Below are positions 1-51,598 of a stretch of 51,598 bases of DNA, piece after piece (within the stretch, counting starts at the first letter, position 1; each line of letters opens with the position of its first letter). The notes beneath the pieces were generated by a model. The model was not told the DNA's origin, ran no database searches, and saw nothing but the letters and a program-made list of their open reading frames with translations. The DNA is from Clostridiales bacterium (lineage in GTDB: Bacteria; Bacillota; Clostridia; Oscillospirales; UBA644), in contig JAEEJJ010000130.1 of assembly GCA_016281805.1 (NCBI GenBank), positions 1 through 51,598 of the forward strand, read 5' to 3'. The position numbers were made by a program, and so were the translations under genes.

Positions 1-22
1 TATATTTGTCGTTTTTTACATC

Positions 23-51
23 TTGACAAAAATGAGTTTTTAGTGTAGAAT
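23..51 (+). promoter_or_regulatory. sigma-A-type promoter (TTGACA-17-TAGAAT)
   Basis: TTGACA at 23-28, a 17-nt spacer, and TAGAAT at 46-51, about 50 nt upstream of the ATG at 102. Confidence 0.5.
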
Positions 52-101
52 ATTCAATGAAGAGTAAAACTCTTTAAATACTAAAAGGAGTGAAAAACCT
101 T

Positions 102-1124
102 ATGAAAAAAATCTTAGCTGCAGTTATTACTGTTGCAATGATGATCTGCTGTGTTGTTCCTGCTTTCGCAGAAGTATGGCAGGGCACAGACGAACTCGTA
201 CCCGAACTCGTAAAAGTTCCGAAGGCAACAAAGGCTCCCGTTCTTGACGGTGTTCTTGAAAGTTCCTTCTGGGGCGAAAAATTTATGCACACCACCGGTG
301 CCGGCCGTCTTGAATGGGGTACTGAAGGCGGACATATCCATCCGACCGACGGTTCCTTCGAAGACAGCACAGGTTACACCGCTGCTGAAGATTACTACTT
401 CAGATGGGATGAAGAATATCTCTACATTGGTGTTGTAACATACCATGCATATTCTTCAGAAGTTGACGCTTCCGCTATGTGGTCTGCTGGTACTGACTGC
501 CTCCAGATCTACATCGGTCTCGATGACGGTGACGGCGACATGTACAATGACCCGCATCTCGGATTTGGCGTAAACGGTAACCAGGATGCTACCGCTGCAT
601 ACTCCAGCACATTCGAACAGTCTATGCCCGACGCTGCTGATACTGCAACTGTAAACGACGGCATCAAAGCTGCTGTTGGCGTTGACGGTCTTGCAATCAC
701 TTGGGAAATCGCTGTTCCTCTCGCTGATGGTCTCGGCTCTGCCGGCGCTATCGACGACGAATACCTCTTCTCCTGCGCAGACATCGTTGAAGGCCAGTAC
801 TATGTACAGGTAGGTAAAGGATGTCTCTGGGCTGGTAAAACTCCTACAGACTCTCCGATGCTCGTTTTCGCTGAAGCTCTTGCTGAAGAAGAACCCGCTG
901 CTGAAGAACCTGCTGCAGAAGAACCCGCAGCTGAAGAACCCGCTGCAGAAGAACCTGCTGCTGAGGAACCCGCTGCTGAAGAACCGGCTGCTACTGAAAC
1001 TGTAACTCCGGCTCCCACAACCACAACCAACACCAACCCGAAGACTGCTGACGTAAGCGTTCTCTTCTACGCTCTCGCTGCTGTTTCCGCTATCGGTGGT
1101 ATCTCTGTATTTAAGAGAAAATAA
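102..1124 (+). CDS. secreted cell-surface protein with signal peptide, EEPAA linker and C-terminal NPKTAD sorting-type signal; N-terminal domain possibly CBM9/DOMON-like
   Basis: AAAGGAG RBS before the ATG at 102; the track start at 90 is a GTG inside the RBS. Signal peptide is MKKILAAVITVAMMICCVVPAFA. KAPVLDGVLESSFWGEK resembles the start of CBM9-type sugar-binding domains. There are 7 EEPAA repeats, and the tail is NPKTAD plus a hydrophobic stretch plus KRK. Confidence 0.75.
   Translation: MKKILAAVITVAMMICCVVPAFAEVWQGTDELVPELVKVPKATKAPVLDGVLESSFWGEKFMHTTGAGRLEWGTEGGHIHPTDGSFEDSTGYTAAEDYYFRWDEEYLYIGVVTYHAYSSEVDASAMWSAGTDCLQIYIGLDDGDGDMYNDPHLGFGVNGNQDATAAYSSTFEQSMPDAADTATVNDGIKAAVGVDGLAITWEIAVPLADGLGSAGAIDDEYLFSCADIVEGQYYVQVGKGCLWAGKTPTDSPMLVFAEALAEEEPAAEEPAAEEPAAEEPAAEEPAAEEPAAEEPAATETVTPAPTTTTNTNPKTADVSVLFYALAAVSAIGGISVFKRK
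888..992 (+). repeat. in-frame tandem repeat, 7 x 15 nt (GAAGAACCNGCNGCN), encoding (EEPAA)7
   Basis: Seven consecutive 15-nt units read directly from the sequence. The units differ only at synonymous third positions. Confidence 0.95.
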
Positions 1125-1145
1125 GTTGTAGTTAAACTACATACG

Positions 1146-1182
1146 AAAAGGTATAGCTTCGGCTATACCTTTTCTTTTTTTT
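1146..1182 (+). terminator. rho-independent terminator
   Basis: Stem AAAAGGTATAGC / GCTATACCTTTT with a TTCG loop, followed by a T-run. Confidence 0.85.
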
Positions 1183-1187
1183 AAAAA

Positions 1188-1219
1188 AGAGGAGATTTAC
1201 GTTATCTCCTCTATTTTTT
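1188..1219. terminator. second hairpin, bidirectional terminator (serves the minus-strand hydrolase gene)
   Basis: Stem AGAGGAGAT / ATCTCCTCT, flanked by an A-run on the left and a T-run on the right. Confidence 0.7.
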
Positions 1220-1237
1220 GTATTGTCATCTGCGTTA

Positions 1238-3055
1238 TTACTTAATATTTACAAACGGTATTTCGGTCACTCTGAGTTTTGCGCATCCGTAAGGATACAG
1301 CTGCATTTCTCTTTCTTCCCCTATCGGTTCTGTGCTTTCGGGAATTTTAGCGCAGACAGATTCAAAACCGTCTTCAAGTCCCCAATCTATTTCAGCCATT
1401 TTAACGGTAACGGTTACCGGAGGCGCTGAAGAAGAAAAGGGAATATCTGATATTTCTTTTCTGTTGACTTTTAGTTTTCCGTCCGCAAAGCCAAAATTCC
1501 ATGTTGATCTCGGAATATACTCATAATCGCAATAAGGGAATTTTCTTTCAACATTATTGGAGACATATTCGTGCATTTTCTTTTCGTATTCAACAGGAAG
1601 CGAAAATACAAGAGATCCGCATTTAACTGTTTTCAGACCGTACGGTCTGTTTTCAAAATAAGGTAAAGTGTCAAAAGAAATAATAATTTCAGTATTATCT
1701 CCTGCGGTAAGCTCAAAGGATATTTCGGGTGTTTTTTCTGTTTTATTGCCATTGATTGTAATGTTTTCAGCAAATGAAGGGATCCTTACGACAAATTTAA
1801 AATCTTTATCCGTTCTGATTATGTATTTAAGCGTATTTTTGAAAGGATAATCTGTTACAAGTTCAATGTTTATGCCTTCATCATCAAGAGCTGACGGAAC
1901 CGGAATTACGCTGATGATCTTATCCCTGTCTTTCATAAAAGCAGAGAGAGCGAATTTAGGCCATCCCTGATGGAAATTAGCAGTGCAACAGCCGTAACTA
2001 GGCTCAAGTCCGAATATATGCGCCTCAGAATTATTTGTTCTGAACAGAGATCTGCCGGGGAAGCGGATACATGCGATCTGATTGCTCATCTGATCATACT
2101 GATGAGTCCACATATCATCGCTTATGGTTGCAGGAAGAGCATTGAAAGCAATCAATTCAAGTCTTTCTGCCCATTTATAGTCTCCCGTTACGGCAAACAG
2201 TTTTTCTATTGAATACATTTCATCAACGACCGAGCATAATTCGGTTCCCTGGATGGGACTGAGACCGGAAAGGCACTCATCGCCCGTAAAAATACCGACG
2301 GGCGTGCCGTTGTAACGGTAAAGAATATCATAAAAATACTCTGCGCTGCCTTTATATTCTCCGTTCAGCATATTATGAGTAACCGCTTCTGTTTTAAGCA
2401 TCAGCGCCATATTCACAATATGTGTTTCGTATCTCCAGTAGTTCATGGGTCTTTTCCAGCGATCGACGAGTTTTCGGTAATCTGTGCCTTGTTCCTGAAG
2501 AATTTTCGCAAGATCAGCCATCCACTGTTCGCGGTAACGCTCAAACAGAAAATCGAGAGCTATAAAGCATTCAAACCAACGCGCTTTGCCCCAGCCAAAC
2601 AAAGAAATCTTACCCGATGACAGAAGAGTGTAGTAATTTTTAAGAATATCATAAATTACCTTTACGATACTTTCATCACGCGAGCACTCATAATAACCGA
2701 GGAGAACTTTGGTAACAAGATAAATAACCCACGTATCGTATTTAGGTATCTGTTCGTCCGAACAGGGACATATCCATCCGTCAGGGCGCTGCAAAGCCAC
2801 CATACGTGAAACATAATATTTTGCGCGCGAAATCATTTCCTTGTCTTCAAGAAGGTATGCGAGAGGAATAAAACCATCAAGCCAATAGGGAAATCTTTCC
2901 CAGCTTTCGGCATCGCCGCCGAGCCATCCGCTGTCACGGACATCGCGCCATACTTTATCAAGGTTTCCAGACAGCCCTTCAGCCTGAATTTTCAGTTGCT
3001 GCAAAAGCCAGCCTTTCGGTTTGAGTTCGTTAGATGAATAAAAAGAATACATCAT
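1238..3055 (-). CDS. six-hairpin glycoside hydrolase, GH127/DUF1680-like (beta-L-arabinofuranosidase-related)
   Basis: 605 aa. The N-terminus (WLGGDAESWERFPYWLDGFIPLAYLL) and the Cys-rich motif (EPSYGCCTANFHQGWPKF) are typical of the DUF1680/GH127 clan. AAGAGGTG RBS. Confidence 0.6.
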   Translation of the reverse strand: MMYSFYSSNELKPKGWLLQQLKIQAEGLSGNLDKVWRDVRDSGWLGGDAESWERFPYWLDGFIPLAYLLEDKEMISRAKYYVSRMVALQRPDGWICPCSDEQIPKYDTWVIYLVTKVLLGYYECSRDESIVKVIYDILKNYYTLLSSGKISLFGWGKARWFECFIALDFLFERYREQWMADLAKILQEQGTDYRKLVDRWKRPMNYWRYETHIVNMALMLKTEAVTHNMLNGEYKGSAEYFYDILYRYNGTPVGIFTGDECLSGLSPIQGTELCSVVDEMYSIEKLFAVTGDYKWAERLELIAFNALPATISDDMWTHQYDQMSNQIACIRFPGRSLFRTNNSEAHIFGLEPSYGCCTANFHQGWPKFALSAFMKDRDKIISVIPVPSALDDEGINIELVTDYPFKNTLKYIIRTDKDFKFVVRIPSFAENITINGNKTEKTPEISFELTAGDNTEIIISFDTLPYFENRPYGLKTVKCGSLVFSLPVEYEKKMHEYVSNNVERKFPYCDYEYIPRSTWNFGFADGKLKVNRKEISDIPFSSSAPPVTVTVKMAEIDWGLEDGFESVCAKIPESTEPIGEEREMQLYPYGCAKLRVTEIPFVNIK

Positions 3056-3074
3056 ACACCTCTTATTAATTATG

Positions 3075-3560
3075 TCAGATTATTTTGATACCGTAAGCTT
3101 TATCGACCAGTTCGCAAGCGGCGGAATAATCGGATTCATCGATAAGACATGATATTTTGGTTTCTGAAGTAGTAATCATTTTGACAGTTATCTTTTTTTC
3201 GCCAAGCGAGCTGAAAACGAAAGCGGCAACGCCGCAAAGCTCTCTCATCTTTTCGCCCGCAAAAGTGAATTTTGAGTTATTGGTGTTAACATCGATCCTC
3301 AAATCACTATATGATGCTTTCAGCAGGCCGAGAGTAGAAAGAATATTGGCAAGATCGTCGTCTTTTGCTGAAAATGAGACGGTCTGACGAACGCCTGACG
3401 ACGGATTGAGAGATATCATATCAACATTAATGCCCTTCTCGGCAAGACAGCTGAAGATATCGGCAATACTGTCCGAATTGTTCGGAAGATTATATACTGT
3501 TACAAGCGTAACGGCGTTTTCAACGGTTACAGACTCGATAATATCCTTAATGTTAATCAT
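3075..3560 (-). CDS. stand-alone ACT-domain protein (aspartokinase regulatory-subunit-like)
   Basis: Two ACT-like repeats (VTVYNLPNNSDSIADIFSCLAEKGINVDMIS and FAGEKMRELCGVAAFVFSSLGEKKITVKMITTS). I prefer the ATG at 3560, which follows a GAGGGTGA RBS, over the TTG at 3578. Confidence 0.6.
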   Translation of the reverse strand: MINIKDIIESVTVENAVTLVTVYNLPNNSDSIADIFSCLAEKGINVDMISLNPSSGVRQTVSFSAKDDDLANILSTLGLLKASYSDLRIDVNTNNSKFTFAGEKMRELCGVAAFVFSSLGEKKITVKMITTSETKISCLIDESDYSAACELVDKAYGIKII

Positions 3561-3570
3561 AATATCACCC

Positions 3571-4332
3571 TCAATCAATCATATCCTGCATGGTGTAAAG
3601 ACCGGCAGGTTTATCGGAAAGAAATGCAGCAGCCTTCAATGCGCCGATCGCAAAAATCCTTCTTGATCCTGCGCTGTGGCTGATAGTTATGACCTCATCA
3701 TCACCGGCAAAAATAACATCATGCTCCCCTACTATTGTTCCGCCCCGAACGGAATGTATGCCTATTTCGCTGTTAGTTCTTTTTCTTCTTTCGGAATATC
3801 TCTCATAGATGCGTTTCATTGGTCTGTTTTCAGCCTCGGTAACAGCTTCTGCAAGCATCAGAGCAGTTCCTGAAGGAGCATCCAGTTTGCGGTTATGATG
3901 TTTTTCGATTATTTCAACATCGTAGTCTTCTCCGAAAACCGCCGCGGCTTTTTTTACAAGATCGGCGACAACGTTCACGCCGAACGACATATTCGGGGAG
4001 AAGAAGACGGGAATTTTTTCTGACGCGTTTTCAATCACCTTTTTTTGTTCCTCAGTATAACCCGTGGTTGCAAGAACGACAGGGAGTGTGTTTTTCAAAG
4101 CGTATGATATGACGTCGGAAAGAAGCGACGGATGAGAAAAATCTATAATTGCGCCGACAGGCAGATCAACGTCGTTTACGGATCTGTAAAGCGGGTATTT
4201 TACGTCCGGTCCGTCTTTGATATCAACGCCTGCCGCTATACGGAGTTTGTCGGAAAAACGGTCCGAAAGAGAACAGTCCGATATCATTTTTCCCATTACG
4301 CCGAGACAGCCGCAAAGAAGAATATCAATCAT
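3571..4332 (-). CDS. dapB: 4-hydroxy-tetrahydrodipicolinate reductase
   Basis: Diagnostic motif EKHHNRKLDAPSGTA, correct length of 253 aa, and position in a dap operon. Confidence 0.95.
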   Translation of the reverse strand: MIDILLCGCLGVMGKMISDCSLSDRFSDKLRIAAGVDIKDGPDVKYPLYRSVNDVDLPVGAIIDFSHPSLLSDVISYALKNTLPVVLATTGYTEEQKKVIENASEKIPVFFSPNMSFGVNVVADLVKKAAAVFGEDYDVEIIEKHHNRKLDAPSGTALMLAEAVTEAENRPMKRIYERYSERRKRTNSEIGIHSVRGGTIVGEHDVIFAGDDEVITISHSAGSRRIFAIGALKAAAFLSDKPAGLYTMQDMID

Positions 4333-4352
4333 TATAATGCCTCATTTTTAAT

Positions 4353-5234
4353 TTATTTAAGTATTTCGAGCGCTTTTTTGAGTTTTTCGAGGTTTGCGGG
4401 TGTCATTTCACAAAGAGGAAGACGACATTCGCCTACATCAAAACCGAGAATATTCATTGCTGTTTTAACGGGGATGGGATTTGTTTCGATAAACAAAGCA
4501 TCTATAAGCTCAGAATATTTTATTTGCAGTTCAGCTGACTTTGCCGTATCTCCGTTAAAGTAACTGGAACAGATTTCGTGAGTCTGTTTCGGAATAATGT
4601 TTGAAAGAACGGAAATGACACCTTTGGCGCCGAGAGAAAGTATTGGCGTAATAAGTCCGTCTTCTCCTGAATAAATATCAAGGGCATCTCCGCAAAGCGC
4701 ACGGATATGAACGATATCCGCAACATTACCGCTTGCTTCTTTTGTTGCTACGATATTCGGGTGTTTTGACAGTTCCAGATATGTTTCGGGTTTTATGGTC
4801 ATACCTGTTCTGCCGGGAACATTATAAAGAATACAGGGAATATCCACGGCATCTGCAATCGCACTGAAATGTCTGACAAGCCCCAACTGAGTTGTTTTGT
4901 TGTAATACGGAGTCACGTTAAGGTAAGCATCAGCGCCGACTTCAGCGGCAAATCTGGTCAGTTCGATCGCATATGCGGTATCGTTGCTGCCCGTGCCTGC
5001 GATCACAGGGATCCTGCCTGCAGTTTTTTCTACGGCAAAACGGATAACATCACGATGTTCTTCATCTGTAAGAGTAGACGCTTCGCCTGTTGTGCCGCAT
5101 ATTATAATAGCATCCGTGGAATTTGCGATCTGATATTCTATTAATTCTTCAAGCTTGGCGAAATTGACTGATAAATCTTTATTGAAAGGGGTCACTATAG
5201 CAACGCCTGCGCCTGTGAAAACTGTTTTTTTCAT
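4353..5234 (-). CDS. dapA: 4-hydroxy-tetrahydrodipicolinate synthase
   Basis: 293 aa. Contains [20 protein letters not shown] and NVTPYYNK, with the DapA-typical layout. Confidence 0.95.
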
Positions 5235-5245
5235 ATTATTCTCCC

Positions 5246-6325
5246 TTAATCAAAGTAGCCTTTTGCGGCATACAGTTCCGCCATTTCAACCGCACCGCCC
5301 GCAGCGCCGCGAAGTGTGTTGTGAGAAAGCGAAACAAATTTGTAATCATATTGAGAGTCTTCGCGAAGTCTTCCGACGGAAACAGCCATACCGTTTTCCA
5401 GATTACGGTGAAGTTTTGCCTGCGGATAATTATCTTCATTAAAATAATGAATAAACTGTTTTGGCGCTGTAGGCAGAGAAAGAAGCTGAGGCTCTCCTTT
5501 GTAATTCTGCCAGAGAGAAATGATTTCCTCTTTTGTTGGTTTATTATCAAAAGAAACAAAAACAGCGGCAAAATGACCGTCCGATACTGGAACGCGGAGA
5601 CATTGCGTAGTTATAAGAGGAGATGATGCGCTGACTATTCGATCCCCCTCTATTTTTCCCCAAACTTTCAACGGCTCTTTTTCGGATTTTTCTTCCTCGC
5701 CGGCGATGTACGGTATCAGATTGTCCTGCATTTCAGGCCATGTATCAAAGTTTTTCCCTGCTCCGGATATTGCCTGGTATGTGCAGGCGAGTATTTTTGA
5801 AATGCCGAATTTTCTGAGCGGCTGAAGCGCAGGAACATAGCTTTGAATTGAGCAGTTGGATTTTACGGATATAAAACCGCGTTTTGTGCCGAGACGCTTT
5901 TTTTGCGAAGCGACTATCGCTATATGCTCAGGGTTGACCTCGGGAATAATCATGGGAACGTCAGAAGTAAATCTGTTTGCGGAATTATTGGACATAACCG
6001 GACATTCGTGCTTTGCGTATTCTTCTTCAAGCGCTCTGATCTCGTCCTTTTTCATATCGACGGCACAGAAAACAAAATCTACGGAAGACGTGATTTTATC
6101 GATGTCCGCAGTTGCGTCCATAACGATTATTTTTCTCATCTTTTCAGGTATCGGAGAAGTCATCAGCCATCTGCCCGACACAGCTTCCTCATAAGTTTTA
6201 CCGGCGGAACGTCCCGACGCCGCAAGGACTGAGACATTGAACCACGGATGATTTTCGAGCAATAAGGCGAACCGCTGACCTACCATTCCGGTCGCTCCGA
6301 TTATTCCGACATTATAATTTCTCAC
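5246..6325 (-). CDS. asd: aspartate-semialdehyde dehydrogenase
   Basis: Contains [14 protein letters not shown], an active-site-type NCS motif and [15 protein letters not shown] chose the GTG at 6325, preceded by GGAGA, because the longer track ORF (to 6415) runs through the riboswitch terminator. Confidence 0.88.
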
Positions 6326-6350
6326 TTTGATTTCTCCAATTCTTAAATAT

Positions 6351-6378
6351 GCAAAACGACGGAAAAAGCTCCGTCGTG
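6351..6378 (-). terminator. L-box expression-platform terminator
   Basis: The minus strand reads ACGACGGA-GCUUUU-UCCGUCGU followed by UUUGC. It lies between the aptamer and the asd RBS. Confidence 0.7.
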
Positions 6379-6399
6379 AATAAAATAAATCATTTTTTC

Positions 6400-6585
6400 G
6401 CAACAGATAGCTCAATACCGTAATACGGTAACAGCCGAACAGCTCTTAACTGTCCGTCCGGATAATGACGTTTCCTGTTCAGTCATTTCCTCGGCGATGG
6501 CACCTTTTTTTCGCTGTTTGCAGGAACAACAATCCGAAATTTATCGAAATTAAGCGAAATACTTATTGACAACGCGCCTCTATTA
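6400..6585 (-). promoter_or_regulatory. lysine riboswitch (L-box) aptamer
   Basis: The minus strand reads AAUAGAGGCGCGUUGUCAAUAAGUA...GGUGCCAUCGCCGAGGAAAUGAC...GUCAUUAUCCGGACGGACAGUUAAGAGCUGUUCGGCUGU. These match the conserved L-box blocks AGAGGCGC, AGUA, GUCGCCGARG and GCUGU. It sits in the leader of a lysine-biosynthesis operon. Confidence 0.85.
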
Positions 6586-6594
6586 AGTTATAAT
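6566..6594 (+). promoter_or_regulatory. queA promoter (TTGACA-17-TATAAT)
   Basis: Perfect consensus hexamers at 6566-6571 and 6589-6594 with a 17-nt spacer. It overlaps the first nucleotides of the divergent L-box transcript. Confidence 0.65.
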
Positions 6595-6596
6595 TA

Positions 6597-6625
6597 AGTA
6601 TAACAGATTTTATTTGATATGTCAA
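6597..6625 (-). promoter_or_regulatory. promoter of the L-box/asd operon (TTGACA-17-TATACT)
   Basis: On the minus strand, TTGACA is at 6625-6620 and TATACT at 6602-6597. The riboswitch begins about 15 nt downstream. Confidence 0.65.
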
Positions 6626-6679
6626 CACAGATATTAAAAAATTTCAATAAAAGACATAAAGAGAGTTTTTTCGTAAACT

Positions 6680-7720
6680 ATGGATTTAAAAGATTTTTAT
6701 TATGACCTTCCCACAGAGCTTATAGCGCAGCATCCTGCAGAAAAAAGAGATCTATCGAGACTGATGTTTCTTGATAAAAAGACCGGGCAGATACGGCACG
6801 GGACATTCCGGGATATAATTGATGAATTTGATAAAGGCGATTGCCTTATACTGAACGATTCAAGAGTCATTCCGGCAAGACTTTTTGCAGAAAGAGTTTC
6901 GGACAAAGCGAAGATCGAAGTTTTTCTTCTGAGACCGCTTGACAATTCAAACACATGGGAATGCCTTGTAAAGCCCGGCAAAAAAATGAAAACCGGAACA
7001 AAAATCGACGTAAAAGGAATTCCTGCAGAAGTAACCGAAGTATTTGAAAACGGCAACAGAGCCATCCGTTTTGAATTTGACGGTGATTTCAAAGACAAGC
7101 TTAACGAAATAGGTGAAATCCCGCTGCCCCCGTACATACATGAAAAACAGGACGATTACAGCAGATATCAGACTGTATACGCAAAATATGACGGTTCTGT
7201 TGCAGCACCTACCGCGGGACTTCATTTTACAGAGGAGCTGCTTGATGAACTGCGAAACAAAGGCGTTGAAATAGGTTTTGTTACTTTGCACGTAGGGTTG
7301 GGAACATTCAGACCCGTAAAGACCGAAATAATTGAAGAGCATAAAATGCATTCGGAGTTTTTTATACTTCCAGATAAGACGGCGGAAATAATCAACAGAT
7401 GCAAAAAGAACAAACACAGAGTAACGGCTGTTGGAACAACATGCACAAGAACACTTGAAACAGTTGGAACGAGGCTCGGAATAAACGAAGATAATTTCAA
7501 GCTTACTGAAATGTCAGGCGAAACAGATATTTTTATTTATCCGCCGTATGAGTTTAAAGTAATAGACAGATTGATCACAAATTTCCATCTTCCGGAAAGC
7601 ACGCTGATAATGCTTGTTTCAGCCCTTGCGGGAAGAGAAAACGTATTGAATGCCTACAAAGAAGCAGTGAAAGAAAAATACAGATTTTTTTCATTCGGCG
7701 ACGCTATGTTCATTGGATAG
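6680..7720 (+). CDS. queA: S-adenosylmethionine:tRNA ribosyltransferase-isomerase
   Basis: 346 aa. Contains FYYDLPTELIAQHP, LPPYI, AAPTAGLHFT and FFSFGDAMFI, which are QueA signatures. Confidence 0.95.
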   Translation: MDLKDFYYDLPTELIAQHPAEKRDLSRLMFLDKKTGQIRHGTFRDIIDEFDKGDCLILNDSRVIPARLFAERVSDKAKIEVFLLRPLDNSNTWECLVKPGKKMKTGTKIDVKGIPAEVTEVFENGNRAIRFEFDGDFKDKLNEIGEIPLPPYIHEKQDDYSRYQTVYAKYDGSVAAPTAGLHFTEELLDELRNKGVEIGFVTLHVGLGTFRPVKTEIIEEHKMHSEFFILPDKTAEIINRCKKNKHRVTAVGTTCTRTLETVGTRLGINEDNFKLTEMSGETDIFIYPPYEFKVIDRLITNFHLPESTLIMLVSALAGRENVLNAYKEAVKEKYRFFSFGDAMFIG

Positions 7721-7750
7721 CAGTTTTTGAAAACGATATACAAACATTAA

Positions 7751-7785
7751 AAAAGTCCTGAATCTATGCGGTTTCAGGACTTTTT
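7751..7785. terminator. bidirectional rho-independent terminator after queA
   Basis: Stem AAAAGTCCTGAA / TTCAGGACTTTT, with an A-run upstream and a T-run downstream. Confidence 0.85.
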
Positions 7786-7790
7786 CCTTT

Positions 7791-7945
7791 TCAATTCTCT
7801 TTGTAGATAAATTCGTGTTTTATGCCGTTTTTGAAGGTTATCGACATCACACGCCCATTTTTTATACAAAAGTTGTTACTTACCGTTTTTATAAAATCCT
7901 TCAAAATTCGCGGGTCAATTTCTTTAAGTAAAGATATTGTCTCAG
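7791..7945 (-). pseudogene. possible 3' stump of an unidentified minus-strand gene
   Basis: The minus frame reads ...SLLKEIDPRILKDFIKTVSNNFCIKNGRVMSITFKNGIKHEFIYKEN and stops just before the bidirectional terminator. The upstream part of the same track ORF is antisense to the next CDS and looks non-coding. Confidence 0.3.
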
Positions 7946-7968
7946 CTGTAGATAACGAAGGTGGAACG

Positions 7969-8451
7969 ATGTTCGGTCTGCCTTTCAGATTGAAACAGCC
8001 TACTTCCATGGCAGGTAAAATCGCTGAAGATGTGGCGAAGGGAGATTCAATAGAAGATGCATCAGGAGAAATAAGGGACGCCGTAAGGTACACGGCTATC
8101 TTTCCTGAGGAAAACTTCACTGACGGCTATTACAAAGTGAAGAAATCTCTGGAAAAGAAAGGCTATGAAGAGGTCCGATGCAAAAACTTTTACGAAATGT
8201 ACGAAGCGGGAGACCAATGCCAGAAGGCTGTTCAATGCGTATATAAGGATAAATCGGGATATGTGTTTGAGTTTCAGTTTCACACGGTAGACAGCGCAGG
8301 GGCAAAAGAGGTAAACCATCCCGTATATGAAGAGTTCAGAAAAGCCACAGTGCCGAAGGAAATAAAAAACAAATATTTCGGGAATATGAGGTACATCGGA
8401 ACTCATGTTCCTGTTCCACGCGGTGTCATGGGTATAAAGTCGCACGGATAA
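7969..8451 (+). CDS. RelA/SpoT-synthetase (RSH/SAS)-fold nucleotide pyrophosphokinase-like protein, short or 5'-truncated
   Basis: GAAGGTGG RBS before the ATG at 7969. The motifs RLKQPTSMAGK (R-x-K-x3-S-x3-K), RDAVRYT, FEFQFHT (E-x-Q-x2-T) and NHPVY occur in the order and spacing of small alarmone synthetases. Confidence 0.5.
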   Translation: MFGLPFRLKQPTSMAGKIAEDVAKGDSIEDASGEIRDAVRYTAIFPEENFTDGYYKVKKSLEKKGYEEVRCKNFYEMYEAGDQCQKAVQCVYKDKSGYVFEFQFHTVDSAGAKEVNHPVYEEFRKATVPKEIKNKYFGNMRYIGTHVPVPRGVMGIKSHG

Positions 8452-8463
8452 CACAAACGGGTC

Positions 8464-8492
8464 TTGAAATATCATCTTAAATGTGATATAAT
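8464..8492 (+). promoter_or_regulatory. promoter (TTGAAA-17-TATAAT)
   Basis: Hexamers at 8464-8469 and 8487-8492. The RBS AGGGAGG and the ATG at 8516 follow. Confidence 0.6.
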
Positions 8493-8515
8493 AAGAATAA
8501 AGGGAGGCATAAACA

Positions 8516-8755
8516 ATGGCACGGACGCGATATTATTTACATGAACGAGAATCGTACCCTGTTAGACTTGTAAAGCTGGAATTTGACGACGAAGGCTTTC
8601 CAGAAGGGTCAGGATGGAAAGACGGCAAATGGGAGCCTATCAGCAACCGCTTGGAGTTGAGTCTTCTTAACGACCTCACACCTTATCATGACATTACCGA
8701 AGAAGAAGCCAAGGCGTACCTGAAATCACAGGAAAAGGCTTCAAAGCAGGAATAA
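8516..8755 (+). CDS. hypothetical 79-aa acidic protein (candidate immunity/antitoxin)
   Basis: It has a strong RBS and its own promoter. I recognise no motif in it. It lies between the synthetase-like and hydrolase-like genes. Confidence 0.55.
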   Translation: MARTRYYLHERESYPVRLVKLEFDDEGFPEGSGWKDGKWEPISNRLELSLLNDLTPYHDITEEEAKAYLKSQEKASKQE

Positions 8756-8788
8756 AATACAGTTTAGAAATTTGTAACCGTTTAGCTA

Positions 8789-8816
8789 TTGATTGGTAAC
8801 CTTTATCGCGTATAAT
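8789..8816 (+). promoter_or_regulatory. promoter (TTGATT-16-TATAAT)
   Basis: Hexamers at 8789-8794 and 8811-8816. The context TATAATAAATACG is shared with the promoter at 11513. Confidence 0.55.
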
Positions 8817-8846
8817 AAATACGTAAGATGGGAGGGATGCTTTTTG

Positions 8847-9257
8847 ATGTTAAACAAAGCACTCCTGATGGCGTATGAAGCGCACAAAAATCAGGTTGAC
8901 AAAGGCGGAGAGCCGTATTATCTGCATTCGATATATGTTGCTCTGACAGTGCAGGGAGAAACCGAGAAAATCGTTGCTCTGTTGCATGACATTGTGGAAG
9001 ATACAGACGTTACGCTTGGAGACCTTCGGCGTGAAGGATTCTCAGAACAGGTGATTGAAGCTGTTGACGCAATAACTCACCGCGGTGAGGATTACGATGA
9101 ATATATAAAGAAGGTCAAGAGCAATCCGACCGCAACAAAGGTGAAAATCGCTGATATTCACCACAACATGGACATCACGCGGCTGAAAGAGGTTACAGAG
9201 AAAGATAAAGCACGTATTGAGAAATACAAAAGGGCTCTGAAATATTTACAGGAATAA
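8847..9257 (+). CDS. single-domain HD hydrolase of the RelA/SpoT hydrolase type (small alarmone hydrolase-like)
   Basis: GGAGG RBS, then the ATG at 8847. Contains AYEAHKNQVDKGGEPYYLH, ALLHDIVEDT, AITH and VKIADIHHNMD, the HD_4/SAH pattern. About 136 aa. Confidence 0.8.
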   Translation: MLNKALLMAYEAHKNQVDKGGEPYYLHSIYVALTVQGETEKIVALLHDIVEDTDVTLGDLRREGFSEQVIEAVDAITHRGEDYDEYIKKVKSNPTATKVKIADIHHNMDITRLKEVTEKDKARIEKYKRALKYLQE

Positions 9258-9258
9258 T

Positions 9259-9288
9259 CAGGCGGCTGAAAAGCCAGCCTGTTTTTTT
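9259..9288 (+). terminator. rho-independent terminator
   Basis: Stem CAGGCGGCT / AGCCAGCCTG with one bulge and a GAAA loop, followed by TTTTTTT. Confidence 0.7.
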
Positions 9289-9340
9289 ATATCAAGATAC
9301 ACCATAAAATATTCATTGCTCTTTATAGGAAAGGGCTACA

Positions 9341-9832
9341 ATGGATATTATATACAAACCGATATTTGAGCTTCATGCTTATGAAAACAATCCGAGAATA
9401 AATGATGACGCGGTAGAACCCGTTGCAAAAAGCATAAAAGAATTTGGGTTCAAAGTCCCGATTCTCATTGATAAGGACAACGTAATAATTGCGGGACATA
9501 CTCGCCTTAAAGCTGCACAAGCTCTTGGGATGAAGGAAGTCCCGTGCATACTTTGTGATGACCTTACGCCCGAACAGGTAAAAGCGTTTCGCCTTGCTGA
9601 TAACAAAGTAGCTGAGTTCGCTGACTGGGATATTCCCCTATTAGAGCTTGAGGTCAAAGAAGTTGAGCTTGTCATTAAAGAAGCAGGACTGGAAGATTTA
9701 GTCAACAATCTCCCTCCTATTGATATTGACGGTTATCTGGAACGCATGGATAATAAGCAGGATGAAGAACCTAAACCCAAACAGGCACGATGCCCGCACT
9801 GTGGCGAATGGGTAGACATTGACGAGATATAA
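9341..9832 (+). CDS. ParB/Srx N-terminal-domain protein with C-terminal CxxC tail (paralog 1)
   Basis: Contains NPRIND, SIKEFGFKVPILIDKDNVIIAGHTRLKAAQALGMKEVPC and LTPEQVKAFRLADN, the ParB-like nuclease domain seen at the N-terminus of phage methylases. It ends with CPHCGEWVDIDE. Confidence 0.8.
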   Translation: MDIIYKPIFELHAYENNPRINDDAVEPVAKSIKEFGFKVPILIDKDNVIIAGHTRLKAAQALGMKEVPCILCDDLTPEQVKAFRLADNKVAEFADWDIPLLELEVKEVELVIKEAGLEDLVNNLPPIDIDGYLERMDNKQDEEPKPKQARCPHCGEWVDIDEI

Positions 9833-9846
9833 CAGGAGGAAACACG

Positions 9847-10326
9847 ATGGAGATAGTATACAAGCCCACGGACTCTCTTGTTATGTATGACAAGAACCCA
9901 AGAATAAACGACAGAGCAATCGTTCCTGTTGCTAACAGCATAAAGGAGTTCGGATTCAAAGTCCCGATTCTGCTTGACAAGGATAATGTCATTATTGCAG
10001 GACACACAAGACTTAAAGCCGCAAAGAGTTTAGGTATGAAGGAAGTCCCCTGCATTATGTGTGAGGACTTAACTCCTGAGCAGGTAAAGGCGTTCAGGAT
10101 TATTGACAACAAGACGGCAGAGATTTCAAACTGGAACTTGGAAAAGCTGAACGAGGAGCTGGGCGATATTCATATTGACATGGAAGAGTTCGGCTTCTAT
10201 GATATTCCCGTAGTAGATGAGCTCGGCGAGTATCTGAAAGACCATGAAGAAAAACCTCCGAAAGAAAAAGAGCCGCTGAGAATACAATGCCCGTATTGCG
10301 GAGAGTGGTTTGATGTCGATGAATAA
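9847..10326 (+). CDS. ParB/Srx N-terminal-domain protein with C-terminal CxxC tail (paralog 2)
   Basis: Same architecture as the upstream gene (IIAGHTRLKAAKSLGMKEVPC; CPYCGEWFDVDE). The intergenic gap is 14 nt. Confidence 0.8.
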   Translation: MEIVYKPTDSLVMYDKNPRINDRAIVPVANSIKEFGFKVPILLDKDNVIIAGHTRLKAAKSLGMKEVPCIMCEDLTPEQVKAFRIIDNKTAEISNWNLEKLNEELGDIHIDMEEFGFYDIPVVDELGEYLKDHEEKPPKEKEPLRIQCPYCGEWFDVDE

Positions 10327-11101
10327 AGCGAAGTACACACAATCCGAAAGACGCAGAGCTATGATAGCGAGGGTCTATCACAAGGATGCGGATGAAGACG
10401 GATGGAAGACACTTCACGGCGAGCACGTGCATTTCAAGGATGGAGAGATAGACAAAGGAAACCCTCACCTTGTAAATGCTCTGAAAGGTAAAGCAGGAAA
10501 AGAAGCCAAAGGCGAAGAAAAGGGCTTGACCAAAAGCGGGAAAAGTGGTATAATAGAAAAAAGCAGACCTGCACCGAAGTTTACCGTCCCCTCCCCTAAA
10601 AGTTTTCAAAAGGCACTGAGCGCAGCAAAGGCAACCTGCCCGCCCGAAAAAGCGTGGCGCGTTGATTCGACATACAGTGCTGAGGATTATTCGGAATGCA
10701 AACTGTTCTCAACCGAAAAGGGCAGCACCGTTGCTATAAAGCCTGACGGTGATATTATCAGTGTATGCAAATGCGAGGGAGATGCTTTACGCGGACGCGA
10801 TTTAATTAAATACGCAGTAGAGAATGGCGGAACAAAGCTCGATAGTTTCAGCGGCAACCATAAGTTCTACGTACATAATGGGTTCGAGCCTGTAAGCTGG
10901 TGCGAGTTTGATGAAAAATACGCCCCTGATGGATGGGACAAGAATCGTGACGAATTGGAACCAGTAATTTTTTATAAATATACTGGAAAGACGAGTCAGT
11001 ATGGGACGTTAAATGATTTTCTGTCAAGTGTTCCTGCCAGCAAGGACTATGACACGGCAAAAGAAATAAGGAATAAAGAATTAGAAAAAAAGGAAAAGTG
11101 A
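10313..11101 (+). CDS. composite protein: N-terminal WKTLHGEHVHF module, Lys/Gly-rich linker, C-terminal GNAT-like domain
   Basis: GGAGAG RBS, then the ATG at 10313, overlapping the ParB-2 stop. The C-terminus (VAIKPDGDIISVCKCEGDALRGRDLIKYAVENGGTKLDSFSGNHKFYVHNGFEPVS) has the beta4-alpha3 and GF pattern of GNAT acetyltransferases. Confidence 0.45.
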   Translation: MSMNKAKYTQSERRRAMIARVYHKDADEDGWKTLHGEHVHFKDGEIDKGNPHLVNALKGKAGKEAKGEEKGLTKSGKSGIIEKSRPAPKFTVPSPKSFQKALSAAKATCPPEKAWRVDSTYSAEDYSECKLFSTEKGSTVAIKPDGDIISVCKCEGDALRGRDLIKYAVENGGTKLDSFSGNHKFYVHNGFEPVSWCEFDEKYAPDGWDKNRDELEPVIFYKYTGKTSQYGTLNDFLSSVPASKDYDTAKEIRNKELEKKEK

Positions 11102-11105
11102 TACA

Positions 11106-11345
11106 ATGAAAACTCCCACATATGAAGAGTTCGAGAAGGCTGTTACGTATTACTTCAAGGATGGATGGAAGACCTTGAGCGATGAGCAGGTAATGGAATA
11201 TATAAAAAGCGAAGAAGCGCAAGAAGCAATAAGAGAAAAATACGCTGACGATGTTTCTGCTTACGAGAGCGGAAAGATAACACGCAGACAGTTTATGGTC
11301 GGCGGGGCTTCTGCTGTTGGCAACTGTCTGGTATATATGTACTAA
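11106..11345 (+). CDS. hypothetical 79-aa protein
   Basis: It starts 4 nt after the preceding stop, is the last gene before a terminator, and has no recognisable motif. Confidence 0.5.
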   Translation: MKTPTYEEFEKAVTYYFKDGWKTLSDEQVMEYIKSEEAQEAIREKYADDVSAYESGKITRRQFMVGGASAVGNCLVYMY

Positions 11346-11414
11346 CCGTAAAGCAAAGGGCAAGACCAGCTAAATAATTAAATATCTCATCTGCCATGTG
11401 TAGAAGGAGTTTTC

Positions 11415-11451
11415 AAAGACGTTTTGTTTAGGCAAAGCGTCTTTTGTTTTT
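11415..11451 (+). terminator. rho-independent terminator
   Basis: Stem AAAGACG...CGTCTTT with extra inner pairs, followed by TGTTTTT. Confidence 0.7.
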
Positions 11452-11512
11452 ATGCAAAAAAGCAGTCCGCAACAACCTGCTTAAAAATAAACTAAAAATT
11501 CAAGAAGAGGGC

Positions 11513-11541
11513 TTGACCGAACGCGAAAAATCGGATATAAT
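11513..11541 (+). promoter_or_regulatory. promoter (TTGACC-17-TATAAT)
   Basis: Hexamers at 11513-11518 and 11536-11541, about 17 nt upstream of the ATG at 11558. Confidence 0.6.
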
Positions 11542-11557
11542 AAATACGAGCAGGAAG

Positions 11558-12127
11558 ATGAAGGTCTCTGCAACTGGCTCGAACAAATTCAAGGTCGGTT
11601 TTACAGAAAAAAATCTCGACCGCCACTGGGGAGGGTCGAGCGACCCCAGCGATGAGTACCCTGGCTGGACCAAAGAACAATATGCACAAAGAGCTTTGGA
11701 GCTTGTTCAGAGCGCAACAAGTGAAAATGTTTTAGGTTACAAAACATCCAGCGGTGCGATAGTAAGGTATGATAAAGCAACTAACGACTTTGTTAAGGGC
11801 TATCCCGAAACAGGTGTAGTGTCAATGTACAAGCCAGAAGACGGTGAGGAATACTTCTTGCGCAGGTTAAAAAAAGAGAGTGGCATCACAACCGACAGTA
11901 AGGAGGAAAATATGCCCGAAGGTAAGCACTTATGTCCCGTATGTGGTAAGTATGAGTTCCCAGAAGAGGACAGCCTCGATGTATGTGAGGTCTGTGGCTG
12001 GGAGGATGATGTGATTCAGGAAGACGACCCTGATTACAGAGGCGGTGCAAATAAGATGAGCCTCAACGAAGCAAAGGCAGCGTGGGAGAAATCAGGCGGA
12101 ACAATACCGAAGCCTTATGGCTTGTAA
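11558..12127 (+). CDS. toxin-like alpha/beta domain (BECR-RNase-like?) fused to a CPCC-family cysteine-rich zinc-ribbon domain
   Basis: The track start at 11444 lies inside the terminator, so I use the ATG at 11558, downstream of the promoter. The C-terminus (CPVCGKYEFPEEDSLDVCEVCGWEDDVIQEDDPDYRGGANKMSLNEAKAAW) is the Cys_rich_CPCC pattern. The N-terminal part (RHWGG...EYPGWTKEQY...VRYDKATNDFV...SMYKPEDGEEYF) resembles toxin tips of phage or polymorphic toxins. Confidence 0.6.
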   Translation: MKVSATGSNKFKVGFTEKNLDRHWGGSSDPSDEYPGWTKEQYAQRALELVQSATSENVLGYKTSSGAIVRYDKATNDFVKGYPETGVVSMYKPEDGEEYFLRRLKKESGITTDSKEENMPEGKHLCPVCGKYEFPEEDSLDVCEVCGWEDDVIQEDDPDYRGGANKMSLNEAKAAWEKSGGTIPKPYGL

Positions 12128-12280
12128 TTTGCCGAATTTGCGCAGGTTCATCCGAGCAGAGGAATTATACTACTCTGTATAGAACCCGTCCTGCTACATA
12201 GTTATTTTAAGCTATTATTGACGATAAAGGTGAGTGACGGAAACGCCACTTGCCTTTATTGCGTTATAAGGAGAAATCGA

Positions 12281-12492
12281 GTGCATAAAAGAAAGGCTAT
12301 TTCGTAAACCACCCTATCGTAACATCGGTCGGAATTTTTGAGTACAAGAACCCTGACGGAAGTACAAGAAGGGAGTGACGACTCCCCGAAGATGTCTTTG
12401 ATGCCGAGAGCCTCGCGTCATATAAAGGAAAGCCCATTATCATGACTCACGATGCTGGCTATGTTGATAAAAACAACAGTTCTTTGTGTTGA
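12281..12492 (+). pseudogene. DUF2213-like phage head scaffold/protease gene fragment (frameshift, in-frame TGA, 3' truncation)
   Basis: AAGGAG plus the GTG at 12281 gives MHKRK, followed by an apparent 1-nt frameshift in an A-run. The shifted frame reads KGYFVNHPIVTSVGIFEYKNPDGSTRRE*RLPEDVFDAESLASYKGKPIIMTHDAGYVDKNN, with the TGA at 12376-12378. Confidence 0.6.
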
Positions 12493-12583
12493 TGATATGG
12501 CGACAATCCACGTCGCATGGGACAACGGCTCTGGGCTTGGAGTGGCGTACGGGGAAGATTATTGCAGAAGAATCGAACAGTAA
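12488..12583 (+). pseudogene. C-terminal fragment of a DUF4314-like domain
   Basis: VDDMATIHVAWDNGSGLGVAYGEDYCRRIEQ* matches the DUF4314 core (IHV-WDNGS-L). It has no upstream domain or start signal and directly abuts the DUF2213-like fragment. Confidence 0.5.
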
Positions 12584-12595
12584 GCCGCAAAGGGA

Positions 12596-12624
12596 TTGAC
12601 AATTATCCGTGACTGTGATAATAT
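12596..12624 (+). promoter_or_regulatory. promoter reading into tgt (TTGACA, then TGTGATAAT/TAATAT)
   Basis: TTGACA at 12596-12601 and a -10 region at 12614-12624. Its GGG-TTGAC context resembles the other island promoters. Confidence 0.5.
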
Positions 12625-12726
12625 ATGTATACGATGCAAAAACGTTGTCTTTACGCGATTGAGAACCACATGATTCAGGGATAGAAAACTCATATCCCGT
12701 GAACATATGGGACGCAATGTTTATAG

Positions 12727-13884
<1,158 letters not shown>

Positions 13885-13908
13885 GTAAAATAATTATAGG
13901 AGCGGAAT

Positions 13909-14838
13909 ATGAAAAAAGTCATTAAAATAATTGTGTGGGCAGAATTGGCTGCGTTAATTTCTGTTTTGTTTTTCACGCCAGTTACTTTTGCTGAATCAAT
14001 GACTGAAGCGGTATCAAAAATAGTATCGGATTCAAAGAAATTCGAAGATGCAGAAAAAATCAAATACTGCTACGATGAATATAACTCTGTCCTTTCCGTA
14101 TTTTCGATAAAAAGCCTGGATATAGGGAACGAACCGATCGATTATATCGATGACTGTGTAAGAGTTAAGATTTCGGAGAACGGAGTAATGAATTACCTTC
14201 CAGAGTCTGCGCCGTCCGCTCTTTCTTTTGACGAAGCAAGAGCAATGATCCACACACGGTTATGGCTTTTTAAAACAGACCTTTTCGACAACACCGAAAT
14301 ACTTGATTTTACAAAAAATCCGATAAATGATTACGGAATCGAAAAATACCCTTTACTCGATACTTTCTCAACCCCCGCTAAATTTACAGAATATCTGAAA
14401 ACTCTTTTTACCGATAATATCGCTGAGCATTATCTTGAAGACACCACGATCACAGTATTCGGAAACGAGCTTTACGATATAGGCGGTAAGGTCGCGCAGT
14501 TCACTTTTGACTATGACAATTTCGCCACAGAAGAAGTTTTTACATCTGAGAACGGAGCATGGCATTTATATCGTGTTACTGTTAAATTTGACAACGCTAT
14601 GCACGACCTTGAGGGGGCGTATGATGATTACTACGTAGGCTTTTTTTACACGGAAAACGGCTGGAGAATAGCTCTGACCACATTTAAAAACGATTATGAG
14701 TTATTTTACTTTGAAACGTATGATAAAACAGCAACGGCGGAAAAAAATCCTTCTACTTCTGATCTCTCCGTACTTTTCCCTCTTATTCTGAGCATATCTT
14801 TTACGGGAGCCCTTATTTGTTTTAAACGCGGCAAATGA
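13909..14838 (+). CDS. secreted hypothetical protein with C-terminal NPSTSD sorting-type signal
   Basis: It has a signal or anchor sequence (IIVWAELAALISVLFFTPVTFAES). The tail is NPSTSDLSVLF plus a hydrophobic stretch plus KRGK. Confidence 0.7.
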   Translation: MKKVIKIIVWAELAALISVLFFTPVTFAESMTEAVSKIVSDSKKFEDAEKIKYCYDEYNSVLSVFSIKSLDIGNEPIDYIDDCVRVKISENGVMNYLPESAPSALSFDEARAMIHTRLWLFKTDLFDNTEILDFTKNPINDYGIEKYPLLDTFSTPAKFTEYLKTLFTDNIAEHYLEDTTITVFGNELYDIGGKVAQFTFDYDNFATEEVFTSENGAWHLYRVTVKFDNAMHDLEGAYDDYYVGFFYTENGWRIALTTFKNDYELFYFETYDKTATAEKNPSTSDLSVLFPLILSISFTGALICFKRGK

Positions 14839-14860
14839 AATTTGTAATAATCTGATAATT

Positions 14861-14897
14861 AAGGTCCTCTTATTCTGCTTATAAGAGGACCTTTTAT
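14861..14897. terminator. bidirectional terminator between convergent genes
   Basis: A 13-bp stem, AAGGTCCTCTTAT / ATAAGAGGACCTT. Confidence 0.8.
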
Positions 14898-14912
14898 TAT
14901 GTTGTTATTCGT

Positions 14913-16331
14913 TTATTCTCCGTATATTTCATACGCAGTTCTGAGACGAGGAAGAAGATTTTTTTCTGATTTTGAATATTGGATATCTTTGAATTTTGCA
15001 AGCGTTTCGGATGGTGTGCGGACAAGAAAATCGTTCCAGATGTCAAAGAGTCCGTCCATAGTTGCAAAAAAGTATGTTTTATCTGCATCTGCGAGTTCAT
15101 AAAACAATTCGGAATCACGCGGGTCAAGAAAGAAATTCTTGTCAAGATAATCAATTATATCTTCCTTAGTTTCGTATCCTTCAAAAGGCTCATAAAGACT
15201 ATCCATAACAACGGCTGTAGCTTCTGCATCAGGCGCTGTGACGGGAATACAGATCGTGAAATCAGTCGATTCGTTATACGCCTGATACCAGCCGGGAGCA
15301 GCATCCGGTCCGTTAGGATATGGAACTATACCGTAATTATTGAGGTTATACGCAACGGAGTCGGTATTTGAAAGAATTTCAAAAGCATCAAGATTGCCGA
15401 GGACAGCGCGACCGGTTATAAGAGGATCAAGACCGGGCTCATCGAGAATATTATAAGATGTCGGACCATTCATCCACTCATACCACTGATTCAGAGCAAG
15501 AAGAGCAGTATCGGTATACAGACCGAGTTCAAACGTATCTTCTTTGGCGTTGTATGTAATATACTCGTCACCGTTTGAAAATGCGACGGAACGCACAAAT
15601 CTGCTTGCATCACTTGCAAAAGAATATACTTTATCTCCGCTCATAGCGTTAAAAGTATAATTATTAAGGACATCGGTGAATGTATCCCAGTTCCACGTGC
15701 CGTTTTCGTAATAATCCCTCGGATCCGTAACACCCAGAGTGGAAATATAATCTTCATTTATACCTATTATTCCTGCGACTGAATTCTGAGTCCGGAGCGG
15801 ATGCATTGCAGGGACAACGCCATATACGGCGCCGTTCCACATAGTAGAGAGAAGAAGCTGCCTGTTGCCCCATTTTGCCTGATTGGATACATCTATATTT
15901 TCAAGAAGAGCAAGATCGGTGAAAATACCTATAGGGATATATCCGACAAGCCAGTATGACTCTTCCTGTATAAGGTCATACGTATACGAATTGGAGAGAA
16001 CATCGATATACGCCGCCTCCCCTGCCCTTGAAACATACCGAAATTCGATTTTGCAGTTATGCTTATTTTCAACATCACGAAGACGCTGAAGAGCAAGATC
16101 GCCGAATTCGGTATTGTATATGAATGTAAGGACAGAATCTTTACCTTCAAAAAAATAGTCCTTCACCATACCGAAAACAAAATTTTTTCCGCTCAGATCA
16201 AGGTCTCCCGTGATACTCGAAGAGTATTCGGGTATCACTTCGTCGGACTGTCCCGCGGAACACGCAACAAGCAAGATCATAACCACGCAAAGAAGAAAGG
16301 AGATAATATGCAAAAAAGTATTGTTTTTCAT
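14913..16331 (-). CDS. extracellular solute-binding lipoprotein (ABC substrate-binding family 1-like), orphan
   Basis: Lipobox LLVAC-S. Overall SBP-like composition. It is a paralog of the 34038-35459 product. The ATG at 16331 follows GAGGTGG. Confidence 0.75.
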   Translation of the reverse strand: MKNNTFLHIISFLLCVVMILLVACSAGQSDEVIPEYSSSITGDLDLSGKNFVFGMVKDYFFEGKDSVLTFIYNTEFGDLALQRLRDVENKHNCKIEFRYVSRAGEAAYIDVLSNSYTYDLIQEESYWLVGYIPIGIFTDLALLENIDVSNQAKWGNRQLLLSTMWNGAVYGVVPAMHPLRTQNSVAGIIGINEDYISTLGVTDPRDYYENGTWNWDTFTDVLNNYTFNAMSGDKVYSFASDASRFVRSVAFSNGDEYITYNAKEDTFELGLYTDTALLALNQWYEWMNGPTSYNILDEPGLDPLITGRAVLGNLDAFEILSNTDSVAYNLNNYGIVPYPNGPDAAPGWYQAYNESTDFTICIPVTAPDAEATAVVMDSLYEPFEGYETKEDIIDYLDKNFFLDPRDSELFYELADADKTYFFATMDGLFDIWNDFLVRTPSETLAKFKDIQYSKSEKNLLPRLRTAYEIYGE

Positions 16332-16356
16332 AATCCACCTCAAGATATATCATATG

Positions 16357-18030
16357 TTATTCTGTTTTTGAGATCATATCAAGAAAGATATCAACGGTCT
16401 GAGTCCATTCCTCCACTTTTTCAAGGCCTGTTTCAGCCGCAACTCTTCTGAAAAATGAAATATACGACGCTTTTTCGTCTTCGCTGTTATAAAGCTTTGC
16501 CTTGAGGATAGCGTAAACGAGACCGAGCTTGTCCTCTTCAACGCGAAGCAGCAGTTTTTTATCGTCTTTCACTGCATTTTCGGCGGAAGAGAATAGATCA
16601 AGATATGTGGGAATTATTTCTTTTGATAAGAATTTTTCATCCTGCGGCTGACCGAAAATCGAAAGAGGTTCACCTGTTTTTTCAAGTTCATCCGCCATTG
16701 TATCAAGATATTTTTCTATATATGGAGCTGCTGCACCATAGTAAGCGGAAATAAAATCGTGTTTGACTTTTTCAGTATCTATATACGGATCCCATGAGAG
16801 TTTTGCGAGAAGATATGCTCGAAGAGCCCAAAAATCGCCGTTTTTTTCGCGGTTTCCCTGATTGAAAATCGAACGGACGTTGTTTTCATAAAAGAAACGC
16901 ATATTCGGTCCTAGTATTCTGAAATTCGGGAAAGGCGATATAAGATTTGAGAACTGAATATCATAATCCCAGAGGAAAATATTTCCGCAATAATGATGCC
17001 AAACGGACAGGTCTTTGACAAAGCTTTCGCATTGAGGATTTTTTTCTATCGGTTTTGATCGGTCGCACTCGATATTGCAAAGCATTATATGTACATTTTT
17101 ACGCATCTCTATTTTTTTCGGAGCAGTGCGGCTGTACCAGTAAGAGAGCGTTGATATGATTTTGTCGGGGAAAGCATCTGCAACTTTATTGACAAAATAC
17201 ATGATAGATCCGATATGAGAGCCTGCTTCTTCGTCAAGTTTGCGGCATTTATCGCACGTGCAGAAACGCGCATTGTCATTTTGAGATACCGACCAGTATT
17301 TTGCCCCCGGTTTTTCATCAATAAACCGTTTCAGATTTTTGATAGCGGTTTTTATCATTTCGTCGTTTGTGCAGCAAAGCTGACCGTCATTGATACGTTC
17401 GCCATCTACAAGAGAATAATATTCGGGATGTTCAGTGTAGTATTCTGCAGGCGGGATAAGATTAAAGAACGAATGACACCAGAAACCCCAGTTTTTGTGT
17501 CCCTCAAGGATCTTCCTGTTTTTCACGTACGAAAACTGTCCGTTCAGCTTATGCTTTTCGGCAAAAACAGGATCCCATGCATCGCGATAAAAGACCTCTC
17601 TGTAATCAATGGCAGGCTTACTGACATCAAATGTTCCGTCCGGGATTTCAAGTGAGCAGCGATGCGGTATATAATCTTCGGTTGAAGTCAGCCACATACA
17701 TCCAGCATATTTTTCAAGAAATTCATAGCAACCGAATATCAGAGAGTTTTCGCTGGCGGCAAGTATAAATACAGTTCCGTTTTTTTCTGCGATAACAAAG
17801 CCTTCGCTGCCAAGATCTTCATTTATTTCGGGAGAAAAATCAAAAGGGAAAACATCGAGGATAATCTTATTTTTCAGACATTTATCACAAACACTCTTTG
17901 CAATGGGTATCATGCAGTCTGTAACATCAAAAATATATTTTCGAAGAATTCCCGCAGCGCGGTTTATACTTTCCGTTTTTTTCGGAAATGCAATTTCACA
18001 AGCCGGCGAATGCCTGTCCACTAGTATCAT
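16357..18030 (-). CDS. DUF4838-like putative glycoside hydrolase
   Basis: About 557 aa. The Cys cluster CTCDKCRKLDEEAGS and the surrounding pattern recall DUF4838 (GH20-related) proteins. I chose the ATG at 18030, which follows AAAGGGG. Confidence 0.5.
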   Translation of the reverse strand: MILVDRHSPACEIAFPKKTESINRAAGILRKYIFDVTDCMIPIAKSVCDKCLKNKIILDVFPFDFSPEINEDLGSEGFVIAEKNGTVFILAASENSLIFGCYEFLEKYAGCMWLTSTEDYIPHRCSLEIPDGTFDVSKPAIDYREVFYRDAWDPVFAEKHKLNGQFSYVKNRKILEGHKNWGFWCHSFFNLIPPAEYYTEHPEYYSLVDGERINDGQLCCTNDEMIKTAIKNLKRFIDEKPGAKYWSVSQNDNARFCTCDKCRKLDEEAGSHIGSIMYFVNKVADAFPDKIISTLSYWYSRTAPKKIEMRKNVHIMLCNIECDRSKPIEKNPQCESFVKDLSVWHHYCGNIFLWDYDIQFSNLISPFPNFRILGPNMRFFYENNVRSIFNQGNREKNGDFWALRAYLLAKLSWDPYIDTEKVKHDFISAYYGAAAPYIEKYLDTMADELEKTGEPLSIFGQPQDEKFLSKEIIPTYLDLFSSAENAVKDDKKLLLRVEEDKLGLVYAILKAKLYNSEDEKASYISFFRRVAAETGLEKVEEWTQTVDIFLDMISKTE

Positions 18031-18157
18031 TTTTATACCCCTTTCGGTTTTCGATATCGATATTATAGCATATCCGCTCATAAAATTCAACCCATGGAAT
18101 CATCTTTGGAATAAAAAAAATGTTTGATAAAATATATGGACAATTTATCAAAAGTGC

Positions 18158-18186
18158 TTGACAAATAATTGCCTCAATGATATAAT
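18158..18186 (+). promoter_or_regulatory. fucI promoter (TTGACA-17-TATAAT)
   Basis: Perfect hexamers at 18158-18163 and 18181-18186. Confidence 0.65.
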
Positions 18187-18221
18187 AAAGTATATTAACA
18201 AATGTTAAGGAGATTACTACT

Positions 18222-19994
18222 ATGGCAAACAGACTTAAAGGCAGACTGCCGAAAGTAGGTATCCGTCCCTGTATTGACGGAAGACGTTTCGGACCTCGCG
18301 AATCGCTTGAAGATCAGACGATGAATATGGCAAAAAGCGCAGCCGAACTGATTTCTTCGAATCTTCACCATTCATCTGGCGAAACGGTTGAATGCGTTAT
18401 AGCCGATACATGCATTGGCGGCGTTGCTGAAGCGGCGGCATGCCAGGATAAATTTGACAGAGAAGGCGTAGGCGTAGTGCTTACCGTAACGCCCTGTTGG
18501 TGCTACGGAACTGAAACAACACATCAGGTACCGGGCGTACCCACAGCTATCTGGGGATTTAATGGAACTGAAAGGCCGGGCGCTGTATATCTTGCATCGG
18601 CGCTTGCCAGCCACAGCCAGAAGGGACATCCCGCATTCGGTATTTACGGAAAAGATGTAAAAGATAAAGACGACACATCCATTCCCGAAGATGTTAAAGA
18701 AAAAATACTCAGATTTGTAAAAGCAGGTCTTGTTGTAGCAACCCTCAAAGGCAAGAGTTATCTTGCAATGGGCAATGTTGCAATGGGTATCGGCGGCTCT
18801 ATTCCCAATGAAGAAGTATTTCAGAATTATCTCGGCATGAGAAACGAATATATCGATATGGTAGAATTCAGAAGAAGAATAGACCTTGAGATATATGATC
18901 ATGAAGAATTTGACAAGGCAATGATCTGGGTCAAAAAGCATTGCAAAGAGGGAATTGAAATCAACGCAAAACCGCTCACCCGCGAACAGAAGGACAAAAA
19001 CTGGGAAACCTGCGTAAAGATGTTCCTTATTGCGAGAGATCTTATGATAGGCAACCCCAAGCTTGCCGAAATAGGCTGGGTTGAAGAAAGCAACGGTCAC
19101 AATGCAATAGCAGCAGGCTTCCAGGGTCAGAGACAGTGGACAGACCATATGCCCAACGGTGATTTCCTTGAAGCTATGCTCTGCTCCTCGTTTGACTGGA
19201 ACGGCACGCGCGAAGCATTTGTTGTAGCGACGGAAAACGATGCGCTCAACGGCGTTGCCATGCTTCTTTCGCACCTTATTTCCGATAAAGCGGCAGGCTT
19301 TGCGGATGTGAGAACATTCTGGAACGCTGAGTCGATCGAAAGAGTTACAAAGTGGAAACCCGAAGGAAGAGCAGCTACCGGCATTATTCATCTTACCAAT
19401 TCAGGCGCCTGCTCTCTTGACCTTTCCGGCGAACAGACAAAAGACGGAAAGCCTGTTTGCAAGCCTTTCTGGGAGATCACGGATGAAGAAGTTGAGAAAT
19501 GCATGGAAGCAACTCCGTTTGCAAATGCAAATCTCGAATATTTCCGCGCGGGCGGATTCTGCTCGAATTTCAAGACAAAAGACGGCATGCCGCTGACGAT
19601 GGTCAGAGTTAACTACATTAAAAATCTCGGTCCCGTAATTCAGATCGCTGAAGGATGGTCTGTAGCTCTTCCGGATGATGTTCAGAAAATTCTTGCGGAC
19701 AGAACAGACCCGCAGTGGCCTCAGACATGGTTCTCCCCCCGTCTTACCGGAACAGGCGCTTTCAAAGACGCATATTCCGTTATGGCAAACTGGGGCGCAA
19801 ACCATTGCGCATTCACATACGGACATATCGGTGCGGACCTTATCACTCTTGCATCTATGCTCAGAATTCCCGTATGCATGCATAATGTTGACGAAGACAA
19901 GATATTCCGTCCGTCCACTGTTGCAGCTTTCGGCATGGACAAGGAAGGGGCAGATTTCAGATACTGCCAGGCATACGGTCCTATTTACAGATAA
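18222..19994 (+). CDS. fucI: L-fucose isomerase
   Basis: 590 aa, collinear with E. coli FucI ([52 protein letters not shown]). Confidence 0.95.
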
Positions 19995-20125
19995 TCACAC
20001 TTCATCGCTGCCGCGTTTTGCTTCGCGGCAGCGATAATAGTTTACCTGATATCGGAAAATGTCTGACGTTATAAATGTCATAAACAAGACACAAAGATGA
20101 CAATATTATTTAGACTTTTCAGATG

Positions 20126-20154
20126 TTGATTTTTAATAGAAAATATTATATAAT
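20126..20154 (+). promoter_or_regulatory. xpt promoter (TTGATT-17-TATAAT)
   Basis: Hexamers at 20126-20131 and 20149-20154. Confidence 0.55.
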
Positions 20155-20184
20155 AGTATATAATTATTTAGCGGGTGACGCAGA

Positions 20185-20754
20185 ATGAAACTTCTTGAGG
20201 AAAGAATTCTTAAAGACGGAAAAATAGGCGCAGGCGATGTGCTGAAAGTTGACTGTTTTGTCAACCATCAGATCGATGTCCCTTTTATGTATGAGGTCAC
20301 AAAAGAGTTTTACAGACTTTTCAAAGATGAAAATGTTACAAAAATAGTGACTATTGAGGCCTCGGGGATCGGTATAGCATGCCTTGCCGCAACACATTTT
20401 AACGTACCCGTTGTTTTTGCAAAAAAGACACCCACAAACAATATTTTCGGCGATGTTTACACAGCACAGGTCTACAGTTATACACATGAACGAAATTATA
20501 CCGTCAGAATATCAAGAGAATTTCTTAATCCCGATGACAGAGTATTGATCATTGACGATTTTCTTGCCAAAGGCAGTGCTCTGACAGCTCTTATTTCGCT
20601 TGTTCAAAAAGCCGGCGCGAAAGTTGTCGGCGCAGGCATCGTAATAGAAAAAATGTATCAGAACGGCGGCAAAATCGTCCGGGATTCGGGAATTCGTGTT
20701 GAATCTCTTGCAAAAATAAGCTCTATGGATGAAAACGGAATAATTTTCGAATAA
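20185..20754 (+). CDS. xpt: xanthine phosphoribosyltransferase
   Basis: 189 aa. Contains MKLLEERILKDGKI, VDCFVNHQID and the PRPP loop VLIIDDFLAKGSA. Confidence 0.9.
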   Translation: MKLLEERILKDGKIGAGDVLKVDCFVNHQIDVPFMYEVTKEFYRLFKDENVTKIVTIEASGIGIACLAATHFNVPVVFAKKTPTNNIFGDVYTAQVYSYTHERNYTVRISREFLNPDDRVLIIDDFLAKGSALTALISLVQKAGAKVVGAGIVIEKMYQNGGKIVRDSGIRVESLAKISSMDENGIIFE

Positions 20755-20824
20755 AAATCAAAGTCAGTAAACGCCTTGTGCGTTGAAATATTATAAAAAT
20801 AGAAAATTCAGGAGGTACAAACCA

Positions 20825-22096
20825 ATGAACAGAAAAATTCTTGCTGCGTTTATAGCAATAGCAATGTTGCTTTCCGCAGTAGCAGCCCTTGCCGGCTGTA
20901 ACGGTGACACTGCTGTTGAAGCAAGTGAAACCGATCCCCTTCTTCCCGCATTTGCTATCGAGAAGTTTGACGTATCTGAAGATTTCAAAATCGGCGTTAT
21001 CTGCCTGCATGATGAAAACTCCACATATGACAACAACTTCATCAAATCCATCAAAAGAACACAGGAAGCTCTCGGTCTTTCCGATTCACAGGTTCTCATA
21101 AAGACAAACATCCCCGAAAGCTCAGCTTGTGAAGACGCTGCTAAAGAGCTCGCTGAAAACGGATGCAAAATTGTATTTGCAGACAGTTTCGGACATGAAG
21201 AACACATGATCGCTGCTGCCAAGGCTTATCCGGATGTTGAATTCTGTCACGCTACCGGAACCAGAGCAGCTACAGAAGGTCTTGCAAACTTCCACAACGC
21301 TTTCGCAGCTATTTACGAAGGTCGTTTTCTTGCAGGTATAGTTGCAGGTCTTAAGCTCAACGAGATGATCGATGCAGGCAAAATCACAGCAGAACAGGCA
21401 GTTATGGGTTATGTCGGTGCATACACATACGCTGAAGTTATATCCGGTCTTACTTCTTTCTATCTCGGCGCTAAATATGTTTGCCCGTCAGTTACAATGA
21501 AAGTTCGTTACACAGGTTCTTGGTATGATCAGGCTGCAGAACAGGAAGCTGCAAATGCTCTTATCAAAACAGATAAATGTGTTCTTATAAGCCAGCATGC
21601 AGACTCTCTCGGTGCTCCGAGTGCTTGTGAAGCAGAAGGCGTTCCCAATGTTTCTTACAACGGAAGCACAATCAGCGCAGGCGAAACAACATTCCTTATT
21701 TCTTCTGCTATCGACTGGGCTCCTTACTTTGCATACATAATCAAACAGGTTCAGGACGGCAATCCCATTGACGCAAACTGGACAGGCGACATTTCTACAG
21801 GTTCTGTTATTCTTACAGGACTTAACACCGCAACGATGAATGACAAAATGAAGACTGAAGTTGAATCTGCCGTAGCTAAATTCAAAGCAGGAACACTTCA
21901 CGTATTCGATACTTCCACATTCACAGTTGGTGGCGAAGAAGTTACTTCTTATCTTGCAGATGTTGAATACGACACATCATTCACACCTGATACAGAAGTT
22001 GTATCCGACGGATACTTCCATGAATCCGAATACCGTTCCGCTCCTTATTTCGATCTCAGAATCGACGGTATTGAATTCATAAATGAAATGTATTAA
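20825..22096 (+). CDS. BMP-family (PnrA/Med-like) nucleoside-binding ABC lipoprotein
   Basis: GGAGG RBS, then the ATG at 20825. Lipobox LAGC-N. BMP-type body of about 423 aa. Cognate ATPase and permease genes follow. Confidence 0.8.
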   Translation: MNRKILAAFIAIAMLLSAVAALAGCNGDTAVEASETDPLLPAFAIEKFDVSEDFKIGVICLHDENSTYDNNFIKSIKRTQEALGLSDSQVLIKTNIPESSACEDAAKELAENGCKIVFADSFGHEEHMIAAAKAYPDVEFCHATGTRAATEGLANFHNAFAAIYEGRFLAGIVAGLKLNEMIDAGKITAEQAVMGYVGAYTYAEVISGLTSFYLGAKYVCPSVTMKVRYTGSWYDQAAEQEAANALIKTDKCVLISQHADSLGAPSACEAEGVPNVSYNGSTISAGETTFLISSAIDWAPYFAYIIKQVQDGNPIDANWTGDISTGSVILTGLNTATMNDKMKTEVESAVAKFKAGTLHVFDTSTFTVGGEEVTSYLADVEYDTSFTPDTEVVSDGYFHESEYRSAPYFDLRIDGIEFINEMY

Positions 22097-22119
22097 TTTT
22101 CATTAACCAATAATACCCC

Positions 22120-22151
22120 AATAAGGCGGGGCCTCTGCCCCGCCTTATTTT
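22120..22151 (+). terminator. intra-operon terminator/attenuator after the binding-protein gene
   Basis: Stem ATAAGGCGGGGC / GCCCCGCCTTAT with a CTCT loop, followed by a short T-run. Confidence 0.7.
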
Positions 22152-22169
22152 AATACGGAGGCCTTTCTG

Positions 22170-23723
22170 ATGTCTGAATCGATCAATAAGAATTACGCTT
22201 TGCAGCTTCGCAATATTACAAAGTCATTCGGAACAAAAGTAATTGCGAACAAAAACGTTGATCTTGATGTCCGCTACGGTGAAGTTCTTGCCATTCTCGG
22301 AGAAAACGGAAGCGGTAAAACGACACTGATGAACATGATCGCGGGAATTTATCACCCTGACAGCGGCGAGATTTATGTAAACGGAGAAAAAGCTTCAATA
22401 AACTCACCCAAAGATGCATTCAGATACAAAATCGGAATGGTCCACCAGCATTTTAAGCTTGTTGATCTGTTTACTGCTACTGAAAATATTATTCTCGGTA
22501 TCAACGACGGCAAAAAGTATAATATTGCAAAAGCAACAGATGAAGTTAAAAAAATTTCGCAGAAATACGGATTTGTTCTTGATCCTAATAAAAAGATCTA
22601 TGAAATGTCTGTTTCGGAAAAACAGACAGTCGAAATAATAAAAGTTTTATATCGTGGCGCAGATATTCTTATCCTTGATGAGCCTACAGCCGTTTTAACA
22701 CCTCAGGAGACAGAAAAGCTGTTTGATGTTATTCGCAACATGCGAAAAGACGGAAAATCGATTTTGATAATAACTCACAAGCTTCATGAGGTTCTTGCGA
22801 TTTCAGACAGGGTAAGTGTTTTGAGAAAAGGCGAACATATCGCAACGGTAAACACATCGGAAACTACCGAAAACGAACTTACCGAGATGATGGTAGGTAA
22901 AAGGATATCTTTGAACATCGGCAGATCGGAACCGAAAAACGCAACAGACAGACTTGTGGTTTCAGGTATCAATCTTACTAACCCGGATGGGGTTAAGGTG
23001 CTGAAAGATATTTCATTTACAGCAAAAGCGGGCGAAATTCTCGGTATTGCCGGTATTGCCGGCAGCGGTCAGAGAGAACTTCTTGAAGCGATAGCAGGGC
23101 TCAGGACACTTGACAGCGGAAGTGTAACGTATATCAATCCCTCTGATTCTCAAATAACGGAGCTGAGAAGTAAAACTCCCCTGCAGATAAGAGAACTCGG
23201 CGTTAGACTTTCTTTTGTTCCCGAAGACAGACTGGGCATGGGGCTCGTTGGGAACATGGATATAATAGACAATATGATGCTTCGCAGTTATAAAAAAGGA
23301 AAATCGGTTTTTGTTGACCGACAACCCCCAAAACAGCTTGCCGAGGAAATAATAGAAAGCCTTGAAGTAGTGACTCCAAGCGCTCAGACCCCTGTAAGAC
23401 GGCTTTCGGGAGGAAATGTTCAGAAGGTCCTTGTAGGAAGAGAGATCGCCTCGGCGCCGTCTGTGCTTATGGTTGCATATCCCGTAAGAGGACTTGATAT
23501 CAATTCATCATATACTATTTATAACCTGCTGAACAAGCAGAAAGAAAACGGCGTTGCAGTTATTTATGTTGGCGAAGACCTTGACGTTCTTCTTGAATTA
23601 TGTGACAGAATACTTGTTTTGTGCGCAGGAACGGTTTCAGGGATACTTGACGGCAGGACGGCTGAAAAAGAGGAAGTCGGGTTGATGATGACGAAAGTGA
23701 ATGGAGTGAAAGCTAATGAATAA
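22170..23723 (+). CDS. ABC transporter ATP-binding protein with duplicated ATPase domains (nucleoside/sugar type)
   Basis: Walker A GENGSGKTT, signature motifs MSVSEKQ and LSGGNVQK, and two nucleotide-binding domains in 517 aa. Confidence 0.9.
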   Translation: MSESINKNYALQLRNITKSFGTKVIANKNVDLDVRYGEVLAILGENGSGKTTLMNMIAGIYHPDSGEIYVNGEKASINSPKDAFRYKIGMVHQHFKLVDLFTATENIILGINDGKKYNIAKATDEVKKISQKYGFVLDPNKKIYEMSVSEKQTVEIIKVLYRGADILILDEPTAVLTPQETEKLFDVIRNMRKDGKSILIITHKLHEVLAISDRVSVLRKGEHIATVNTSETTENELTEMMVGKRISLNIGRSEPKNATDRLVVSGINLTNPDGVKVLKDISFTAKAGEILGIAGIAGSGQRELLEAIAGLRTLDSGSVTYINPSDSQITELRSKTPLQIRELGVRLSFVPEDRLGMGLVGNMDIIDNMMLRSYKKGKSVFVDRQPPKQLAEEIIESLEVVTPSAQTPVRRLSGGNVQKVLVGREIASAPSVLMVAYPVRGLDINSSYTIYNLLNKQKENGVAVIYVGEDLDVLLELCDRILVLCAGTVSGILDGRTAEKEEVGLMMTKVNGVKANE

Positions 23724-24855
23724 GACAGCAGTTTCCACAAAAGATTATACGCATGTGAAAAAAGCTCCGTTCATAACAATTACGAAACGAGACGCTACGT
23801 CGCTGAAAAGAAATATACTTGTTCGTGTAATTGCGATAATAGCAGCACTTGTAGTATCATCTGTTATCACCTTGCTTATCACAGGCGAAAATCCCATCAG
23901 ACTTTTTTCGACCGTTATTGACGGCGCTTTCGGACAGTTCAGAATATGGGGAACGGCACAGTCAGTTGCAATGCTGTTGGGTATCGCACTGGCACTGACT
24001 CCTGCATTCAAGATGAAATTCTGGAATACCGGAGGGGAAGGACAGGTGCTTATAGGCGCTCTCGCATCGGCTCTTGTGATGATGACAGCATCCTCTCTCC
24101 CCCATTGGCTTGCGTGCATACTTGTTGTTCTTGCCGGAATTTGTGCAGGCGCGATATGGGGCATAATACCTGCTGTATTTAAGGCATACTGGAAAACTAA
24201 CGAGACGCTGTTCACGCTGATGATGAACTATGTTGCGATACAGCTGATCAAGTTTTTCCTTAAAGTTGCGGATAAGAGCGGATCGAGCACTGTTGGACCG
24301 AGTCTTCTGCAATACGGCAGACTGCCTGTTATTTTTGAGCAGCAGTATATGCTGAATATTATTGTTGTTGCCGTGCTGACGGCAATGATGTATATATACC
24401 TCAGAACAAGCAAACACGGATATGAAATCGCTGTTGTAGGTGAAAGCGAAAACACGGCGAAATATATAGGAATAAACGTTAAAAAAGTAATTATCAGAAC
24501 TATGGCTCTATCGGGTGCGCTTTGCGGTCTGATCGGAGTGCTGCTTGTAGGGGCAACATCATATTCCATTGACCCGAACCTTGCTGCAGGCAACGGCTTT
24601 ACAGCAATAATGGTTTCGTGGCTTGCAAAATTCAATCCGATAATCATGATATTCACAACGTTGCTGATCGTGGTTTTGAGCAGAGGCGCGGAAAACGTTT
24701 CAATGACACTCGGTCTCAACAAATCGTTTTCAGATATTCTTACGGGTATAATCCTCTTTTTCATTATAGGTTGTGAATTCTTTATAAATTACAAAATTCA
24801 TTTCAATATTGCAAAAAAGGAAAGTAAGGAGGTTGAATTCAATGGCAATAATTGA
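23716..24855 (+). CDS. ABC transporter permease
   Basis: Polytopic membrane protein that overlaps the ATPase stop. It belongs to the BMP-type transporter family by context. Confidence 0.85.
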   Translation: MNKTAVSTKDYTHVKKAPFITITKRDATSLKRNILVRVIAIIAALVVSSVITLLITGENPIRLFSTVIDGAFGQFRIWGTAQSVAMLLGIALALTPAFKMKFWNTGGEGQVLIGALASALVMMTASSLPHWLACILVVLAGICAGAIWGIIPAVFKAYWKTNETLFTLMMNYVAIQLIKFFLKVADKSGSSTVGPSLLQYGRLPVIFEQQYMLNIIVVAVLTAMMYIYLRTSKHGYEIAVVGESENTAKYIGINVKKVIIRTMALSGALCGLIGVLLVGATSYSIDPNLAAGNGFTAIMVSWLAKFNPIIMIFTTLLIVVLSRGAENVSMTLGLNKSFSDILTGIILFFIIGCEFFINYKIHFNIAKKESKEVEFNGNN

Positions 24856-25831
24856 GCAGATAGTCGAGCTTATTGTCAGGGCAATAATGCAGGGCACTCC
24901 CCTGCTGTTCGGATCTACCGGTGAAATACTTACCGAGAAATCCGGAAATCTCAACCTCGGTATTCCGGGAATAATGTATATAGGCGCAATTTCGGGCGTT
25001 ATAGGCGGATTTTTCTATCAGAATTCCACTTCAAAAGTAATAACCGTGCTTGCGATAATAATTCCTTTGCTGAGCAGTCTTGCAGGATCCTTACTTGCTT
25101 CACTGATTTACGGCTTTCTGACGATAACTCTTCGCGCGAATCAGAATGTAACAGGTCTTGCACTGACTACTTTCGGTGTAGGATTAGGCAATTTCTTCGG
25201 CGGTTCGCTTATTAAGATAACAAACAGCGACACACCTTTTCTTGCCCTTTCAAAAATATCGGCAGCATACCGAACTACGCTGCCATTTGCAAATAATCTC
25301 GGTATTTTCGGCCAGCTGTTTTTCTCTTACGGTTTTATGGTTTATCTTGCGGTAGTGATTGCGCTTGCAGTATCCTTTATTCTTAAACGAACAAGGATCG
25401 GGCTGCAGCTGCGTGCTGTAGGCGAAAGCCCCGCAACAGCCGATGCCGCCGGAATAAATGTAAACAAATACAAATATTTTGCAACGTGCATAGGCGGAAT
25501 GATCGCCGGTCTTGGCGGACTGTATTACATTCTTGACTATTCAAAAGGAATATGGGCAAACGACGCATTCGGAGACAGAGGCTGGCTTGCTATAGCAATA
25601 GTAATATTCGCAATATGGAGGCCGAACATCAGTATCCTCGGTTCATACCTCTTCGGCGGTCTTTACATACTGTTCAATTATGTTTCGGTATCAATGAATC
25701 TTTTGCCTCTTATGCAGATGCTGCCTTATGTAGTAACAATAATCGTTCTTGTTATTGTAAGCATGAGAAAGAAGAGAGAAAACCAACCGCCCGCATCGCT
25801 CGGAACGAATTATTTCAGAGAAGAGCGGTAA
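24842..25831 (+). CDS. ABC transporter permease
   Basis: AAGGAGG RBS, then the ATG at 24842. Polytopic membrane protein. Confidence 0.85.
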   Translation: MAIIEQIVELIVRAIMQGTPLLFGSTGEILTEKSGNLNLGIPGIMYIGAISGVIGGFFYQNSTSKVITVLAIIIPLLSSLAGSLLASLIYGFLTITLRANQNVTGLALTTFGVGLGNFFGGSLIKITNSDTPFLALSKISAAYRTTLPFANNLGIFGQLFFSYGFMVYLAVVIALAVSFILKRTRIGLQLRAVGESPATADAAGINVNKYKYFATCIGGMIAGLGGLYYILDYSKGIWANDAFGDRGWLAIAIVIFAIWRPNISILGSYLFGGLYILFNYVSVSMNLLPLMQMLPYVVTIIVLVIVSMRKKRENQPPASLGTNYFREER

Positions 25832-25846
25832 AATCATTATAAACGC

Positions 25847-25877
25847 AAAAAATCCCGTGTTTCCACGGGATTTTTTT
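25847..25877. terminator. rho-independent terminator
   Basis: Stem AAAAAATCCCGTG / CACGGGATTTTTT. Confidence 0.85.
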
Positions 25878-25897
25878 ATAGATGGTTTATCAATGCG

Positions 25898-26440
25898 TTA
25901 TTTTGAATTGAATGGAAGCAGCTTCGCTTTATCAAGAGCGAACATGATAAGCGGGATCAAAACGAGCTGAACTATAATGCCGGGAACGGCGTTTGTGAAG
26001 GCGCCTGCGATAAAAGCGGCAAATGTAAACTCTTTACCCGAGGATGAAAGAAGGATATACTGAGCAACGCCCCATAGAAGTCTGCCTGCAAGCATACCTG
26101 CGACAAGCGAAACATATACGCTGAGTATATTTTTGCGTTTAAAAAGGAGGTAAATAAGACCGGTGATCAAGCCGTAAGTGAGAAGTTCGAATGCCATAGC
26201 TACGGCTGTAGGAAACATCGGAGGCATTGTAAAGAGAAGGGAACGAATAATCGGAAGAGCAACGCCTATCATGGCGGCATACTGCCATCCGCAGATAAGA
26301 GCGCAAAGGAAAACAGGCAGATGCATAGGGAGAAGCATTGAACCGATAGCGGGGATTTGTCCCGTCAAAAAAGGAAGAACGAGACCGAGCGCAAAGAACA
26401 TTGCGGTCAATACGATTTTATAAACGATACGATTTTTCAT
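25898..26440 (-). CDS. ECF-transporter S-component-like membrane protein (substrate unknown)
   Basis: 180 aa with about 5-6 TM helices and an ECF_trnsprt-like pattern. No riboswitch was seen upstream. Confidence 0.55.
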   Translation of the reverse strand: MKNRIVYKIVLTAMFFALGLVLPFLTGQIPAIGSMLLPMHLPVFLCALICGWQYAAMIGVALPIIRSLLFTMPPMFPTAVAMAFELLTYGLITGLIYLLFKRKNILSVYVSLVAGMLAGRLLWGVAQYILLSSSGKEFTFAAFIAGAFTNAVPGIIVQLVLIPLIMFALDKAKLLPFNSK

Positions 26441-26463
26441 TTAAATTTATTCCGATCTTATAT

Positions 26464-27630
26464 TTATGATTTATTTCGCGGAGTATATCCGAGCTTGATA
26501 AAATTAGTATCTTCCGAAAGAGTTTTTGCGTTGTATATAACAATAACAACATCCGGATCCAGCGAAGAAACATATTCGGTAAGATTTTCGTTTATGTAGC
26601 GAGGGTCTATCATATGGATCGTGCTGAAATGCGCAATAAAAAACGGCAGCATGCAATGTGTATATGAATCTTTAATAAAAACGGCTGTTTTGGGTGTGCC
26701 GGAGTTTGTTGTAACAGTAAGATGCGCCGGATTGCCTGACATAAAATAAGAATACTTATCTTTTTTGGAGAGATAGCTTTCATCATATAACGATGATTTG
26801 TTTTCTCCGTCCGATACAACGGAATAAGAGGTCTGATCTTTCAGATCGAAGCGAGTGATCGTATCCGGAGCGACCGGAAAATTGCCTTTTGAAAACAATG
26901 TTCCGTAAAAACTGCTGATTATTGGCGTGATATCGTAATCTTCGATATTATTTGGAGTGATGCCGATAGAGCTGCATATCGTCTGATAAGCGTAAAATGC
27001 ACCGAGAGTTGTCCAGTGATGGTCTGTGCGGTAATAAATGTATTCATCCTTTTTCGCTTCAAGCGTCGGAATGAGATCGATCGTTGTGACAGAGGAAGGA
27101 AGTGAAGAATAAAAGCGGTCGATATATGCGCGCTGATTTGAAAGCGTTTTGCCGTTATACTCTTTTTCAGCTGGAGCAAAGGCAGGAATTTTGCTGCCGT
27201 AAACAGCTATGGAATTAGGAACAACAGCGAAATAAACCGGGACATCAAGACGTTGTGAAAACAAAGTAAGAGCGTTTATCTGTTTATCCATTCGGTCAGT
27301 ATCGATATTTTCAAACTTTTCAAAAAGATAGCCGTCTTTACCGATATAAACGCCGTTAATATCCCGTTTGCAAAGAGCATACATTGAAACGGCAGTATTG
27401 GAGCGGACAAAAAAATCACGGAAAGGAAACTGATCTGTAATATAGCTTTCAAAGCCTGACTCAAACGAGCCGTCCGTAACTGAAGTTAATGATATTTTCG
27501 GAGCTTTTGAAAGGACCCTGTTTTCACTTTCCGAAAAATCGGTATCTGGCAAAGCAATAAAAAGAATCCCGAAGCCGAAAATAAAAATAATAAAGAGGAC
27601 AGAAAGAACAATATCTGATTTTTTCAACAT
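26464..27630 (-). CDS. DHHW-family membrane-anchored protein
   Basis: Motif YYRTDHHWT and an N-terminal TM segment. I chose the ATG at 27630 because the longer track ORF runs through the divergent promoter region. Confidence 0.7.
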   Translation of the reverse strand: MLKKSDIVLSVLFIIFIFGFGILFIALPDTDFSESENRVLSKAPKISLTSVTDGSFESGFESYITDQFPFRDFFVRSNTAVSMYALCKRDINGVYIGKDGYLFEKFENIDTDRMDKQINALTLFSQRLDVPVYFAVVPNSIAVYGSKIPAFAPAEKEYNGKTLSNQRAYIDRFYSSLPSSVTTIDLIPTLEAKKDEYIYYRTDHHWTTLGAFYAYQTICSSIGITPNNIEDYDITPIISSFYGTLFSKGNFPVAPDTITRFDLKDQTSYSVVSDGENKSSLYDESYLSKKDKYSYFMSGNPAHLTVTTNSGTPKTAVFIKDSYTHCMLPFFIAHFSTIHMIDPRYINENLTEYVSSLDPDVVIVIYNAKTLSEDTNFIKLGYTPRNKS

Positions 27631-27686
27631 TTGAACACCGCCTGATATAAATAAGAAAAGCTGCCTGAGAAACGAATTAAAGCAAC

Positions 27687-27715
27687 TTGACATTATCGTT
27701 AAAATTTGATATAAT
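27687..27715 (+). promoter_or_regulatory. promoter (TTGACA-17-TATAAT)
   Basis: Perfect hexamers at 27687-27692 and 27710-27715. Confidence 0.65.
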
Positions 27716-27753
27716 AGCCATATTGAAAAATACAGGCAAAAGGAAGTTTTTTT

Positions 27754-28881
27754 TTGAATACAAGAACACGCATTCCTCCGCGAGGGCAGAGACAGCAACA
27801 GCTTGAACGTCAAAGAAGACTATACGAACAGAGGAAAAAAGAGATACGAAGGCGAAAAAGGAATCTTCTGATCAAGCGAATCTCATTTTTTGCAGTTCTT
27901 GCCGTTATTGCCGTTTTGATCGTATGGATGATAATGAGCTTTATTGATATCAACTCAAAAAATCATTCGGAAAGCAGCGGAAAAAGCATAACCGACAACA
28001 ATCCCGAAGGAAACGATACTGAAGACGTACCGGACGACGGTCACAGCAGCGAATTTGATCTGTCCGCGCTGATAGACCCGTCAACATTGAATCCAAACGA
28101 TAAAATAGATCTGTATTACAAAATTGACCAGGTTTTACCTACGGTTTATGAATCTGAAAAAGCACATTACAAAACGTTTGCACAGGATAACCCGATCCTT
28201 GGTTCAAACAAGGAAACGCGGGTTATAGTTATCGACGCAGGACATCAGGACGAAACGCGTAAATCGGACGTATGGCTGTCACCGTATATAGATCCATCGA
28301 AAACCACATCGTGGGTGCATAATTCTCTGCTTACGATCGGAACAGAAGGGACCAAAACCAAAATTCCGGAATATGAAACGACACATGAGATCGCCGGCAA
28401 ATTAAAATCCGCGCTTGAGGCTTACGGATACAAGGTTCTTTTAAGCCATCCTGATATAAAAGAAAAACTCTCCGGAGCAGAACGGGCTGCCGTTGCGAAC
28501 AGAAACAATGCTGATCTGATGATCTCGCTGCATTGTAATTCATATGATAAAGATCCGAAACAGAGCGGCGCACTCGTACTTGTTCCGAAGATATGGGCAG
28601 GATATCCAAGCGAACGGCTCGAATATTTATCAAAGCACGCGGCAACCGTTATTTTAGAAGAATATGCAAAAGCAACAGGGCTGAAAAACAGAGGTCTTAA
28701 CCCGATAGATAAGACATCGATGTTTGCGTTCTGCAAAGTTCCGATACTTCTTCTTGAAATGGGATTTTCATCATGTCCGTCTGACGATAAAGCGATGAAT
28801 GACCCGGAATTTCAGAAAAAAATCGTGGAAGGAATAGTAAACGGAATAAATAAATACTTTTCGCTTATTGAGATTTCATAA
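27754..28881 (+). CDS. membrane-anchored N-acetylmuramoyl-L-alanine amidase (Amidase_3 type)
   Basis: TTG start after AGGAAG. Arg/Lys-rich N-terminus plus a TM segment. Contains VIVIDAGHQ, ADLMISLHCNS and LLLEMGF. Confidence 0.8.
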   Translation: MNTRTRIPPRGQRQQQLERQRRLYEQRKKEIRRRKRNLLIKRISFFAVLAVIAVLIVWMIMSFIDINSKNHSESSGKSITDNNPEGNDTEDVPDDGHSSEFDLSALIDPSTLNPNDKIDLYYKIDQVLPTVYESEKAHYKTFAQDNPILGSNKETRVIVIDAGHQDETRKSDVWLSPYIDPSKTTSWVHNSLLTIGTEGTKTKIPEYETTHEIAGKLKSALEAYGYKVLLSHPDIKEKLSGAERAAVANRNNADLMISLHCNSYDKDPKQSGALVLVPKIWAGYPSERLEYLSKHAATVILEEYAKATGLKNRGLNPIDKTSMFAFCKVPILLLEMGFSSCPSDDKAMNDPEFQKKIVEGIVNGINKYFSLIEIS

Positions 28882-28894
28882 TTAAACATGACAC

Positions 28895-28925
28895 GGCAAC
28901 CGATAATACGGTTGCCTCTTTTTTT
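28895..28925 (+). terminator. rho-independent terminator
   Basis: Stem GGCAACCG / CGGTTGCC followed by TCTTTTTTT. Confidence 0.75.
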
Positions 28926-30108
28926 ACAGGATTTCGCGTCCCCCGTCCCCTGCTTCGCTTATATAGAAAGCGGGAACGATGCCGGTGCGGGATTCATAAT
29001 TTTTGCCGACTTCAGAGATAAAATCGTCGATAGCGTAATCGGCAACAATGCTGACTGTGCATCCGCCGAAGCCTGCTCCCGTCATTCTTGAACCGATACA
29101 GCCTTCGATAGCGAGACTTTCTTCTACCATTATATCGAGATGCGGACCCGTCACCTCATAAAGATCACGGAGAGAAATATGAGAAGCAGTCATAAGATTT
29201 CCAAAAGAACGGATATCGCCCGAATTGAGCGCCTCGACAGATTTCAGAACTCTGTCGCATTCATAAATAACATGTTCCGCTCTCATGCGGCATATATCGT
29301 CGAGAACAAGTGTTTTGGCGTTTTCAAACTGTTCGGCGCTGATATCGCGAAGACATTCAGCCTCGGGATAAGCCAGTTTCAGCTGAGAAAGAGCCTCTTC
29401 GCACTGTGCTCGTCTTTCATTATATTTTGATTCGGCAAGAGAACGTTTTTTATTCGTATTGCCTATAACGATTTTGTAACCGTTAAGATCGAGCGGAACG
29501 TATTTGAAGCTGAGATCTTTGCAATCAAGAAAAACTGCATGATTTTTTCTGCCCATAGCAGAAGCAAACTGATCCATAATGCCGCAGTTTACGCCACAGT
29601 ATGTGTTTTCTGCTTTTTGCGATATTTTGGCAAGCTCGATCATATTTGGCTTATCGGTAACTCCCTGCTCATATGAAAACTGTGCAATAACGAGTGCCAT
29701 AACAACTTCAATAGCGGCGGAAGATGAGAGGCCCGCGCCAAACGGAACAGTATCGTCATAAAGAATATCGCAGGAAGAGATCAGATAACCGCTTTGCTGC
29801 ATAACATACGCTACTCCTGCCTGATAGTTGCCCCATTTAAGATCTTTATAGTCAGCAAGTTTACTGATATCAAGGCAGACCCTGTCTGGGAGATCGGTGG
29901 CGGCAATGCGAATAAATCCGCTGTCGTTTCTTCTGACAGCTACGGTAGAAGACTGAGAAAGCGCGGCGGGAAAAACAAACCCTCCGTTATAGTCAGTATG
30001 TTCACCGATAAGATTTACGCGTCCCGGAGAAGAAAAAACTCTTACATCCAAAGGATCGCCGCCGTATAACTCGATAAATTTAGTGATTATTTCGTTTTTG
30101 TCTGTCAT
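28924..30108 (-). CDS. galK: galactokinase
   Basis: Contains GRVNLIGEHTDYNGG and GAGLSSSAA. 394 aa. Confidence 0.95.
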   Translation of the reverse strand: MTDKNEIITKFIELYGGDPLDVRVFSSPGRVNLIGEHTDYNGGFVFPAALSQSSTVAVRRNDSGFIRIAATDLPDRVCLDISKLADYKDLKWGNYQAGVAYVMQQSGYLISSCDILYDDTVPFGAGLSSSAAIEVVMALVIAQFSYEQGVTDKPNMIELAKISQKAENTYCGVNCGIMDQFASAMGRKNHAVFLDCKDLSFKYVPLDLNGYKIVIGNTNKKRSLAESKYNERRAQCEEALSQLKLAYPEAECLRDISAEQFENAKTLVLDDICRMRAEHVIYECDRVLKSVEALNSGDIRSFGNLMTASHISLRDLYEVTGPHLDIMVEESLAIEGCIGSRMTGAGFGGCTVSIVADYAIDDFISEVGKNYESRTGIVPAFYISEAGDGGREIL

Positions 30109-30276
30109 GATACAGTCAACCTTTCGTTTAACAATGTGAATGATCCGATAATAACCTATTTTAATTGACTCCCTATATTATACTATAAAAAATAAAAAAA
30201 ATCAATAGTAGTTACGCCATTCGCCAAAAATTCACAAACAGACAGAAATTACACCATTGCTGGTGCAATATTTCTA

Positions 30277-30305
30277 TTGACTTTTTTTTAAAAATACAAT
30301 ATAAT
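30277..30305 (+). promoter_or_regulatory. araB promoter (TTGACT-17-TATAAT)
   Basis: Hexamers at 30277-30282 and 30300-30305. Confidence 0.6.
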
Positions 30306-30348
30306 TGTCTTATGATACTTAATATTATTATCGGAGGTTTTGTTTTTT

Positions 30349-32016
30349 ATGAAATACACTCTGGGAATTGATTTCGGAACACTTTCGGGAAGAGCCGCGC
30401 TGTTTAAAGTAGGATCGCCCGAAGAAATATGCTGTTCCGTAATGGAATATCCTCATGCCGTTATTTCGACAGGATCAGAATTTGCAAATAAAATGTTCGG
30501 CGGTCTTCCTCAGGATTTTGCATTGCAGCATCCGCAGGATTATATAGACGTATTAAAAAATACGATCCCCGATGTTATAAAAAAGAGCGGTGTAAAAGCC
30601 GAGGATATAATCGGGTTAGGCATTGATTTTACCGCATGCACGATGCTTCCGATCAAAAAAGACGGAACGCCTCTTTGTTTTACAGATAAATTCAAGAGCA
30701 ATCCCTATGCATATGTAAAACTGTGGAAACACCATGCTGCTCAGGATAAAGCAAACAGACTCAACGAGATCGCTCATGAACGCTGCGAAAAATGGATAAA
30801 TTCATACGGAGGAAAGATTTCTTCCGAATGGATGTTCCCGAAGATATGGGAAACTCTCGACAAAGCGCCTGAAGTTTATGAAGCGGCAGACTCGTTTGTT
30901 GAAGCTGCCGACTGGGTAATAAGTCGGCTATGCGGAAAAGAGACGAAAAATTCATGCACTGCCGGCTATAAGGCTATGTGGAATAAAAAATACGGATATC
31001 CGTCAAAAGAATTCTTTGCGTCACTTGATAAAAGACTTGAAAATGTGATCGAAGAAAAGTTTTCGTGTCCCGTTTCGCCTATTGGTTCAAAGGCGGGTGA
31101 AATCACAAAAGAAGCAGCCGAAATGACCGGACTTCGTGAAGGATGCGCTGTTGCGGTTGCAAATGTTGACGCTCATGTTACCGTTCCTGCGCTGGGGATG
31201 AAAGAGAAGGGCAATATGCTTATGATCATGGGCACATCAACATGTCACATGCTGCTTTCCGACGAAGACAGATATGTTCCCGGTATCTGCGGTTCGGTCG
31301 AAGACGGTATTTTGCCGGGAATGATAGGATATGAGGCAGGACAGAGCTGTGTTGGAGACAGTTTTGCGTGGTTTACGGAAAACATGCTCTCAGAGGAATA
31401 TAAAGCTGAAGCAGAAAGCAGAGGAATATCTCCGCAGCAGCTGCTTGCAGAAAAAGCTGCGAAAATTCCTGCAGGCAAAAGCGGACTTCTTGCCCTTGAC
31501 TGGTGGAACGGCAACAGATCCATACTTGTTGACGTGGATCTGTCGGGAATGATACTGGGAATGACACTTGCCACAAAGCCGGAAGAAATATATAAGGCGC
31601 TCGTTGAATCAACGGCGTACGGAACAAGAATGATCATTGAAAACTTTGAGACGCACGGAGTACCCGTTACAGGGCTGTATGCTGCCGGCGGAATTGCAGT
31701 TAAAAGCCCTGAAACGATGCAGATATATGCAGATGTTACGGGTTTTGAGATCAAAATAAGCGGTTCTTCGCAGGCTCCTGCTTTAGGCTCCGCGATATTC
31801 GGCGCAGTTGCTGCAGGAAAAGAAAAAGGCGGATATGATTCAGTTTTTGAGGCCGCAGAACAAATGGGATCTCTGAGCGATATAACATATATTCCAAATA
31901 AAAAATTAAAGGCAGTTTACGACAAGCTGTTTGCCGAATATAAAATTCTTCACGACTATTTCGGTCGCGGTCAAAACGATGTGATGAAAAGACTGAAAAA
32001 GCTGAAAGATGAATAA
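30349..32016 (+). CDS. araB: L-ribulokinase
   Basis: Contains [17 protein letters not shown], has FGGY-kinase architecture, and is about 555 aa. The ATG at 30349 follows GGAGG. Confidence 0.9.
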
Positions 32017-32022
32017 TTACAG

Positions 32023-33933
32023 GTGATCATTATGAAAAAAATACAGGAAATATCTGTCAAAAACTATAAATCTGATGGCTTTATCAAAAAATATCAGGAA
32101 CTCGTTCATAATGTTATGATCCCCTATCAATACAAGGTATTGAAGGATGAAATAGACGGAGTTGAAAAAAGCGGCGCGATAGAAAACTTTATCAATGCCG
32201 GAAAAGCGCTCCGAGGAGAAGAACACGGCAGTTTTTACGGGATGGTATTTCAGGACAGCGACGTTGCAAAATGGATAGAGGCCGCGGCGTATTCGGTTTC
32301 TGTTTTTCAGGACAAAGAGCTTGAAGAAAAGATCGATGAAGTTGTTGACTTAGTTGCGAATGCCCAGGACAGCGACGGATATCTCGACACAAGATTTACG
32401 ATATCCCAGAGGGAAAGACGCTGGCAGAATCTTCTTGAAGCGCATGAGCTTTATTGTGCGGGACATATGATGGAAGCGGCATGTGCGTATTATGAGGCAA
32501 CGGGAAAAAGAAAGCTTCTTGATGTTGCAGAAAAAAATGCGGAGCATATTTACCGCCATTTTATAACCGACAAAGCAGAAGGATTTCCCGGTCATCCCGA
32601 AATCGAGCTTGCGCTCATGAAAGTGTATGAGGTCACAGGAAATAAGCACTGTCTTGAACTTGCAAAGCATTTTATCGACTGCCGCGGCGTTGATCCGCAC
32701 TTCTATGAAAAAGAGATAAAAACGCGTGACTGGTATATATGGGGAAACAATCCGTCTGATTATGCGTATCAGCAATCAGATACGCCGCTAAGACAGCTTT
32801 CCGACGCAAAAGGACACGCCGTGAGAGCAGGATATCTGTATTCGGGAATGAAGGATGTGGCAACCGAAACGGACGATAAAGAGCTTTCAGAAGCGTGCAA
32901 AAGGCTCTGGAACAGTATTACACAAAAGCGTATGTATATAACAGGCGGTATAGGTTCAACATGTCACGGAGAAGCTTTTTCAGCGGATTATGATCTGCCG
33001 TCAGACACAGTATACGCCGAAACATGCGCTTCGATAGCGCTTATGATGTTTGCGGAAAGAATGCTTGCTGACGAGATCAACGGTGAATATGGCGATGTGA
33101 TGGAAACCGCATTTTACAACACAGTTCTTTCAGGTATTCAGACAGACGGAAAGGAATTTTTCTACGTCAATCCTCTTGAGGCAGTGCCTGGAATTTCCGA
33201 AGTTGCCCAGACTCAACGCCACATAAGACTGACGCGTTTCGGATGGCACGCATGTGCATGCTGTCCTCCGAATGCTGCAAGGCTTATATCCTCAATAGGC
33301 AAATACGCATATGGAGAAAAGGACGATACGGTTTTCTGTAACCTGTATGCGGCGGGTGAAGTATTATTTAAAAACGGAATGAAGCTTTATTGCAAAACGG
33401 AGTATCCGTATTCGGGAAAAATAAGATATAATATCGAGGGAAACGGCAATATTGCAATCAGGATACCCGCATGGAGCAAGAAATTCAAAGCAGCAAAAAA
33501 CGGCTGCGAGCTTTCTGTTGATAACAATAACGGATATATTTTTATCAGCGCGCAAAACGGCGATGAAATAACTCTGACGCTTGATATTTCGCCAAGATAT
33601 GTTTACGCGTCGGAAAAAGTCCCCGCGCTTTCAGGCAAAGCTGCAATATGCGCAGGACCTCTTGTATACTGTTTTGAAGGCGTTGACAACAATGACGATG
33701 TTCTCTCTCTCATTTTCGACACAAACAGCTCTCCGCATCTTGATGAATATGATGAAAAGCTGCTTTGCGGAACGAGAACGTTGACTGTTGCAGGCTTTAA
33801 ACGTGAAGCGCAGAACGCACTTTATTCTGACAGAGCACCAGCTCTTTTGAAAACAGAAATACACGGAATACCATACAGTCTGTGGGCAAACAGAGGAAAA
33901 AATCAGATGAGGGTATGGCTGCCTGTAAAATAA
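32023..33933 (+). CDS. GH127 beta-L-arabinofuranosidase
   Basis: 636 aa. The zinc/catalytic Cys motif GWHACACCPPNAARL and the DUF1680 layout are present. Confidence 0.85.
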   Translation: MIIMKKIQEISVKNYKSDGFIKKYQELVHNVMIPYQYKVLKDEIDGVEKSGAIENFINAGKALRGEEHGSFYGMVFQDSDVAKWIEAAAYSVSVFQDKELEEKIDEVVDLVANAQDSDGYLDTRFTISQRERRWQNLLEAHELYCAGHMMEAACAYYEATGKRKLLDVAEKNAEHIYRHFITDKAEGFPGHPEIELALMKVYEVTGNKHCLELAKHFIDCRGVDPHFYEKEIKTRDWYIWGNNPSDYAYQQSDTPLRQLSDAKGHAVRAGYLYSGMKDVATETDDKELSEACKRLWNSITQKRMYITGGIGSTCHGEAFSADYDLPSDTVYAETCASIALMMFAERMLADEINGEYGDVMETAFYNTVLSGIQTDGKEFFYVNPLEAVPGISEVAQTQRHIRLTRFGWHACACCPPNAARLISSIGKYAYGEKDDTVFCNLYAAGEVLFKNGMKLYCKTEYPYSGKIRYNIEGNGNIAIRIPAWSKKFKAAKNGCELSVDNNNGYIFISAQNGDEITLTLDISPRYVYASEKVPALSGKAAICAGPLVYCFEGVDNNDDVLSLIFDTNSSPHLDEYDEKLLCGTRTLTVAGFKREAQNALYSDRAPALLKTEIHGIPYSLWANRGKNQMRVWLPVK

Positions 33934-33969
33934 ATATTGCGTAATACGAAAAATCTCATGGTTTATATG

Positions 33970-33998
33970 TTGACAATAATTTTTGTTTATTGTATAAT
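33970..33998 (+). promoter_or_regulatory. promoter (TTGACA-17-TATAAT)
   Basis: Perfect hexamers at 33970-33975 and 33993-33998. Confidence 0.6.
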
Positions 33999-34037
33999 CA
34001 TTATACAGATAAATCATATGAGAAAGGAAATGCATAA

Positions 34038-35459
34038 ATGAAAAAAACAGTGTTTATGATTGCAGTATTGCTGACTGTTTCAATTCTTGTTTCATGTTCG
34101 GGCGGAAGCGAAGAAGTTTTTGACCAGACATTCGGATCGACGGAGCAGACAGACTGGAGCGGATACTCTTTTTACATACTTCAGACTGCCGACATAAATG
34201 AAAAACCGATGTATTATCTGCGAGACACGAATCTGGCAGACAATGCTTTGCAGAGACTTAAAGATGTTGCAAACAGGCATAACTGCGAGATCAATCTGAA
34301 ATATATAGGCGCGGACAATACCTTTAAAACGCTCCTTTCGGCAACTCTTGCAACGGGAGAATCGCTTGCCGACATTATCTTTACAGATCCTGCGCAGATA
34401 AGAGAGTTCGGAAATCTCGGCGGACTGACGGATATTGAACACGTTTCGGACTATATAGATATATACGACGAATCGAAATGGGGCGCACCGAACGACTGGG
34501 AATTTCTTATGTGCAAAGGAACGATGTGCGGCGTTGTTCCGGTTTCATGGATGAATATGGGACCCGCCATCTTTTATCCGATAATATTCAATTCGGATAT
34601 TACCGGTATGTCAGGATTTTACGATCTTCGCGAATTTTATGAAAACGGCGAATGGACAAGAGAAAAAATGATGGAAGTTGCCGTTGCATGCACTGACAAT
34701 ACAAGGGCAACGCCTATCAAGGGACTGGCGGCATGTCTGAAGCACTTTATCCGATCGGCACTTCTCAACAACGGAACAACATTTGCCGAATTTAACGACG
34801 ATGTTTCGGAATACCATTGCGGATGGACGTCGGAAGCGGGAATTGAAGCTTTGCAATGGGTAAAAGATGTTATTTCGAAATACGATGAATACATGCTTGA
34901 ATTCACAAACACGGGATACGGCGACTGGAATTATACAAACCCGTTTATGAACAATGAAGCGGCGATGCTTTTGACGTCATCGGGGGAAATATTCGATAAA
35001 ATTGCTTACAAGGTAAACAATTTCGGGCTTCTGCCGTTTCCTGCAGGTCCTTACGGAGATCCTGCAAAATATGTGGGATTCTATGAAAAAGCGGAAACGC
35101 TGTCAATTCCCCTTTACGCTAAAGAGGTTGAATGTTCGGCAATGCTGATAGATGAGATATTTTCTCCGCTTGAACAGTATCCGGACGCTGCATCGATAGA
35201 AAACTATTACGATACCAACATTTTCAGCGATCCAAGGGATTACAGAATACTGCTTGAAATGAGCAGAAACTGCAAATACAGTTTCTGGCCCGACGGCGGC
35301 GACGCGGTGCTCAACAGTCTGTATTCAAATCTTCCGCAGATGTCTCCAACTGAAGTTCTTGAAAAATACGGTGCTGTAAGCGATAAATGCATAATTGAGC
35401 AGATGATACCGTCGATCCTTACGATAAGAAGACTTTCGGGCGACGAAAATTATAAATAA
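34038..35459 (+). CDS. extracellular solute-binding lipoprotein, orphan (paralog of 14913-16331)
   Basis: Lipobox LVSC-S. It shares blocks with the other SBP (LQRLKDVANRHNCEINLKYIG versus LQRLRDVENKHNCKIEFRYVS). Confidence 0.75.
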   Translation: MKKTVFMIAVLLTVSILVSCSGGSEEVFDQTFGSTEQTDWSGYSFYILQTADINEKPMYYLRDTNLADNALQRLKDVANRHNCEINLKYIGADNTFKTLLSATLATGESLADIIFTDPAQIREFGNLGGLTDIEHVSDYIDIYDESKWGAPNDWEFLMCKGTMCGVVPVSWMNMGPAIFYPIIFNSDITGMSGFYDLREFYENGEWTREKMMEVAVACTDNTRATPIKGLAACLKHFIRSALLNNGTTFAEFNDDVSEYHCGWTSEAGIEALQWVKDVISKYDEYMLEFTNTGYGDWNYTNPFMNNEAAMLLTSSGEIFDKIAYKVNNFGLLPFPAGPYGDPAKYVGFYEKAETLSIPLYAKEVECSAMLIDEIFSPLEQYPDAASIENYYDTNIFSDPRDYRILLEMSRNCKYSFWPDGGDAVLNSLYSNLPQMSPTEVLEKYGAVSDKCIIEQMIPSILTIRRLSGDENYK

Positions 35460-35471
35460 ACAGGGAGAAAA

Positions 35472-35993
35472 ATGATAAACGACGACCAGCAAATAAAAAT
35501 GATGATTCTGTTTACCCTCAGATCGGCAGGATGTCCGCTTCCTTCGGTGACTATAGCGCAAATTCTGAATGAATGCGGTATCGGACAGATAGGAACTTCC
35601 GGCGAGCTTTATGATCTTGAAGAAAAAGGGCATGTTTCTCTGATCACAGATGACGACACTGAATATGCAGTATTGCAGAAAACAGGAACAGAGATCGTAA
35701 CGGCACTCGGCAGGGATCTTTCCCCTACCCTTCGCGAAAAAATCATCCTTGCAACGGCAAGAGAAGTGGCGAAGCTGAGAAAAGACCTCGGAGTATCCGC
35801 TTCATGCAGAGAAAAACCGGACGGAGGATTTGATGTTCTTTTTTCCCTGACCGACGAAGGTTCGCCTCTTATGGAGCTGACGATGTATGCTCCGACAAAA
35901 GCGCAGGCGGATATAATGATCTCAGCATTCAGGGATGATCCTTACAGAGTATACAGAGATATAATCACAAGCCTTTCAAATCGCGAAAGCTGA
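35472..35993 (+). CDS. DUF4364-like protein (putative winged-helix)
   Basis: The N-terminus IKMMILFTLRSAGCPLPSVTIAQIL resembles DUF4364. This is a weak call. Confidence 0.4.
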   Translation: MINDDQQIKMMILFTLRSAGCPLPSVTIAQILNECGIGQIGTSGELYDLEEKGHVSLITDDDTEYAVLQKTGTEIVTALGRDLSPTLREKIILATAREVAKLRKDLGVSASCREKPDGGFDVLFSLTDEGSPLMELTMYAPTKAQADIMISAFRDDPYRVYRDIITSLSNRES

Positions 35994-36104
35994 AAAAAAA
36001 AGAACGGCGAAAAATCCGATCATTATTCATTATACGATTTCGGTCGTTTCGTCGATAACCATAATGAAAATCAGATATGTTCGCCGTTCAAAAAAAATAT
36101 TGTT

Positions 36105-36698
36105 TTACATTTCCTTAAATTTCGGTATCAGTTTGTAAAGAGCTATCATGACCACGATACAGATCGCTATATCTGGGATCATATAAGCGCCGTTATATAC
36201 GATCGCCCATGTAAACGGAGAGAAGCCCTCCTCCGCCCACTCGCCGAAAAACAGATAACCCGAAACAAAGTGGGCCAAATACCTCAGCATTCCTGCGGTA
36301 AGCGTGCCGAGAATAACTCTGACAAGAGTTGTCTTTTTAAGCGTAAAAAAGCCGCAGACGCAGAGAACCGAAAAAGCAATAATATAGTCAATAATCAGGC
36401 AGCCGACAAAAACTGCCGGTGTAAGACCCCACGACGCAACAGCAGCCAGATCAAGAAGCAGCTGAACGACTGAGTAGCCAACGGCAACGGGAACGCCCCA
36501 TTTGGGTCCGTAAACGAAGGATACGAGCATTATTGGCACCATGCTTGCAATGGTAATGGAACCGCCCAGAGGCGCTTTGATCGTTGGAAAAATGCTTAAG
36601 ACCGTTGCCAGTGCGATCATGATCGCGCAAAGTGCAAGGCGTTTGAGATTGCTGTTTCTGTTTGTTTTTGCAACAGGATTTTGTTGCATGAAAATCAC
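36105..36698 (-). CDS. thiT: ECF S-component for thiamine (ThiT-like)
   Basis: 197-aa polytopic membrane protein lying directly behind a TPP riboswitch. Confidence 0.7.
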   Translation of the reverse strand: MIFMQQNPVAKTNRNSNLKRLALCAIMIALATVLSIFPTIKAPLGGSITIASMVPIMLVSFVYGPKWGVPVAVGYSVVQLLLDLAAVASWGLTPAVFVGCLIIDYIIAFSVLCVCGFFTLKKTTLVRVILGTLTAGMLRYLAHFVSGYLFFGEWAEEGFSPFTWAIVYNGAYMIPDIAICIVVMIALYKLIPKFKEM

Positions 36699-36722
36699 TC
36701 CTTAAAGCTTTTTAATCAATAT

Positions 36723-36759
36723 AAAAGCAAAAAGGTCCGCAGTATAAAACAGCGAACCT
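36723..36759 (-). terminator. TPP-riboswitch expression-platform terminator
   Basis: The minus strand reads AGGUUCGC...GCGGACCU followed by UUUUGCUUUU. Confidence 0.65.
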
Positions 36760-36776
36760 GAAACGACGTATAATTT

Positions 36777-36850
36777 GCTTTTCCTACGGAGGTATTAACC
36801 TCATCAGGTTCAATGGGTGTTTCTCAACCGAAATCCGGTACCCCAAAGCA
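36777..36850 (-). promoter_or_regulatory. TPP (THI-box) riboswitch aptamer
   Basis: The minus strand reads UGCUUUGGGGUACCGGAUUUCGGUUGAGAAACACCCAUUGAACCUGAUGAGGUUAAUACCUCCGUAGGAAAAGCA. This contains the UGAGA, ACCUGA and GUAGGAA blocks and a closing P1 (UGCUUU/AAAGCA). Confidence 0.9.
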
Positions 36851-36866
36851 ATATTGATTTTTCTGG

Positions 36867-36895
36867 ATTATAGCACATTTTTTTCTATTTGTCAA
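36867..36895 (-). promoter_or_regulatory. promoter of the TPP riboswitch/thiT unit (TTGACA-17-TATAAT)
   Basis: On the minus strand, TTGACA is at 36895-36890 and TATAAT at 36872-36867. Confidence 0.65.
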
Positions 36896-36928
36896 TAATA
36901 ATTTTTCAAAAGAAAGAGGTAATCAAAA

Positions 36929-37474
36929 ATGATTTGTAACAATTGCGGAGCCAACATCGAAAACGGCGCTACAATATGCCCGAATTGCGGCACGCCGCTT
37001 GCTGTTGCAGGAGCGCAGCAGAACGGATTTGAAAACAATACGCAAAGAACGGTAGTTATTCCTCCGCCTAACCTTGGTCAGAACAAAACTTATACGGTAA
37101 AAAAAGGCAAAGGCATGGGCTGGATAATGTTTGCAAAAGTGATGCTGTGGCTTTCCTTTGTGGGAATAATCCTTATAGGAATCATAATGGGAATAGCAGT
37201 TATGTCTGCAGGATCGCTCGCAGCGATACCGGGCAACCCATACGGAGGAGCAGCGATCAGCGGAGCTGCTGCGGTAATATCGGGTATTTTCATTATGATA
37301 ATGAGTGTTGTTCTTGCATTTGCCTCGGTTTGCTACGGTTTTATACTTCTTGACGCATGCACGAACCTTGCAAATATAAACGATAATCTTTCCGAGCTTA
37401 TCAACATTACGGCAGACAGCAAAAACACATCGGAAAGAATAAACGCAACTGTATATGAAATTCTGAGAAAATAA
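36929..37474 (+). CDS. zinc-ribbon membrane protein, function unknown
   Basis: N-terminal CNNCG...CPNCG zinc ribbon followed by hydrophobic segments. An RBS (AAGAGG) precedes it and a terminator follows. Confidence 0.6.
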   Translation: MICNNCGANIENGATICPNCGTPLAVAGAQQNGFENNTQRTVVIPPPNLGQNKTYTVKKGKGMGWIMFAKVMLWLSFVGIILIGIIMGIAVMSAGSLAAIPGNPYGGAAISGAAAVISGIFIMIMSVVLAFASVCYGFILLDACTNLANINDNLSELINITADSKNTSERINATVYEILRK

Positions 37475-37481
37475 ATAAGAT

Positions 37482-37512
37482 AAAAAACGGCTCCTTCGGG
37501 AGCCTTTTTTTT
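37482..37512 (+). terminator. rho-independent terminator
   Basis: Stem GGCTCC-TTCG-GGAGCC followed by TTTTTTTT. Confidence 0.85.
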
Positions 37513-37520
37513 GCTTCTGC

Positions 37521-37549
37521 TTGACAATAGTAAAAAAAAGTGGTATTAT
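37521..37549 (+). promoter_or_regulatory. promoter (TTGACA-17-TATTAT)
   Basis: Hexamers at 37521-37526 and 37544-37549. Confidence 0.55.
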
Positions 37550-37597
37550 TATTAAGCGCAAAATCTTCATCAGAATTTTAACGGAAGGGGCAGATTT

Positions 37598-38566
37598 ATG
37601 CCGATCTATATAGTAAGCAGCACAGCATATTTATATACGGACGCAAGAGTGAACGAAAAAAAATCTTCTTTTTTTGATAAAAAGCGCCCCTCTCGTGTTA
37701 AAGCCGTGAAGAGAGAAGGAGCGCAGCTTTTTATCGACGTTTATTTACCTGTAATAAACAATGTTGAAGATGCGGAATATTCAATAGAGACCTGTTATAA
37801 AAACGCAATGAAAGCCGCATATGACAACGGTGTAAACTCCGTTCTTTTTCCTCTTTTTGCGGCGAACGACAATGTTTTTTCGAAAGAAAAGCTTTTACGA
37901 ATTGCTGAAAAAGCGATCTCTGACAGTATCGACGGCAATGAAATGACTGTTTATATTGATGTGGGCAGGAACTTGCTGTTTTCCAAAGAGAATGAACGCT
38001 TTGCCGAACTGAATTCATATATAAACAGCAAGCTTATTGTTGAAGATATCCGCATTGAATCAATAAAAGAAGCTTCAAAGAAGCCCTCTTCCACCCACAG
38101 GAACAGGAAAAGCAATGCAATGCTTTCTGCAGAAGCGGAATTCGACATGATGCCGGCTGCGTTTGCAATGCCGGAAGGCACGGTTGAAGCCAAACACGAT
38201 TCTCTTGCTTTTGCGCTTGAACAGATCGACGAAAGTTTTTCGGAAATGCTGCTCAGAAAAATAGACGAAGAGGGAATGACAGACGCGGAATGCTATAAGA
38301 AAGCCAATATAGACAGAAAGCTGTTTTCGAAAATAAGAAGCGACAAGCTTTACAGACCAAGTAAAGCAACGGCAATCGCGTTTGCGGTAGCTCTGGAGCT
38401 TTCATTGGAAGAAACGAAGGAAATGCTTATGAAAGCCGGATTTGCGCTTTCGCATTCAAGTAAATTCGATATCATTATCGAATACTATATTTCCAACGGA
38501 ATATATGATATTTTTGAAATAAACGAAGCACTTTTTGCATTTGATCAGAATCTGCTCGGAGCATAA
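37598..38566 (+). CDS. degenerate macro-like domain fused to a C-terminal helix-turn-helix domain
   Basis: SIETCYKNAMKAAYDNGVNSVLFPLFAAN resembles the distal half of macro domains. The C-terminus (EMLLRKIDEEGMTDAECYKKANIDRKLFSKIRS...SKATAIAFAVAL) is XRE-like HTH. Confidence 0.45.
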   Translation: MPIYIVSSTAYLYTDARVNEKKSSFFDKKRPSRVKAVKREGAQLFIDVYLPVINNVEDAEYSIETCYKNAMKAAYDNGVNSVLFPLFAANDNVFSKEKLLRIAEKAISDSIDGNEMTVYIDVGRNLLFSKENERFAELNSYINSKLIVEDIRIESIKEASKKPSSTHRNRKSNAMLSAEAEFDMMPAAFAMPEGTVEAKHDSLAFALEQIDESFSEMLLRKIDEEGMTDAECYKKANIDRKLFSKIRSDKLYRPSKATAIAFAVALELSLEETKEMLMKAGFALSHSSKFDIIIEYYISNGIYDIFEINEALFAFDQNLLGA

Positions 38567-38610
38567 TAAATTTTTTTCTGTCCGCAAAATGCGGACAATG
38601 GAGGACAATA

Positions 38611-39741
38611 ATGGAAGATATAACACTCAGCGCTGCTGAACGGGAAAAAGCTATTGTAAAAACAAGCGCAATAGGAATAATAACGAATGTTTTGCTCTCT
38701 GTTTTCAAGGCAATAATAGGTATAGTGTCAAACTCTATTGCGGTAACGCTTGACGCCGTAAACAATCTATCGGACGCGCTATCGTCGGTAATAACGGTAA
38801 TAGGCGCCAAATTAGCCGGAAGAGCGCCTGACAAGAAGCACCCTTTAGGACACGGCAGAATCGAATATTTAAGTTCCATGGTCGTTGCCGCGCTCGTATT
38901 GTATGCAGGTATAACATCGCTTACAGAATCGATAAAGAAAATAATCGAGCCTGAAACGCCTGATTATTCAATTATTTCGCTTATTATAATTGCGGTCGCT
39001 ATCGTTGCAAAGCTGTTACTTGGCGCATTTGTTAAAAAACAGGGGCAAAAAGTTTCTTCCGGAGCGCTTGTAGCATCCGGTTCAGACGCACTTTTCGACG
39101 CGATCTTATCATCGTCCGTTCTTGCATGCGCGATCATATTCAAAATATTCAATATATCGCTTGAACCTTATATCGGAATCGTTATTTCGATCATGATAAT
39201 CAAATCGGGTCTTGAAATGATGGGAGACACGTTGACAGATATACTCGGAAGACGTGCCGATGCAGATCTGACGAAAGAAATAAAGAAGATAATAACAGCA
39301 GAACCTCAGGTACGCGGAGCTTACGATCTTCTGATCAATAACTACGGTCCCGACAAGAACTATGCATCTGTGCATATTGAGCTGCCTGATGTAATGACAG
39401 TTGAAGAAGTTGACAAACTGACGAGAAAAATAGAATCGAACGTATATAAAGAAACAGGAGTTATTCTCACGGGCGTTGGTGTGTATTCTTTCAACACCGG
39501 GGACAATGAAATTGCAAACATGAGAAACAACATACAAAAAATCGTTCTTTCTCATGACTGGGCTCTTCAACTTCACGGTTTTCATGCCGATCCCGAAGAA
39601 AAAACTGCGAGATTTGACGTTGTGATCAGTTTTGACATATCACGGAATGAAGCGATAGAGACGCTGATGAAGGAAATACAACCTGAATATCCCGAATATA
39701 AGTTCTTTATTCTCCCCGATTCAGATATTTCGGATATATAA
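38611..39741 (+). CDS. cation diffusion facilitator (CDF) family transporter
   Basis: 376 aa with six TM helices plus a cytoplasmic domain. The layout is SDALSSVI...HPLGHGRIE, the CDF signature region. Confidence 0.88.
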   Translation: MEDITLSAAEREKAIVKTSAIGIITNVLLSVFKAIIGIVSNSIAVTLDAVNNLSDALSSVITVIGAKLAGRAPDKKHPLGHGRIEYLSSMVVAALVLYAGITSLTESIKKIIEPETPDYSIISLIIIAVAIVAKLLLGAFVKKQGQKVSSGALVASGSDALFDAILSSSVLACAIIFKIFNISLEPYIGIVISIMIIKSGLEMMGDTLTDILGRRADADLTKEIKKIITAEPQVRGAYDLLINNYGPDKNYASVHIELPDVMTVEEVDKLTRKIESNVYKETGVILTGVGVYSFNTGDNEIANMRNNIQKIVLSHDWALQLHGFHADPEEKTARFDVVISFDISRNEAIETLMKEIQPEYPEYKFFILPDSDISDI

Positions 39742-39788
39742 AAAATGTCGCTTTAAAAGCGACCAAACAAAACGAAATATAGTGTATA

Positions 39789-39829
39789 ATATGACTGCAA
39801 AGAAAAAAAAATTGCAGTCATATTTTTTT
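39789..39829 (+). terminator. strong hairpin plus T-run directly before the vWA gene RBS
   Basis: Perfect 12-bp stem ATATGACTGCAA / TTGCAGTCATAT, an 11-nt A-rich loop, then TTTTTT. Confidence 0.75.
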
Positions 39830-39843
39830 AGGAGGAAATAATA

Positions 39844-40491
39844 ATGAAAAAAAATCTTACGGAGATCGTTTTTATTCTGGACAGAAGCGGATCGATGAGC
39901 GGGCTTGAAAGCGACACTATCGGCGGATTCAATGCGATGATCGAAAAACAAAAGAAAACAGACGGCGAGGCTGTTGTATCGACGGTACTTTTTGACAATA
40001 AAAGTGAAGTGCTGCACGACAGAGTAGATATCAAAAAGATCGAGCCGATGACAGACAGGGATTACACAGTAGGCGGATGCACAGCGTTAATAGACGCTAT
40101 AGGAGGCGCGATACATCATATAAGCAATGTGCATAAATACGCAAGAGAAGAAGATATTCCGGAGCACACTGTTTTTGTTATTACAACAGACGGAATGGAA
40201 AACGCGAGCAGAAAATACGACAGTAAAGAAGTAAAAAACATGATCGAAAAAAAGAAAGAAGAAAAAGGCTGGGAATTCTTATTTCTCGGCGCGAATATCG
40301 ATGCGGTGGAAACAGCAAGAAATTTCGGGATCGGCGCAGACAGAGCCGTAAATTACAGAGCAGATCAAAAAGGAACAAGACTGAATTTCAAGGTAGTCGG
40401 AGACGCAATAAGCGCTGTCAGGGAATGCGCGCCTCTGACTGCGAACTGGAAACAGGAAATCGAAGATGATTATGAACGCAGAAAGAAATAA
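39844..40491 (+). CDS. von Willebrand factor A (vWA) domain protein
   Basis: MIDAS motif VFILDRSGSMSG, plus TAL and TDGMEN. 215 aa with no signal peptide. Confidence 0.75.
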   Translation: MKKNLTEIVFILDRSGSMSGLESDTIGGFNAMIEKQKKTDGEAVVSTVLFDNKSEVLHDRVDIKKIEPMTDRDYTVGGCTALIDAIGGAIHHISNVHKYAREEDIPEHTVFVITTDGMENASRKYDSKEVKNMIEKKKEEKGWEFLFLGANIDAVETARNFGIGADRAVNYRADQKGTRLNFKVVGDAISAVRECAPLTANWKQEIEDDYERRKK

Positions 40492-40500
40492 ATGATATTA

Positions 40501-40534
40501 AAAAAACCCGAAAGCAATGCTTTCGGGTTTTTTG
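40501..40534. terminator. bidirectional terminator
   Basis: Stem AAAAAACCCGAAAGC / GCTTTCGGGTTTTTT. Confidence 0.85.
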
Positions 40535-40549
40535 ATTTATTGCAGATAA

Positions 40550-41572
40550 TCAGCCCCACAGTTTTTTGTTCGGGGAATTTGCCTTGATAGAGGATAGGTC
40601 GCTTACAAGCTCAAGAGCAGCGCCGGTTCCTTTTGCAACGCATGATACGGCATCTTCGGCTACAGCGACGCGGATACCGACATATTCCGCAATCATCTTA
40701 TCGAAGCCGTAAAGAAGACTTCCGCCGCCTGTCATTATAATACCGTCAAGAGATATATCCCCTATCAGTTCGGGCGGAGTGCGTGAAAGGACATCGTGTG
40801 TAGCTTCGGCTACGCTTCTTGCAGGTTCCTGATATGCCTCCATAGTATCTTCGGATGTTATAGTAAATTCGCGTGGAAGACCGGATGTAAGATCTCTTCC
40901 GCGGACTGTCATTGAAAGCTTTTCTGGACGAGGAGATACGCAGCCTATACGGATCTTGATATCTTCCGCAGTTCTTTCGCCGATAAGGATGCCCCACTCT
41001 TTTCGTATAAACTTTACGAGAGCTTCGTCGAATCTGTCTCCCGCTACTTTAACGCTCTCGGAAACGACTACATCGCCAAGCGAGATGACGGCAATGTCCG
41101 CTGTGCCGCCGCCTATGTCGATAACCATTACGCCGCGCGGTTTTGAAATATCAATACCCGCCCCTATCGCGGCAGCCATCGGTTCTTCAATAAGCTCGAC
41201 TGATTTCGCGCCCGCATTGAGCGCAGCATCACGAACGGCACGTTCTTCGACCTCGTTGATCCTTGAGGGGATACAAACCACGATATTGGGTCTGAAAATA
41301 GAATGGCCGTTTACTCGTTTAATAAAATATTTGAGCATTCGCTCGGTCGTTTCGTAATCGGATATTACACCGTCACGAAGAGGACGGATCGCAAGAATGT
41401 TACCCGGCGTTCTACCGAGCATTTCCTGAGCCTCCACACCTACTTTGAGTATTTTACCCGTTGTTCTGTCTATGGCAACAACGGAGGGTTCGCGCAAAAC
41501 AATGCCTTTGCCCTTAACATAAATAAGAACAGAGGCAGTACCAAGGTCGATACCTATATTTTTTTCAAACAT
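40550..41572 (-). CDS. mreB: rod-shape-determining actin homolog MreB/Mbl
   Basis: Contains IGIDLGTASVLIY and VIDIGGGTADIAV. 340 aa. Confidence 0.9.
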   Translation of the reverse strand: MFEKNIGIDLGTASVLIYVKGKGIVLREPSVVAIDRTTGKILKVGVEAQEMLGRTPGNILAIRPLRDGVISDYETTERMLKYFIKRVNGHSIFRPNIVVCIPSRINEVEERAVRDAALNAGAKSVELIEEPMAAAIGAGIDISKPRGVMVIDIGGGTADIAVISLGDVVVSESVKVAGDRFDEALVKFIRKEWGILIGERTAEDIKIRIGCVSPRPEKLSMTVRGRDLTSGLPREFTITSEDTMEAYQEPARSVAEATHDVLSRTPPELIGDISLDGIIMTGGGSLLYGFDKMIAEYVGIRVAVAEDAVSCVAKGTGAALELVSDLSSIKANSPNKKLWG

Positions 41573-41573
41573 A

Positions 41574-42179
41574 TCAAGTTTCCTTTACAGCCTGTTCCGA
41601 TTCTGCAATAATATTATTCTCATCGGATAAATGTGTTGTGTTGTTCGTATTTTGTTTGGGGAATAAAAAGTCGTAATAATTTTTCAGCGAACATACCGTA
41701 ATACAGAATGCCGCGGAATATTCAAAATAAAATTCAAAAACATAAGTTCCGAGCCATCCGATAAGGATCAACGCGAAAATGGTAAAATCTTCAACAGAAC
41801 GATCTGCCCACTCACTGATTTTTGTTTTTTCGACAATGTCTTCATCAGAAAAGCTGTCTTTCGTAAAAAGGAAAAGCGCAATAAGAACAATCAGTGAGAC
41901 CGCTATGGGAATGATGATCCATGTTTGAGGCCTGAAGGAGGCGTAGTCAAGCTCGGAAATGAGCATAAATGACGAGTAGTAGATAAAATAAAGATTAATC
42001 AACGTAAAAACAATAGATAATATAGTTTTTACGGGTTTTGCTGATTTTACAAGAAAAGCAGAGAGAAATCTGAAAGCAAAGAAAAGCCCCGAAACGATAA
42101 AAACGAAATATGAACCGAGAATACCGGTAATTATCTGACCTATGCCGAGGAACAAATATATCAAAGAACTTTTTTTCAT
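41574..42179 (-). CDS. hypothetical polytopic membrane protein
   Basis: 201 aa with about 5 hydrophobic segments. Its stop lies 1 nt before the mreB start. Confidence 0.5.
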   Translation of the reverse strand: MKKSSLIYLFLGIGQIITGILGSYFVFIVSGLFFAFRFLSAFLVKSAKPVKTILSIVFTLINLYFIYYSSFMLISELDYASFRPQTWIIIPIAVSLIVLIALFLFTKDSFSDEDIVEKTKISEWADRSVEDFTIFALILIGWLGTYVFEFYFEYSAAFCITVCSLKNYYDFLFPKQNTNNTTHLSDENNIIAESEQAVKET

Positions 42180-42282
42180 TTTTTTCTCCGGAAATCAAAG
42201 AAAATCTGTTTAGAACTTCACAGTTATCATTATACAACATAATACGCTTATTGTCAAGCGGTAAATTTGTTAAATTTACTAC

Positions 42283-42311
42283 TTGACTAATGCAATAAAA
42301 TGTATTATAAT
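42283..42311 (+). promoter_or_regulatory. promoter (TTGACT-17-TATAAT)
   Basis: Hexamers at 42283-42288 and 42306-42311. Confidence 0.6.
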
Positions 42312-42388
42312 AATTATGTATATACAATTGCAATTAAATCTGTCGCGGATACGGCAGAATAGATATTACGACAGGAGACGATCAGTAA

Positions 42389-43810
42389 ATGCACAGACAG
42401 ATATTGAAACTGCTTTGCACCGTAACGGTACTTGCCATGATATTTGCTGTTATTCCCGTAAGCGCACATGCGACTCCCGATGGAATCACTGCAGGCGGAT
42501 ATGTGTTGATGGATGCTGCAACAGGTCAGGTCCTTACGGAAAAGAACATGGATCAACAGCTTTATCCCGCAAGCATAACAAAAATTATGACTGTTCTTCT
42601 TGCAGTGGAGAATGCTAATCCGGACACGGTTGTTACGGTATCCGCAGATGCAACGATTATGGATAAACCTGATTATTCAGACAGTATGCACATCGCTCTT
42701 ACAGCCGGAGAAAACATCAGAATGGAAGATCTGATGTATGCTGCGATGATCGAATCTGCAAATGACGCAGCAAACTGCATTGCGGAAAGCGTTTCCGGTT
42801 CAGTTGAAGCTTTTGCGGAGCTTATGAATAAGCGAGCTGCCGAACTCGGCGCAAAGAACACACACTTTACAAATCCTCACGGACTTCCCGACGAAAATCA
42901 TCTGACAACTGCCTTTGATATGGCCCAGATCACCAGATACGCCATTACTAACGAGAAATTCGTTAAACTTTTTTCCACAATAATATACGAAATTCCGCCG
43001 GACAACAAAAAATCCGAAGTTCTGACTATTTCTTCGGGTTTTTCGATGATGAAAGGCTCTGATCCGCATTATTATGAAGGAATAATCGGTGGCAAAACAG
43101 GATATACTCGCCCTGCCGGCTACACCGGAGTTGCTGCAGCAAAAAGAGGAGATAAGACTCTTATTGCTGTAGTTTTGGGTTCTACAACGGGTAATGACCG
43201 TTTTTCCGATCTTAAAACGCTGCTTGACTACGGATTTGACAATTTCACAAAAACTCCGATCACTACAGCAGAAGTTAAGCCCACCGTCTCCAAAGTTGTT
43301 GAAAACGGAAACGTTGTGGCGACAGTCGCAATCAGCCCTGCAAGCGATATGTATTACCTTAGACACAGCTCGGTATCGGAAGAAGACGTTTTGTTACAAA
43401 TAAATATAAGCGATACATACAGCTGGTATGACATTAATCCGAGCATAACTCTTTCGATCTCAGACGGAACATACATGTACCCGAATATAGGCACATTTGC
43501 GCTTACACATAACGAAAAGCAGCTGACAAACCCTATTCCGATAACTTCCGATAATACAGTTCCGTCGGATGCCGCCGAAGAAACGGCTGAGACAAGCAGT
43601 GAGACCGAGAATAAAGGAATGCCGACATTGCTCAAAGTAATTCTGATCATCCTTGCAGTCATACTTATACTCTTTGGTGCATTTGTGCTTCTGTTCTTTA
43701 TATCCAACGCAAGGAGAAGAAAACGTGACAAGCTCAGAAGACTGAAGAGGCAGGAAATGTATGAACAGTCAAGACGAGAACTGATGGCATCCAGAAGAAA
43801 AGATCAATAA
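42389..43810 (+). CDS. serine-type D-Ala-D-Ala carboxypeptidase (PBP5/DacB-like) with C-terminal membrane anchor
   Basis: Signal peptide present. Contains SxxK (PASITKIMT), SAND, and HGL. The tail is a TM segment followed by an Arg/Lys-rich stretch. Confidence 0.85.
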   Translation: MHRQILKLLCTVTVLAMIFAVIPVSAHATPDGITAGGYVLMDAATGQVLTEKNMDQQLYPASITKIMTVLLAVENANPDTVVTVSADATIMDKPDYSDSMHIALTAGENIRMEDLMYAAMIESANDAANCIAESVSGSVEAFAELMNKRAAELGAKNTHFTNPHGLPDENHLTTAFDMAQITRYAITNEKFVKLFSTIIYEIPPDNKKSEVLTISSGFSMMKGSDPHYYEGIIGGKTGYTRPAGYTGVAAAKRGDKTLIAVVLGSTTGNDRFSDLKTLLDYGFDNFTKTPITTAEVKPTVSKVVENGNVVATVAISPASDMYYLRHSSVSEEDVLLQINISDTYSWYDINPSITLSISDGTYMYPNIGTFALTHNEKQLTNPIPITSDNTVPSDAAEETAETSSETENKGMPTLLKVILIILAVILILFGAFVLLFFISNARRRKRDKLRRLKRQEMYEQSRRELMASRRKDQ

Positions 43811-43839
43811 TACAATCAATTATTTATAGGACAAACGAT

Positions 43840-44130
43840 ATGATAGACAAACTCAGAAACGAACAGATGGATATTCTTGTTCAGGGAATCCTTTCCCTGA
43901 AAACACCAGATGACTGCTATGCTTTTCTTGAGGATCTCTGCACGGCTACAGAGCTTAAAAGCATGGAACAGAGGTTTACCGTTGCGCGCATGCTTCTTGA
44001 CGGCAAGCAATATTCAGAAATAGTCAGCAAAACCGGCGCTTCAACAGCAACTATATCAAGGGTAAACCGGGCTCTGATGTATGGGGCGGACGGTTATCAG
44101 AAAGTGATCAAAAAAATAAAAGGAGAATAA
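43840..44130 (+). CDS. yerC: YerC/YecD-family TrpR-like protein
   Basis: 96 aa. Contains FLEDLCTATELKSMEQRF and GASTATISRVNR. Confidence 0.8.
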   Translation: MIDKLRNEQMDILVQGILSLKTPDDCYAFLEDLCTATELKSMEQRFTVARMLLDGKQYSEIVSKTGASTATISRVNRALMYGADGYQKVIKKIKGE

Positions 44131-44194
44131 GCATCTGAATATTCATATGGCACTCAGAAAGATTACCTTGCTCCTTAATAATTACGGTGGATAA

Positions 44195-45502
44195 ATGGAA
44201 ATATTATTACAGATAATATACACCGTTCTCGTTTTAGGCGCGCTGATATTTATACATGAACTCGGACATTTTACCACTGCAAAGCTTTCGGGGGTAAAAG
44301 TAAATGAATTTGCGATAGGTATGGGCCCTACCCTGTTCAGGATAAAGGGTAAGGAAACGACTTATGCGATCCGTCTTTTACCTATCGGCGGTTTTGTTGC
44401 TATGGAGGGCGAAGAAGAAGACAGCGAGGACGACAGAGCGTTCAACAAAAAAAGTGTCTGGAAAAGAATGATAATCGTTGCGGCAGGCGCCGCGATGAAC
44501 CTGATCCTCGGTTTTGTTATAACAACAGCTCTCGTTATAATGTCTACCGTTTCGGCATCAACGACTGTTCTCGGATTTGAAGATAATGCCGTTTCATCAC
44601 AAAGCGGACTTTTTGCAGGAGACAGGATCGTTGAGATAAACGGCACTCAAATAGGAAATATCGGAGATATCAAAAATTATTTTGCCCATTCGGAAGGATC
44701 GTCGTCTTTTGACATTACTGTGATAAGGAAAGGCGAAGAAACAACCGTAAAAGGCGTTTCTTTTCCGACAGAAGAAAAAAACGGAAAAATATATCCGATA
44801 ATAGATTTCAAAGTATCGTCCGGTCTTCCCTCAACGACAGTCGGAGGATTTGTTGAAGGTTCACTTTCAGAGCAGTCGGGCTTACGGATCGGCGACAGGA
44901 TCATCAATATAAACGGCAGGAATATAGCGATCTACACAGATATTGCAACCGCCTTTTCAGTAGCATACAATAAAGATACGCTTGATGTGACAGTTGAGAG
45001 AGACGGAGAGAAAGTACTTCTGAAGGACGTACGTTTTCCTGTATTTAAAGCAGCTGAAGACCTTACATCACCCGATATAGATTTCAAAGTTAAAGCCGAA
45101 GAAAAAACTATCCTTAATGTTCTTAAACATTCCGTATTCAGAACAGGGTCGTTCATCACACTGATGTATGATACGATAATTGATATGGTGACAGGAAAAC
45201 TATCCGTGAAATATGTGTCCGGACCTGTCGGAACATCTACGGTGATCTATCAGGCAGCACGGACAGGCATAGAGACACTGCTTTCGCTTGTTGCACTTAT
45301 TTCTATCAATCTTGCTGTTGTTAATCTGCTTCCCCTGCCCGCTCTTGACGGCGGAAAGCTCGTTTTTTTGCTGATTGAACTGATATTCAGAAAAAAGGTC
45401 CCGCAAAAAATAGAAGCAGCAATAAGTTTCGGTGGAATAGTAGCTTTGATGATACTGATGGTCGTAATAGTGTTTAAAGATATATTTTTCCCGATCATAT
45501 AG
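44195..45502 (+). CDS. rseP: RIP site-2 metalloprotease RseP/RasP with two PDZ domains
   Basis: Contains HELGH, two PDZ-like repeats (GDRIVEINGT and GDRIININGR) and NLLPLPALDGG. Confidence 0.9.
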   Translation: MEILLQIIYTVLVLGALIFIHELGHFTTAKLSGVKVNEFAIGMGPTLFRIKGKETTYAIRLLPIGGFVAMEGEEEDSEDDRAFNKKSVWKRMIIVAAGAAMNLILGFVITTALVIMSTVSASTTVLGFEDNAVSSQSGLFAGDRIVEINGTQIGNIGDIKNYFAHSEGSSSFDITVIRKGEETTVKGVSFPTEEKNGKIYPIIDFKVSSGLPSTTVGGFVEGSLSEQSGLRIGDRIININGRNIAIYTDIATAFSVAYNKDTLDVTVERDGEKVLLKDVRFPVFKAAEDLTSPDIDFKVKAEEKTILNVLKHSVFRTGSFITLMYDTIIDMVTGKLSVKYVSGPVGTSTVIYQAARTGIETLLSLVALISINLAVVNLLPLPALDGGKLVFLLIELIFRKKVPQKIEAAISFGGIVALMILMVVIVFKDIFFPII

Positions 45503-45510
45503 GTGTATAA

Positions 45511-46575
45511 ATGAGTTATAAAGAAATAAAAGTTGGCGCCGTCACGGTAGGCGGCGCTTTTCCGATATCGATACAGTCTATGTGTTCAATCCCTTTTTCG
45601 AGATTCAAAGAACTTGTATTTCAAGCCAAAGAGCTTGAAGAGGCGGGATGCGATATACTGAGAGTATCTGTTCCGGATAAGGAAAGCGCTGAATTATTCG
45701 GAAAATTAAAAAAGGAACTGAAGATTCCGCTTGTAGCAGATATTCATTTCGATCACAGACTTGCGCTTGCCGCAATAGATGCTGGTGCGGATAAAATCAG
45801 GATCAATCCGGGCAATATAGGAACAGAAAACATAAAAACGGTCGTTAATAAGGCGAAAGAACACGGAATTCCGATACGTGTAGGGATAAACAGCGGCTCG
45901 CTTGAAAAAGTCGTACTTGAAAAATATGGAGCGCCTGTTCCAGAGGCTCTGGCTGAAAGCGCAAAAAAGAATGTTGAATTACTTGAAAATCTTGATTTTG
46001 GTGATATTATAGTATCCATAAAAAGCTCGGATGTTGTTTCAACGCTAAAATCATACAGGATTTTTGACAGCATGAATTCGGGAAGATATCCTTTGCATGT
46101 TGGTGTTACCGAAGCAGGCACGCTCAAATCAGGACTGATTAAAAATTCTGTCGGAATAGGAGCGCTGCTTCTTGAGGGCATAGGAAGCACAATAAGATAC
46201 TCGCTTTCCGCCCCGCCGAACGAAGAAATAACCGCAGCAAAAACGCTTTTGCGAGCACTTGGATTAAGAAAAGAAGGCGTTGAGATCATTGCATGCCCTA
46301 CATGCGGAAGGACGACCGTTGATGTAACAGAGCTTGCCGATGAGCTTGAAAAAAAGCTTGCAGGCATAAAAAAGCGATTTAAGGTTGCCGTTATGGGCTG
46401 TGTTGTAAACGGCCCCGGAGAGGCTGCCGAAGCTGATATAGGTGTTACGGGAGCAGCAGGAAAATACGTAGTATTTAAAAAAGAGAACGGTAAAACGAAT
46501 GTAGTTCTTAAAGATGCAGACAGAAAGACAGCAACAGACTTCATAATTAACGCTGCAAAAGAAAATGAAAGGTAA
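45511..46575 (+). CDS. ispG: 4-hydroxy-3-methylbut-2-en-1-yl diphosphate synthase
   Basis: 354 aa. Contains VADIHFD, RINPGNIG and CPTCGR...GCVVNGPGE. Confidence 0.95.
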   Translation: MSYKEIKVGAVTVGGAFPISIQSMCSIPFSRFKELVFQAKELEEAGCDILRVSVPDKESAELFGKLKKELKIPLVADIHFDHRLALAAIDAGADKIRINPGNIGTENIKTVVNKAKEHGIPIRVGINSGSLEKVVLEKYGAPVPEALAESAKKNVELLENLDFGDIIVSIKSSDVVSTLKSYRIFDSMNSGRYPLHVGVTEAGTLKSGLIKNSVGIGALLLEGIGSTIRYSLSAPPNEEITAAKTLLRALGLRKEGVEIIACPTCGRTTVDVTELADELEKKLAGIKKRFKVAVMGCVVNGPGEAAEADIGVTGAAGKYVVFKKENGKTNVVLKDADRKTATDFIINAAKENER

Positions 46576-46579
46576 AAAG

Positions 46580-47452
46580 ATGGACATTTCAGTCAATATA
46601 GCCGGCGTAAAGCTTAAAAACCCAATTATTACCGCATCCGGAACATGCGGATTCGGTCGTGAAATGAATGAGATATTTCCTATTTCAGCACTCGGCGCCG
46701 TTGCAGGAAAAGGAACGACATTGAAAGCGAAAGAAGGAAATCCGTCTCCGAGAATAGCCGAAACACCGTCGGGAATGCTGAATTCCGTCGGTCTTCAAAA
46801 CCCGGGGGTTGATTATTTTATAGAAAACGAACTGCCTTTTATGAAAGATGCCGGGGCAACCGTCATTGCAAATATAGCAGGCAGCACGATTGAAGATTAT
46901 GTGGAAACGGCCCGTAAAATTTCAGCCACTGCTACTGACATGGTGGAGTTGAATATTTCATGCCCCAACGTTAAAAACGGCGGTCTTGCTTTTGGTGTTG
47001 ACCCGAAAACGGTGAGCGAAGTTACAAAAAGAGTAAAAGATGTTTTACGTCAGCCGTTGATCGTAAAACTCTCTCCGAACGTTACAAGTATAACTGATAT
47101 AGCACTTGCGGCTGAAAGCGCCGGCGCGGATGCCGTTTCGCTTATAAACACATTGCTCGGTATGAGAATAGACATAAAAACAGGAAATCCTGTGCTTGCA
47201 AATATGTTTGGCGGTCTTTCCGGCCCTGCTGTTTTGCCTGTTGCGATCAGAATGGTATATCAGGTATCACATGCCGTCAAAATTCCCGTAATAGGCATGG
47301 GCGGCATAATGAGTGCCGAAAACGTGATAGAATTTATGTATGCGGGAGCAAAGGCAGTTATGATAGGAACAGCATCGATTATCGATCCCGCCGCCCCTTA
47401 TAAAATACTGAAGGACTACGAAAAGCTATGTGAAAGCGGATTATTCAAATGA
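46580..47452 (+). CDS. pyrD: dihydroorotate dehydrogenase, class 1B catalytic subunit
   Basis: Contains LKNPIITASGTCGFG, GLQNPG and NISCPNV. No pyrK gene is adjacent. Confidence 0.88.
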   Translation: MDISVNIAGVKLKNPIITASGTCGFGREMNEIFPISALGAVAGKGTTLKAKEGNPSPRIAETPSGMLNSVGLQNPGVDYFIENELPFMKDAGATVIANIAGSTIEDYVETARKISATATDMVELNISCPNVKNGGLAFGVDPKTVSEVTKRVKDVLRQPLIVKLSPNVTSITDIALAAESAGADAVSLINTLLGMRIDIKTGNPVLANMFGGLSGPAVLPVAIRMVYQVSHAVKIPVIGMGGIMSAENVIEFMYAGAKAVMIGTASIIDPAAPYKILKDYEKLCESGLFK

Positions 47453-48225
47453 TCTCAAAAGCTGATATTGAATGCAAACTTAACGTATCCGCTAAAAAGT
47501 ATAATATTTTTTATTATGACAGCGTATCATCAACAAACACACTGCTTAGGGAAATGGCGGATAAAGGCGCAAAAGATAACAGAGTTCTTATTGCTGAAAG
47601 ACAGACCGCGGGAAAAGGCAGAATGGGAAGGAGTTTTTTTTCACCTTCCGACACCGGCATATATATAAGCATTCTGATACATACCGATAAAGAAATCAAA
47701 AATCCTGTTTTCATCACAACATATGCTGCTGTCGCGGCATGCAGGGCGATCGAAAAAGCAACAGATAAAAAACCTCTTATAAAATGGGTAAACGACATTA
47801 TTATAGACGGCAAAAAGGTGTGCGGCATACTGACAGAATCCGTATTTGAAAACGGAAAAATGAAATATGCGGTAATGGGCATAGGGTTTAATGTTTTTTA
47901 TCCCGACTCGGGATTTCCGAATGAAATCGCCGATATCGCAGGTGCCATAAGCAAAGAAAAAAAGGATCTTTTGCGTGAAGATATCGCTGCTGAATTTTTA
48001 AATCAGTTTTCTCTGACGATGGATTACGATTCTTTTTTTGACGATTATAAAAACAGAAATCTGACTATAGGGAAAAAAGTTGAAGTGATAAATACCGCAA
48101 ACGGAGACGCATATTTTGCAACAGTCAAAGACATCGATGAAAACTGCTGCCTTGTGATAAAAGACGAAGAAGGGAATACAAAAGCACTTTCCTCCGGTGA
48201 AATAAAAATAAGACTGCAACAATAA
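47449..48225 (+). CDS. birA: biotin--[acetyl-CoA-carboxylase] ligase (group I, no HTH)
   Basis: Contains QTAGKGRMGRSFFSP and KWVNDI. Its ATGA start overlaps the pyrD stop. Confidence 0.85.
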   Translation: MISKADIECKLNVSAKKYNIFYYDSVSSTNTLLREMADKGAKDNRVLIAERQTAGKGRMGRSFFSPSDTGIYISILIHTDKEIKNPVFITTYAAVAACRAIEKATDKKPLIKWVNDIIIDGKKVCGILTESVFENGKMKYAVMGIGFNVFYPDSGFPNEIADIAGAISKEKKDLLREDIAAEFLNQFSLTMDYDSFFDDYKNRNLTIGKKVEVINTANGDAYFATVKDIDENCCLVIKDEEGNTKALSSGEIKIRLQQ

Positions 48226-48246
48226 TGAACCGCAGAAGTAAAACAT

Positions 48247-48296
48247 AAAAAAGACTTTCGAATACATAATGATGTTTTCGAAAGTCTTATTTTTAT
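48247..48296. terminator. bidirectional terminator between convergent birA and hemW
   Basis: A 12-bp stem, AAGACTTTCGAA / TTCGAAAGTCTT, flanked by A- and T-runs. Confidence 0.8.
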
Positions 48297-48305
48297 CTGT
48301 CGATA

Positions 48306-49400
48306 TTACATTAATTCGGATATTATTCTGTTTGACAACAAAAAACCGCGGTCAGTAAGAGAAATGCCTCCGCTTTCGTTCTTTACAGCAAGAGATGAAT
48401 CAAGAAGATAATCAACAAACCGTTTTTTTTCGTCATTTTTGCATATTTCATCAAGTGTTTTTCTGTCAATTCCGTCTGACAGACGAAGAGCAAGCATTAT
48501 TTTTTCCGACCTCAGCTCTTCGTCGGTAAGCACTTCTTCAACGAATGGAGATACGATGCCGTTATTTGTGATATATTCATTTACGGAACAGTTGATCCTG
48601 TATCTGTTTTTACCGTCAAAGCCACAGGAGGACGGCCCGAAAGCAAGATATTTTTCCTGAGTCCAATAGCTCATATTATGACGGCATCTGAAGCCTTGTT
48701 TTGCAAAATTAGATATTTCGTAATGCTCGTATCCTGCCTTTTCAAGAAATTCACATGTTAAAAGATATGCATCATCAGATAATTCATCAGTTACAGGTGC
48801 AAAGTTATCAAAAAAGGGCGTTCCCTCCTCGGGAGTGAGTATATATGCGGAAATATGCTCGGGAGAAAGTGATATTGCCTTTTCAATTGTGGATTTCAGT
48901 TTATTCAGATGCTCACGAGAGGGAAGCGCAAGCATCAGATCTATATTGATATTATCTGCGCCTGCATTTCTGAGACTTCTAAAGGCATCTACAGCCTGAG
49001 ATGATGTATGCACTCTGCCGAGCAATGAAAGCTCTTCGTCATCAAAAGACTGAACGCCCATACTGAATCGTGTAAAGCGGTCCGCAAGCCCGTTATCCAA
49101 CAGGTTACTAACGCTGTCCGGATTGATTTCAGTTGTAATTTCTGCAGAAGAAATATCAAATACAGTATCGATCGCATTCAATATGCGCGTATACTGTTGC
49201 GGCGACAGGATAGACGGCGTTCCTCCGCCAAAAAAAACAGAAGTCAGTTTACACCCTTTATTATCGGAATGACGGATCTGATTTTCAAGAGCCGCAACAT
49301 ATTCTTCGATAGTCTGCGCGGATGCGCTTGCAGAGTAAAAGGCACAGTAGCTGCATTTTTTTTTGCAAAACGGAATATGGATATATGCAGATAAAGACAC
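48306..49400 (-). CDS. hemW: radical SAM heme chaperone HemW (HemN-like)
   Basis: Contains YIHIPFCKKKCSYCAF and GGGTPS. 364 aa. Confidence 0.85.
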   Translation of the reverse strand: MSLSAYIHIPFCKKKCSYCAFYSASASAQTIEEYVAALENQIRHSDNKGCKLTSVFFGGGTPSILSPQQYTRILNAIDTVFDISSAEITTEINPDSVSNLLDNGLADRFTRFSMGVQSFDDEELSLLGRVHTSSQAVDAFRSLRNAGADNINIDLMLALPSREHLNKLKSTIEKAISLSPEHISAYILTPEEGTPFFDNFAPVTDELSDDAYLLTCEFLEKAGYEHYEISNFAKQGFRCRHNMSYWTQEKYLAFGPSSCGFDGKNRYRINCSVNEYITNNGIVSPFVEEVLTDEELRSEKIMLALRLSDGIDRKTLDEICKNDEKKRFVDYLLDSSLAVKNESGGISLTDRGFLLSNRIISELM

Positions 49401-51314
49401 TTATATGTCCTCCTCAAGAAGCTTTTCCCATTCGGTATAGAGAGAGTTGTAATTATCTGCAATATCTGCGATCTGCTGAGAAATTTCAAGCATTTTTTCG
49501 TAATCATCAGCAAGAGAACCATCAGAAAGCTTGTTTTCGAGAGCATGTTTTTCGGAATCCATTTTTTCAAGCTCGACTTCGATTTTGGCAATTCTTGTTT
49601 TGCGCTTTCTCTTTTCTGAATCTTCCGCTTTTTTTCGATAATAATCGTTATCCTTAGAAGCAACCGACTGAGTTGTCGGCACGAGCTGTTTCTTTTTTTC
49701 CAATGCCGAAAGATAATCCGAATAGCCGCCTGTATAGTGAACAACAGTGCTTCCCCTGCCCGTTTCATCACTTTCCATCGCATATATCTGGGTTGCAAGC
49801 TTATTAATAAAATAACGGTCATGTGAAACGATAAGCATCGTTCCGTCGTAGCCAAGCAAAGCATCTTCGAGAGCTTCTTTGGAGGCGATATCGAGATGGT
49901 TCGTCGGTTCGTCGAGGATCAAAAAATTAGTTTTGGAAAGCATAAGTTTTGCGAGTTCAACGCGTGCTCGTTCTCCGCCGCTGAGTTTCGATATTTCTTT
50001 GAATACCTCATCGCCTCTGAAAAGAAATGTACCGAGAGCGGACCGAATTTGTCCGTTTGTCATTGCAGGAAATGAGTCGGATATTTCATCAAAAATCGTT
50101 TTGGACATGTCAAGTCCGCTGATATTCTGATCGTAATATCCGTATTGGACACGGGCACCTTTTACGCATGTGCCTGTTGTAGGTATTTGTTCGCCGGTTA
50201 TTATGCGAAAAAGAGTTGTTTTTCCGCATCCGTTAGGACCGACTATAAAAGCGCGGTCTTTTGCTTTAATAAGCATATTGACATTGGAAAAAAGCGTTCG
50301 ATCTCCGAAACGCTGTGAAATATTATCGAGAATAAGGGCATCCTGCCCTGTTTCGGAGCATGCCCTGAATGAAAAAGATACATGATCAGGATCTTTATCA
50401 GGTTCAACGACAGTTGCTTTGATATGTTCTATCTGTTTTTGTTTCGATTTTACAGTAACAAAGTTTCTTTCCTGTCCAAAGCGCTTTTGCTGCTCAATAA
50501 TACCTTCTATACGCTCGATCTCTTTTTGTTTTTTTTCGTATTCACGTTCGGCGGTCAGTTTATCGAGTGTTTTCTGTTCTTTGAATTTTGTGTAGTTGCC
50601 CTTATACTCACGCAGCGTTTCATTTTCGATTTCAAACATTTTATTGCATATTTTATCGAGAAAATACCTGTCATGCGAAATCACCATTACAGCGCCTTTA
50701 TATGACGAAAGAAAATCTTCCAGCCACTGGATAGCATTTATATCGAGATGGTTTGTAGGTTCGTCAAGCAAAAGAAGATCTGAGCCAGAAAGAAGGATCT
50801 TTGCAAGAAGAACCCTTGTTCGCTGTCCTCCCGACAGTTTTTCGAGGGGCAAAGACAATTCACTTTCAAGAAAACCGAGTCCGAGAAGAGTTGCCCTGCA
50901 ACGGCTTTTATATGTCATTCCGCCTTCGGAAATATAGCGTTCAGTAAGTTTATGCTGTGCCTCAAGCCACGATTTGTCGGGATATAATTCGAGCTTTTTA
51001 TTTATATTTTCGAGCTCGGTCTCCATTTCTGAAAAATGTGAAAAAAGAGATAAAACCTCTTCCATCGGAGTTTTTTGAGAGGTGTAATCACTATGCTGCG
51101 CCATATATGACATCAAAAGACGGCGTTCTTTGATGACGGAACCGGACTCATATTCTTCAAGTCCCATCAGAATGCGAAAAAGCGTTGTTTTTCCGCATCC
51201 GTTCACGCCGACAACACCGATCTTATCATTGCTTTCGACGCGAAATGAAACATCGGAAAAAACTGTTCTTACTGAAAAAGATTTTGTAAGTCCGAAAACG
51301 GAAAGAATACTCAT
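49401..51314 (-). CDS. ABC-F family ATPase (translation-associated type), two NBDs and charged C-terminal arm
   Basis: Two Walker A motifs (GVNGCGKTT and GPNGCGKTT), two LSGG motifs, no TM domain, and a Lys/Glu-rich linker and tail. Confidence 0.85.
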   Translation of the reverse strand: MSILSVFGLTKSFSVRTVFSDVSFRVESNDKIGVVGVNGCGKTTLFRILMGLEEYESGSVIKERRLLMSYMAQHSDYTSQKTPMEEVLSLFSHFSEMETELENINKKLELYPDKSWLEAQHKLTERYISEGGMTYKSRCRATLLGLGFLESELSLPLEKLSGGQRTRVLLAKILLSGSDLLLLDEPTNHLDINAIQWLEDFLSSYKGAVMVISHDRYFLDKICNKMFEIENETLREYKGNYTKFKEQKTLDKLTAEREYEKKQKEIERIEGIIEQQKRFGQERNFVTVKSKQKQIEHIKATVVEPDKDPDHVSFSFRACSETGQDALILDNISQRFGDRTLFSNVNMLIKAKDRAFIVGPNGCGKTTLFRIITGEQIPTTGTCVKGARVQYGYYDQNISGLDMSKTIFDEISDSFPAMTNGQIRSALGTFLFRGDEVFKEISKLSGGERARVELAKLMLSKTNFLILDEPTNHLDIASKEALEDALLGYDGTMLIVSHDRYFINKLATQIYAMESDETGRGSTVVHYTGGYSDYLSALEKKKQLVPTTQSVASKDNDYYRKKAEDSEKRKRKTRIAKIEVELEKMDSEKHALENKLSDGSLADDYEKMLEISQQIADIADNYNSLYTEWEKLLEEDI

Positions 51315-51598
51315 TTTACAACCTGTTTTTTACTGAAAATTCCTGTAACGATCAAAACGGCAACTAATCCTACGGCAAGCGCTGCAACCGACGCTATTAT
51401 CATAACAACATCGGATGGCAATCCGACGTAAATATCTTTCACAGAGGCGACAACAAAGCCTAAAATAGCTGAATAGGACTGAGAGGGGTATTTTTTCAGC
51501 AGAAAATCAAAAAGCCTTATAAGCGCCAGGAGCGCTATTGCGGTAGGAACGCCGACTGACAGCAAAAAAATGAAATCCAAAGATGAAAGAGCCTGATA
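51311..51598 (-). CDS. C-terminal part of a polytopic membrane protein (DUF368-like?); continues past the window edge
   Basis: The frame is open to the window edge and the sequence is hydrophobic. It overlaps the ABC-F start by 4 nt. Confidence 0.4.
   Translation of the reverse strand, partial: YQALSSLDFIFLLSVGVPTAIALLALIRLFDFLLKKYPSQSYSAILGFVVASVKDIYVGLPSDVVMIIASVAALAVGLVAVLIVTGIFSKKQVVK

Follow-up and report, generated by a model that had tools for sequence, protein, structure and literature searches.

The synthetase-like gene, the 79-aa gene and the HD gene found in 51 598 nucleotides of Clostridiales DNA (the whole stretch analysed, hereafter the window) very probably mark the left end of a decayed prophage, in which the toxin stub is most likely inert and two immunity genes have survived. 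Two explanations had been proposed from the letters alone (the sequence-only reading): an unusual three-part system, or a disabled toxin with a surviving antidote. The second was favoured by the truncation of the toxin gene, the terminator upstream of it, the lack of a recognisable promoter for the stub and the intact state of the antidote genes. The first was abandoned, since the apk2-iapK-aph1 modules of prophages as a rule have a small gene that separates the synthetase from the hydrolase (PMC10083569; PMC12226406). Feature coordinates are given in Table 1.

Table 1. Features of the module and of the island that carries it (positions in the window).
Feature	Position	Strand	Basis or remark
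Inserted island, prophage remnant, 5.0 kb	7711..12721	.	Empty-site comparison
Left junction, attL-like; new queA 3′ end supplied by the element	7700..7720	+	BLAST against L087
Intrinsic terminator between queA and the toxin stub	7750..7785	+	RNA fold; hairpin + U-run
Large serine recombinase (integrase) 3′-terminal remnant, last ~45 codons	7794..7934	-	phmmer; identity to P0168
5′-truncated Apk2/EAS-type RSH pyrophosphokinase toxin domain, predicted (p)ppApp synthetase	7921..8451	+	Profile, fold, motifs
Candidate ORFs of the toxin stub	7822..8451 (209 aa) or 7969..8451 (160 aa)	+	
Sigma-70-type promoter of the immunity gene	8464..8492	+	TTGAAA-17-TATAAT, TG-extended, 11/12
79-aa IapK-family immunity protein, predicted direct-binding synthetase inhibitor	8516..8755	+	Position and hhalign
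Second promoter-like site, before the HD gene	8789..8816	+	TTGATT-16-TATAAT, 10/12
Aph1-family HD-domain (p)ppApp hydrolase, enzymatic immunity protein (predicted)	8847..9257	+	7SMG match; alternative TTG start 8844
Terminator-like hairpin + T-run closing the module	9264..9279	+	
Right junction, attR-like; displaced original queA 3′ end (GACGCAATGTTTATAGAGTAA)	12711..12731	+	

The toxin domain

The 160-aa ORF carries a RelA/SpoT-type synthetase fold and is a pyrophosphokinase toxin domain. The profile of its homologues matched the SaEAS structure (PDB 8VX3) with an E-value of 2e-30. The AF2 model of the stub (pLDDT 92.6) was compared with known structures using Foldseek. The best match was again 8VX3 (E 8e-14, TM 0.78–0.84, 28% identity). 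All 45 significant matches (E<=1e-3) were RSH synthetases, including RelP, RelQ, CapRel and, at low rank, Tas1 (6OX6, E 2.8e-5). The Tas1 chain of 6OX6 was absent among the sequence-profile matches of the toxin family. The SAS core is nearly complete in the stub (178 retained residues; about 180 of about 200 columns aligned by Foldseek with 8VX3 and RelP). On the toxin ORF, the Pfam RelA_SpoT model stayed below significance (E 0.12). The sole NCBIfam match was to the C-terminus of XopAD effectors, which fits the EAS paper, and a PADLOC scan of the three module proteins gave no match.

The synthetase motifs R25/K27/S31/K35, D55-R58-Y59-T60, E119-Q121-T124 and Y138 lie on columns that are invariant in a 34-member alignment including the stub. 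All 21 family-invariant positions are kept, without stop codon or frameshift, and every catalytic motif within the retained part is intact. In RSH terms, RxKxxxSxxxK of syn1, the catalytic Asp of syn2, ExQxxT of syn4 and HxxYE of syn5 are present. D55 was aligned to the site of D121A, the inactivating mutation in the SaEAS crystal construct (PMC12691689). The syn3 G-loop (GYxSxH of (p)ppGpp synthetases) is absent and is replaced by QKAVQC; [QH]K[AS][VI]Q[CS] is the conserved syn3 variant of the subfamily to which the stub belongs. The synthetase motifs picked out by eye in the sequence-only reading were thus among the invariant columns, its assignment to the RSH synthetases agreed with the profile and structure searches, and QKAVQ does stand where it had expected GYxxxH. 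Every sequence feature that it had named was recovered at the coordinates it gave.

The syn3 of known Apk enzymes likewise departs from GYxSxH and reads GxN (PMC12226406). Compared with the Apk signatures of the same study, syn2 RYT is present in the stub, syn4 is FH versus YH and syn3 is AxQ versus GxN. Identity to the C-termini of MuF head-morphogenesis proteins from Mannheimia, Pasteurella and S. pneumoniae phages was 30–34% over 88–97% of the fragment. The toxin family would be expected to produce (p)ppApp. The acceptor nucleotide is deduced solely through the linked Aph1-type hydrolase, because syn3 is AxQ and not the GxN of characterised Apk2 and SaEAS.

The two immunity genes

The HD protein is classed by its sequence as an SAH-type alarmone hydrolase of the Aph1 family and is predicted to hydrolyse (p)ppApp. 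It was matched over its full length to Aph1 (PDB 7SMG; residues 1–136 against 7–143, E 1.3e-34), in agreement with the earlier call of an SAH-type hydrolase. The HD catalytic residues H13, H47-D48 and D103 are present. The specificity signature of Aph1 consists of D24, R96, D116, R119, K133 and Y134 (PMC10083569). Five of these six residues are identical in the HD protein (D18, D109, R112, K126 and Y127, corresponding to Aph1 D24, D116, R119, K133 and Y134), and R96 is replaced by K89. Mutation of D24 or R119 broadens Aph1 to ppGpp (PMC10083569); both are kept here. The protein is 48–55% identical to the products of the HD genes of phage modules.

Only three close relatives of the 79-aa protein were recovered by word-based search. 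The family was assembled from genes downstream of toxin homologues, and in 32 of 86 phage loci the gene immediately 3′ of the toxin domain encodes a member. The family was then aligned with hhalign to the proteins in the IapK position of MuF-Apk2 phages, a set chosen by gene position from S. pneumoniae, Mannheimia, Aaphi23 and Pasteurella phages (94.2% probability, E 1.2e-7, 67 columns). Mutual identity among the IapK-position proteins was 33–40%, which agrees with the 35–38% published for IapK (PMC12226406). The 79-aa protein had no Pfam match and no PDB match by profile search. Its AF2 model (pLDDT 85) gave nothing significant in Foldseek against PDB and BFVD, and similarity to Tis1 was detected neither by sequence profile nor by Foldseek on the model.

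Insertion in queA and truncation of the toxin gene

The toxin module forms the left end of an insertion in the 3′ end of queA. When the window was compared by BLAST with the empty-site contig L087, positions 1–7710 matched up to 9031 and positions 12711 onwards matched from 9021, which leaves an 11-bp overlap. This 11-bp core, GACGCTATGTT (7700–7710), is repeated at 12711–12721. In the empty sites of close relatives (L087–L090), queA and tgt are separated by 22 nt. Besides the toxin module, the island holds two ParB_N genes, genes for proteins of 263 aa, 79 aa and 227 aa (the last with a CPCC domain), a DUF4314 stub and an outward promoter directed towards tgt. The empty site, the 11-bp flanking duplication and the 3′ stub of a serine recombinase identify it as a prophage remnant. 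No intact integrase and no structural gene is left in the island. When the island DNA was compared with GenBank phages, only the ParB genes were matched (67–71% identity), the gene order of the rest was unlike that of any phage recovered in this analysis, and Rfam gave nothing credible. The same truncated island was found in six other metagenome contigs at 99.4–100% identity.

The stub spans only positions 98–273 of the 273-position family profile and was aligned to residues 137–324 of a 324-aa relative (P0002); relatives are 280–330 aa long. The 97 missing N-terminal profile positions were absent from all six frames of the window. The stub lacks an N-terminal delivery region of about 110–145 aa, together with the first 12–23 positions of the catalytic domain, i.e. 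half of helix alpha-1, which are common to Apk2 toxin domains and SaEAS. The sequence-only reading had noticed that about 50 N-terminal residues were missing. They are indeed absent, but through 5′ truncation and not as a feature of the family.

The recombinase remnant and the toxin stub adjoin tail to tail. Searched with phmmer against 1.84 billion representatives, the remnant gave 83 matches, nearly all at protein C-termini. It is 61% identical to residues 534–577 of a 579-aa protein (P0168) with Resolvase, Recombinase and Zn_ribbon_recom domains. The start of the 209-aa ORF falls in the antisense of this remnant. Apparent toxin homology upstream of 7915 (‘VF.K.SK’) was rejected as chance; the stretch matches the recombinase well on the other strand. 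The N-terminus of the toxin is absent because a deletion fused the 3′ two-thirds of its gene to the 3′ stub of the integrase.

Origin, expression and fate of the three genes

The phage inserted itself into the 3′ end of queA, with a large serine recombinase as the probable catalyst. The ancestral phage would have carried a cassette of the apk2-iapK-aph1 type in its head-gene region. The RSH-fold pyrophosphokinase of such a cassette would move pyrophosphate from ATP to the 3′-OH of adenine nucleotides, yielding (p)ppApp and draining ATP. The immunity protein of about 70–80 aa would bind the toxin and block its acceptor site, a role that we infer for the 79-aa protein, and the HD hydrolase (Aph1) would turn (p)ppApp back into ATP/ADP. 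Of the integrase gene the deletion would then have spared the last ~45 codons and of the toxin gene the part from about codon 140 onwards, all that lay between being lost.

The terminator upstream of the stub is strong (dG −17.3 kcal/mol, z −5.1, with 0 of 200 shuffles equally stable) and, read on the opposite strand, also follows the recombinase stub. No promoter for the stub was found between the terminator and the ORF, into which transcription from queA may read through. Because the N-terminus is lost, a strong terminator stands upstream and a recognisable promoter is lacking, the stub is most likely silent or inert.

The immunity genes have promoters of their own. The promoter of the 79-aa gene has an equivalent in the same gap of intact phage relatives (L001, L003, L007, L008, L010 and L034). 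The 91-nt spacer between the 79-aa gene and the HD gene, with its promoter-like site, was seen only here; in the phage relatives the two genes are coupled, without spacer or site. The two promoters described by the sequence-only reading were thus located, but their separateness, which it had taken as an oddity, is shared with intact phages for the 79-aa gene. The antidotes probably still work and would serve as orphan immunity against (p)ppApp from the toxins of related phages or bacteria; a present-day protective role is probable.

It is unlikely that the whole island is an inert relic, with stub and antidotes as functionless passengers of a recent deletion that have not decayed so far. Integrase and structural genes are gone, further fragments are present (the DUF4314 and recombinase stubs) and the near identity of the copies means that the event may be recent. 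Against this, neither antidote ORF is shortened and the catalytic and signature residues are in place, each is preceded by a near-consensus promoter and a Shine-Dalgarno sequence, the new spacer brings a promoter-like site of its own, and Aph1 homologues occur widely as active orphans (PMC10083569).

It is distinctly improbable that the three genes form a live module, in which an active stub translated from ATG 7969 or from 7822 is restrained by constitutive antidotes, whether as a domesticated toxin–antitoxin, as an abortive-infection-type system or as an addiction module stabilising the island. Such a module would fit the intact catalytic motifs and invariant residues, the confident model with its nearly whole SAS core, the good Shine-Dalgarno-like sequence GAAGGTGGA that precedes ATG 7969 and the stable presence of the island in several samples. 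Apk2 toxin domains in isolation are, moreover, more toxic than full-length Apk2 (PMC10083569). These points are countered by the missing promoter, by the lost 12–23 domain positions and by the N-terminus of the 209-aa form, which is antisense recombinase sequence. The causal deletion also destroyed the integrase, as is typical of decay.

Phage relatives of the module

The order toxin, small gene and HD gene was found in 23 of 86 related phage loci (e.g. L001, L003, L007, L008, L010, L014, L034 and L073). The three-gene synteny, the conservation of which had been raised by the sequence-only reading, is therefore real. The genes of full-length relatives follow portal or prohead protease genes in the head modules of phages. 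Further relatives are fusions with MuF, XkdF protease, ADP-ribosyltransferase or polyvalent proteins. Those closest to the stub among the full-length proteins stand alone, are 280–330 aa long and bear an N-terminal NPxHxxxGRF/Gly-rich or DUF7211 motif. The MuF (Phage_Mu_F) domain is absent from these (P0014, P0054) and occurs in more remote members of the family (L043, L058, L074). The truncation of the gene has left the window without it as well. Relatives were found on 236 viral contigs versus one match among GTDB species representatives (a Lachnospiraceae MAG).

A classical toxSAS operon of the FaRel/ATfaRel type, with the HD protein as a type IV-like antitoxin and no relation to phage toxin delivery, is highly improbable: a synthetase-like gene does adjoin an SAH-type hydrolase, as in FaRel-ATfaRel (cited in PMC10083569), but the full-length relatives belong to phage head modules or to the above fusions, the matches are almost entirely viral, and here the toxin is truncated and the genes do not form one operon.

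Going beyond the decayed prophage with surviving antidotes, the orphan IapK-like and Aph1 genes, each under its own promoter, could, tentatively, be a defence island kept by the host. It would be directed at (p)ppApp-synthetase toxins that a large, uncharacterised clade of Clostridial phages delivers with its virions. The toxins of this clade depart from characterised Apk2 in having, in place of a MuF fusion, an NPxHxxxGRF or DUF7211 tag at the N-terminus, in the KAxQ variant of the acceptor motif and in the lysogeny-type promoter that precedes the immunity pair. On this view the outcome of superinfection for a lysogen would be decided by the immunity cassette, and the phage clade might use an acceptor nucleotide other than that of Apk2.

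The three-gene layout was already published in 2023–2025, and the locus is a tidy but ordinary example of it that brings no new mechanism. It shows that the apk2-iapK-aph1 cassette reaches the phages of gut Clostridia, in a non-MuF stand-alone form. Because Pfam misses this form, the three genes appear in annotations as hypothetical or generic HD proteins. The locus is also a clean example of cassette decay, in which the toxin is beheaded and both antidotes persist with promoters of their own, and is of use to annotators and to those who map orphan (p)ppApp hydrolases.

Comparison with known systems

The closest known systems are the Apk2-IapK-Aph1 phage modules (SPNA45 of S. pneumoniae, M. 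haemolytica, P. multocida; Apk2/BcTis1/Aph1 of B. caccae; PMC10083569; PMC12226406). Gene order and sizes are the same (toxin domain, immunity protein of about 70–80 aa, HD hydrolase of about 137 aa), as is the location in a phage head module. The toxin is 30–34% identical, the small protein is homologous by profile (94%) and the hydrolase is about 40–50% identical, with the Aph1 specificity signature. Unlike these modules, the copy described here is 5′-truncated and lies in a prophage remnant. MuF fusions are not found among the full-length proteins closest to the stub, its subfamily has the [QH]K[AS][VI]Q[CS] variant of syn3 where Apk2 has YKGxNT, and the immunity genes are served by a promoter of their own; in characterised Apk2 loci the genes are translationally coupled.

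SaEAS, the exported alarmone synthetase of Streptomyces albidoflavus (8VX3; PMC12691689), is the best match among solved structures and has the catalytic Asp in common with the stub. Unlike SaEAS, the gene studied here encodes no signal peptide and has two immunity genes linked to it. The Tas1/Apk1-Tis1 pair of the T6SS (6OX6) likewise combines an RSH-fold (p)ppApp synthetase toxin with a binding immunity protein, but delivery is through PAAR/T6SS and there is no hydrolase.

In toxSAS systems with SAH antitoxins (FaRel-ATfaRel), a small alarmone hydrolase likewise reverses the toxicity of a synthetase. Such systems are encoded on the chromosome as operons of two genes, in which a complete toxin gene is co-transcribed with that of its antitoxin, whereas the present genes are phage cargo, three in number, with a truncated toxin, a terminator upstream of it and separate promoters for the antidotes. 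The alarmone toxin/antidote logic proposed by the sequence-only reading was retained for the (p)ppApp-synthetase type and dropped for a free-standing toxSAS toxin–antitoxin operon.

The orphan immunity genes and truncated cassettes of polymorphic toxins (PMC3482391) likewise consist of a 5′-truncated toxin domain followed by intact immunity genes, the delivery module being gone. Those cassettes are recombination-ready and lie downstream of a full-length toxin gene, which is not the case here. Unlike in those cassettes, the truncation in the present locus arose when a deletion within a prophage joined the gene to an integrase stub.

Identity and truncation of the toxin ORF

The toxin ORF, which encodes a 5′-truncated RSH-type synthetase, was matched end to end by Pfam RelA_SpoT without significance (E 0.12), hence its annotation as ‘hypothetical protein’. 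A search of 5.8 billion proteins retrieved 75 relatives, mostly of 280–330 aa. In a 34-member alignment, R-x-K-x3-S-x3-K, D-x-x-R-Y-T, E-x-Q-x-x-T and the Y of HPxYE were invariant, and the synthetase motifs proposed in the sequence-only reading fall on these columns. The resulting profile strongly matched one solved structure, 8VX3 (E 2e-30). This is SaEAS, an exported alarmone synthetase of Streptomyces albidoflavus, crystallised with the inactivating mutation D121A (PMC12691689); the D121A site aligns with the invariant Asp of the toxin family. The product of 7915–8448 was modelled confidently with AlphaFold2 (pLDDT 92.6). Foldseek with this model ranked 8VX3 first (E 8e-14, TM 0.78–0.84); all further matches were RelP, RelQ, Tas1, CapRel and long Rel enzymes. 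Every match is thus an alarmone synthetase, which settles the RSH synthetase fold. By tblastn, the fragment shared 30–34% identity with the C-termini of ‘head morphogenesis’ (MuF) proteins from phages of Mannheimia, Pasteurella, Aggregatibacter and S. pneumoniae. For three of those host species, there are published studies of toxin domains of Apk2, a phage MuF-fused (p)ppApp synthetase (PMC12226406). The NCBIfam match was to the C-terminus of XopAD type III effectors, a relation already described for the exported synthetases (PMC12691689).

Only positions 98–273 of the 273-position family profile were present in the 51.6-kb window; positions 1–97 were absent from it in every frame. The ORF aligns to residues 137–324 of its closest relative (324 aa). 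Relative to the domain that it has in common with SaEAS and Apk2 toxin domains (profile positions ~75–86 onward), the stub lacks 12–23 positions, the first half of helix alpha-1; the N-terminal region of ~110–145 aa is lost entirely. The recombinase remnant (see table) is 61% identical to residues 534–577 of a 579-aa Resolvase + Recombinase + Zn_ribbon_recom protein, and its 83 database matches lie almost all at C-termini. The annotated 209-aa ORF thus opens with 31 codons of antisense recombinase sequence. As the remnant abuts the stub, a single deletion fused the last two-thirds of the toxin gene to an integrase 3′ stub; the remnant marks the junction at about 7921–7934. It likely identifies the integrase of the original element.

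Features of the island and its flanks
Feature	Positions	Strand	Remarks
queA	6680–7720		upstream of the three-ORF region
Strong terminator	7750–7785		between queA and stub; dG −17.3 kcal/mol, z −5.1
Large serine recombinase remnant	7794–7934	−	last ~45 codons; tail to tail with toxin stub
Toxin ORF	7822 or 7969–8451	+	209 or 160 aa
Promoter of 79-aa immunity gene	8464		TTGAAA-17-TATAAT, TG extension
79-aa ORF	8516–8755	+	79 aa
Promoter-like site of HD gene	8789		TTGATT-16-TATAAT
HD ORF	8847–9257	+	136 aa
Terminator after HD gene	9264		
ParB_N genes, two tandem paralogues	9341–9832, 9847–10326		each ends in a CxxC zinc-ribbon motif
263-aa ORF	10310–11101		N-terminal motif like mycobacteriophage L5 gp73; C-terminal part matches phrog_2563
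Second 79-aa ORF	11106–11345		after the 263-aa ORF
227-aa protein	11444–12127		C-terminal Cys_rich_CPCC domain (Pfam E 5e-18; PDB 8EY4/8EY3 E ~1e-16)
DUF4314 stub	12452–12583		43 aa; only profile positions 35–69 of 69; another truncated gene fragment
Near-consensus promoter, right island edge	12596–12624		TTGACA-17-TAATAT, TG-extended; points at tgt
tgt	start 12751		next housekeeping gene after queA

The two immunity genes

The HD ORF had been read as an alarmone hydrolase, and the family was correctly named: it matched 7SMG, the Aph1 crystal-structure sequence, over its full length (E 1.3e-34), and bifunctional Rel hydrolase domains scored far lower. Aph1 is the founding (p)ppApp-specific hydrolase, with the specificity signature D24, R96, D116, R119, K133 and Y134; joint mutation of D24 and R119 confers ppGpp hydrolysis (PMC10083569). 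Five of the six residues are identical in the HD ORF, D24 and R119 among them, and R96 is replaced by Lys.

The 79-aa ORF had no match in Pfam, in PDB or by Foldseek. In 32 of 86 related phage loci, the toxin domain is directly followed by a member of a family of 64–100-aa proteins that share the pattern RYY...L.K...W...(D/E)I(S/T)EEEA. In a profile-profile comparison, this family matched, over 67 columns (94.2% probability, E 1.2e-7), the small proteins whose genes lie between MuF-Apk2 and HD genes in S. pneumoniae, Mannheimia, Aaphi23 and Pasteurella phages. By position, these small proteins correspond to the binding immunity protein IapK, and the identities among them (33–40%) agree with those published for IapK (35–38%; PMC12226406). 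On this basis the 79-aa protein is filed under the IapK family; it would bind the toxin. In L052 (742–1395), L054 (6590–7231) and L068 (6577–7242), phage loci with toxin relatives, an IapK-like domain is fused N-terminally to a ~140-aa domain with the motif GPMYIP.Q.DAH.EWT.

Gene order in related loci

The sequence-only reading was right about both enzyme families and the toxin/antidote logic; the arrangement, which it thought could be an unusual three-part system, is the published apk2-iapK-aph1 order. Toxin, binding immunity protein and Aph1 were described as ‘bicistronic immunity’ to Apk2 (Ahmad et al., 2023; PMC10083569) and found in three prophages (Paulet et al., 2025; PMC12226406). An Aph1-type gene lies 100–500 bp downstream of the toxin relative in 23 of the 86 loci. 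The synteny survey showed the order to recur: nearly all of the closest relatives (48–61% identity) have the toxin gene, then a gene for 64–81 aa, then an HD gene for 140–159 aa. Cassettes of phage relatives are located in head modules, between the portal/prohead-protease gene and the capsid gene, and matching loci numbered 236 in IMG/VR vs one among GTDB species representatives. The toxin domain is found stand-alone (with an N-terminal NPxHxxxGRF/Gly-rich or DUF7211 motif), fused to MuF, to MuF + ADP-ribosyltransferase, to an XkdF protease or to a GNAT domain, and within polyvalent proteins. A DUF7211-tagged synthetase branch (L004 7001–9385 and loci L016–L033; 40–46% identity) has neither IapK nor Aph1 gene. 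Its synthetase gene is followed by an unrelated 130-aa gene and, in L004, where the surroundings are an early-gene region, also by Tad3-like and MazG genes. This suggests another role (e.g. host takeover or anti-defence) and another immunity protein.

The island as a prophage remnant

In contigs of close relatives with flanks 92–95% identical, queA and tgt are separated by 22 nt, vs 5.0 kb in the window. Alignments of the two flanks have 11 bp in common (GAYGCWATGTT at 7700–7710 and 12711–12721; 9021–9031 in the empty-site contig L087). Insertion took place in the queA 3′ end, with duplication of these 11 bp, and the element provides queA with a new end (MFIG* in place of MFIE*, 7700–7720); the displaced original end is still recognisable at 12711–12731. 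The promoter at the right edge may restore transcription of tgt after its separation from queA. Neither an intact integrase nor structural genes were found in the island, which recurs, equally truncated, in six other metagenome contigs (99.4–100% identical). In L094 (1422–2349), a 2.3-kb metagenome contig, identity to the window breaks off just past the terminator of the HD gene (window ~9300), where unrelated-looking sequence takes over; the contig could be chimeric through assembly or come from a strain in which the module has a different neighbour on its right.

The ParB_N genes are similar to the N-terminal portion of ParB-methyltransferase proteins from phages (PADLOC MTase_II E 2e-24; phrog_620), but no methylase domain follows them. 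Homologues of the 263-aa protein adjoin toxin-IapK-Aph1 cassettes in phage loci L014, L034 and L055; with the second 79-aa ORF it could form another cargo/immunity pair. The N-terminal half of the 227-aa protein resembles C-terminal extensions of phage portal/minor-head proteins (phrog_15528 positions 661–789 of 794, E 1e-20).

State of the module and comparison with known cassettes

The locus is a phage toxin-immunity cassette of a known kind, in a decayed state. No promoter-like site was found between the queA-proximal terminator and the toxin ORF, and the stub is probably silent or inert. Both antidotes look functional and are plausibly kept as orphan immunity, so that the ‘disabled toxin with surviving antidote’ of the sequence-only reading is favoured. 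Possibly the locus is instead a recent relic whose antidotes have not yet decayed; the island copies have no sequence diversity in which selection would show. A live module with an active stub is improbable, even though the core fold is almost complete, no invariant residue is lost and ATG 7969 has a Shine-Dalgarno-like sequence.

Before its decay, the cassette most likely followed the published Apk2 scheme: the toxin would pyrophosphorylate adenine nucleotides, IapK would block the toxin and Aph1 would hydrolyse its product. That this product would be (p)ppApp is suggested by homology to Apk2 toxin domains and by linkage to a hydrolase with a (p)ppApp-specific signature; the syn3 motif, KAxQ where characterised Apk2 has KGxN, makes the assignment less secure. 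In the characterised S. pneumoniae and Mannheimia loci the genes overlap, with no promoter between toxin and immunity gene. In contrast, intact Clostridial-type phage relatives, like the window, have a promoter in this gap, near-consensus for sigma-70 (L001 7867, L003 7966, L007 6541, L008 2114, L010 6528, L034 6513), so that expression of their immunity pair probably does not depend on the late head operon. Particular to the window are the 91-nt spacer and second promoter-like site separating the two antidote genes, which are translationally coupled in phage relatives. At the family level, the non-MuF stand-alone architecture, the syn3 variant and the promoter before the immunity genes are modestly new.

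What the first reader, a model, noticed from the sequence alone, without database searches (positions are those of the whole stretch)
10511..11557. A ~50-nt segment recurs in frame in two different genes and also reads as a near-perfect promoter
The two copies are:
- 10511-10570: GAAGAAAAGGGCTTGACCAAAAGCGGGAAAAGTGGTATAATAGAAAAAAGCAG
- 11498-11557: CAAGAAGAGGGCTTGACCGAACGCGAAAAATCGGATATAATAAATACGAGCAG

They match at roughly three of every four positions. Each contains TTGACC, a 17-nt spacer and TATAAT.

The first copy lies inside the linker of the GNAT-like gene (peptide EEKGLTKSGKSGIIEKSR). The second lies just upstream of the toxin-like/CPCC gene. There the same reading frame is also open (QEEGLTEREKSDIINTSR), even though it crosses a terminator.

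A conserved junction sequence placed immediately 5' of different toxin-like domains is what allows cassette swapping in polymorphic-toxin loci. Alternatively, a portable promoter has been absorbed into a coding region. Either way, the dual reading (coding linker and promoter) is unusual.
Basis: seen in the sequence. Interest (0 to 1): 0.6.

Follow-up and report, generated by a model that had tools for sequence, protein, structure and literature searches.

The report
Promoter embedded in toxin-gene linker
A 52-base stretch that occurs twice in a small island of phage-derived toxin genes is a near-perfect promoter that one gene also reads as a floppy protein linker. Relatives keep the promoter letters even where the encoded peptide changes, so each toxin/antidote cassette appears to carry its own on-switch inside coding sequence.

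Summary
Segments 10515-10566 and 11502-11553 are 39/52 identical, and both read TTGACC-17-TATAAT. There are only two copies in the 2.2-Mb assembly.

Copy 1 lies in frame in a predicted disordered linker of gene 1 (10319-11101), which has a GNAT-fold C-terminal domain. Copy 2 lies behind a terminator, 16 nt before the ATG of gene 2 (11558-12127), which is a CdiA-CT/PT-VENN-like domain fused to CPCC.

The main new result comes from relatives found by protein homology that have an x-[G/D/T]-I-[I/M] linker:
- 12 of 13 spell TATAAT, and 10 of 13 have a promoter matching at least 11 of 12 consensus positions, mostly with the extended TGn.
- The linker sits in front of unrelated toxin domains and behind different N-terminal modules (a short N-terminal module beside a portal gene, or MuF/minor-capsid domains).
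- The -35 box is kept in two reading frames (L-T versus V/I-D-K/N).
- Against the ortholog L002, third-codon-position identity is 0.9 over the promoter versus 0.42 gene-wide.
- A conserved GDII peptide inside the toxin domain does not show this pattern.

The DNA, as a promoter, is therefore under selection. I infer that it transcribes the toxin C-terminal region plus the immunity gene on its own, as the internal promoters of Salmonella rhs genes do.

I rate it a new variant of a known kind, interest about 0.6.

The parts
10515..10566 (+). Copy 1 (W1) of the 52-nt promoter/linker module. -35 TTGACC at 10526-10531, 17-nt spacer, extended TG at 10546-10547, -10 TATAAT at 10549-10554. Read in frame as EEKGLTKSGKSGIIEKSR.
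   Evidence: The linker is predicted disordered (pLDDT below 50 for residues 62-77). Third-codon-position identity to the ortholog L002 is 0.9 here versus 0.42 gene-wide, and the longest exact match between the two genes (20 nt) is GCGAAGAAAAGGGCTTGACC.
11502..11553 (+). Copy 2 (W2) of the module. -35 TTGACC at 11513-11518, -10 TATAAT at 11536-11541, no TG. It lies between a terminator and the ATG of gene 2. The frame is still open (QEEGLTEREKSDIINTSR) and continuous with gene 2.
   Evidence: Homologs of gene 2 carry the same linker as coding sequence upstream of the same domain boundary.
10319..11101 (+). Gene 1. It has a short N-terminal module (WxTxxGxH motif), a disordered linker that contains W1, and a conserved C-terminal domain of about 170 aa with a GNAT fold (candidate toxin/effector).
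   Evidence: 229 homologs; alignment; AlphaFold model with mean pLDDT 84.8; all top PDB fold matches are GNAT acetyltransferases, best E 1.3e-3, probability 1.0. No Pfam hit.
11106..11345 (+). 79-aa gene directly after gene 1; candidate cognate immunity protein.
   Evidence: A homologous small gene follows the toxin-1 homolog in L002, L192, L193, L194, L203 and L204. W1 is the only site matching at least 10/12 consensus positions between the gene-1 start and this gene.
11415..11455 (+). Intrinsic terminator that closes the gene 1 + 79-aa unit and separates it from W2.
   Evidence: 13-bp stem followed by a T-run.
11558..12127 (+). Gene 2. It is a CdiA-CT/PT-VENN-like toxin domain (residues 1-about 112) fused to a Cys_rich_CPCC domain that keeps its own Shine-Dalgarno sequence and ATG (about 11900-11914). 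The start ATG lies 16 nt after the -10 of W2.
   Evidence: Pfam CPCC E 3.8e-18. Residues 3-108 match the C-terminus of portal phrog_15528. A profile of the domain hits PDB 8ey4_A, a PT-VENN domain protein, at E 2.8e-6. CPCC is a separate downstream gene in L007 and L206.
7720..12750 (+). The host island between queA (6680-7720) and tgt (12751-13884). It holds a beheaded RelA/SpoT-like toxin stump (7969-8451), a 79-aa gene, an HD hydrolase (8793-9257), two ParB_N genes (9341-9832 and 9847-10326), gene 1 with its immunity candidate, and gene 2.
   Evidence: The island was not found in the 40 relatives searched, apart from the HD gene.

Best explanation
The 52-nt segment is a sigma-A/sigma-70 type core promoter, spanning roughly -49 to +5, that belongs to mobile toxin-immunity cassettes of phage origin. 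These are effectors linked to portal, MuF or minor-capsid genes. In them the promoter is written into the coding sequence of the flexible linker just upstream of the variable C-terminal toxin domain.

Only two frames of TATAAT lack a stop codon. In this linker class it is read as x-I-I/M, giving the peptide ...L-T-x4-S-G-I-I-K...

In the window:
- Gene 1 carries the module in its fused form (W1).
- Gene 2 is an orphan. Its N-terminal part is gone, the old linker (W2) is still in frame with the ATG, and W2 is now the only promoter of the unit.

Inferred action: RNA polymerase starts near 10561 (W1) and near 11548 (W2).
- The W1 transcript runs through the untranslatable toxin-domain segment, which has no in-frame ATG, GTG or TTG preceded by a ribosome-binding site. 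It then covers the 79-aa immunity gene and ends at the terminator 11415-11455. Immunity would therefore be made independently of the upstream operon.
- The W2 transcript expresses the toxin-2/CPCC gene.

Carrying its own promoter would keep each cassette expressed after fusion, truncation or transfer.

Shown here: the sequence anatomy, the distribution among relatives, and selection at the DNA level. Inferred: promoter activity, the start sites, and the role in immunity expression.
For: (1) Both copies match 11 of 12 consensus positions with the optimal 17-nt spacer, and W1 has the extended TGn.

(2) I examined 13 linkers of the x-[G/D/T]-I-[I/M] type that were found by protein homology, not by DNA pattern: W1, L002, L003, L004, L006, L192, L193, L194, L203, L204, L205, L125 and L206.
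- 12 of 13 spell TATAAT.
- 10 of 13 have a -35 matching at least 5/6 at 16-17 nt, which makes at least 11/12 overall.
- 5 are perfect 12/12 with TGn.

(3) Background rate. In this genome, sites matching at least 11/12 inside same-strand open frames occur at 3.7e-5 per nt, or about 0.002 per 60-nt window. Finding 10 of 13 gives a binomial tail of about 1e-24 if the sites were independent.

(4) Internal control. The conserved toxin-domain peptide GDII[SA]V spells TATAAT in only 5 of 22 distinct contexts and has a -35 of at least 5/6 in 1 of 22. Fisher tests give p = 8e-5 and 1.5e-5.

(5) The -35 is kept in two reading frames with different peptides. These are GGC TTG ACC (G-L-T, spacer 17) versus GTT GAC AAA or ATT GAC AAT (V-D-K or I-D-N, spacer 16). 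W-T, F-T, L-Q and L-H also occur.

(6) W1 compared with the ortholog L002. Overall nucleotide identity is 64% and third-position identity 0.42. Over the promoter, third-position identity is 0.9 although amino-acid identity is only 0.5-0.7. The fully conserved peptide KPDGDIISVC has third-position identity of only 0.4. The longest exact match (20 nt) is the -35 plus its upstream flank.

(7) The peptide lies in a predicted disordered linker.

(8) The module precedes unrelated C-terminal domains and follows different N-terminal modules: portal-adjacent genes in L003 and L004, Phage_min_cap2 in L011, and VG15 in L057.

(9) In 9 of 11 distinct relatives' loci it is the only site matching at least 10/12 between the toxin-gene start and the conserved downstream small gene. 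L192 and L193 each have one additional 10/12 site, and L205 has none.

(10) The other promoters of the island share the GGGnTTGA...TGnTATAAT look.

Against: - There is no transcript or start-site evidence.
- The element is not universal. Most homologs of both toxins have other linkers without a promoter, so it is not required for this kind of toxin.
- L206 keeps the SGII peptide with non-promoter codons (GGC ATT ATT), and L205 has only a 3/6 -35. The peptide can therefore persist without the promoter.
- Upstream of the motif, some relatives share a helical N-terminal peptide, so there is some constraint at the peptide level too.
- The promoter sits about 550 nt upstream of the immunity gene, which is an odd position if immunity is the only purpose.
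- The relatives are not phylogenetically independent, so the p-values are overstated.
Confidence: 0.7

Rival explanations
1. The conserved object is the peptide (L-T-x4-S-G-I-I-K), for example a processing, packaging or portal-docking signal of capsid-delivered effectors. On this view the promoter look is a by-product of those codons.
For: - The peptide layout L-T-x4-[S/G]-G-I-I recurs in front of different toxin domains.
- L206 keeps SGII with codons that are not a -10.
- Related N-terminal helices precede the motif in L192, L203, L204 and L125.
Against: - Codon choice is fixed: xxT ATA AT in 12 of 13 linkers, against 5 of 22 at a truly conserved GDII peptide.
- The residues at the -35 vary (L-T, V-D-K, I-D-N, W-T, F-T) while TTGAC-like letters and the 16-17 nt spacing stay.
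- Third-position identity is 0.9 where amino-acid identity is only 0.5-0.7.
- The region is predicted disordered.
Confidence: 0.12
2. The segment is mainly a recombination junction. It would be a stretch of shared DNA that lets toxin-immunity cassettes be swapped behind different delivery modules, with the promoter match incidental.
For: - It lies exactly at the boundary between conserved N-terminal parts and variable toxin domains.
- It precedes at least four different C-terminal domains.
- Gene 2 and L206 look like orphans cut near this point.
Against: - The hexamers and their spacing are conserved while the 16-17 nt between them vary freely. That is the signature of a promoter, not of a homology patch.
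- 52 nt at 75% identity is too little for efficient homologous recombination now.
- No recombinant pairs with identical junctions and different cassettes were found, in the own genome or in the pattern scans.
Confidence: 0.1
3. The resemblance is chance between two independent strong promoters or promoter-like strings in A-rich DNA.
For: - 12 of the 39 shared letters are the hexamers themselves.
- Generic promoters with AARAGGGCTTGACC-N17-TATAATA exist in unrelated metagenome contigs.
Against: - 27 of the 40 positions outside the hexamers are also identical.
- No shuffle reproduced the pattern.
- The next-best genomic sites share only 27 of 39 letters.
- The ortholog L002 and more distant homologs carry the same module at the same place.
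Confidence: 0.03

Closest known systems
[quoted passage not shown] 2020, PMC7043789)
   Same: The promoter lies inside the coding sequence, in a conserved region shared by a full-length gene and an adjacent orphan, just upstream of the variable C-terminal toxin. It transcribes the toxin C-terminal region plus immunity independently of the delivery part.
   Different: The toxin system and host phylum differ. There are no Rhs repeats and no PxxxxDPxGL motif here; these are phage capsid-associated effectors of Firmicutes-like genomes. The promoter is a near-perfect consensus conserved across distant relatives and across reading frames. No internal translation start is visible in gene 1. No experimental start site is available here.
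Constitutive immunity-gene promoters located inside colicin structural genes
   Same: A promoter within the toxin ORF secures immunity expression when the main toxin promoter is silent.
   Different: The colicin promoters lie near the 3' end, close to the immunity gene. They are not part of a conserved inter-domain linker and are not known to be shared between unrelated toxin domains.
MuF polymorphic toxins of temperate phages (Jamet et al. 2017, PMC5576092) and Apk2-IapK-Aph1 modules (PMC12226406)
   Same: The architecture is the same: a head-morphogenesis N-terminal module, a variable C-terminal toxin, and downstream immunity genes. The island's first cassette (7969-9257) looks like a beheaded module of this kind. 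L011 and L057 are minor-capsid/MuF-like fusions that carry the linker promoter.
   Different: These papers do not mention promoters, linkers, transcription or orphans (zero occurrences of each term). In the window the N-terminal delivery domains are missing. The MuF toxins of Streptococcus phages phiS10 and SM1 have at best a 10/12 site.
Orphan CdiA-CT and Rhs-CT toxin/immunity modules (Poole et al. 2011, PMC3150448; listed, not read here)
   Same: Gene 2 is a toxin domain plus an immunity-like domain. It retains a short piece of the upstream conserved region and lies downstream of another cassette.
   Different: Classical orphans usually lack their own initiation signals. Here the retained piece is itself a consensus promoter, and an ATG lies 16 nt after the -10.

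Membership tests
Sigma-70/sigma-A dependent promoter | -35 hexamer close to TTGACA and -10 hexamer close to TATAAT, separated by 16-18 nt | tested here: met
   W1 and W2 both read TTGACC-17-TATAAT (11/12). Relatives reach 12/12.
Sigma-70/sigma-A dependent promoter | Extended -10 (TGn), common in Gram-positive promoters | tested here: met
   Present in W1 and in 10 of the 13 sites tabulated. Absent in W2, L193 and L205.
Sigma-70/sigma-A dependent promoter | A mapped transcription start 6-8 nt downstream of the -10, or reporter activity | not testable with these tools
No transcript data were available.
Sigma-70/sigma-A dependent promoter | Evolutionary constraint on the hexamers and their spacing rather than on the spacer sequence | tested here: met
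   The hexamers are conserved and the spacers vary. Third-position identity is 0.9 versus 0.42 gene-wide. The -35 is kept in two frames. The GDII control peptide is negative.
Polymorphic toxin system, phage capsid (MuF/portal) type | N-terminal head-morphogenesis or trafficking domain fused to the toxin | tested here: not met
   Gene 1 has only a short N-terminal module and gene 2 has none. MuF, minor-capsid or portal-adjacent forms exist in relatives L003, L004, L011, L057, P0082, P0098 and P0103. The window genes are therefore detached or orphan forms, not full members.
Polymorphic toxin system, phage capsid (MuF/portal) type | Variable C-terminal toxin domains behind a shared upstream region | tested here: met
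   The same linker precedes the GNAT-fold domain, the PT-VENN-like domain and two other C-terminal extensions.
Polymorphic toxin system, phage capsid (MuF/portal) type | Cognate immunity gene immediately downstream | tested here: inconclusive
   A conserved small gene follows toxin 1 in seven loci, and CPCC follows or is fused to toxin 2. Neither toxicity nor protection has been tested.
Rhs-type internal toxin-immunity expression (Starsta 2020) | Conserved intragenic region with a promoter, shared by a main and an orphan copy, upstream of the toxin C-terminal region | tested here: met
   W1 is in gene 1 and W2 precedes orphan-like gene 2.
Rhs-type internal toxin-immunity expression (Starsta 2020) | Rhs/YD-repeat shell and PxxxxDPxGL pre-toxin motif | tested here: not met
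   There are no Rhs or YD hits and no such motif in the genes of the island. It works like the Rhs case but is not a member.
GNAT acetyltransferase fold (gene 1 C-terminal domain) | Structural match to GNAT domains | tested here: met
   All top Foldseek PDB matches are GNATs, with best E 1.3e-3, probability 1.0 and TM (target) about 0.55, on a model with pLDDT above 90 over the domain.
GNAT acetyltransferase fold (gene 1 C-terminal domain) | Sequence-profile membership (Pfam, NCBIfam or PDB sequence search) | tested here: not met
   No hit in Pfam, NCBIfam or the PDB sequence search.

The most novel reading that the evidence does not exclude
Dual-coded consensus promoters may be a selected design feature of phage-borne polymorphic effector cassettes. 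On this reading each toxin-immunity cassette carries its own promoter, written into the pre-toxin linker in one of the only two stop-free frames of TATAAT. The two frames give ...G-I-I... in this class and ...Y-N... in a second class, seen in the MuF fusions L150, L174, L188 and L175. The cassette would then stay transcriptionally autonomous whether it is fused to a capsid protein, swapped, or left behind as an orphan. This would extend the internal expression of Rhs toxins to a second, unrelated delivery system. It would also explain why certain linker peptides recur.
Probability: 0.35. Interest if true: 0.75.

Novelty: new variant of a known kind. Interest (0 to 1): 0.6.

Why it matters
- Starsta et al. 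(PMC7043789) asked whether polymorphic toxins other than Rhs carry internal transcription starts. This locus and its relatives give a concrete, easily testable candidate in phage capsid-delivered effectors.
- If the promoter is active, it explains how prophage-borne or orphaned cassettes keep immunity, or a toxin-antitoxin-like pair, expressed when late phage genes are silent.
- It would show that a recurring "linker motif" can be the protein shadow of a DNA signal. This matters for domain annotation, for gene calling (the spurious 227-aa ORF over W2), and for synonymous recoding of such genes.

Tried and rejected
Searches for further copies:
- A conserved-letter scan of the own genome found no third copy.
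- The viral-contig scan with TTGAC-N11-13-AAAGTGGTATAATA returned mostly ordinary intergenic promoters. Only L011 and L057 were in-frame relatives. L071 and L076 (GroEL) look like chance in-ORF hits.
- The metagenome scan with AARAGGGCTTGACC-N17-TATAATA returned 15 hits. All were short-frame intergenic promoters unrelated to toxin genes.

Tests of generality:
- I tested whether every homolog has a promoter before the toxin domain, and rejected the idea. Most viral homologs of toxin 1, and about half of the toxin-2 loci, have only weak sites.
- The MuF toxins of Streptococcus phages phiS10 and SM1 have at best a 10/12 site.

Context checks with no result:
- The island was not found in 40 relatives, except for the HD gene.
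- Rfam gave no hit over 7700-12800.
- PADLOC placed nothing in a defence system; only the ParB_N gene (9341-9832) hit a type II methyltransferase model.
- The literature searches found no description of this promoter in the MuF, polyvalent-protein or polymorphic-toxin papers.

Full report
**Observation.**
- Reading the window, a gap-free alignment and the repeat finder (family D10) show that 10515-10566 and 11502-11553 share 39 of 52 positions.
- Both contain TTGACC, a 17-nt spacer and TATAAT. Copy 1 (W1) also has the extended -10 TG.
- A pattern built from the shared letters hit only these two places, and none of 100 shuffles matched.
- In the whole 2.2-Mb, 210-contig assembly there is no third copy. 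The next-best sites share 27 of 39 letters and are ordinary promoters.
- Homology ends about 12 nt upstream of the -35 and about 12 nt after the -10.
- W1 is in frame inside ORF 10319-11101.
- The frame over W2 is open from 11444 and is continuous with the ATG at 11558. It begins inside the T-run of a strong terminator at 11415-11455.

**Context.**
- The segment lies in a 5-kb island between queA (6680-7720) and tgt (12751-13884). The island was not found in the 40 relatives searched, apart from the HD gene.
- Its genes resemble detached C-terminal modules of phage head proteins.
  - 7969-8451 matches the C-terminus of a head-morphogenesis PHROG family and RelA/SpoT-like ends of large effectors. 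It is followed by a 79-aa gene and an HD hydrolase.
  - Two ParB_N genes follow.
  - Gene 2 residues 3-108 match the last 105 positions of a portal-protein PHROG family, followed by a CPCC domain.
- A profile of the gene-2 domain hits a solved PT-VENN (CdiA-type) toxin domain, 8ey4_A, at E 2.8e-6.
- Gene 1 has 229 homologs sharing a C-terminal domain of about 170 aa. An AlphaFold model (mean pLDDT 84.8) folds that domain as GNAT. All top PDB fold matches are GNATs, although sequence profiles do not reach them.
- The linker holding W1 is the only low-confidence stretch of the model (pLDDT below 50 for residues 62-77).
- A homologous small gene follows every toxin-1 homolog examined. CPCC follows toxin-2 homologs as a separate gene in L007, L206 and Streptococcus phages. 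Both are therefore candidate immunity partners.

**What the relatives show.**
- The closest ortholog (P0002, locus L002; 59% amino-acid identity) has the same gene order and the same module, GAAGAAAAGGGCTTGACC-17-TGATATAAT.
- Alignments of both toxin families showed that some homologs have linkers ending in SGII, GGII or SDII. I predicted that peptides such as V-D-K-x-x-K-x-G-I-I could spell TTGACA-16-TATAAT in a shifted frame, and then fetched their DNA.
- The prediction held:

| Locus | Peptide | Promoter reading |
|---|---|---|
| L003 | GVDKAGKSGII | TTGACA-16-TGGTATAAT |
| L004 | KVDKVSKGGII | TTGACA-16-TGGTATAAT |
| L006 | GIDNSEKSGII | TTGACA-16-TGGTATAAT |
| L192 | ALTRLVESGII | TTGACA-17-TGGTATAAT |
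| L204 | ALTTWQSNDII | TTGACA-17-TGATATAAT |
| L194 | RWTNGGSSGII | TGGACA-17-TGGTATAAT |
| L203 | FTGAENRDIM | TTTACA-17-TGATATAAT |
| L125 | LTFFGGGGII | TTGACT-17-TGGTATAAT |
| L193 | | TTGCAA-17-TATAAT |
| L205 | | TTGCAT-17-TATAAT |

- Only L206 has SGII in non-promoter codons.
- Two further in-frame cases were found by DNA pattern. L011 and L057 sit between a Phage_min_cap2 or VG15 (MuF-like) domain and a short C-terminal extension.
- L003 and L004 lie directly behind portal genes.

**Is the DNA or the peptide conserved?**
- Background rate. Sites matching at least 11/12 inside same-strand open frames of this genome occur at 3.7e-5 per nt. Ten of thirteen linkers carry one.
- Control. 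The strictly conserved toxin-domain peptide GDII[SA]V spells TATAAT in only 5 of 22 contexts and has a good -35 in 1 of 22. Fisher tests give p = 8e-5 and 1.5e-5.
- Frames. The -35 is maintained in two reading frames and under at least seven different dipeptides, while the spacer sequence drifts and its length stays at 16-17 nt.
- Synonymous sites. Between W1 and L002, third-position identity is 0.9 across the promoter against 0.42 for the gene, although amino-acid identity there is only 0.5-0.7. The invariant peptide KPDGDIISVC has third-position identity of 0.4. The longest exact match between the genes is the 20 nt ending in TTGACC.
- Conclusion. Selection acts on the nucleotides as a promoter. 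The peptide is largely its translation in a tolerant, disordered linker.
- Caveat. The relatives are not independent, so the p-values are upper bounds on significance.

**Likely mechanism (inferred).**
- W1 would start transcription near 10561. The toxin-domain segment has no in-frame start codon. The next translatable gene is the 79-aa immunity candidate, and the unit ends at the terminator 11415-11455.
- In 9 of 11 distinct relatives' loci the linker promoter is the only strong site between the toxin-gene start and that small gene. L192 and L193 each have one additional 10/12 site, and L205 has none.
- W2 would start near 11548 and drive gene 2, whose ATG lies 16 nt after the -10.
- The W2 reading frame is still open and in phase with gene 2, and homologs read this stretch as protein. 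W2 is therefore best seen as the retained linker of a beheaded gene. It resembles an orphan module that keeps the promoter and lives on it.
- This parallels the Salmonella rhs locus. There, promoters in a region shared by the main and orphan genes transcribe Rhs-CT plus immunity independently of the delivery part (PMC7043789).
- The other promoters of the island look alike (GGGnTTGA...TGnTATAAT), which fits cassette-wise transcription.

**Limits.**
- The module is confined to one linker class. Most homologs lack it, and the Streptococcus phage MuF toxins have at best 10/12 sites.
- Pattern scans of viral and metagenome collections mainly recover unrelated intergenic promoters.
- Cassette exchange through the junction was not shown.
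- No known RNA family matched and no island protein was placed in a known defence system.

**Novelty.**
- The MuF-toxin paper, the polyvalent-protein paper and the polymorphic-toxin survey do not describe promoters or linkers of this kind.
- Internal promoters in toxin genes are known for Rhs, and for colicins from my own knowledge.
- I therefore rate this a new variant of a known kind. It is a consensus promoter written into the pre-toxin linker of phage capsid-associated effectors, conserved across reading frames and toxin types.

Noticed in passing
L150, L174, L188, L175 (viral contigs); L207 = Streptococcus phage phiS10, locus position 2370: A second linker class in long MuF-type fusions reads TATAAT in the other stop-free frame (TAT AAT = Y-N). 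Examples are 'VANSPxxGYN' = TTGC[T/A]A-17-TATAAT, 'VAREPETQYN' = TTGCCA-17-TATAAT, and phiS10 'SLEDYIDLKYN' = TTGAAG-17-TATAAT. The third frame (xTA TAA) is a stop, so only the GII-type and YN-type peptides are possible.
   Followed up: partly
window 11645-11647: The toxin-2 domain of the window has Pro where at least 90% of aligned homologs have His (SDHS becomes SDPS). The toxin may be inactivated.
   Followed up: no
window 11900-11914: The CPCC part of gene 2 keeps its own AAGGAGG and ATG inside the fused ORF. In L007, L206 and the Streptococcus phages, CPCC is a separate gene after the toxin. The window form therefore looks like a toxin-immunity fusion made by loss of a stop codon.
   Followed up: partly
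L125:3470-3600: A 30-aa ORF (MEDIKLALRVLDDEFLTFFGGGGIIGESE*) carries the linker promoter, and the toxin-2 domain follows in another frame. This is either a frameshifted gene or a split form.
   Followed up: no
L192:1170-1300, L203:2370-2500, L204:2370-2500: These toxin-1 genes also have an intergenic GGGCATTGACA-17-TATAAT promoter followed by a GC-rich hairpin just before the start codon. They therefore have two consensus promoters within about 200 nt.
   Followed up: no
window 10175-10203: Another 11/12 promoter-like site (TTGACA-17-TATGAT) lies inside the second ParB_N gene, 116 nt before the ATG of gene 1. The ortholog L002 reads TGGACA-17-TATGAT there.
   Followed up: partly
homologs of gene 1 and window 10400-10440: The variable N-terminal regions are built from recurring short motifs: WxTxxGxHxxI, HPRDxxGxF, GSGNxGHxGRPG and YDKSTGxxG. 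They may be capsid-targeting or processing signals. Their function is unknown.
   Followed up: no
window 10365-10396 and 26597-26628: A 32-nt direct match at 81% identity between the 5' part of gene 1 and a distant site that is antisense to ORF 26464-27813. Probably chance.
   Followed up: no
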